Part shown: positions 1 through 64,000 of the stretch, piece by piece
Numbering within the stretch: the first letter of the stretch is position 1
Layout: every line of letters starts with the position of its first letter
DNA from: Saccostrea echinata
Taxonomy: Eukaryota
Length of the DNA stretch: 64,000 nt
Reading direction: 5' to 3'
Assembly (NCBI RefSeq): GCF_033153115.1
Contig: NW_026889752.1
Coordinates: 1,674,001-1,738,000 of the forward strand
Made by a program: the position numbers and the translations under genes
Notes under the pieces: model-generated
What the model saw: the letters and a program-made list of their open reading frames with translations, nothing else
Databases searched by the model: none
What the model was told of the DNA's origin: nothing

Positions 1-1
1 T

Positions 2-420
2 CAGAAATTAAAGACTATAAAGCAAGTAGGTCCTTTCTCAAATGCTATTTTTATTCATTTTGGAGAGAATGATTTAGGAAAAACTTCTATAAGAAAAATA
101 CGGCTCGCTGTAACACATTTACTTCAGTATTTGAGACTGGAAATCCCACACATGCACTTGATTTGGTCCCTCATTTTGCTTATTTGCACTTGGCGCTAAT
201 CTGACAATTCAGCCACAACAGAAAAAGCAAGAAAACGCATCAATTATTTCATCACAAGTAAGGTGCATGGATTTGGGGGTTCAATAATCAAATACCCAGA
301 CATCTCTGACCAGACACGATCTTTTCGAAGCGATGTACAAAGTACATTTATCTGACCTGGGGAATCAAATATTTTTAAATACCATTCAAGGCGGGATTGA
401 GGAAATTGTTAATAAAAAGA
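2..420 (+). pseudogene. Decayed SGNH-hydrolase-like ORF, typical 3' ORF of Ngaro-type YR retrotransposons (truncated at window start)
   Basis: Frame 2 reads AIFIHFGENDLGK...LIWSLILL..TWR*SDN..EKARKRINY..GGSIIKYPDIS, then after a frameshift VHLSDLGNQIFLNTIQGG. This matches the G-x-N-D and (D-G-V)-H-L SGNH blocks, with a stop and a frameshift. Confidence 0.7.
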
Positions 421-676
421 TCTCCAACTATCCACACCCTAAATAACTTTCATTTGCCTTTAAAAGGGCACGGCAGTAAGGTTGCCGCTCTAAGCCCCCT
501 ACCCATTGCCAATTTTGTGGCGGAGACCCAAAACGTAAGTGCTCTGAGCAAGCCACTTACAGTTGGAGTCTTTTGGTGTAACAAGCGGCTTTTACAATAT
601 AATTTGTGAAACATGACATTTGAAACTGACCTTGACCTCTGCATCTACCAGTGGCAAGGTCATACTGCTTTGATGT

Positions 677-835
677 GTTGAACTTTGACCTTGAGTCCTG
701 CACCTCCCAGGATCAAGGTCACCTATGCATTTGTTGAACTTTAACCTTGAGTCTTGCCACTCCCAGGATCAAGGTCACCTATGCATTTGTTGAACTTTAA
801 CCTTGAGTCTTGCCACTCCCAGGATCAAGGTCACT
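677..835. repeat. 56-bp tandem repeat, about 3 copies (plus a degenerate copy near 620)
   Basis: Unit gttgaactttaaccttgagtcttgccactcccaggatcaaggtcacctatgcattt starts at 677, 733 and 789. Confidence 0.9.
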
Positions 836-1689
836 TATTTGACATAATATGTTGTTCATACTTTTTGGGCCATCCTAGCTGTATGCAGCCCACATTTGAC
901 AATTGTGATTTGTGTTGTGAATGTTTTTTGTATTCAATATCAGCTGTGCCCTTAATCGTCAATTAACTTCATAACAAATATGTTCTGTATCCATTTGCAA
1001 TCTCTGAGATAATTAGAAACGAACGATAAAAAGTGCATGTTGTTTCATACTTTCCTATTTTATGCCATTCAAATCAATTCGATAATCAGAAAATCTCATG
1101 CATTCATTTTATGAGATTCAAAATGTAATGCCAGAGTGAAGATGATGTAAAAAGGATATTTTTATGGCCTCTGCCATCTGATTTCTATTTAATCTTAACG
1201 TGAAATGTTAATCAAGATAGCTTTGTTTACTATAATTCAGTGTCATGATTGTTATAGTTGTGTCGATCACGCAAGTTTGATTAAACTTTCTTGTTTTTTC
1301 ATCAAGTCAATTTTCATCTTTTTTTGCTATAAATATTAGATTCCTGAAAAAAAAAAATGAAGTTCTTCACTGATTAAATTTTAATAAGATTAAATCCATT
1401 TAGGAATATAAACACGTGGCCTTATCTAACCTTTCTAGTTTTAATTGAAGGGTGCCTAACATAGGTATACAAAGGGAACAAATCATATTTAAAGCATAAC
1501 TGTCTATTTGATTTGTGTGTGTGGGGGGGGGGGGGGGTATGTGTGTGTGTGTGCGCGCGCATTGATGTAATAAATCAGTTTTCTGGCTTGTTAATTCGCA
1601 TAAACGTCGGTTCTGGCCTTCCTAACGCAAGTGAGTTAAGGCTAGATATAGGCATTTCTATGCAAATGAGCAAATAAAATGCATAAGAA

Positions 1690-2665
1690 GAATACAATCT
1701 GCAAGTGGTAATCAAACTTATACCCATAGTTCCTTTTCTGAGGAGGATATTCTTCAAAATCATATGTCAATTTTAAATATTCTTAATATTCCCGATAATC
1801 AAAATGAATTTGAATCACCATACCTACACTGGATTCCTAGACCTCATAAAGATCCTTACAAACAAAGATACAGAGAGGGTTCAAGTAAATGTTCTCCAAA
1901 AACTCTTCCTTTACTCCTCTCTAAAGTATTGACATAAGTGACGGAGTGCTGTTCCATAATATATTTGAAAAGTGGTGTAAATTAGATGTGGATACTTAAA
2001 ACTCCAAGGAGCTTTTACAAAATTTAATACAGCAAAATGTTACCAAAATTTATAACATTGAAACGTACGAATTTTAAACACTTTATACATGTACAACCAT
2101 TCCAAATTCATTGAAGTTTAGGCTTTTTGATACTATAGACACCTGTTTTTCAATACAAATGGTACTGGGTAATTTACTTACCTTGTCATTGGTCATTTGC
2201 AAAATTATTTTGTTAAAAAACTTGCTGATTGTACACACACTTACTCTAAGGTAGATATAGAAAAGACGCTTGAGTTTCTGATTGATAGTATTTATTCAAC
2301 TTTTTGGAGATCAATTCTTCCAACAATTTTTCGTAATTCCCATGGGTACCAATTGCGCCAGCTATCATAGACCTATTTTTGTATTTATATAAAACAGAAT
2401 TTAATCAAAAACTTATACATGAGAAGAAGAAAACGCTTTCTTAGGGTTTAGATATATCAACGACGTCTTAAATGTATCAAGTAGCAATAGCTAATTCCAT
2501 TCATATGTCAACTCCATGTATCCCATTAAACTTGACATAAAAGATGCTACAGAGTTTAAACGATCTGTTTCATATATGAATATTTTACTAGAAAAAGACG
2601 TGAGTGCTAACCTAACATTAAAACTTCAACTTCTTCATCGTCAGCTTCCCTTACTTATTTAACAA
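1690..2665 (+). mobile_element. Decayed Penelope-like reverse transcriptase, 5' part (interrupted by a Helitron)
   Basis: Fragments across frameshifts and stops: FSEEDILQNHM, PYLHWIPRPHKDPYKQR, SGVN*MWILKNSKELL, LEFLID, IPMGTNCA, FRYINDVL, YPIKLDIKDATE, FPYL. Confidence 0.8.
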
Positions 2666-4146
2666 CTAGATGAAATCCCGCGCGAGCGCGGGGAATTGAA
2701 TTTATACCACTACCGACAGAAAATATATTGTAGTTCTATATTGACAGCCTACAGGCTTATAGCGGGAACAAATACTTTGTTTAAAATCCCGCATGAAGTA
2801 GATTTACCTATCCAACCCCCAACCCCCCTAACCCCAACAACCCCCCCCCTCCGTTTTTTGTGTTGTGTTTGTTTTATTTTTATTATTTTTTTTTAAACTT
2901 GAAAAATAGCAATTTCATTAATTGACGTTTATTGTGAAACCTGTTATACTACGTTATGGATATTGTACTTCAGATGCTCTTATTTCATTTCCGTCAAGGA
3001 TAAAAGCAACGAATATGCACATTTTACTAATAAATGGATTGGGGGGGGGGGTGGAGGTAGGGTATTGATATGTAAAAATGTACTTTACATTTTTACCGAT
3101 CAATAAGGTATATACATATTTATAAACCAAGAACCAAGTACCTGTGTAAAAATTAGCTATTAACGCCCTATGAATAGGCTGAGAGTTTGATGCAAAAGAC
3201 TACGCTGCAATAATGTAGCCCTCTCCGGTGGGTTTTTTTTTTTTTTTTTTTTTTTTTTGGTCTGATATTTTCTAGCCTCTCTCTCTGCCCCCCCCCCCCC
3301 CTCAAAAAAGGAGAGGGCTACATTATTGCAGCTATAAAAGATTGTATTCAGAAATTAACTGTGCATTGTTTAAAGCACAAAATTTTACATCTTTAATTGT
3401 ATTTGAACAATACCTTATTCATTAATTTTCTCTTTTCATGTAAGCAAGTTTTTTACGAAGTACAAATAGTACTTTGGGTTCGTTTCCACAATGCTCTCAG
3501 TAAGGAATATATACAAATTTTACCTATAAATTTATTAGGAAAACCTACTACATATATGTAATAGTCTTTCGATATATAATTATATTCACAACTTATAGTG
3601 TTATCACTGATTAACCATTATTCCAATTGTGACCATTTACACAAACGCTTTTTTCATGGTCATGTAGCTATAATCGCCTCGTTTTTCCTTAACATCGGGC
3701 TCGATGCTATATGATGTTCTAGAAGCTTCCGTCAATATAAAGATTAGTGAATGACGAAAATATTTTGCACATTTCCCTTTTTAATCGGTTATCACAACTT
3801 ATTTCTTTTATATCATTTAAATCGAGTTTTGATTGAATAATTTAGTGATGACGTTTTATGTAATAAATAAACGATTGCTTGTTGTCAGTTTCATTAAAAA
3901 TTGCCAGTAACTTAGATCCGCCAACCGGAAACGCCACCGTACTCACGTTTTAGCTATTTCATGGCTGTTTATAGAAAATGAAATTAGACTTTTAATTTAT
4001 TGTGCGATACTTACTATGCGAGTGAAATCTAAATATAGTTTACGGACATCAGCTTGTATCTCGTGTATTGTTAGAGGAGTAAGTAAGAACTCTGGTGCAC
4101 CCGTTTCGGAGTTTATTTGCAAAATTTATTAATTTATAAGTATAGA
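2666..4146 (-). mobile_element. Non-autonomous Helitron
   Basis: On the minus strand it starts TC (4146-4145) and ends CTAG (2669-2666). A perfect GC hairpin cccgcgc-ga-gcgcggg (2677-2692) lies near the 3' end. It is inserted at A|T with no TSD, and removing it rejoins the RT frame. Confidence 0.88.
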
Positions 4147-4445
4147 TATACCCTTATCTCCCACATATGAGGTTTATATTTCCCCTTTGATTCGATACGC
4201 AAGAGTATGCGCCATGTACGAACAATTTCTAAAACGACGCAAGGTATTAAGAAACAAGTTGACGAAACTTAAAAGTCTTGTTTCAGGTCATCAGCACTGT
4301 GCACTATATAATGAATTTTTCAGCAAATACAATCTATAATTATTTCGAATGTTGGCGGAGGTTTTTCATACTAATTGGTAGGCCGTTATTTAAACCTTGA
4401 ATTGTCTACGATTTTTTTCCTTTTCCCGATCATGACAAAGAGCAC
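4147..4445 (+). mobile_element. Decayed Penelope-like RT, 3' part (thumb region and start of 3' UTR)
   Basis: Continues in frame from 2665: (N)IPLSPTYEVYISPLIRYARVCAMYEQFLKRRKVLRNKL. Confidence 0.8.
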
Positions 4446-5651
4446 TGTCACAACTCACTTTGATAAATTATGCACTTTTACAAAATTAAATTTGATAAAT
4501 TGTTGGTGAGTACATCACTTCAGGATCAGAGATATGAACGTTTTAAGGATTTTTTTTGGGTTGTCCTGTGCCCAAAGACTCTCGTAAATGTTAGGGATAT
4601 GGGCCTTTTAGAAATAATTTAGGAATGATTGTTTAATAGCATAATTTCGTTTTCTCTTCTATTTTAACCAGTCTGTAATAAGTTCGGTAGATGAAGGAGT
4701 CGATAAATGACTTAAAGCGTCGCATTTTTCTTAGGGAAAAGAGTATGTCTTAAATATGTGTATATATGATATGTATTGGAAGATGTATTGGCAGTGCCCA
4801 GAAGCTCTGCTCCCCCCCCCCCTCCCACCTTTACACTCGCAATACACACAAACATGGTACGAAGTTGCATACCAACAGTTAAATTTGCACTCAGTCTGAA
4901 TATGCAATTATTTGCCATTCAACTAATTTTTGAGGGAACATGAAGATCTGCAGGCACGCAAAACTTTGCTGTAAAATCGATTTAAATCAATTCAGTCCTG
5001 TATTTGTAAAATTTCAATTGCAAGCATTGATAAAGGATTCAATTAAAATGTACATGCAATTATGTTGACGTACAATCATCTTAAGTAATTCGAAAAGAAA
5101 AGCAGGATATCAAGTGATAATTTAGTATATCCATATAATGTATATTCTTGTAAAGTGAAACTGTATAATGTATGTAATATACATGGATGCATGTATTGTA
5201 TACATATTGTGTACATGTTTTACAAGAGAAATTAAACCCTTCGTATCCATACATATTTCATTACAACTCTTGGTGTGTTTCTTGTTATTTTTTTTCAAAA
5301 TAATGATGACTTAATCCTAACTGGTGAAATTATGTACAGGCTTGGATGTGATATTCATATCATTTAGGGTACATCTACCTGTCTGCAACAGGTCAGGTGA
5401 CGGTCTACAGTGATAAGTTTTCAATAAGGTTCATATGAATATGAAAAGGGTTGTTGAATTTGTTTTCATTTCTGCTTAATTTTGTCAACGCTTTGGAGAA
5501 AACAGATTTGAAATATTTTTTAATGATATCCCGAAATACCTTATGATTCTTTACTAAGCCCTTCCATCGCTGGTTGATAAGGCAAAACTAGATTTTTTAT
5601 TCTTTCATTTAGCGACATGATATGTCAAAAATGGTGTGTTTAGAATGACCT

Positions 5652-5692
<41 letters not shown>

Positions 5693-6944
5693 TTTATTCA
5701 ACACCCATGTTTTATTATTATTTTCGAAACCCACATCGTATTTTTTTTTTACTTCCCTACAGCAACAAACATTTCCTCTTTGATCTTCATTAGTTATACA
5801 TGTTTTTATTTCATTAAATCAGTTTAAGTGATACACTTAATCCCATTCAAAGCTCAATGAAAAGCAAATATATTAAACGAAAATTGTATTGGTTTTTGCT
5901 CGAGGTGAATCTTGGGCTATATTGAATTAGAGATCACAGGATGTTTCTTTTGTGAAGATAATTATGTTCTTTGTTTTGATATTCCATATCACTTATTTCT
6001 CAAGTGGAGTTTTGGGAAAATGTCAAAAGTAAGAGTGTTTTTTTTTTTTTTTTTTATTCCAAATTTATTTTTTTTTTTAACATGAATCAATTTTCTTTCA
6101 GAGTGTTTAAATCAAAAACTAATTATCAAAATATGTTTAAAGTGGTCTGCTGTGAGATTCGCATTAATTTCAATTATGTGCATAAGAAAAAAAAAAGAGA
6201 GAAAAATATATTTTAAACATGATCAGGTTTATTTTAAGTCACAAATACTAATCACAAAATTATATCAAAGCGTTTTTGTATAAAATGGGATGTATATACG
6301 AGGGTTGTTCGAAAACTTCGTGGACAATGTCAATCCTCGTTTTACTACTTTCAAGAAATTTAATGTAAGCACATTATCATGTGTGAACTTATCTATTTTG
6401 TTGATGTGTGAAGTTTTATTCCATTTCATAGAAATCAACTTAGTTTATTTTAAGATCAACATTTTTGATAACCTCGGAGCAAACTTAACAACATTATAAC
6501 GTCAAAAATATAGCGTCATCAGTTTCTCAAAATATTCTACCTATACATTTCACACAGTTTGGTCCAATATCTGCACATTAAAAACGTGTCTCTATCAATT
6601 GAAATTCATTTTGTTATCAATTGTTTCAGTAGCATAATTTTGAATGTCAATGTTTTCTCTTTTTTTTACCGCTAAACAATGCTTTCACAAGACCAGCAAT
6701 CGTGAAGCGCCTTAGGTTTCTCTTCCCAAGACCTTACTAACTGAACGTTTTTGGGTTGATTCTTTACAGATAATCCGGCTTCTCACAGATCGTCCTCGTC
6801 TGATACAGAGTCTCTATCATTCAAATTATACCGCCTGGACCATTACACACATACATACATGACCTCTGTACATAGGATATGACTGCAAACCGGCCAATCC
6901 ATGATTTTTAAAACGCAATAAAGTTCCACATATATTCTTCTGTG

Positions 6945-7510
6945 ACGTGTAAATCTAAAAACCTTTTATAATGTATGACATGCCCTACGTGCGTGGAAAG
7001 TTATATAGGACAAACCGGAACTAAATTAGCCGACCGTGTTCGGGTACATAAGCAACAGATTTAGGATCCGACCATAAGAAACACGCCATGTAGGGAACAC
7101 TTTCAATCCTGCGGCAAAGGCAATTTCTTATATATTCCCTTTTTACAAAGTAAAAGAGGAAAATGAACAATTACGGAGAGCCAAAGAGCATTATTTCATA
7201 AAACTGTTTAAACCAAAACTTAACTGTTAAATTAATTTTATTTCAAATCATTTCATTATGTACATTTTACATAGAATGCCTCCATTACTGTGCATAAAAA
7301 AAATATGCGCTTAAATTTTATTAGATGAACTGTAAATCTTTATCTCAGCGTCTCATTTAATTGTGATTATTGTGGTCACAATCACATTATGTTTAACGTT
7401 GCCTTCATAACGTCACGAGAATGATGCCATAATGTAACTTGTTTATTATTTCTACTGATGAGCCCGCATGGGGCGAAAGCGCTATAGATTAAAGTTTGAG
7501 TTTTTCATTT
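6945..7510 (+). mobile_element. 3' fragment of a Penelope-like element (GIY-YIG endonuclease plus pLTR), related to the element at 50-54 kb
   Basis: Reads CKSKNL..MTCPTCVESYIGQTGTKLADRVRVHKQQI*DPTIRNTPCREHF...FYKVKEENEQLRRAKEHYFIKLFKPKLNC*. This is clearly homologous to ORF 53341-53874, with a stop and frameshifts. Confidence 0.9.
7451..7488 (+). ncRNA. Minimal type I hammerhead ribozyme
   Basis: tcta-CTGATGA-gccc gcatg gggc-GAAA-gcgc-TA-taga. The catalytic core is intact, stem II is 4 bp, stem III is palindromic (agcgct), and the cleavage triplet is CUA. Confidence 0.82.
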
Positions 7511-7704
7511 AAATTTGTATTTTATATATACGCAGTACAGTTAATTGATATCCAACAAATGTAGTTATGGTTAATAACTACATATGAGGACGATAAGATT
7601 TTATATTTAGACTTGTCACGTGATGCGGCAGTCACGTGATATAGCACATATACTTGCAGTATTGAGGTCACCTATAAATTTCACTAGTGCAAGGGCATAA
7701 TCAA

Positions 7705-10700
7705 CACTACTGGCCTAAAAAATTACTGATAGTGCCACTTTTTACTGAAAATTTCTGATATTTACTGGTATTATACTGTTGGTACTGAACATTTCTGATA
7801 TTTGCTGATATTTTTACTGTTGTTACTAATAATTGCTGTTGGTTCTGATAATTACTGATATTTACTGTCGTTTTTACTGTGGGTTCTGATAATTACTGAT
7901 ATTTGCTGAGAGTTACTGTTGGTACTGAGAATTACTGATAATTACTGAAATTATTTTTCTGAACCCAAAAGATGTAAAAACAAGCATAACAATGAATAGA
8001 AAAGGAGGGGAATTGGTTGAAAGGAAGAATTAGGAAAGAAAGTCCTTTATAAATCGTTAATAATCGTTCTTATTTTAAAACACGATTTCAGAGAAAAAAA
8101 AATAACTGGTAGATGAAACTTTTTAAAGACTTCTTCACCTCTAGCTGTTTAAATAATAGTTGTACATGTAATTAAAAGATAATCCTTTAAAGCTTGTACT
8201 CATTCTTTATCTATACAGTAGTTGTTGCACATAAAAAAAGTTCTGTTGAAAGCAGTTTCAGAATTTCTTGACAAGCCCCCCCCCCCCCCCCCTCCCCCCG
8301 AAAAAAAACAAACAATCAAACAAATTAAATAAATAAAGGATTACTTAATAAAATATAATAATAAAAACAATATATACAAAACGAAAAAAAAATTACAGGA
8401 CGTTTTTAGAAGACACACACATTTCTGTATAAATGGGCCTGATGGAAGTATTGCAGTGAAATTATTTGGACGTTCTTTCTCGCTTCCCACAGGCGAGTTA
8501 AACATTTTTTTTTTTTATTTAAATTCAAACAAAGAACAGAGGATGTTATTATATCTAATGCTTACAATTGAAAGAACTATGATTACAGAGATAAATTTAA
8601 AGGAATAGACAATATCCCGATCTATTTTTTTTTTTATTTTGAAGATATTCAAGACTACTTGCAAGTCTTAAAAATTAATATATTCAAATGATAAGTATTT
8701 ATTTTCAGTAATCACAACGATGCCTGATGTAAATTGTTTTCAAAATATAATTCTAAAATTTTCTTCCAATATTAGTCAATTACATGCCACAGATGTGTGC
8801 TGGTCCCGGCATTATTCTTAAACTACGTCTTCATCGAGTCTATACCTTGATCTTAAGTTAATGTATCTAAATAATAAATTTAACATTTCTCAGATGTAAT
8901 GTTAAATAATATTAATAAGAATTTTATAACCGAAAAAAAGACGCATTCCCGTCACCCTGTAGTAAATAAATAAATATTCGTGTTTAGAGTCTGCTTCTTA
9001 TACCCCCCCCCCCCCTTTTCTGCCTTAAATGTAGAATGCATAATAACATGTACCCAACCTCGAGGAAAATAAAAGGATTACATAAATAAGAAGTTTCACA
9101 CTGCATTTTTTTTATACATCCCGGACCCTTGTTTAGTTCAAACTAAATTATTTCCCTTATTCCCCGAAGTAGACTTTTACTAGGATAATTTTTTTTTCAT
9201 TCAGATATCTATCTGTTTACTATATGTAATGAATTTATTTCTTCTGAAAAGAGGCATTCTTAATTATGAGTTTTACTCATCAAGCTTAGCCAGAAAAATA
9301 AAAATAGAAGTAATTTTTCCCCTAGAACTTTAGCTTAAATGTTCTAGATTACAAGTATCGTGTTGATTCAGGTAACCTCATATTTTGATACATTTAAATT
9401 CTTTATTTTTCATGTAATTGTTGTCTTTCTGTTCTTTTTACGCAATAAACGAAAGTGAGATATATAACAAAGAGAGATGTACATTTTTTAAATCCACCTC
9501 TCACTTCATTGTTGCGTAACTGACTGTGATATCCGGTGAGTCCCGGCCACCGAGTGCCCTTCTCTCACACTCGCCGTGTCATACATGTATATATTATACA
9601 GCAGGGACACCTATTGTGTTATTTTCTCGCTACCGTACAGTGTACATCACAGCACTTCCGTTTGTGTACAATACCCATAAAAGTCTTTGTACCCCGTTAC
9701 GGTGTTCAACAGTAATCAGACAAAATTATATTTGTAAAATTTGGGATGAATTATATTTTTGTGGTAAATTGAACAGGATTTTTCATGTAAACCAAATCTT
9801 ACTTGGTATTTTAATATTCTGATAAATTTAATGAGCTAAGTACAACAGAAAAATAAGTCACAGTAACCGTTAATGAGGGATAGATTGTGAATTAAGTTAG
9901 AAATAATTCATACTGATATAGAACATGCTGATTCTCTGTTACATGACATTGTAAAAATACGATTTCATTTTCAAGTTTAATAAATAAATTTTATTTGACA
10001 CCAAATCCTTGCATAATTCTTGGCTTGTTTCAATTAACTCCAACAATAGCTAAACTTTGTATTAAAAATATTTTTGATCTGTTGTTTTCCCCTACAAATC
10101 AACTACATGTATATCATGTGCATTCTACTTGTTCATGATCAGTATGTCCTCATTTACACATGTAAATGTTTACCCTTCTGCAAAAATCTTCGAAATATTT
10201 TTCCACTGAAGAGAAGACATATCATTGATTAAGGAAACGCTATGTGCAGAAACAAATTCTGTTGGAAAAAGTTCTAATAAATAATTTTCAGGATGATTAT
10301 AGATCGCGCATTCCCCCCTCCCCCCTTCCCGCTTTCAAAACTTACTTCCTACAAACTAAAACTTAAGTTTCTTCGTGTAATTAGTTCGTTTTAAGATATC
10401 CAACAATTAAAACATATACATCTGTAAAATATTAGCATTAAGATTAATTTTATTTATTTTAAGGACAATACATGTCTCTAAACATGTTCAGTCAAAATTA
10501 TATATGAATTGTGTTAATTTATCTAAGGATATGAAATAAATACGCTGAGGTTTAATGAGTATCGAACATTTAATTTTCCCGTTGATTGTTTTAACTGACA
10601 GTCCATTAAAAATCTCTATTTATTAAAAATATTTTTGACGACACAAATGGAATCATGATCAATGTATTCGAAAAACATTATATATGGTATGTGTTTTAAC

Positions 10701-11966
10701 AAGATTAAAGGTTTTGAACTACTTGTAACATGTTTCCTATGAAAATCTGTAATGCCTTAGAAAATGTTCAAAACATTACAACGTGTGAACGGGTTGGTGG
10801 TGTATCGATCTTGACTAACTTTGATCCAATCTCTTATAATTCTTAGGAGCGGCGGATCAAGAATTTTCTGAAACAAATAACTACAGTACTTTACATGGCA
10901 TTGAAAATGAACGGTTTTATTTTTTTTTTTTTTACATGTGTTCTTTAGATAACGTTTCACTCATATTGGGGCACTATTATTTCCCTATTAAAAGCTGCTA
11001 ATTTCGACCTGTACGCTGCACTTACATGTACATGTATATGTCCATAAATCAGTGGCAGGATCTTCCGTGTTCAACTTTTGACATGTACTCAGCGGCATTT
11101 TTTTTTTTTTACTTATGAGAAATCTTTCTCCTGCAATTTTCTATCTGTACTCTGCACTTATAAACAATGAACAGAGAGGGATCTTTCTCGTGACTCTGCA
11201 CTATTTGATCACCGAGGAATCTTTTTTTGTGCCAGAACGTACTTTAACAGAAGACCGCGGTTTATACAGTCCCATCCGAAGGACCGATCTCCATGTCCAA
11301 CATCACCGCACCATATGTATGGATTAAATGTGAATCCAATTTATTTTTTTTTAAATTGGTTTTATAATAAGAAACTGATTTATTACGTCCTTTTTAGGCC
11401 TTAGTCATCGATTGAAATAATACAAGTAAGTTCTTCGGAACTAAGGAACAGGATGAAATGGGAAAGGGGAGGCAGGTTGAATCTTCTTACAGAAAGAGAA
11501 ATCTAAGTTTTTTCCTATATATAATTAGTTTGAAAATAATTTTTTTTATGACAAAATGTATACCATCCTTGCTGTCACTCAAGTTACAAATTCTAAATGA
11601 CTACTGGTTAAAAAATGATATCAAGGATAAATTATAAAATGAAATTAATTTTGCTTAATTTATTTAATCCATCCACCCCAGTCTCTTTTAAATTTTACAT
11701 CTCATGAACTTAGAAATTAATCTCAGTAATTATCAGCAATTCTCAGTACCAACAGTAACTCTCAGCAAATATCAGTAATTATCAGAACCCACAGTAAAAA
11801 CGATAGTAAATATCAGTAATTATCAGAACTAACAGTAATTATCAGTAACAACAGCAAAAATATTAGGAAATATCAGAAATTCTCAGTACCAGCAGTATAA
11901 TATCAGTAAATATCAGAAATTATCAGTAAAAAGTGGCACTATCAGTATTTTTTTAGGCCAGTAATG
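7705..11966. mobile_element. Non-autonomous CACTA/EnSpm (CMC)-type DNA transposon, about 4.3 kb
   Basis: Left end CACTACTGGCC; right end GGCCAGTAATG (1 mismatch). Inverted arms of about 250 bp (7705-7950 and 11720-11966) are made of tactgata-type subrepeats. CAA flanks both ends (7702-7704, 11967-11969). No transposase ORF inside. Confidence 0.8.
10940..11330 (-). mobile_element. Degenerate SINE copy nested in the CACTA element
   Basis: Shares blocks ttcactcatat..., gaacagagagggatcttt and cagtcccatccgaaggacc, partly in common with the SINE fragment at 15423. Confidence 0.5.
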
Positions 11967-12473
11967 CAAGTTAAAATTCTACATTTAGAGTATAAATATT
12001 TTCAACACGCATCGTAATTTCTGAAAAGTGCTACAATCCTCTATAGATTCTGCTATTTCATTGTTAAAATCAAATTTATATGACCACATTCTGTATTTTT
12101 TGCTGGTCAACGGCATTAAATATCGATATAATTAATTCATTTTCAAGATTTCACCAGGATCGCAGCACTTTTCAGATACCTTAATACTTCTAGAGTTTAT
12201 ATGTAAAAGTTTACTGTGATCCATTAAGTGTATGCCTTTGCACTAGATCGATTCATAAGACATTTACATTACTGTCTGATGTACGTGCACACAAATATAC
12301 GACAGTATCAATTAAACATGAAATAAACGGAATATATATGAATAAAATCATAAAAAAGACATTGCAATCAAGTTCATGACCTCTTAAATATCTTTAAATA
12401 ATATTTTATTTAATTATAGAATATATTTTTGTTGTGAAAATATTTCTTGATCCGCCACTTACTGCATACAAAC

Positions 12474-12540
12474 TGCGTCAGGTTTTACGAAATGACGTCA
12501 CATCGACAAGTGCATCGCGATCAGTGACTTGTTTACACCT
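12474..12540 (+). promoter_or_regulatory. Candidate proximal promoter of EGF-TM gene 1
   Basis: Perfect CRE TGACGTCA (12493-12500), a half-site tgcgtca at 12474 and a forkhead-type TTGTTTAC (12529-12536), all 60-120 bp upstream of ATG 12592. Confidence 0.3.
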
Positions 12541-12591
12541 TGCTATGTGAAATTTAACTAAAGACAAAACAGGATGTTATAGTGAGATTAG

Positions 12592-12667
12592 ATGAAATTT
12601 GATGGATTTCTAGAGTTTAAAATAGCAAATTTTCTCATTTTGTGGAATTTTAGGAATTGTTGGTCTT
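12592..12667 (+). CDS. Putative signal-peptide exon of EGF-TM gene 1
   Basis: Reads MKFDGFLEFKIANFLILWNFRNCWS followed by a possible donor gtatga. Its position is analogous to gene 2, but the link to the next exon is hidden by the N gap. Confidence 0.35.
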
Positions 12668-12896
12668 GTATGATGTCATAGTTAACATTTCCCGTACAAA
12701 TTGGGCTCTGCCCCCTTTTTGTNNNNNNNNNNNNNNNNNNNNNNNNNNNNNNNNNNNNNNNNNNNNNNNNNNNNNNNNNNNNNNNNNNNNNNNNNNNNNN
12801 NNNNNNNNNNNNNNNNNNNNNNNNNNNNNNNNNNNNNNNNNNNNNNNNNNNNNNNNNNNNNNNNNNNNNNNNNNNNNNNNNNNNNNNNNNNNNNNN

Positions 12897-12948
12897 GGAG
12901 AATGCTGCACAGGATATATTTACAATCATGAGAAGAGTAATTGCGAAG
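12897..12948 (+). CDS. EGF-TM gene 1, Cys-rich exon (5' end in gap)
   Basis: GECCTGYIYNHEKSNCE, then a phase-1 donor G|gtaaca. Confidence 0.75.
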
Positions 12949-24208: not shown

Positions 24209-27200
24209 GAAAGTACATGTAGACCTTCATCAAATATAAACCCATTTCGTTTACAAAAATTTCACTTGTTCCATTTATTTATCTTGATATTTTTTAAAAT
24301 GTTCTTCACTTCTTTATCAACAAAATATCCAACAAGATAGAAACACATTCTTCATATTACGTTTCTAACTTTCCAAATAAATTCGACTTACCATTATAAC
24401 ACCAACAAATTCTTCTTTGATTCTTCCAAATGCCTTCATCTTTTTAAACATGTTAAATGAGTCCTTTTCATCTGCATGCATTATGATCCAATGTATACAG
24501 TAACTCATCATTCAGGTAGTTGTCATTGAGTGTTTTCAGTATATTCCATTCAAAAAGCTTAGATATAAACTTTATCTTCCATGTCTACTATAAACAATGC
24601 AATGCGCAGCCTTACTTCCTGTTACATGCGTAATTCCAACTCTCATTCGATTCAAATTATGATGTTGTAACACGTGCGGACTCTGATGGTCAACAGAGAT
24701 TGCTATTAGTTTCATCCCCCTTTCTCCAGTATAAAACTTTTGTTGGAACATGTAAATAACTAACTCTTACAATCACTCAATATCTCTCTCATTCTCACTC
24801 TCTCTCAAACAAAAAATTCTTTTTCTATAACTTTTGTACATTTATATTATGTTCTATAAGGTGTATATGTAAGAATAAAAAAATGTTACAAATGATATTT
24901 TTTATTTGAAAAATATTAGTATATCTTTTTACTTATCTATTAATTGGATATTTAAGATAACTTTGGGAGAAAAAAAATCTTCAACAAACTTTCCGGTCAA
25001 CTGTTTAAGTAACTTAGTGTGAAAGATAAACATGAAGAAAACAAGCGACATAGCAGCTGTAAGACATTTTCATACCACTCTTATAATATAAACAGGAAAT
25101 CAGATTGGATCAAAGTTGCTAAAAGTTAGATGCGAGTCTTGTTTATTTCACGGTGCATTTTTCGCATAACACAATATTTGAGGTCTTAATACAGAAATTT
25201 AAACAATAAAGTCGATTTATACATTTACCGCTTAGATTGATTGTTTATTTTTTAACGCCGAGTGGGCAATACTGTTTATTTTTAACGCAGAGTGGGCAAT
25301 ATTTCAGCCATGTTTCGGCGGATTTACTGCTTAGATAAAACCTTTTTTTTTTTTGCTTAGATTAAACCTTTTTGCGTCTCACACGGGGAGGGGGTAGAAG
25401 CAAATAAACTTGAACAAAATAGCTAAAAGAGCCATAGCTGCCTTACCGACGACACGGCCGACTCAAGCATTTAAAAGGAAATCACCTGTTTCTATTTATA
25501 GATAAATGTACTTTTTCAATTCAAGACATACATGTATGTAATCATTTATAAAACATAATAAAGAAAAGCATAGAAAAGATGCACAAAGAAAAAAATCAAA
25601 ACACATAAATAGAAAAAAATGTGGGGCTCGAACTTGCAATCACCATTTTTACATTCCAGCAATCATATCACTGCGCCACGAAGTCATTGATGTCGTATGG
25701 ATAAATTCAGGACCTCTTGATCCCCCTCTCCCTCCGATTTAGGGGGAAAAAAACTTATCCACCTTATACTATATCATACATTGCGTTAAGTGTGGTATTT
25801 GAATATTGAATTTTAACTTTTTTCCAATCCATCTTCAAAAATATATAATACGCTTTCGCATTCAAAAAGGTTTTCCCTGCTTCAACACCCCTAACGTTAT
25901 ATTAACTAATCCCTAAACAAAATCAGTCTATTTTCTGAACAATAAAAAAAAGACATGTATCAGAATTTATTTAAAAGTATTTTAAGAGGTAATATCATGA
26001 GCATTTCTTTTCTAGAATACGATACCTCATGCTCCATCCACTGATTTTTGGTGTGAGTGTAGTAAATGAACTTGTACCTTAACTTTCAAGTATTCATTAT
26101 CACAAAAAATAGTCATATGTATTGCGAGGAGCAAGAAGTTGGAACTGCTATAAACTGATGTGGATCTAGTATTTCCTTATTCTCGCTAATTAATGTAAAG
26201 TAAACTGGGTTGACTTGGATAAATAGCTAATTAAGCTAGGCTGCTTGTAAGAATAATAAGAATGAAATGTATTTCTAATGTCTTTTAAATCACATCTTAA
26301 ATGGTTTTAAATGAGATATTCAATTCTAAGTCTAATGATATCATAAACACACAATCCGTAGTTTTATTGATCAGGATTTGTTAACATAAGCTTTATAATG
26401 ATTATTACAAAGCAGGGGGCTTACGCAAGCACGCCAGGTCATTGCATTAACTCCTTGAGTCTTTGCATTGAAGAGCTAATAATGATCACATTTAGGATGT
26501 TCTGGAATGACGTACAAAAAATCATTTAATTTGTCATATTGGTGATCTACCTATATGTTTTTATAATCGTACAGCAAAAGAAAACACACTTACTGTGATA
26601 AATTTCCATTCATCAAGCAAAATAAAGTATACTTATAGAATCCGCCAAAGCTTTAGTACATGCATCAGAGATCGACTTATCTTGATTACGAAGAGGATAC
26701 ATGCTTTTGTGTTTCTCACTGTGTCTATTAATTTAACAGAATAACTAAAACTCGAATAAATACCACATACATGTAAAATTTTCAAGAGAAGAATATCATT
26801 TTCAGCTGTAAAAAAAGTGGAAAGGGGGGGGGGGGGTCAGCGTCGCCAGCCGGCGTGACGACACCTGAGACTTTGAGAGAAGGTAAAGGTCGGCCATATC
26901 TATATAATTATTATACGGATCAACATTTTTTTCGAAAGCATAATTATTCTTAATTTAGGAATAAAATTAATGTGCACGGTTTTAAATAACATTTTCGGTA
27001 TTTTTGAGTACATAACTTCAAAAATTCATGGGCTTTAGATCAGAACAAAGTTCTCAAACAATCTATTTACATATTACTCAAATCATTAGTCTCTGAACAC
27101 TCTATTATGAAATTCATTTCATATCTGTTTACTTTCGCATATTTCAAATTATTCATTTCTTGAGTGCAATTCCATCTACCTGTTTTAACAGAATGATACT

Positions 27201-30200
27201 GTTTCAAATAATCTAGATTAAATGCTTGCATTAATACCAGACATGTGCTAGTTTTACAATTAAATTTGTCCGCTGGCGCTTGCAGAGTATACACCCCCTC
27301 CCCGTCCTTCACAAAGTTAACACGACACATTTTTTTTTCTTTTCAGTTTTGATTTCCGTCTTTTATTGAGTTTGGTCTTTCAATCATGTTATGTCATATT
27401 TGTTGCGAGAATGTACTAGTACCATCATAATGTGAGGTGTTATATATGCAAGTCCGTTTTAATGTGTTTTTTGGTGCATTTTTCTATTTTATACCGGATA
27501 TTTGGAGTCTACATATACATGAATATTTATCATCGTAAATGGCCGTCTATGTTTAATGACACATGTACAAGAGAGACGTTTACTAGGGAATTTGCGCCGG
27601 GGTGAAAACTTTTTTTTTATTTTGAAAATTCAACTGTCGGACATCTTAATACCTCTGCTTTAATGTTAATATAATCGGATAGGAACGTTTGGCACATATT
27701 AACTGTTGTCATGGATTTTATTATAAATTTTATTAGGCTAGTGAGTGACCTGTAAAAGAGATATATTTTGGGAGAGGGGCTCCGTTTATGAAACATGGAT
27801 TTAGAATACATAGTTGTTCGTATACTTATTTTAACTATATTTTTACTCACTTAATCGCTAGATTCATGCTGAATTCTGATTGCCCTGTACTGTAATGACT
27901 GTATCATTTTTTTTTTTTTTTTTTGAATTTTCACTTTTTATGCCGTACTTTTCTTTTTCAGCAATACGGTGTAAATCTTTTTTTTTTAATTCAGTGTATA
28001 TACAACTAGTAAAAAAAAAAATAAATGACTAATATTTTGAGCAGTATTTGGTATTTTTTGTAGAGCTGTATCATAGGCCTTAATCATGTTAATTACGATA
28101 AAACTGTCATCAACATTCAAAATATGAATTTTATTGAAAGGTGAAGAAGATAGAGTGTTGTAAATTGTTTAATTAATTTTATTTACATCTACTTACTTTC
28201 TGAATAGAAATATTCATATATGGTCAATATTTGTCATTTTAAAAGCAAATGTGAAGGAAATGGGTAAAAAACAAAAGAAAATGAGGGGGTTGAATGAAAT
28301 TAATTTAAAACATGGTAGAAACTGATATCATTCAGGGGAAAACACCTTGTGATATAAAACTGGCAAACCAGGTAACAAGGATAATTTTGATTTATTTAAA
28401 ATATTTTTTTTCGACGGAATTTTTTTTCTAAAAGAAACATGGGAGTAGTCGCTCCCGACAGAAAGCACAGGACTATTAATACTTCTACGCAAGTTAAAGT
28501 GAAATTTTCAAGGCAGGGAGCCATAAATTTATCTTTTTTGGATAATCAGGACGTGTTGACCTGACCAGCTTCATTCCTGCTGTTTTGCTCGGCATGAAAT
28601 ACATTACCATGGAAAATAATTCACTCGAGATAGAATGGATCAATGTTATGCAATTTGGAAAGGTTGATGCGATTGTAAGTGTTCACATTAATCCTGTCTT
28701 AGCGATACTGCAAATTCTTTATTATGCGAAGAATGAAACTTGAATCCAGCGTAATCAAATTAAATCTAGAGAGTCTAGAAAACGTTTAACTCCATTGTCA
28801 TCAACATCGAATAAAACACAGATATTAATTTATTCTAAATACAGAGTAACTTGTAATTTCTTTTCTCGTGGCCGTAGAAACCGGGCGTGAGAGCGGGAGG
28901 GGGATCACCGTGCCCCCCCCCCCTAAAATCATGATATAAGATACTTAGTCTAGTATACTACTGAAAACAGCTTATTTATATTGATATGTCTTCTAAATCA
29001 TGTGAATTATAACTTTTTTTTTTGTTTTTGGTTGACATGCAATAATTTTTTTTAATAAACTTGTAACTAGTACGTAGATTAACATCTTTCTGTTTGAATG
29101 TTAGCACAAAAAAATCAACAACCATATATTTCACATGAATATTATAGATTTGATCATGAATAAATCAAAGGTCTGAAAGATATGACTACTACTATGTGAA
29201 GCCTTTCAAAAGTCTAAAGCTTAAGTTAAAGAAAAGTAGTTTGCATTCAAAAAAGACATCTTTTAGAGTTATACCGCCAAGTGCTGACCCGACCAGTTTC
29301 ATTCCTGCTGTTTTGCCGCGGATCTGAATGATGAATGATGCATTCAAAAATGGCCAAATGTTATGTAACTTTAAATATATAATGTGATAATATTGACATC
29401 AGGTCTTATGCTCTGTTTCCTTTAGGTCATTAATCCTTATGATCTTCATGCTACTGATTATCGCAATAATTCTATTGAACTAACTGACCAACAAGACCTA
29501 TTAAGTCTATAATGTCTGACGCCAAGACATTAGATAACAAGTAAATCTCATTAAAAAAAACTTCCAAGGTAAAGATCCATTCATTCATTTATGGAATTGT
29601 TTAGACTTTGGTTTTTTGTAATCTTGTTATTCAATCCGTTCTTTGCTCAAATTACATCAAATTGTATTTATTGTTTCAATTTTGTTGCAAAAGTATATGA
29701 ATATTTCCATACATAAAAAAAAGAAAATTAGGAAAACAGGTGCGGATCTAGGAATTTTTTTCCAAGGAGGTACCCGCTCCCACCCCCCCCCCACCCCCCA
29801 CCCACCCCCCCCAAAAAAAAAAAAACACACCACAATTCCTTGACAAGTCAAAAAACGTGAACTCCTTTCCATACGTGAAAAACATATTTCATGGGGGGGG
29901 GGATCAAATCTTATGTTTCATATGTATAAGTTTTCTAAACAACTTAACAGGGATCTGCGTTTCTAAGGGAGTGGGGTGTCCAAGGCCACTTTTAGTTGCT
30001 TTATAATATACATTTAGTAACTCTGCAGATTCCAGGGGAGACCCCCCTTTAGATTAGCCCATTAAAATGAATTCACATCAATGAAGCTGCATTAAACTGA
30101 AATTATTCTGTTCCCTGAAAATAAAATATAGATTGAGTAAATATTGAGAATTAGAGAGCTGAAATAGTCACTTAGGTAATGTGGGAATAAGTTCAACACA

Positions 30201-33200
30201 ACTCAATACAGGAAATTTGTGTATGCAATGGCCACATGCTGTGACTGGTGATAGTCTCGACTTGGCTAGGCGTACGAAATGTACACAGGACGGATCTTAC
30301 AAATGTTCAGCTCTGTCTTCACTTTCTACTAATTATTAAATCCAAGAGCAACAAAAAACGTTTTATGTGCCCACTGGACCATGCAGAAGGAGAATGGAAA
30401 TAATTCTAATTTAAAGGTAAAGATGCTAGACTCAATTTATTTGTTAAAGAGAAACTTCTAGAAGTAAAACTTTACTGTACTTCTGTTTAATGCGCTATTT
30501 TCAGGGAGTGAAAATATTCTATTTAAATCAAAGATGGGAATGCAGAAGAAAACGCAAGAACTTAGGATGGTGAATTTCAAGGAGCACGTACATCCTTTAG
30601 TGAACATGTAATTATATTCTTGGATTTACATTTCAAGTGGTGCAACATATAAGTGGTTTGGCTAGAATTTATCTGCGTTTTCTGTGTTGAATCATCACCA
30701 TCTTATTTGAGGATTTCTATAACATTGCTTATTCTTCGAAGATGAAACAACTTCTCCGTTATATTTTACTATTTACTAAACATGCTAAAGCACTCTAAAA
30801 ACTGTAGTCTTTTAGAGTATCAAAAGCTGCTTCTGACAGAGAAGATAGTGGAAACGTATTTTGAAAAGTTCAAATTTGACCAAATCTACATGTACAACTG
30901 AAGCGGAACGTCAGCAGTAGGGAGATAAATGAGACATTGACGAACAAAAACAGCATTCATCTTCACCAAAGATCCAATCAGAAGTTTTACCTGTTGGAAG
31001 GTATCTCTCCTCTTTCTAGGACAGAGTAAAGAGTTATTGCTGTATTTTTTTAACTTAAAGTATTAGTTTTTTTTTTCTTTTTAAATGTCGTGGTACTCGT
31101 CATTGTTAATTAAGACCTCAGAGGAAAAGTGTGCACAGGAGAAAGCATAGATAAAATTATTTCATTAAATTAATTTGTCTTATTTTTAGTGACATTTTAT
31201 AGCGACTTTTAATTTGAATGCCAAACTGTCCTAGAAAAAAATGTTTTGAACACCGTATCAGTCTATTTCTTCATAATCTTCATTTTTCAATATTTGCTTG
31301 TCGTAAAGACAGAAATGATACAAAAATTGGTATATATTTATGACGTCGACATATTTTTGCTGTTAATGATTTGAAAAAAAATGCTATAATTAAGAAATTG
31401 TAAAATTTCTACGATGTCCAAAATTCCATTTTCTGCAACCATCCTTATTTTTCTATACAAATTTCTGTCATTTTAAATTAAATTATTTTGAAACTTTGAA
31501 AAAAAAAAATAAAATTCAATGCGGTTAATATTTAATCTTAATCATATCATGAATTAAATTTTTGATAAAAGTTTGTATCATCCGTCCTTAAGCTTGACAT
31601 ATTTGGGTACATGTAGGTTGCCAAGGGCTATCAGACACAGTCTGTCTAAATCCACCCAATTATAGACAATTCAGTTAAATGGAATAAGATGAGCGATACT
31701 TTGAGAAAAAATGACTTGATATACTGTTGAATTTTAAAAATGGCTTTAAATTTGATTGTTTTTTTTTTAATGGAATTTGTTGGCGTTATAATGGTAAGTC
31801 GCATTTATTTTGAAACTCAGAAATGTAATACGAAGAATGTGTCTACCTTGTTGGATATTTTGTCGATAAAGAAGTAAAGAACATTTAAAAAATATCAGGA
31901 TAAATAAAATGGGACAAGTGAAATTTTTGTAAACAAAATGGGTTTATAATTTGATGAAGGTCTACATACATGTATACTTTCCTTTTTTATTTGTGTGTTC
32001 AATCTACTAGTGTTGGTAAACACAATTGTCATGTTAATACGCGCGTCCTTTACTAGCCCATTTGATTTTTAAAAATTATATTCGAATACTTTTGAATCAT
32101 AAAAAAACTTTCTGTATAATTTTTTGAATTAACACATCGATACATGTGACAAACACACTCATAAAATTATTAAAACAAACAACATTGTCCAGAGAAATGT
32201 CTGTATATTTTATATCAAGCACAAAGATTTCCGGGTTCTAATGTGAAAAAAAAAGTTTTCAAAGAAAACAAAGAATTCAGGATATACTAGTATTTATTTG
32301 TTTAATTGGGGCTATAGGGAATGGGATTGGAATTTTTTTCATTTCCATGCATTGTGAAAAAAAAACAAAGTACGTTCACTTTAGATTATGAGTACTGAGA
32401 GTCAAAGCCTACTGTTGTTAAATCTATAATTGCTAGAATTAAAGATAAAATTCTAGCTAGTGATTCTCATCCAACTATAAAATTTGGCTTCTATTTTATT
32501 GAAATAATTGATGATTTATTGTAAATCAATTTGTTCCTCGAAAGTGAAAATCAAATAACCCAAATTTCAGAACATTAAAATCCAGAACTCAATTTTTGAA
32601 AGCAGAGAACAAACCCGGTGCAGTCAGGCCTATAAGAATTTTTCGTAGTCATGTTAATGTTCTCATATTAAAAAGAACAAAATAAATCAAATAACAAAAT
32701 TGTGAAAACTGTGTTCTCAAGCAAAGTCATTTTGTCAAGATAATTTTGTAGCCCTCTCTCCCACAACAAACACACATGTACAATTTGAATGCGTTAATTT
32801 ATGTATACGTAATGTATAATAAGTAAAATTTATTGAGAAGCATCCTCAGGTGGTGTAGATACAAATGTGTTCAAATCATCTGCCTGGTGTAGGGCAATGC
32901 ACTGGAGATCAAATTTCGGGACAACTTTTGTATTTAAACTTTTCAATACTTAATTGATTTCAGCGATGTGGCCTATGGGACTCTTTTTTAAATTTTGTTT
33001 ACTGGAAATGAATTTAATTACTTGTTCAAAATTTGAAATTCTATAGAATATTAAAAAAAAAAAAAAAAAACAGAAAATAAGAATCATTTGAATTTTGTGC
33101 ACCATTCATAGACTTTGTTCATGTACTTCTATCATAGGGCATAAGATGGAGGTAAACAACCCAGCAGGACAGCAGCCACCAAAATGTCTAAGGAGTAAAA

Positions 33201-33933
33201 ACAGAAAACACATAGATGTCTAAAAGATACATTTATAAAGAGACAGGAGAACAGTATTAAACAGGAAATCATCGGTATAATAATATTCTGATGACGGGTT
33301 TAACGTAAAATGGTTAACAATAGTGGTCCTTTTATTCAAGAAACATCAGGGGAAGTACTCAACAGTTCATAGTGGAAGGATTGCTAAAAACGTGTAAATG
33401 AAAATTCATATCAGATGTCAAATGATACAGATCAAGGCCCAACCACTAGGATTTTATCACAATGTTACCTACGAACTGGAACAAGGAAACCCACCTCGCA
33501 ATCAGAATTTGGAACAGTCAGTAATTTGGACCTTGACTCTCGCAAAGCATGTCAAAGTTGTGAAAAGGGATACAAATATATTTCCATCAATCTTAGGGAT
33601 AACAAAGACAAAAATGCATAATTTCTACTCTTGCATATTGTGATTGTGTTGAGTTTGCATGTATAATTTTATTTCTATTTGGAATGACTTCATAATCTAT
33701 AGGAGACTAATACATGGTCTCTTTTTTTATTCGTAAAGTGTGTGCGGTGTTCATTATTTAAATTGGTGATGATCCTCACAGCTCATTGCCCCTTTTACAT
33801 GTGCAGTATTAATTTCTTACGTTTTCAATATATTTGTATGAGAATACTAAGTTATTGTATTTTGATTGCTTCACCCACAGATTTCATCAGAGGAGTGTAT
33901 GAATTGAAATGTTTAGCTCAAGATAATTTTTGA

Positions 33934-34025
33934 GGCTCCTATAACGAAATGGTAAGAGCGTTTGCTCGAATATCATGCAGCTAAGTGTTAATCCGTACGT
34001 CGTGGGTTCGCACCCCACTACAGGA
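33934..34025 (+). mobile_element. tRNA-derived SINE-like head (mirror copy at about 20045-20135, minus strand)
   Basis: A-box-like aatggtaagagcg and B-box/T-arm-like gtgggttcgcaccccac; no clean cloverleaf. Confidence 0.4.
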
Positions 34026-34352
34026 CGTGCAGTAGGTGCAGGCACGGAAAATTTTCAAATAGCAAGGGAAGTTTAAGAAACAAAGTATTTTTTCGTTTAT
34101 AAAAAATGAGTTAAAGAAGTGTTTCATTCAGCTATTTATTAGCGTGCAGATAAAACGGTATGTGGAGGCATATGGAGGATTATTTCTATGTATTGTTTAT
34201 GTAATATTGTGCCTTAATTGGAGAATGCACATTTGTTTTTGAACTTTGACATTGTATTTCATATTTATTTTGATCACGTGTTGATAGGTCCACTTATTGT
34301 TGAATTTCGAATGTATCAACTTAAAGTAAAGATGTAGATTTTCGACTTTTCT

Positions 34353-35392
34353 GGTGAATCCACCAGTTTTTTGTCCTAATGCATAGAAAGGAACTTAGTC
34401 ATTTGTAAAGGAAAACTACGAATGCTTTTTGATTTTAATGCTTTTGGTGGATCCACCAACCACCCCACCCCCCACTTTTAATAAATACAAAGGCAATTTT
34501 GACAGTATATCATTCAGGTATCCTTGTGTATTCCTGTTTGTATTTTGGTGGATCCACCAAGTATTTGTAAGTGAAATTGAGAATGCTTTCTTATTCGATT
34601 TTTTTTTTTTTACAGTTTGGTGAGTCCACCAAACTCCTCTCTGTATTTAAGGACAATTTAGTCGAACTTTGGGTTACTTGTAGATTTTTGACTTTTCTGG
34701 TGGATCCACCAGCTTTTGCCCTTGTGTATATAAACATATTAAGGAAGTGTCACTAAGTCATTGTAAAGGAAACTTATGAATGCCTTTTGAATTTAATGCT
34801 TTTGGTGGATCCACCAAACTACCCACTACTGATAAATACAGGCGTAATGTTTACAGTATATCATTCAAGTATTCTTGTGTATTCCTGTTTGTATTTTTGA
34901 TGGATCCACCAAGTATTTATAAGAGAAAGTATGAATGTCTTGTTAGTTGAATTTTTGCATTTCAATGAGTCCACCGACTCTGTATTAAGGACAGTTTTAG
35001 TTGTTGTTGTTTTTTGTTTTTGTTTTTTTTTTTTTTGTTTTTTGTTTTGTTTTTTTTTTGGTGGCTTCACCACTCATTCTCTTTCAATGGATTGTTTCAG
35101 TGTCTTAAAACTGGTGGATTCACCAAAGTCGTTTTTAAAAGTATCATCATTATTAAAAGTAATATTGAGAATTTCACCAGATCGCTTTTATAAATTTAAG
35201 CCAAATTGTCTATTTGTAATTTTGGTGGAATCACCAAGTTCTCATGAAGATTTTTTAGGTGTTTTGTTGTTAAGTTCATCAATTCTTTGAATGGAATGTA
35301 GAATGGTCAAATTAACTCTTGTTTTCTTGGTGGAACCACCAAGATCAATCTTTATTTGAAGATATTTGATAATTCAAATTGGTGTATTCACC
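34353..35392. repeat. Mirror copy of the GGTGGATCCACC palindrome array
   Basis: Same motif series, in reverse order, as 18709-19702. Confidence 0.85.
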
Positions 35393-36040
35393 AATCCTTT
35401 GACTGTTTATATTAAATACCGATACATCATTGATCTGTTTTAACATAAAAATTGGTGTTCTCACCAATTCTTAGTCTATTCAATCAGGAAAATGAATTAA
35501 AAAAATCGTCGATTTCTGAAATTGCACTGTCTTCATTTTTCATTTTAGATATAAAAAAAGAGGACAGGAATAGAAAATCCTCTTTCTTAATGGAAACAGT
35601 TCACTGCTCTTGATAGGAGAGTCATCATTGAAATCACAACAGGCATATGTTTTAACACATGAGAACGGAATATACAATGATTGCATATTTATCAAGTAAT
35701 AATAGGAAATGAACAAAATTGGAATGATGATATTTAAAACTTACTAAAGTACCAATTGAAAGTTTATTTAGTCTAGGCATTAAAATCGATAATAATGCAA
35801 GCAAAAGCATGTAGAATACAATAATCTATAATTATTGCGAGCCATAGTCAAGTTCATGGTTTTGTAAGGAACGCTTTAAAAAAATCGCTTTATGTTTGAT
35901 CTATTTTACTCCATTATATCTGTTAAAGCCTATTTAATAATTTAACGTATAAGAAAAAATGTGCCCGAAGAAAGGTTTCAGATTTAAAAGATTCGTATGC
36001 TGATTGCATGTATTTAAGATACATGAAAGACACAAATGGA

Positions 36041-36517
36041 ACAAGCATTCTGAGAGTATTGCATTAACAATACTAATCCTCTACCGGCAAGTGTAATCTG
36101 GTTCCCGTTAAAAATTGAAAATGCTTTAAATCTGTCAAAAATCAATGAAACGAAACGAAAAGCAAACTTGATCTATAACTCATCAAGGTGAAGTCACATG
36201 CCAAAAATCAGCTGTATATCTGAAAGCGTTTAGAAAAAAAAATTGCGGAAAACTCTGAAAAATTTAAAAGGCCATAATTCCGTCAAAAAACAATGAAGTG
36301 GAACGAAATGCAAACTTATTCTGATACTCATCAAGATACACGCACATACCAAAATTCAGCTCAATATCTGCAAGGGTTTAGAAAAAGTGTGGAAAACCAA
36401 GTGGGACAGACTGACAGACAGACAGAGGGACAGCTAGACGAACAGACAGACAGACAGACGGACGGACAGACTCAGAGGAAACCTATAGTCCCCTTCGGTT
36501 TCACCGGTAGGGGACTA
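36041..36517 (+). mobile_element. Helentron-type non-autonomous element, copy 2 of the 17235 family
   Basis: Same termini (acaagcattc...; ...ccggtaggggacta), internal repeats and (GACA)n as 17235-17684. Confidence 0.85.
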
Positions 36518-37238
36518 ATAATATGCAACTGGTATACATTACATATGGTATAATTATGTGGCCAGTAGTGAGTCTGTATTTATACAGCTATGTAACAATG
36601 CTGAACTTCATTTTTGTATACTTTAATTCCAATAAACAGAAGAAAACAATTTTTAACAGTATGCTTAAACATTTTCGACGTCATCGACATTCTTAAATCC
36701 CGAATGGGAAGCAAGAATATATTAATTCTATAATCTCTTGCATATTTCATCATTTCTGCATCGTTTTCAGCCAAGCATGAGAAGAAATGTGTGAATGGAT
36801 GTAAAAAGTCGTCAAGATATTTCAAGAAATTTAAATCGATATGCATATTAAAAAATTATAGTAAAAAAGTAAAAGTCGGGATGTGGTCTGTTCCAACAAG
36901 GAGAGGGAATAAAGTGAAGCGAAATGTCTTCGTAAGTAAAATATTGTCAATTTCCGATATCCTTAATGTGCACAATGCACTTATTCTTTAGTTTATTGTA
37001 TTGGGAAATGTTGTCAGTACCCCTGGATCACCTCAAAAGCATGGCGTGAACATGTATATTTTAAACAGGTCTGGATGATTTCCAAATATGGAAGTCAAGA
37101 TCGATAACTGAAAGTTGCTATAAATATACTTCAAGCATACTTCAAAAAGTCGAACTAAAAACAGTTATTTGTTCATCACATACATGTATTTCAAAGATAT
37201 TTCAATTTGATAATTATAATTTAATAATAATAATAAAA

Positions 37239-38095
37239 ACTAGAGCAAAGCTCGTTGCAAAGCAACGAGCAGGTCTTCCAACAGGCGATGGACGTCGAAA
37301 GTAATATATAACGAGTTTTTTTTTTTTTTTTGTTTTTTTTTTGTTTTTTGTTTTTTTTTTTGTTTTTTTGTTTTTTTTATCCTTATTAAAATAAAATTTA
37401 GGCAATTTTCTTTAAAATGGGCCAAAAATTCATTTTTTTTTTAAATTCAGCTTTCAATTCGGACTTTGTACATCACTACCGGTTGACGTCGAAAGACACA
37501 AGGCCATAAAAGAATTTAAAAAACTCAAAAAAAGTAAAAGCCATTTTATACTATTTCTAACGATTTTAAAGAAAAGGCTTCTTTTTCCTTCTTCTTCCGG
37601 TTTAAACCGGAGTACTCTCAATGGATTGCTTTTGTTGTCGATTATATAATTGAACATAAGTTCTATATTCCTTTATTCAAAACCGTTCATTTTTTTTTTA
37701 AAATCGGTAAAAAAAAATCACTTCCCCTGTCGACCGGAAGCAACGGATGCGAAAACAAAAGGCGAAATGCACAAAGCAAAGAGATATTCTCTCAACTCTG
37801 AAAAAAAATCATGATTCTATTTTGAATAGTTTTAACGAAAATGCGTGGACAAAATGAAAAAAAAAAATGAAAATCGGACAATAATTTAACCTGAATTGAT
37901 TTAAAAAAAAAATGGGGAAAAAAATGTCTGGAGATATTATAATGATGCATCATTCCTGCAAAAAAATCTTTGAATTTCGGTCGATTAGGTTCCTAAAAAT
38001 CGCGTGTACTATGAAAAGAGAATAATAGTACATGTAATAATATGAAACATAAGCTAAACAGTATGGTCTTTCGAAGCAAGTCAGAAGACCTTTTT
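37239..38095 (+). mobile_element. Helentron/Helitron-type non-autonomous element in an (AAT)n context
   Basis: 5' actagagcaaagctcgttgcaaagcaacgagc hairpin plus aggtcttcc; 3' degenerate hairpin ggtcttt...gaagacc; (AAT)n on both sides. Confidence 0.6.
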
Positions 38096-38121
38096 AATAA
38101 TATTAATAATAATAATAATAA

Positions 38122-38221
38122 TGCTCTTCCATGGAATGTCGCTATCCTGAATATGAAAAATACTGCCAGGAGCGATGTAATTGTTCAGAGGAGTTGTGTG
38201 ACATATCAACAGGTAGTACTG
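38122..38221 (+). pseudogene. Truncated EGF-like exon of a third EGF-TM paralogue
   Basis: CSSMECRYPEYEKYCQERCNCSEELCDISTG, then gt donors. It aligns with the exons at 13824 and 46427. The 5' half and acceptor are missing at the element junction, and the final Cys is lost. Confidence 0.72.
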
Positions 38222-39904
38222 GTAACTACATGTATTCCTTATATGTGATTGTCAATTTTTCTAATATTGTCAATGTAATGGGAAAGGTAATACATTTTTA
38301 TTTTATGATTGAAAAATTACTATCTCTCCGATTAGCTGAGATCCAATAATGTAGAAAAATATTTTGTTATATTCACCTGCACGTGTCCTTCCAAGTGAAT
38401 ATAGGGATTTATTCTCTTTACATTGATCTAAAAATAGATCGGGAAATTTCAAAGTGATACACATAATTTTGGGAAGCTATTTTACTTGCTACCGACTTCC
38501 AATCAGGTGAATATAATTTTAGAAAATATATTATTTGGGATGGGGTTGGTTTAGGGGGTGGGGGTTGAGGCAGGGTGATCTTCCTCCCCTCAAACATTTT
38601 CTTTGTGAAGGTAAATATTTACTTTTAATTTATACTAGAAAATGAAGGCACGAAGGAAAATCATTGCGAAGATATAGATCGACAGAAAGCAGATAAGAGC
38701 AGAAAAGTAGATCTGCTTTCTTCAGAAAATTATTACATTGATTAGCTGGTTTTCTTAAATAAAGAAAATAAATTTGACAAAAAAGATTCGAATCATTTCT
38801 ACTTTGAAATGATTAACTGCCATTCAAAATAATTAATATGAAAAAAGGAACAGAATGTATATCAGATGAAAAAGAAGTAACAAAGAAATAACAAAAACAA
38901 GTCTGAAAAATATGAAGATGAATGATATGTGAAATTCGTATTCCATATTTCAGATCAAACAGTCTAGTCTATGCCTCTGCCCATTTGAAGTTAATACGCT
39001 TATCGTTTTAGCTATTTTCTTTACACTATCTGTCGTTGTGCAGCTCATTAAGCTTAGATAAATTGATTATGTATACAACTGTTTTTAAAGAAGTAATTGC
39101 CTTTAGTGTAATTGATTAGATTAACGAAGCCCAAACATCTTGACCTGCGCATACGTTTTACGCAGCATTGTTTCAGATGCGTCACAGTACCTTTCGATGC
39201 CGTCACAATTGAATACAATAATGTCACAGTTAAAATGACGTCAAATTGTGCTAAGAATTCCGCTGTTTTTACATGGTATAGCATTTAGTCTTAAAAGTTT
39301 CTCCTTGATGATGTTTATCTACCTTTTTATTAAAAACTTAAAAATGCATGCAGTAGATTACCAGCTCATGCAACCGAGAGGAAATATGTTAGTTTCCTAC
39401 ATGTACCTAACTACACTGTAGTAGTTTTGTAATGTACCCCCCCCCCTTCCCTCCCCCATTTCCACGTGAAAACATTGTTGTATATTTAATAATAATTAAG
39501 CAAAAAAATGAAGAGAAAATTCTTTCATTATATATAAATCATTCAATATTGAGACTCATAAACAGTACAAATGTCATTTGCTCATGTTTTATAAACCTAC
39601 TGCGACTTACACTGTATGAAGTATCTTAGGTAAAATTTTAAGTTCTAATTTTGTGTTTCGATATGCCCCCTTTTCCCTTCAATGAATGCTTCCTCAAATT
39701 TTCTTAATTTTTAAAAAAGAAGAATGTATATTGCGTAATATAATTATCAAGGAGAAATGTTTGAAAATACAAACGTTACAATATACAACAGGAAACTGCA
39801 TTAATTATCAAAAGAGTGGATAAACGGTAAGGAAATTAACTCTTCCAAGTATTGTCACACATAAGAGGAGATTTGCTAAAGGGGAAGTGACTCTTCCCAG
39901 TATT

Positions 39905-39938
<34 letters not shown>

Positions 39939-39994
39939 AAAGAAAATAAAGTGCATGACTTTATTTATTCCTAATTATTTGTAATATATGTATA

Positions 39995-40360
39995 TATCAT
40001 GAATAAAATACAAGATGAAGATAATAAAAAGAGATCGACCTCATAGAAATTTAAAAACTGTACAAATCAGTGAATTGGGCATAAAACAAGGATCTCTGGA
40101 AATAGAACTAGGCATCTCCTGTTAACCGGTCACACCCGTCGTGATTACTATGCATTGGTCAGGAAGACGGAACATATTGTAGTCAAATATAAATAAAAAG
40201 TAAAGCATAACATTTGATATGAAGCAAGTCGTTAAATTACGACCCAATGATATGTTACAGCAAAGTCATTTTGACGACCATAGAATTTAAGAAATACTGA
40301 CTTTATACGATTAAGATGAAATCCCTTTAACGTTATCCATTTATTGACAGGGTTCGACCT
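39995..40360 (-). mobile_element. Degenerate 3' end/UTR of a Penelope-like family (probably the same type as 1690-4445)
   Basis: Contains gcatctcctgttaaccggtcacacccgtcgtg and aaatacaagatgaagataa blocks that I recognise as an oyster PLE 3' UTR (from memory, not searched). Confidence 0.5.
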
Positions 40361-41659
40361 CAGGCAAACAGTTTGGTTCTTGGGTCCGACAAAACGCATG
40401 TTGCCGAGAACATCGTCAATAAATGTTTTGTTATACCTTTTACTTTTTATTTTAACATAACATGATGTAAATTTTGTTTACCCGCACTGCGGTTTGAACT
40501 TGGTCAATTCCGTAAAGTTCTGTCGAACTCCAACGAATGCAAATAAGATACAGCTGACCCCGCCCACACTTTGACGTAAGCGGTCCAATATCTCATCAAC
40601 AATATCTCGCTCGATTTGTTTTTGACCGCTAAGTAAAACATTGAAAATTTAAAAGGCTTTTTAGTATAGAATTTTATTGGAAACATTTTTTAAAGGAATA
40701 ACAACAACTTATATTTGGAAATAGTTTCTATGATACCTAGGAGCAATATTGTTCAACAATATCGTTTGTTATTTAATTTTTTTAGATAGAATTCTATAAA
40801 TTTTACAAATAAACATTTATTACTTCTAGTTATTTTCCAATCTTCAAATTTTAAAGTGTATCTAACTTAAGGTATGTCACTTGCCGGGTTTTAAAAAAAA
40901 GTTCTGTCAGAACCTTTAACTTCAAAACTATTTATTACAATTCCATTTTAATAGCAAATTTTAATTAGACAATGAAAATTATATACACTGTAACTTTAAT
41001 TTAAAAACTGCACACAAAGTCATTAAGAAAACAAAAGATTTATGGGGGACTATTTCTTGTGGTGGAAGGGTATTTAAATTTTTAATACCCCAAATTAGGG
41101 GTTTTCTTTAGTGCGTATTTATTTATTTACATGATTTGTTCAATGATGAATATTTTTTCAAAATATTATACGAAAGATAAGATTATATTATTCGCCTTGA
41201 TTACATCTGATAAGATATGATAAAGATTAAATTGTTACAATTTAAGTACAAAAAGGTCAAGTTGCTCAAGAAGACACTGACCGCCAATTTTCCTAGCAAT
41301 TTTAAAACATACGAGAACGTACCTAAAATTTCCATTCAAAAATATCCTTGATATAACTATTTTCCCGAGTGACATATCTTAAAGCTTATTTAAATTACAA
41401 AAAGAACTTCTGAACAAAGTCTTATATATTTTGAAGGAAAACACATCTGGAATTTTACCCCAAAACTGTGTAGTTTATGAGTCCCCATACAGGCACTATG
41501 TCTTAACATAAATATTCAAATTAACTACAAGGGTTGATCCAAAAGTTCGTGGAATTTCTGTCTAAAATTTTATTGTGACGTGATAAAAGCATACAAAAGA
41601 CATATCTATGAAATATATACAATATGCAACAATACTGGAAAATTTCATCACACTCCCAT

Positions 41660-41869
41660 TACAAAGAAGGTCACATGAGAAGTAATAAAGCCTTAGCAAA
41701 AAACCATTCAAAAGTTATGGCCAAGGTTAAAGTAAGTCAAACTCCTATATATGTCAAAGTCAAAGTGGTTGGTATCCTAAGGAAGGTGATGTCACATGGA
41801 TTACATATGTGAAGTATGAAAGCCTTAGCATCAAGCATTAAAAAGTTATGGCCAAGGTCAAAGTTTTTC

Positions 41870-41900
<31 letters not shown>

Positions 41901-42373
41901 AAGTGGTTGGTGTCCAAAGGAATGTCTTGTCACAAGGATTACATATGTGAAGTATGGAAGCGCTAGTTCCAACCGTTCAAAAGTTATGGCCAAGATTAAA
42001 GTCAAAAGAAGGTCAAACGCCAAAGTCAAGTTCAAAAGGTCAAAATTGTTGGTATCCAAAGGAAGGCCTTGTCACAAAAAATACACATGTGAAATTTGAA
42101 AATCCCGAGCACCAACTGTTCAGAAGTTATGACCAAGGTTAAAATCTCATAAAATTTTGCAAAAGTGGGTAATACTCCAAGGTCAAGGTCAAATATGATG
42201 GTACCCAAAGAAAGGTCTTGTCACAAGAAATACACATGTGAAAATTGAAAGTCAGAGCTCCAACCAATCAAAAGTTATGCGCAAGGTTAAAGTTGACAAC
42301 AAACAGACATACAAACAGACAGACAGGACAAAAACAATATACCCCCGGGATCTTTCGATCCATTGGCATAAAA
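41660..42373 (+). mobile_element. 5'-truncated Helentron-type element with diverged tandem repeats
   Basis: About 4-5 repeats containing aaaagttatggccaaggt.aaa / ggtcaaggtcaa, then (ACAG)n and a terminal hairpin-like end before an A-run. Confidence 0.72.
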
Positions 42374-42641
42374 ACTAACATCGAAAATATTAAGAAACCG
42401 TAAAGGTTCAATGATGTTCAAAATTCTATATTTCTGCAATCACCCTTATAAATCTATTCATATTTTAGCATTTTATAGGACATTACTGTTAAATTTTGAA
42501 TNNNNNNNNNNNNNNNNNNNNNNNNNNNNNNNNNNNNNNNNNNNNNNNNNNNNNNNNNNNNNNNNNNNNNNNNNNNNNNNNNNNNNNNNNNNNNNNNNNN
42601 NNNNNNNNNNNNNNNNNNNNNNNNNNNNNNNNNNNNNNNNN

Positions 42642-43968
42642 CGGAAGACCTTATAGTGATTCTACTGTTTCTTCTTCTTCTTTTTCATTTTTATTTTTTT
42701 TTTTTTTTGACCTTTTCAAATCGCGATATCTCAAAAACTACTCATTCATTTTCAGCCAAATTTTCAGGAATGGTGTGTTATCTCATGCCATTTTGAAATA
42801 TCGAAAGAGTTTGGAAAAAATTACGTCCGGTCAAGAATTAATACGATTTTTCAAGTTTTACACTAAAAATCTGGTTCGTGAATGTTCTCAGAAACTGTTA
42901 AAGGTTTTTGTTTTTGTTTGTATGTTGTTTAAAGTCCCTCTCGAGAATTTTTCACTCATATGGAGACTTTTAAAGGTAGGAGTCAGAAACTTTCAGGTAT
43001 GATAGAATTTGGTTTGTAGATATGTGATGGAAAAATTTCATGTGTCGTCGACACTTCCGGTCGTCACAGGAAGTGATTTGAAAAGGTTATTTTTATTAAC
43101 TTTTTTGTTTTTCATTATTTTTTTATGATATTGATAGGCTAAATAAAGAGTCTTACAAGAATGCTAAATATGTAATTTGTTTAAAAATTGATTAACCCAT
43201 ACTCTAAATATTTATCTTTTTTTTTCAATTTTTAGCGATTGTGTTTGATAGCGTAATGGTTAGCATGTTGAATTTTCACGTGGGCGATCCGGATTCAATC
43301 CAAAGAATTTCCGAATTTTTCCTCACTTTTTGGGGCTCAAATATAAGATTTTATCTTTAAGAAGGGGGGGGGGGAGCGCTATGTCGCTCGACGTCAGAGC
43401 AGCCGTATTTGACGGCACAATATCAGCGTGTCTTTTTACTCCCTCATAAAGAGTTTGCAGTTGAATTTTGCACTAATAAATGTGCACAGATGCAATTGTG
43501 ATATGACAAAACGAGGAACACATGTAGCAACAAATGTATATGTAGCTAGATACCTACCGTGAATCTGGAAAGTTTTGATGTAGATAATTCTTTTAGCAAA
43601 TTTGCGCATGCATTGCATTCGCAAAAATATTTTTCCTAAAAATAAATCAACAACAAAAAATGTTTTTATAATCTAAAGATTACTTAAAAATTACATCGTT
43701 ATATATATTTTATGTACATGTGTGATTTATGAAAATGTTATGAAAACTTTGAACACTTGGATGATTCATCTTTTCTAATATTTTTATCTAATTTTTGAAC
43801 GTTGGCGTAGTTTAATATTGTATGTTTATTCGTAATTTATTGTATGTACATGCGTAACTTACAAACGTTTAAGAAAATTTTAAAAGCTTTTTATATTTTA
43901 GTTCAAATGACGATTCGCAAAAATGTTAAACGTAAAAATTAATCAACAGACTTTTGACCCAGATTCGC

Positions 43969-44017
<49 letters not shown>

Positions 44018-45352
44018 GACGTAAAAATTTCCAGATTTACGGTATGCAATTGTATCACTAACTGGAGATTTGCCGAATTGTATTTTGAAAGTAGAATTTG
44101 TTACTTTGTCATGTTGATTGAATAACATATATTATTTTCAAATGAGAGAAAAATAAACTTCAATGATATTTAGTTCAGAGCAAGATCCGTAAGTAAGAGT
44201 TCAAAGCGGTTTAGCGCATAAAGGAATGGTTAATTAAGGATATGCAGTGCATATACAGAATAAAACTACTCGAAACATTAAGTGAAAAAATATGCTGTCA
44301 CGTAATACATGGGTAAATTGTCAATCAATTTCTTATGCGTGTGTAGTGCACACTCGGAAGGGTGGGGGGGGGGGGGGGGGGTCGGGGGAAAACAAATGCA
44401 TGAAATCGGGTAGAATGAAACAAATCAGTGTACAGAGTCCCTAAAATAAAAAAAAGTCTTATTTTATCATGATTTTATATATGTCACAGTTGATATTTAA
44501 TTAAATATTTTGTTAATAAATTATATTTGATTAGCGCGCATTGCTTATCAAACATAGCGCCGTCTGTGTGAATGAGTGCCATGTGTGAATGTTTTGTTTT
44601 GTCACGTGATATTTCTATTTTTAGTTTACAAACTGACCAGGTATACGAATACGACCAGTGGACCAATGATAGACCACTATTTGATAATTAATATGCATGT
44701 ATACTAACTTCGTGCACTACATAAGCGCTTATCCCGCCAAATCAAATAACTATTAGATTTCTACCTTTACAGTGTAAGAGGTCCAAACCTTTATGTTTGA
44801 AGTCATCGACTTTCACGATGATGTGATAATTATATTTCATATTTTATAATACTGGATACCTGGTAAGATTTATTTCTAATGATGTAAATACTTATTAAAC
44901 CAATTTCGATAATACGTAATTTATCTTTATTGGCAGCGACGTGAATTTTCATGTTGTGTAATTTGTAATTTTGTTTAATGTGCTGTATTTGTCTCTTGTT
45001 AATGTGTGTGTGTTGTGAGTGTATTTTCTATGTTTTCTAGGTTTCATTTCTTTGTTATCCTCATTAAAACTTCATAAATCCGAATCCAGCGTTATATTCT
45101 TTAACGATGACCCTGTGACATATACATGTATATATTTTATACAATTAATTGTGACAATATCAGAGCTTTAAAAAGTAAACACAAAGATGTTTTGGACATA
45201 GCCCCCCCCCCCCCCCCCAATGATGTCTCGTATTTTTTACGTTCCAGTTTAATGCAAACATAACAAAAGTTGCTTTGTGGGGAATCAGCTTCCCTGATGA
45301 CAGAGAAGGGACGGAAGACCTTCTTGTTGCCTTGGCAACAAGGTTTCTAGTT
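42642..45352 (-). mobile_element. Putative Helentron-type element (both termini seen; continuity of the interior uncertain)
   Basis: cggaagacctt plus (CTT)n at 42642, and cggaagaccttcttgttgccttggcaacaaggtttctagtttt at about 45312-45352. These mirror the architecture of 37239-38095. A SINE fragment is nested at 42906. Confidence 0.45.
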
Positions 45353-45954
45353 TTTATTATTATTTAATGGACTTTCTGTTTAAATGGACTATGAGCTTGA
45401 ATACTGTTCGTTATACTTCATTTCATGGTTTTGGGAAAAAAGTTTGCATTATCTGTCCTTGATAATTATACATATTGGACAACCTAGCAATTAAATAAAT
45501 GAATGAAGGGAGCATATAAAACTCAATTACAAATAAACATATAAATATATTTGCAAATAATATAAATTGAAATGTACACAAAGCTTCTCCCTGAATTTTT
45601 AGGATTACAACATAATCATATGTAGATGAACTATTAATGTTAATGTGCATCTACCTTTTTATTTCCAAGTTATTAATGTATGTGATAATAATGCAGCACA
45701 TTACAGAAAAACATAAAATGAAAAAAAAATATACCAGTGTAATATCTTTGAATGTGGGATATTCAACGATGCTTAAACGAGATCCATATGTAAATTATTT
45801 TAAAGTTTAATGTATCTAGCTGTTGTTTGTGACTCTCTGTTTCCTTTTAAGGTTCCGTATAATTTTATTTCAGGCAAACATAGCCCATTTTCCTTGATTA
45901 TTTTAGAACTTAAATACATCAGTTTCTGAACAACTATTAGATGGTGAACAAACC

Positions 45955-46028
45955 ATGGAAGTCTTCGGCATAAAATATGTTTTGATTTTAAATGTAAATT
46001 TGTTACTTATCACTGCAAAGTGTCAAAA
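45955..46028 (+). CDS. EGF-TM gene 2, coding exon 1 (signal peptide)
   Basis: accATGG Kozak context; MEVFGIKYVLILNVNLLLITAKCQ + AA|gtaagt (phase 2). Confidence 0.8.
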
Positions 46029-46141
46029 GTAAGTATACAGATAATTGGTGTTTTGCATTGTAAAAGCATTCATAAGAAACTAAATTATAAAGACTACAAT
46101 TATTTTGCTGTTTTGAATGTTTTAAAAATTATGTTTTTAAG

Positions 46142-46209
46142 TGGAGACAAAGTAGGGACTTGCACATGCTCTGGGCATTTTTACGACGAGGGTAAAAATG
46201 AATGCAAAG
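46142..46209 (+). CDS. EGF-TM gene 2, coding exon 2
   Basis: ttaag| (N)GDKVGTCTCSGHFYDEGKNECK G|gtaatc; phases 2 and 1 fit the neighbouring exons. Confidence 0.82.
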
Positions 46210-46426
46210 GTAATCATTTGAGCTAATACTCATTCGTGGTTGAACATTTAAAAAATGATTTTTTAAAAAACTTTTATAACGTACTTCTTTATTTGTTTTT
46301 TTATTTGTTAAATCATTGATCCTTTGGGAAAGTGTTTGAAATGGATGCATTTTCTCTGTCTGTCGTTACACACTAGGTACAGGTTCCTGAAATACTATCT
46401 TAAAATGTTATTTTTATGCGTACTAG

Positions 46427-46561
46427 ACTGTCCTCCTGGCTATATGGGTCAGAATTGCTCGCTTAAGTGCCGTTTCCCAGGCTTTGGAAAAGATTGTCAG
46501 AACGAATGCCTATGTGAGACTGAATATTGCGACTTTCGGAGTGGCTGCATTAACTCTATTG
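46427..46561 (+). CDS. EGF-TM gene 2, coding exon 3 (EGF-like, MEGF10/CED-1/SCARF-like)
   Basis: ctag| DCPPGYMGQNCSLKCRFPGFGKDCQNECLCETEYCDFRSGCINSI G|gtaaaa. Confidence 0.9.
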
Positions 46562-46824
46562 GTAAAATACTGGAAATTTAATGCACTAATGTAATATATT
46601 AAATGCTTATAACTTTAAAAAGAAAAAAAAAGGAAAAAAAAAGAAAAAAAAAATATCTTCATATCGTATGAATAAGAACACTAGAGTCTATTTAAATGAA
46701 TGTATATTTATGAATGTGGCTTATTATTTGAGATGTTATATCTATTGAGATATATACTAATTAAGAAATAAGTTTAACTTTCAAGTTTAAATCAGATTAT
46801 GATTTTTTGCTTCATCTTTTGCAG

Positions 46825-47324
46825 AGAATTCAACACATTTCAGCGAGAAGAATTCGTCATCAAAATCTACGCAAGCAACTAGTGCCAAAATATCACTATT
46901 AACAATGATGATAATAGTGATAACAGTAGCATCAGTGTTCTTTTTATTTCTAATTTTAACAATTATTCTTATAATCCGTCGGAGAACCAAGCATACTTTA
47001 GCACAAACAAATACCTCTGCTGCCTTTGCAGAAAATAATTGGCATAAAGTGGACAGCGAATTTCCTTTAGGTGCACCCCAGCTGACTTTAGGAAAGGCAG
47101 ATGCTCATACTTTTATTGAAGATCCACCAAAAATGGACAAGGAAATTCGTACATGCTTAGAGTCAAGCATGGAGAAAATGAAAACAGGAATTTTGAAAGA
47201 CCATTTTGAAGATACAAACACACGGGAGGCAGATAATGTTTATACGTTTATATTTGCGTCTTTTGGAAGTGAGATGATGGGAAATTCCTTTCACGATTAT
47301 TCTTCACTTCCTTACAGCAAATGA
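46825..47324 (+). CDS. EGF-TM gene 2, last exon: Ser/Thr stalk, transmembrane helix, cytoplasmic tail
   Basis: ttttgcag| ENSTHFSEKNSSSKSTQATSAKISLLTMMIIVITVASVFFLFLILTIILIIRRRTKH...DNVYTFI...HDYSSLPYSK*. The spliced product is about 258 aa. Confidence 0.88.
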
Positions 47325-50170
47325 ATTTTTAAAATGAATTTGCATCTCATTAGCTGTTGAAGCAGAGAAAATACAAATTTGTCAAAGGATAAACACATTG
47401 ACAAAATTTGCTATTTTCACAATGAAGCTTGTTCATGTATTGTTTGACTGACGTACCTTCATTTTTTTTAAAATATGGACAATGGATATATATATATATA
47501 TATATTTAAAGTACTATGTCTTATATCGAAGCATTGAGTATGTTTGGAAAATCACATAGTCAAAAGGTGTTTCATATTTTACTCGATTTTTGTTTAAATG
47601 TATTATTTTATTACAAATTACTAGTATGAATTGCCACAATTTTGTTATCATATTCCTGGCAATCCATACATTTACATATCACTATATGAATTATAAATGT
47701 ATCACTCTCCATTTCTGCAAGAGTTGTTTAATGTAAATGAATCAATAGTATATTTTGGACATAATAACGAGAAATGGTTTCCCTTTTCCTGACCATCAGC
47801 ATGGTCTGAAACAGAAATTGCTAAATATTTTGTGACATATTCCTATGCTTCAAGCAATGACATTATGGGGGAAAATTCTTCCAATAACAGAGATTTTGTA
47901 AAAAGTGGATATAAAGTTACAAGAACCTGGTCTCCAATTTTAACAAACAATCTTCACAGTATTTGACGGAATTGACCTTTAATCATTTGAAATATATCTC
48001 CCAATGAAATATAATTGTAGATCAAATAGAACAAGGTCCAAAGTTTTAGAAATAACATTGCTGATGATGCTTTGTCTAATCCTAATCCAGGAAGTCTAAA
48101 CTTTAAAGAAAGATACTAAACAAAAAATGCATTCCAATCAAAGATGTACATGTATAGCGACTTTTCTCAGTATTTCGCCTGCTACAGAGGTTTAAATGGA
48201 AAGTACCTACAACTATTAATAGATTTACATGGCTCGTTGTATAAGCGGAACTGCTTCTACGTGTTTATCATTGAAAGGATTTAGTCGAATACTTATGTTC
48301 TGTTCAAAGCTAAAAATAACGCGGATACGTTAAATCTATATATTTCTCTTATATTACTTCGTAACTAGCTTCTCTGCATATACGCATGTATCACTTTAAT
48401 AAAATCAAATATATCACTTTCATATTTTTATTTTTATTTATTTTTTTTTTTTTTATTATTATTTTTTTTTTTTTGTTTGTTTGTTTGTTTTACATTTTAC
48501 AAAAGTATGTATGCACTTTTTTCTTGACTTTTTTCAAGATTTTTTTTTGTTTTGTTTTCATGAAAAGTCTTAATCACTATTCGTTTTTTTTTAAATACTG
48601 CTGCATCTTAAGTGTGTCGTCAACGCATCAACCATGTTTTTTATCTTCGTGTGTCTCTTTTTCCCGAAATAGATGAAAGTCCATGTTATATTAAGTCCAG
48701 ATAACGTTATATTTAAATGTATATGGTAAGCAGGCATGTTGGAAAAAATTGTATATAGATCTATTTTTTTTTTTCTGATGCGTGTATTATGTGGATAATA
48801 CAATGATTAAAATTAACTATATAAAGTAAAAAAAAAAAATGAAACATATACTTATAACAATAATATGTACATAAAAAATTGTAAGATTTTGGGGAAAAGG
48901 CTTGAACCAGAGACCCCAAACACGAAAATATTTCAGCGTACACCATTAGGCTACATACACTATAAAACATTGTTGTGTCTTTTGTGTATATATAGCCCGA
49001 GTGCTAGAGTTTTTCGGAAAAGAGGATATCTGAAGGATATAGTCAATTTCTAATAAGAAGACGAAGATAAAGCAAAATGATTTTAATATACTGATATTCT
49101 ATTATAAAAAATGAACGTAATCCATTCAAGATTTCTCTAATTTAAAATAGTACAAGTATACAAAAATCTGTTTTTTTTTAATGCTCCTTCAATAGATCTC
49201 AATATATACCATGCAAAATCTGTAAATTTCATTACTCTTGTCTGAGATAAATTTGACTATTTAACAAGGCACTGATAATATTATAATTTGTATTTGTTTA
49301 TAATAAGATTCACTTAATATCATAAAATATTTGAAACATTTTGGATGTCTGTAAATGCACTATATTTTAGGCCATTTTGTATCCTAAGTTCTGTATTAAA
49401 AGTGAACTTATAGATGAGTACACTAAATGAGTGTAAATTTGGGCAATACTAATGTAGTACACCTAAAAATGGAATATTGTCAAATGTTTGTTAGCAAAAT
49501 TAACAATTTTCATGCTGTCTGGTAGGGATTTTGAAGCCAACCCTGATATGCTGGCATCTGTATAATCAAGGAATGAGGTGTTGATTTCAATAATGACAAG
49601 GTTATCTTTAATATTTTATTATCATTAAATGCTCAAAGGCGTTAAGACTGATACACACCCCACAGATATCAGCTTTCAACTACACTTTAATTCTCCATAA
49701 TTCTCCATTCTTGGTATAACTATAATGAAAGTGATTATTTCGAAGGCATTTTACTTGGTCATCTCCGGATCTCTTCCTTTTGAGGAATTCACAATAGGCA
49801 CTGTAAATTTAAAATAAACCACTCGAACTACATAAAGGTTTACACTTGTCATTTATTACTTACACAGCAGAGACCAAGAACTCCTACTAGACTTCACTAG
49901 ATATCAATTCATTTCTGTTCTTAACAAAATTCTTTAAAAGTCTTTCTCGTTTTCACNNNNNNNNNNNNNNNNNNNNNNNNNNNNNNNNNNNNNNNNNNNN
50001 NNNNNNNNNNNNNNNNNNNNNNNNNNNNNNNNNNNNNNNNNNNNNNNNNNNNNNNNNNNNNNNNNNNNNNNNNNNNNNNNNNNNNNNNNNNNNNNNNNNN
50101 NNNNNNNNNNNNNNNNNNNNNNNNNNNNNNNNNNNNNNNNNNNNNNNACAAACAAGTTCACATTTAATTA

Positions 50171-50211
50171 TTACACTAAGCGCTTTCGCCGTGAGGCTCT
50201 TCAGAGTGTAA
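50171..50211 (-). ncRNA. Minimal type I hammerhead ribozyme (inverted pLTR copy)
   Basis: Exact reverse complement of 54040-54080. Confidence 0.88.
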
Positions 50212-50379
50212 CAAAGTTTATAAAAACAATACAACTTGGTTGTTATGACGTCGTTATTGTGACGTCATAAAGGCAGCATTATATATTGGCGCAGGTAAAT
50301 GTCATTAGGGCGCCGAAAGTAGAGAATTGAACATATGTACATTGTGATGAAATAGACTGTTAATTTTAAGCTATAATGT

Positions 50380-50917
50380 TCAATTTACATTTAGTTTAGG
50401 TTTAAATAATTTAACAAAGTAATCTTCCTTGGCTCTCCGTAATTGTTCATTATTTTCTAGAACTTTATAAAATGGAAATATTAAAAAGTTTCCATTCGCA
50501 CATGAATCAAAATGTTCACTGCATGGCGTATTCCTGACAGAAGGGTCCCGTATTTGTTGTTTATGGACTCTTACGCGGTCAGCTAGTTTGTTACCGGTCT
50601 GTCCAATGTAGTTTTCCCCGCATGAAGTACAAGTCATACAGTATATTAAATTTTTAGATTTGCATGACATATTCGCATTTACGGTAAATGTTTTACCACA
50701 TTTAAAAGTAAACGTCTCTCCTGTTTTTAAATAAGGACAGGTTCCACATAGGGGGTCCATACATTTGGCCACTGTGCGTATGTCTTCATTTGACGAAAAT
50801 TTGGCTCTTGTAAGGAGTTTCTTCAGGTTTGGGGGTTGGCGCCGGCTATAGATTATGTTCTTCAGGTCAATTAATTCCTTTAGATTTTGGGATTGTTGTA
50901 GAATGGGGAAGCACTGT
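50380..50917 (-). CDS. GIY-YIG endonuclease segment in the inverted copy (5'-truncated)
   Basis: Peptide identical to the C-terminus of 53341-53874 (NLIYCMTC..ENYIGQTG..RVRVH). Confidence 0.8.
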
Positions 50918-51007
50918 CAGAGAGAACCGATGTAAATATGAAATATCCTTTAGATTTTGGGATTGTTGTAGAATGGGGAAGCACTGTCAGAGAGAACCGA
51001 TGTAAAT

Positions 51008-51595
51008 ATGAAAGCCAAACTTCTTGATTTATGGAAAACAGAAGTGAAATATGAAATGGATAAATCTGCTAAAATTCTTGAAAAAAAGCAGGAGTGGCTT
51101 AATAATTATGAGAAAAATTACGGGAAAGAAGGGACGAAAAATTCCCCGAACACACAAAGAAATCGTAGGAGCAAAAGCAATGGAAATACAAAATCCGGAT
51201 ATAGAAAGGAAAACCGATTTTCTTACGCTGATGCCGTACGCAATGATAAACCACATAGATCCGAATTTCGGGCACACAACAATAACAATGCATATAAGAA
51301 CAGACCAAATAACACTCGCAACAAGGATAACCAAATGAGGAAAAACAATCAAGGAAACATGGTGAGAAATGTAAATTATCAACGGCTGACACAACCCAAC
51401 AATGCCGGAATAAGGGATCAACACTGGAATCTACCCCCTAAAAGGAACCAAAGATGGCGGACAGCACAAAACCGTTTACATGGTTTTAACAGTAAACAAG
51501 AAAATCAAACAAGGAACAATTCGGAGAATAATTTTTTGTGGAAAGGACGCTTCCACAAGGGACGACAGAAAACATTCCGATTTCTGCAAATTTAG
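51008..51595 (+). CDS. Penelope ORF1 (5'-truncated; helical N-part plus basic Asn/Arg-rich region)
   Basis: 195-aa open frame directly upstream of RT and overlapping it in a different frame. Confidence 0.6.
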   Translation: MKAKLLDLWKTEVKYEMDKSAKILEKKQEWLNNYEKNYGKEGTKNSPNTQRNRRSKSNGNTKSGYRKENRFSYADAVRNDKPHRSEFRAHNNNNAYKNRPNNTRNKDNQMRKNNQGNMVRNVNYQRLTQPNNAGIRDQHWNLPPKRNQRWRTAQNRLHGFNSKQENQTRNNSENNFLWKGRFHKGRQKTFRFLQI

Positions 51596-53874
51596 ACAAC
51601 TCAGAAGTAAGTCAAAAACAGAAAATCGATGTAAAAATTATTAATATATCTCAGAGAGATATTTCAGAAAACGAAATAAAAATTCTAGAAAAGGGTTTAA
51701 AATTCACACCCACGCCAAAACAGGATAATGTGGATCTCATAAAAGATACCGAGGAGTTTTGTCGAAAACTTAGACTTAGAGAATATTTTCAAAATGAAGA
51801 AAATATAGACGAATCTCTTGTAAGAAATAAAAGTAACTTCAAACCACCACCTAATAGAGATAAACATTTAGATGAATTTATTAAATGTTTACAAAGTTCC
51901 GCAAGAAATAATGACTTCTGTATGAATACCCGTATTAAAGATAATATCAATAGACTGGAACGAGAAGCTATCAAAAGCCTCGCAAGTGATAATTCTATTG
52001 TTATAAAGGAAGCAGATAAAGGGGGAGCAATTGTCATTATGGATATGGATCATTACAGAGAAATGGTTTTAGACCAACTTATGGACACCAACTTTTACAA
52101 AGAATTAGTTTCTAATGAGGACAGTAAAACCATATGCAAGATTAAGAAATTAACTTCTAAATTTGCGGATAATTTAACCGTGAAAGAAGTGGATTATTTA
52201 ACAAATTTCGAAAATAAATCTAGTAACTTTTATGGTTTACCAAAGATCCACAAATCCAAAGAAATACAGGACGGACTCGAAGGTAAAAACGCTTTATATA
52301 TAAAATTACCTCGACCAACAGATTTAAAGCTTAGACCAATTGTAGCTGGCCCTGCATGCCCCACGCACAGAATTAGTAACTTGTTGGATATACTTCTAAA
52401 GCCACTATGCCAACTTGTACCAAGTTATGTAAGGGATGATATGGATTTTCTTGGCCACATCCCAGATACAGTTGAAATAAATACAGAGATGGTTAGTTTT
52501 GATGTAACGAGCCTCTATACTAACATACCACATACACTTGGACTGGAAGCAATCGCTTTTTGGATCGATAAATACCGCAGTGAAATAAATGAAAGATTTT
52601 CCAAAGACTTTATCCTAGAAGGATTAAAAATAGTATTAGACCAATAACCATTTTGTTTTTGACAGCAGAAATTTTCTACAAATAAAAGGAACAGCGATGG
52701 GCACAAAAGTTGCCCCAACCTATGCCACCCTAGTACTTGGGTTTTTAGAAGAAAAATTGATCAGTGAAACAGACAGAAGATTTGGAAATCAGTTTGCCCA
52801 ATATATACGCTTTAATTGGAAGCGATATTTAGATGATTGTTTCATTTTCTGGAACAGATCTAATGAAGATTTACAAGAATTTCATTCAATTCTTAACAAT
52901 CTACACCCGTCTATTAAATTTACGGTGGAAAAAAGCGGATTGGAACTACCTTTTTTAGGTATCCTTATAATTAAGGAGGGTCGTAAAATCATAACAGATT
53001 TATACTACAAGAAAACGGATTCCCACCAATACCTTGTATTTAATTCCTGCCATCCTTCACAGGTAAAACGTAACATACCTTTTAATATGGCAAGACGTGT
53101 TTGTACCATTGTCATAGATGAAACCAGAAGAAACAGCCGTCTACAGGAATTGAAAACTTTTTTACTTAGACAAAAATATCCCAATGATCTAATAGACGTC
53201 GCTATTGAAAGGGCCAAGTCAATACCAACTACAGATCTCCGGAGTTCTACAAGAGCAGGGGCCCAGGAAAACAATAAAGAAATCCCGCTTGTCGTTACAC
53301 ATAACCCCCGGAACCTTAATATGTATAATTCCGTAAAACAGTGCTTCCCCATTCTACAACAATCCCAAAATCTAAAGGAATTAATGACCTGAAGAACATA
53401 ATCTATAGCCGGCGCCAACCCCCAAACCTGAAGAAACTCCTTACAAGAGCCAAATTTTCGTCAAATGAAGACATACGCACAGTGGCCAAATGTATGGACC
53501 CCCTATGTGGAACCTGTCCTTATTTAAAAACAGGAGAGACGTTTACTTTTAAATGTGGTAAAACATTTACCGTAAATGCGAATATGTCATGCAAATCTAA
53601 AAATTTAATATACTGTATGACTTGTACTTCATGCGGGGAAAACTACATTGGACAGACCGGTAACAAACTAGCTGACCGCGTAAGAGTCCATAAACAACAA
53701 ATACGGGACCCTTCTGTCAGGAATACGCCATGCAGTGAACATTTTGATTCATGTGCGAATGGAAACTTTTTAATATTTCCATTTTATAAAGTTCTAGAAA
53801 ATAATGAACAATTACGGAGAGCCAAGGAAGATTACTTTGTTAAATTATTTAAACCTAAACTAAATGTAAATTGA
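51532..53874 (+). CDS. Penelope RT-GIY-YIG polyprotein, broken by two single-base frameshifts (about 52642 and about 53389)
   Basis: ORFs 51538-52647, 52697-53392 and 53341-53874 join into one. Removing one C gives LDNNHFVFDSRNFLQIKGTAMGTK; adding one T gives KELIDLKNIIYSRRQ. Confidence 0.9.
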
Positions 53875-54039
53875 ACATTATAGCTTAAAATTAAGTCTAT
53901 TTCATCACAATGTACATATGTTCAATTCTCTACTTTCGGCGCCCTAATGACATTTACCTGCGCCAATATATAATGCTGCCTTTATGACGTCACAATAACG
54001 ACGTCATAACAACCAAGTTGTATTGTTTTATAAACTTTG

Positions 54040-54080
54040 TTACACTCTGAAGAGCCTCACGGCGAAAGCGCTTAGTGTAA
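54040..54080 (+). ncRNA. Minimal type I hammerhead ribozyme in the pLTR
   Basis: ttacact-CTGAAGA-gcc tcac ggc-GAAA-gcgc-TT-agtgtaa. Stem I is 7 bp, stem II is 3 bp, stem III is palindromic (agcgct), and the cleavage triplet is CUU. Confidence 0.9.
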
Positions 54081-54162
54081 TAATTAAATGTGAACTTGTT
54101 TGTTTATCTTGGATTTTATTTTAATTTATAACCTACCTATACCGTGGACTTTTACTACAATT

Positions 54163-54167
<5 letters not shown>

Positions 54168-54245
<78 letters not shown>
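54168..54245. repeat. (TA)n microsatellite at the Penelope 3' boundary
   Basis: Direct reading. Confidence 0.95.
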
Positions 54246-54247
<2 letters not shown>

Positions 54248-54249
54248 AC

Positions 54250-54903
54250 CGTTCTCTGGGACACAATACCAAGCTCTGTACTTTGAAATCAGTGGTACTT
54301 TTGTATTCCCCTGAGAGGCTTACGAAAGTCTTCCATTCCTGCCACTGTCATGCAGGGTACTGGGGAGCCGAGATTGCGACTGAAAACTGGTCCACAATTG
54401 TTTGAAGCTGATCAATGGAGTTGGTCTCGAAAGTTTTTTGATTAAAACAAATCCACAAGCTGTGCTGCAAAGTGTATGACGCTGAAGTTGCATCATATAT
54501 ACTGTTTGTACTGCTGTCCCGTCAAAATATGCCACATAAAATACATGCATTCCAATCATAAACTGTTTCTTGTTTTGGCGGTTGCAATTATCAGTATGAA
54601 TTGTAAGTTCTGTATTGAGAAAACGACTAGTTCGGAAAATTGAATCTGGTCCATAAGTATTTGAACCTTTACACACTATAGTTCCATGTTAAGAATTTTT
54701 TGAAAAAGGAAAATTGCTTTGGGATATCGTCTACTCGAAACCCAAAGATCTTGATTTTGGAAAGAGTAAAGAAGTAGAGTGGTCCGATTTGGAGAACATA
54801 ATGAGATTTAACTCACTGGTATCGGAAAATCAGTATTAGTGATGTAACTGGATTATTACATGGTGTACGGGAGAGGTGTTGACCGCTGAAACTGCCAAGC
54901 TCC
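54250..54903 (-). pseudogene. Decayed DDE transposase (Chapaev/Sola-like)
   Basis: Minus strand reads QIGPLYFFTLSKIKIFGFRVDDIPKQ ... GPDS ... ELTIHTDNCNRQNKK ... RHTLC...GFVLIKK. This resembles the H-x-D-N-C-x-G-Q-N-K-N and G-H-T...F-G-L-I-K blocks. Confidence 0.62.
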
Positions 54904-55163
54904 TGTAAATAAACCAGAACTCTATTTAAATGATGTTTGCCGAGTTAATAAATAACTAACACGCATAGATTTAACTTGCTGCATATATTTTTGAAAATGT
55001 TATTAAGTGTAACGAAATAAGATTAAAGTAGACTCAACTTAATATGCAGAGAGTATAGGAGCTAATTTTAGTTGAAAGGGGGGGGGATCAGCCTAAAAGA
55101 AAATGTTAACAAACAAAACCAAAAAAGTCAATTTACTTTTGAATAGGGAACAACTGTAACTTA

Positions 55164-55776
55164 CAGACCCTGAAACGTGCTACTACCCCACACGCTCGCT
55201 GCACGAACGGTACACGCTGCACGGTTTAACACAAAACGCTACACGGTTTACACGAAACGCTTTGCACGAAAGGCTGCACGGTTTACACGAAAGCCTGCAC
55301 GAAACGCTTTGTACACGTTTCTCACACGCTTTGTACACGATTCTCGCATGCTTTAGCTTCGATCTGGATTTTCTATTCGGAATCTCTCGGACTTTATTTC
55401 AATTATTACGGATTAATCAAAGAGTAGTTAAGAATTACAATCATTCAGATTAGGTTAAGAATTAAACTCGCTACACCAGTACTATATCAACAGATAAAAT
55501 ACTCAATGTTTAGTTGTAATTAATGAATAGTTTTCATTGAGTATGTGACCCGCCCGGTAAAATGCTTATCATCGTCAAACTTTTTTCACTAGACTCTAAA
55601 TTACGCACTGAAAAAAAATAATCATATTTGTAATTCATAAACTTTTATTACTGACAAATAAACTGACAAATAAACTCAGTTTCACAGTTATATTTGAAAA
55701 AAAATATTGACTAAATTGTGTATGATTTCTGTAAACGGATTGATTTTCTTTTCCTTTTTTTAAAATATTGATTGAT

Positions 55777-55819
<43 letters not shown>

Positions 55820-57921
55820 TTTTTTTTTTTTTTTTTTTTTGATTTAGTAAAGAAAATAATTTCATTTGATTAAATTAGGTTCTGTTTATAATTTACGAAG
55901 GCAACATGTACACTGCATCAAACAGGAACATTGTGCAGGAAAGGGGGGGGGGGTAGATTACCGAGATCTTACTGTTGTATCTTCAAATCTGTACATGGCT
56001 AAATATAACGGGCTCTTGTTTCAGTAAGTGAACCATCGGGAAAAAAATATTATAGAAACAAGTGCCCGTTCTAAGAAAAAAAAAGAAGATATTCATGTCT
56101 CCAGCTGGACCCGATACATGTAATTCATTAATATGCACTTTATTCAGAATGGTAAATATATCGTTTCATTACAGAGTTAAACTTTAATTTATCATTAAAA
56201 TCTTATATGGTAGAGAAGCCGTGGGGATATGTATTGTAATTATTTAGTTCTCTTTTCAGGCATTGTGTTTATCAAATATCAATATACCCCCACCTTTTAA
56301 AATCCTTGATTTCAAACCCCGTCTAGAAAAAAAAAATCAATAATTACGTAATCAATAGTTGCGGCTCTTAACAATACATTCAATATATATGTATACATGT
56401 CCTATGTCCTAAAGCCTAAAAAATTATGCTCTAGAACTGCGTGATTAATAAAAACAATTAATATATAATTATATAGGATTCTTTATATTATTTTATTCAC
56501 GAATACACTGGCAAATTTATTCACTGCTTACAGACAATCGGATAAATTTAAGAATAAAATCCACGGGTATTACTGTTTAATTAATCAAACGTTATTGTCG
56601 GGTGTCATCTTAGCTATAATTGACAAGAGATAATAGCAGAACAAGTTTTCAGTCCCGGCACGCGGAGTCCGTGATCGCTGTTGTAAATGACCTTGATCAC
56701 AGTCGTTAGAAGAGTGTTGAAAGTGTAAAGAAGAATCCAATATATTTTTTAAGGGTGCATCGGGTGCACCCCATCGAAAAAAGCAATAATTTTCTTACAA
56801 AAGAAAATTATCAATAAAACACTTGTTTACAACAAAAACCCAGTTTGTGTTTTCATTTGACCCCCCCCCCCCACCCCCCACCCCCCCCCCCCCCCCGAAA
56901 CATTTAACCTTGTATTTGCCGATGTATCTGAATTATAATACATTTATGTGACTTTTATTTATCAACCGATTTTATGCATAAAAAGACAATAAATGACTCA
57001 TCGTTTTCAAAATTATTTGTATCACAATCTTGTAATATAAGAAAAATATGTTCGTTTATAAAGAAAATCAATTAAATGTGCTCCCCGGCCTAGAAGTCCT
57101 ATACTTCACATTTAGAGCAACGCACTAAATTTTGCATTTTATTTCTCACGCCTGCCATACATGTATCTATCTATTATTTTGTATTAAACACCGATATGTT
57201 CTTGTCATCTCTATATCCAACATACAATGGTGAAGATACATGTATTCAAATAAATGAAAATGAATGAAAAGGACAAGACCGGATTCCTGATGAATTTTCT
57301 TTTAAAAAAATATTCAGTATTGTTCCCTTTAAAAAATGCATTGAATCAATTACCTTAAAATTGAAGTGCATATAATTAATTACTTTTAACACATTTTCTG
57401 TCAATCTTTATTTAAATAAATAAATAAAGAAAATCAAACAAATATGTAATACATTACCGAATAATTTTATTCTGTTGTTTCCGTATTTTTTCACTCTTAA
57501 AATACCACCGGTATGATATATCCGAATAATATTAGTTACAAACAACACAGAATGACATGTTGATCCAACAATAGTCTTATTTAAAATAAAAGGACTTCCG
57601 AATGAATCCTACACGTTTCTCACACGATTCTTGCACGAAAGTCGCACGTTTCTCACACGGTTCTTACACGAAAGTCACACGTTTCTCACACGGTTCTTAC
57701 ACGAAAGTCGCACGTTTCTCACACGCTTCTCGCACGCTCGCTACACGGTTTGCAGAAACGCTTTGGAGCTTACACGAAACGCTGCACAGTTTACACGAAA
57801 CGCTACACGGTTTGCACGAAACGCTGCACGGTTTACACGAAACGCTACACGGTTTGCACGAAACGAAAAGCGCACGAAAGTCACATGCTTTTTTGGGGGT
57901 AGTAGCACGTTTCAGGGTCTG
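55164..57921. mobile_element. TA-flanked non-autonomous TIR element (MITE-like), 2.76 kb
   Basis: Perfect 26-bp TIR cagaccctgaaacgtgctactacccc (55164-55189 and 57896-57921). TA on both flanks. Subterminal 21-bp (acacgaaacgctgcacggttt) and 33-bp repeats. Confidence 0.88.
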
Positions 57922-59199
57922 TAGCTTTACATGTATATTCCTTTGTAAAGTATTTTTCTTATTTGAGGGGTAAAAATTTAAATAAGCTTTGTTTCTATTG
58001 TTAAGTATATAATTGTATAAATATTGCCCCTTCCCCTTCCACGGTTCTTATGGATATTAAATATATAGTTAACCATAAACGATGATTCCTTTTCATACTA
58101 TGCAATATTAGGTCATATCTCTCCATAAGCACTGGAAGTTTGTGTAAAATTCAATAAAATATATTTAATATATGCAGGTATATAAGAATTACTTATNNNN
58201 NNNNNNNNNNNNNNNNNNNNNNNNNNNNNNNNNNNNNNNNNNNNNNNNNNNNNNNNNNNNNNNNNNNNNNNNNNNNNNNNNNNNNNNNNNNNNNNNNNNN
58301 NNNNNNNNNNNNNNNNNNNNNNNNNNATTCTTAGACAAGTGCAGCTACTTGTTGACAAAAATTAATTATAGGTGAATCTGATTGAAAAACAGAATGATAT
58401 AAATATTAAGAAAAAATCTTCCATGAAAATGAATAATTTTCGAAACCTGACGCAATATTAAAGTAAATAATTTTTATTACGAAGCAAGGATTACATTTGA
58501 TGGTAGATGATCATCGATGCCAGTATGTATAAGTTAACTAGATAGTGCAAAAACAAGTAGTAAACTTAAAGTAGGTTACTGAAATTAATGGGATAATGTT
58601 AATAAATTAAAAAATGAATGAACTTTTAGTTGATAAACTTTTTCTGTCTTTTTTATTTTTTTTTTAACGGAAGTAGAGAATTTCAGGTTGTTTCATCATA
58701 ACGGAAGGCATAAGGTATCGAGACCAATACCAATAATTGTCCGTAAACTGAAACTTCCTGAAACGTAATATTATTGTTGTATTTTTCCATGTTGCAGAAA
58801 CCATTAGAAAACAAACTCAATAGTTTCAGCATACGAAAACCCTACAGAAACTTGCTGAAACTATTATATAGTTTCTGCATGGCCAAACCATACAAGAAAC
58901 CTCAACATCAAGTTTCCGCAAGGTTTCAGTATAAATCAGTTTTAAACTGCAATTTTCATCCAATGTCATCAAGATTAAAATGGCTAAATACACTACAGAG
59001 CAAAACTAATTATGAGTGGGCAATGCAAAGTAAACATCATCTGAACAATACAATTTTCAGTGAGACATATAAATTCAAACTTCTGAAATCTAAGATTTCA
59101 GAAAAAAATAAACAAAGACTGTACAATATTGTTTTAAAAGCCAAACAAGTGCAGGGCTGAATATTGAATTCAACATTGAGGAAAAATAACTTGCTAGTT

Positions 59200-60030
59200 G
59201 CAACATATTTTGGCATAAAGTATCTATAGGTTAAGGAAAGGGGGTTAGAATGGGGCTAAAGCAATCATAATTAATACAGTCATTGAAAGACTTCTTTACT
59301 CCATGATACCAGGCAGTCAAACTTTTGGCATGATTGTATTAAGCATTGTGCTCTTCATACAATATTGTGAAAATCGTTGCCTTAAGGTCAAGGGTTCAAA
59401 TGGTAGAATGAGGTTCTTTAGATCATATAGTGAAAATGATTATAAATTCTTCAAAAATCTTTTTTTACTTTTCCTGTATATTTAGCTGACAATCTAAGTG
59501 CGTTATCATTAAAGCAATGGTGACTCTTCAAAAACTGTGGAATTTATTGCTTCAGGGATTCTGGTGCTTAAGGCGAGACTCTATTGGTTTTGTTCCGAAA
59601 GGACATTGAATATTCATATATTTTAGGGGTCATGGGGATAGGACGGGCGCTGTTGATCATAATGCAATGCATGCATTACTTATTTTAAAATCGTTTTCTC
59701 TATTCCTGATTATTAGGTAGACAAATCAAATGCTTGATTTTGATGAGCAAGAGTGCTTCTTCCAAAATTGTGAAATTAATAACCCCTTTTTCAGGAGCAC
59801 TGGAGTAAAGCTAGGTTTTATCGATCTCAGGAGCACTGGAGTACACCGGGGTTCCATCGATCATATAGTGAGAATGCATTGACTCTTTAAAACATTTCTG
59901 CTTTATAGTAATTATCCGAGATACTAAGTGCATGGATATAATAACCAACAGTGCTTCCTTCGACATCGTAAAATTTATTGCTCCTTAGGCTAGGGATTCT
60001 GGTGTTAAGTTGGGGCACATATGATCATAT
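59200..60030 (-). repeat. Highly degenerate tandem repeats of Helentron-satellite type
   Basis: Recurrent blocks aaattgtgaaatt / agggattctggtg / gatcatatagtga at roughly 200-bp spacing. Confidence 0.45.
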
Positions 60031-60303
60031 GCAGTGGCTGCAACGTTATTGTTGACAACTTACACGAAAGATCACGTTACAAGAACAATTCCGCACGATT
60101 AGTGCACGATCAAAACTGTGACACGAACGATCCTTCAGGCATACGATTTCTACATGCTACATGATCTTACACGATTGCTTACGCAAACGAACGATTCGTC
60201 ACTCAAAACAGGCAAAAATATTTAGGAGTGGATTTCTAAAACCGAAATTAGGCTTAACAGTTACAAATAATTATTGATTCAATTTATCGACATTAAAAAA
60301 CTG

Positions 60304-60348
<45 letters not shown>

Positions 60349-60899
60349 TAGGAATGGATGTTTTTGAAACTGATTAAGACTTTATAGTTATTTTAAATTA
60401 CAAATAATTATTTATGAAATTCCCCGACTTCGTTGAGATGTAATTTATGATCGATTGCTACATGTTTTATGAGAATTGAGATGATATGAGTGCATTGGCC
60501 GTGAGTTTTTATTCCATTGGCTTTTATGATATGAAGTTAGGGGGATAAGAAAAAAAAAAAAAACAAAAAACATTGGCATATAATTTACCCATCTTTCCAT
60601 TAGTGAATCTCTAAAATCAGTAATTAATTTACATTTCATTCATCTGCAGAAATTTTAAAAATATAGTTAAGTGCCAGTGATATTATCCCAGACAACCATG
60701 TCGGTAACATTCGCCGAGTTAATATTTATGTCAGCATTAAGAATTATTCAGATATACATTGTTGATGTACTGTTATAAAAATATCTTGACCAAACGTAGC
60801 AGTAAATATAATGAGCATTAACGTTCAGAAAAAAAAAATGCATATAATTGACCTCTCCTCGTCTTTTTCGTCGCTTTTGGAAAAAAAAAAACACAGTCA

Positions 60900-63365
60900 T
60901 CAAATTATCAAAAAACTAGAAACAACACCTATTGATGTTAATAATATGGTTTCGTTCCTTGATATGTATCCTAAAACTTCAGATGCTATCGAATTAAGAG
61001 ATGACTCTAGTTGTGGCTTTAAAATCAAATATTCGTTTTTCATCAACATGTACCAATTTAGTATCAACTCTGCAACATTCAAACGAAGTTAAGCAAAAAA
61101 ATAGACAAAGAAATTGAATTAAGTCAAGTTGCAGGTCCTTTTGATCAAGCACCCCTGCAAAATTTTAGAATATCACCTTTAGGTATCGTTGCTAAAAAAG
61201 ACGGGGATTGGCGCTTAATACACCATTTATCATTCCCCGAAGGAAATAGTGTAAATGATTTTATTGACCCTGATTATTGTACGGTTCATTACACACCTTT
61301 CGATGAAGTATTACATATGATTGCAGCATTAGGAAAAAACTCCCTTCTCGCAAAAATGGATGTCAAGTCAGCATTTCGTTTATTACCAGTACATCCTTCT
61401 GATCATGAATTATTAGGTTTTAAATTCAATAACAAGTTTTATTATGATATTTGTTTACCTATTGGCTGATCTGCAAGTTGTGCCCTTTGGGGAAAATTTG
61501 CTCATTTTTTACAGTGGGTAACTAATACAAAAACAGACATAGAAACGATGAACCATTATCTAGATGATTTCATTTTCGCTGCTAAAAATTTCAAAGCATG
61601 TAAATTATTAATGACTATCTTTCAAAATACGTCATGAATTTTGAATTCCGCTAGCAGAGGAAAAAACTGTTGGTCCTAAGCATTTGTTGAAATTGACAGA
61701 GAAAAAATGGTTATAGGTATACTAGAGGAAAAAAACCATTGAACTTAAGAAAACTAATGAAACAATTTTGGGGAAATCTAAAATAAAATTAAAAGAGCTT
61801 CAGTCTTTAGTAGGTTCTCTGAATTTCTGCGCCAAAGACATTCCTGCAACTCGTGCATTTAATACGTCGTTTTTGTGATGCCATATGTGGTATTAAACAT
61901 TCGTCTCATTTTATAAGGGTTAATGCTGGTATGAAGAGCGACCTACAAGTTTGATTAAGCTTCCTCCAATAATTCCACGGTACCTTTAATTTTTTAGAGA
62001 TTAAGTGGCTTTCAAATTTTGAGCTTCACTTATACACAGACAGCACAGGAAATGCACAACTTTGCTGCGGCGTTTATTTACAAGGTCATTGGGCATATTT
62101 CCCGTGGTCCACCAAGTGGCAGGATTCAGACATAATATCTGATATAACTTTCTTAGAATAAGTTCCAATAGTTCTGGCAGTCCTGTTATTCAAAAATCAT
62201 TTCCAAACTAAAAAAAAATAATGTTTCATACAGACAATATTGCTTTAGTGTCTATTTTGAATAGGAAGACATCTAAATCTAAAAGAGAAATGGAATTAGT
62301 GCGTCCTCTAGTGCTCCATTCAATGGTTAACAATAAGTATTTTAATGCAAAACATATTTGTGGTTGCAATAATTCAATTACTGATTCTATTTCCCGAAAA
62401 CAGTGGAAAAAGATTCCGGGCTCGCACCAGAAGCGGACAAAGATCCTATACCCATCCCAGAAGATTTCACGAAGATGGTATTAGAGCTGAAATAGAGCAT
62501 TTAACGCTTAAGTCTATTGTCCCTAAAACGAAACTACAGTACTCAAATATTTTAAAGATATTTTCTACTTTCAGATAGGACTACGGCTTAGATGATATTT
62601 GGGGTCCTCCCCTTTCTCACTTGTGTATATTCATCGCTAACCTGTCCCTTCGTGATTTAGCGTACAGCACAATATCATCTTATTTATCTGGTATAAGTTT
62701 TAAATGCAAGTTGACAGGTACCACTGACTAAACACAATGCTTTCTGGTTAGAAAATTATTAGAAGGTATAAAACGTTCCCGTAAATCAGTTGACCGTCGT
62801 TTACCAATTACCGAAAACATTTTGAAAAAAAGCTCATACCAAGTTCAAGTCTAGTGTGCTCCTCTTATTTCGAAACATACCTATTTTGCTCTGCCTTTTC
62901 ATTAGCGTACCATGCCTTCTTGAGAGTCGGTGAATTTACATGCAATAAAACAGAAGCCATTCACCATGTTATCGGCATCAACGATATACAAATTTTATTC
63001 GATCAGTCATTAAATAAGAAAATATTAAGGTTAACAATTCCGTATTCCAAGACTGACCAAACAGGAAATGGTTCAAGAATTCAGTTGAACGAGTCACCTA
63101 CACAAGTCCTATGCCCCTATTTCATTAGCAAAGATATTTGTCTCTCAGACCAAAAATTAATGGTCCGCTTTTTGTTCACGTAGACGGCAGCGCACTTACC
63201 CGTTATCAATTTACGTAAGTCCTTAATAAAGCAATAAATCTTGTAGATCTTTCAAATTCACGTTACACTTCCCACTCGTTCCGAATTTTCTAAAGGCCAT
63301 TCTGAATCCGAAATAATGAAAAAAGGTAGATGGATTTCACATGCTTATTAATCTTGTATTAGAAA
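60900..63365 (+). mobile_element. Decayed Ngaro/DIRS-type tyrosine-recombinase retrotransposon (RT, RNase H, YR)
   Basis: RT: VAGPF..ISPLGIVAKKDGDWRLIHHLSFP..LAKMDVKSAFRLLPVHP..HYLDDF. RNase H: LYTDS..DITFLE*VPIVLA..FHTDNIALVSILN. YR: LAYHAFLRVGEF..IPYSKTDQ..HSFRI..GRW. Many stops and frameshifts. Confidence 0.92.

Positions 63366-64000: not shown

Follow-up and report, generated by a model that had tools for sequence, protein, structure and literature searches.

A candidate programmed −1 ribosomal frameshift between ORF1 and the reverse transcriptase frame of a Neptune-like Penelope element from Saccostrea echinata

The Penelope-like element and its surroundings

The window, i.e., the whole 64,000-nucleotide stretch of Saccostrea echinata DNA that was analysed, contains on its + strand, at about 50987-54166, a young Penelope-like element truncated at its 5' end (Table 1). 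Ahead of it lies its 3' part once more, as an inverted copy, and on the other side it adjoins a (TA)n run, which is the likely insertion target; a sibling copy, L011, likewise adjoins (TA)n. The pseudo-LTR typical of these elements is represented by the inverted 3' copy in the window and by a tandem upstream copy in the siblings L007 and L009. Its hammerhead-like motif, compared with the description in the accessible part of PMC4209133, comprises, as read by eye, a catalytic core, a 7-bp helix I, a 3-bp helix II, and a palindromic helix III; an Rfam scan gave no match.

The translation of the window matched the Pfam families GIY-YIG above the cut-off (E 8e-7) and RVT_1 below it (E 5e-4), in the order found in endonuclease-bearing Penelope-like elements, a reverse transcriptase (RT) followed by a C-terminal GIY-YIG domain. 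The GIY motif is preceded by a Cys-rich linker, C-x4-C-x2-C, and the GIY-YIG domain contains a CxxC and two later His residues, which corresponds to the Neptune pattern (CX2-5CxxC in the linker from RT to endonuclease and a CCHH within the latter), a pattern not specific for Neptune, since Nematis has it too. As judged from its translation, the element may be described as a Neptune-like, endonuclease-bearing Penelope retrotransposon, and its linker and CCHH motifs agree with what PMC8557442 describes for Neptune/Nematis. The window copy is dead owing to its 5' truncation and two private breaks of ORF2, of which the one near 52641 is absent from all 13 other aligned copies and the one near 53385 from the window copy's own inverted duplicate and three other loci.

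Table 1. Features of the element and its flanks (positions in the window)
Feature	Position	Strand	Remarks
Inverted duplicate of the element 3' part (endonuclease gene end and pseudo-LTR)	50148..50987	-	Left end enters a masked N stretch
ORF1 3' half (end of helical domain, then basic low-complexity tail)	50987..51595	+	Stop 51593-51595; full length 397 aa in sibling L007
Slippery heptamer T TTT TTG, phase X XXY YYZ; RT frame opening	51532..51538	+	
Predicted hairpin pairing with the heptamer itself	51532..51562	+	Not conserved across families; not at the classical stimulator position
ORF2 (RT, CxxxxCxxC linker, GIY-YIG endonuclease), -1 frame	51532..53874	+	Broken in the window copy
ORF2 breaks private to the window copy	Extra base near 52641; missing base near 53385	+	
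Hammerhead-ribozyme-like motif in pseudo-LTR	54040..54080	+	By-eye reading
3' "tail", same sequence as after the upstream pseudo-LTR in full-length copies	54104..54166	+	
(TA)n microsatellite at the 3' junction	54167..54245	.	

Other repeats are present in the window. Positions 18596-22321 and 32066-35505 form an inverted duplication of ~3.7 kb, 82-97% complementary, with arms some 10-16 kb apart; a tandem array of ~166-nt units at 22479-24045 looks like a satellite or like a non-autonomous element's core; and two related clusters of 11- and 21-nt short repeats lie at 55180-55360 and 57578-57872.

In the model of the ORF1 protein, residues 5-240 form long helices (pLDDT above 80 for the most part), and a basic, disordered tail comes after them. 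No Pfam family was found in ORF1 at E under 0.01 among 13 members (capsid, zinc-knuckle, RRM, and esterase domains were sought), Foldseek with the model returned no match at E 0.001, and an Atlas search with ORF1 gave no usable match. VIA-align of the model reached a best Z of 8.6 with generic three-helix bundles, a value within the chance range for helical models. These blank searches do not show that ORF1 has a new fold. Going by the model, we infer that ORF1 may be a gag-like coiled-coil oligomer whose basic disordered tail would bind the RNA of the element.

The ORF1–ORF2 junction within and beyond the genome

At the junction ORF1 reads AAT TTT TTG TGG (N-F-L-W), and the RT frame opens at the heptamer, directly after the TAA at 51529-51531, in the −1 register relative to ORF1. 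The two frames overlap by 64 nt, and the overlap contains T TTT TTG in the zero-frame phase X XXY YYZ, as in a canonical −1 site; the phasing and the −1 opening, both asserted in the preliminary description, were confirmed from the sequence and its open reading frames. The same description held that the RT frame lacks an ATG for more than 100 codons. This is correct for the window copy, with its first Met at codon 131, but it is not a family trait: a Met at codon 49, within the first conserved RT motif, is present in 9 of the 10 scored copies of the family (family 1), and the late first Met of the window copy results from a private ATG>ATA change at that codon. The heptamer of a single copy is weak evidence, since T6(A/G) is common in the window (188 occurrences seen vs 179 expected), and the weight comes from conservation across families. 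Within ORF1, T6(A/G) in the ORF1 phase was found at none of 2093 other coding positions (7 families).

A DNA search of the genome gave 24 matches, and 11 family copies span the junction. The −1 register is kept in nine of them, L006 having one base fewer and L009 one base more, so the alignment of siblings does not bear out a longer T-run that would make a single ORF, the outcome named beforehand as refuting a frameshift. The shift is not a copy-specific indel, since 9/11 copies keep the register while the two other breaks of the window copy are private. In siblings, the RT-endonuclease frame is open from the heptamer for 780-782 codons, and the two-ORF layout is borne out by L007, in which a complete ORF1 of 397 aa lies behind a tandem pseudo-LTR. 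The one ORF that canonical endonuclease-bearing elements have is thus replaced by two overlapping ORFs in these 9/11 copies as well as in related families.

These families were found by a protein search with the RT N-terminus, from which 150 of 371 candidates were scored and 110 of those 150 loci examined (the 30 best and 80 hand-picked to spread over identity). The 110 loci fell into 23 families at 82% nucleotide identity, with RT N-terminal identity down to 30%. T TTT TT(A/G) occupies the same place in 12 of the 23 sampled families (U UUU UUA in nine, U UUU UUG in three). In ten of the 12 it is in phase with the downstream RT and lies 63-114 nt before the first conserved motif, and nine of these ten have at least one copy with an ORF1 homologue in the +1 frame; the copies of families 8 and 10 are too decayed for the phase to be checked against RT. 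Among the 63 junction-spanning copies of the 12 heptamer families (12 reference copies included), T6(A/G) is intact in 53 and the register is kept in 52 and lost in 11. The codon before Phe-Leu varies (AAT, CAT, TAT, TCT, CCT, i.e., five amino acids), with T always as its final base; Phe is always TTT and Leu always TTA or TTG, whereas elsewhere in ORF1 the TTT to TTC ratio is 31 : 26 and TTR accounts for 56 of 127 Leu codons. The site is therefore conserved at synonymous positions.

Of the families outside this set, family 9 is represented by a single decayed copy in which the run is altered, and family 19 by a single truncated one; the remaining nine have neither an ORF1 homologue nor the heptamer and look single-ORF. 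In a midpoint-rooted tree limited to the 13 families of this genome whose RT is open for 250 codons or more (ten families being omitted for short frames), the seven included heptamer families group with family 19 in one clade (100/100), and the five others lie outside it. The agreement across families is not fully independent, because they share ancestry.

Several N-terminal arrangements were met among the sampled loci. Family 17 (L115, L117, L118, L123, L124, L130) is a single-ORF Penelope with a helical N-terminal extension of 160-250 aa in frame with RT, having only a short IxPxxFxI-like motif in common with ORF1; homology of the two was considered and is not supported (a match of 12 columns, probability 0.2%). 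Upstream of the RT start, L116 carries an in-frame N-terminal stretch with GYGNCFYRC..., which we take to be an OTU-like cysteine-protease signature. Families 14, 16, 20, 22, and 23 (e.g., L097, L132, L129) are compact, with a short basic leader of the M(A/G)RRF type just before the RT motif and no ORF1.

Beyond this genome, a profile of 13 ORF1s compared with representatives at 50% identity found 1122 clusters at E 0.001. Among the best 150 of these 1122 clusters, 92 are 330-560 aa long and were counted as full-length. Phe-Leu occurs in the last 45 residues of 81 of the 92, vs 8/92 and 5/92 in control windows and a mean of 7 in shuffled tails; with fragments included, the count is 100 of the best 150. 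The residue before Phe-Leu is K, E, Q, M, or W in none of the 81 proteins, vs 13-21/81 at every position from -2 to -7 (P about 3e-8). Codons for these residues cannot end in T, and their exclusion is therefore a protein-level trace of T TTT TTR. We infer that an RT probably follows in the −1 frame behind these 81 ORF1 homologues. The closest named homologue, 80% identical, comes from the oyster Saccostrea cucullata, and the Phe-Leu tail is found in named homologues from this species and from Mytilus galloprovincialis. In a Mytilus protein model the ORF1 tail continues straight into RT, which can be read as a gene-prediction patch over the shift. Longer ORF1 homologues (740-2110 aa), sought as fused forms, were not found, which is weak evidence.

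Three contigs of a related organism (from RNA or presumed-RNA runs), about 88-90% identical, cross the junction without a gap or joint; being contigs only, they are not proof of transcription. They have no listed change at 51525-51561. The contigs from runs X1-X3, the largest share, do not reach the junction, and none of the relatives' DNA was confirmed in metagenome contigs. A second stretch of 45 nt, at 51573-51617 in the window, likewise has no listed change in the related-organism contigs; a long hairpin is weakly predicted 33 nt beyond the heptamer, and its 5' arm and this stretch overlap.

RNA structure at the site and alternative explanations

Canonical −1 sites have a stem-loop or pseudoknot 5-9 nt downstream, and none was found here, though a long-range or complex fold may exist. 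Sequence 3' of the normal spacer folds no better than shuffles in the window (z -0.45 to -1.06), no 3' hairpin at the 5-9 nt spacing is conserved (z -1.8 to +2.1 in 18 copies), and in a crude scan for pseudoknots one of 15 copies did better than its shuffles. The 8-bp hairpin ttgtggaa/ttccacaa, which the preliminary description had placed at the site, does exist there and includes the heptamer (-11.8 kcal/mol; z -2.2 when the downstream part is shuffled), but as a stimulator it is in the wrong place and is not conserved. A hairpin sequestering the heptamer was also considered as a general feature and rejected: it is strong in the window family and in two other copies, but the mean z over 15 copies is -0.5. 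The apparent lack of a conserved stimulator weakens the frameshift reading without excluding it, because in the Semliki Forest virus U UUU UUA directs a shift with a 3' stimulator that has no structure, as stated in the accessible parts of PMC2569925 and PMC5009743.

In the ORF1 tails of families 7, 8, 11, 12, and 13 (e.g., L065, L079, L091) a conserved peptide, FLGGGK..QG, and a G-rich sequence come directly after the shift site. This stretch is a candidate for a sequence-level stimulator or an ORF1 motif.

The T-run might instead be the pyrimidine tract of a 3' splice site, with retention or removal of an intron switching between ORF1 alone and an RT-coding mRNA. In 9 of the 12 heptamer families TTTTTTAG, followed by a G across the presumed cut, forms a plausible 3' splice site, the codon after Phe-Leu starts with G in 57/81 proteins, and introns occur in Penelope-like elements (PMC8557442, accessible text). 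However, three families, including that of the window, read TTTTTTG TGG and have their first AG 5-57 nt further, in differing phases, and in at least 13 of the 81 proteins an AG is impossible after Phe-Leu, because the next codon (Y, W, F) starts with T. A check for an intron had been recommended at the outset; it revealed no in-frame GT within 400 nt upstream in the window family, and donors in 11 of the other 13 copies scored under 1.5 bits with a generic matrix. The passage of the three related-organism contigs through the site without a joint weighs, if weakly, in the same direction, and splicing appears quite improbable. Nor is it at all likely that stuttering of RNA polymerase II (or RT) adds one U on the T-run to give an in-frame fusion mRNA. 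One extra T would yield the same protein, the run has gained or lost a base in a few genomic copies (L009, L040, L006), and a fixed phase could come from shared ancestry. Nevertheless, six T's are short for polymerase slippage, the related-organism contigs carry no insertion, and the run is kept at six T's, in one codon phase and with A or G in the seventh position, across proteins under 50% identical; a run so constant in one phase fits tRNA re-pairing.

Separate translation of ORF2 from its first Met, by re-initiation or from a shorter transcript, could make use of Met49 in 9/10 copies of family 1 and of a Met that some copies of families 2, 4, 5, and 10 have ahead of the first motif. Met49, however, sits inside the first conserved motif and is not common to the families, and in families 3, 5, 6, 7, 11, and 13, six of the best-preserved, the first Met of the RT frame comes only at codons 72-181, well inside the conserved region. 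Since such a start would, moreover, leave the conserved heptamer unexplained, it can be given little credence. That a single-ORF element was altered by a homopolymer mutation or by an assembly error is the least probable of the explanations and may be counted as refuted: the fusion of L009 in frame and the abundance of T6R in this genome speak for it, but L009 has other breaks, and the −1 register is the majority state in the family, across families, and across species. That no ORF1 homologue of 740-2110 aa was found is a further, weak, argument against it.

Proposed expression strategy and known systems

A programmed −1 ribosomal frameshift on U UUU UUG in a Neptune-like endonuclease-bearing element is the probable explanation of the junction. 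The gag/pol-like two-ORF expression suggested in the preliminary description is supported, at the level of sequence, by conservation of the register and the heptamer across families and organisms. Ribosomes would slip back one base on U UUU UU(A/G) by tandem tRNA slippage; most of them would stop, giving an ORF1 protein of ~400 aa, and a minority would shift to produce a predicted ORF1-RT-endonuclease fusion of ~1,160 aa (379 + about 778 residues, as calculated). The efficiency is probably a few percent, because no structured stimulator is conserved.

More tentatively, and with considerable doubt, a large clade of endonuclease-bearing Penelope elements (>1,100 ORF1 clusters at 50% identity) might use an ancient structure-free shift on U UUU UU(A/G), the stimulus coming from the purine-rich sequence on the 3' side, from the basic tail of nascent ORF1, or from the ORF1 protein, with ORF1 forming an undescribed family of particle- or RNP-forming proteins. 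Were this true, structure-free frameshifting could be dissected on hundreds of naturally varying HIV-type shift sites. With a −1 frameshift, the annotation of these abundant invertebrate elements changes to two ORFs joined by recoding, where a single broken ORF or a spurious intron might otherwise be assigned, and studies of retrotransposition would need to express the transframe fusion alongside an excess of ORF1. Since telomerase and the Penelope-like RTs are sister groups, a gag-pol-like expression ratio bears on the assembly of Penelope-like RNPs.

Arkhipova et al. reportedly described, in 2017, a slippery site in Athena/Terminon elements. Canonical endonuclease-bearing elements are single-ORF according to the abstract of PMC8557442, and the accessible text of PMC6431247 likewise assigns one ORF to elements with the endonuclease and two to those without it. 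The novelty of the shift is lower than the preliminary description implied, since the legend to Fig. 1 of Craig et al. 2021 (PMC8557442), on animal Penelope-like elements, says that a frameshift with a pseudoknot can set ORF1 apart; the supplement of that paper, as far as accessible, has no relevant mention. No account of such a Penelope shift is present in the accessible parts of PMC3846280, PMC5408684, PMC5718144, PMC4209133, and a 2026 bioRxiv preprint, nor is Penelope mentioned in the accessible part of the frameshifting review PMC5009743. Literature searches for Penelope with slippery site, or with programmed frameshift and pseudoknot, found nothing; the primary Athena/Terminon papers were outside their scope, and absence from print is not implied. 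A frameshift in this class is already in print, and what is new is how widely the site is conserved, an ORF1 family without classification, and a structured stimulator that seems to be missing.

The element shares with the GIY-YIG-bearing Neptune clade the RT, the Cys-rich linker, the C-terminal GIY-YIG with CxxC, the pseudo-LTR, in which a putative hammerhead motif was read, and the inverted duplication of the 3' part. In a killifish Neptune consensus, too, ORF2 is preceded by an ORF1 that has no assignment, but the accessible part of PMC12602865 gives the two as non-overlapping and ATG-defined, with no frameshift reported, whereas here they overlap by 64 nt at a phased heptamer. The two-ORF Penelope-like elements of Craig et al. 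2021 resemble ours in having a coiled-coil ORF1 upstream of RT with a frameshift between; their legend pairs the frameshift with a pseudoknot, which was not found here, and may concern only the endonuclease-less Athena/Coprina elements or Neptune as well (PMC8557442, accessible part). The heptamer of HIV-1 gag-pol and alphavirus 6K/TF is of the same class, U UUU UUA, as in the Penelope families, and for 6K/TF the evidence is of the same kind, i.e., synonymous-site conservation (PMC2569925, accessible part). Unlike HIV-1 and the alphaviruses, the host of the shift is here a non-LTR-type retroelement without a protease or capsid, and with no stable 3' stem-loop it comes closer to the structure-less case of the Semliki Forest virus.
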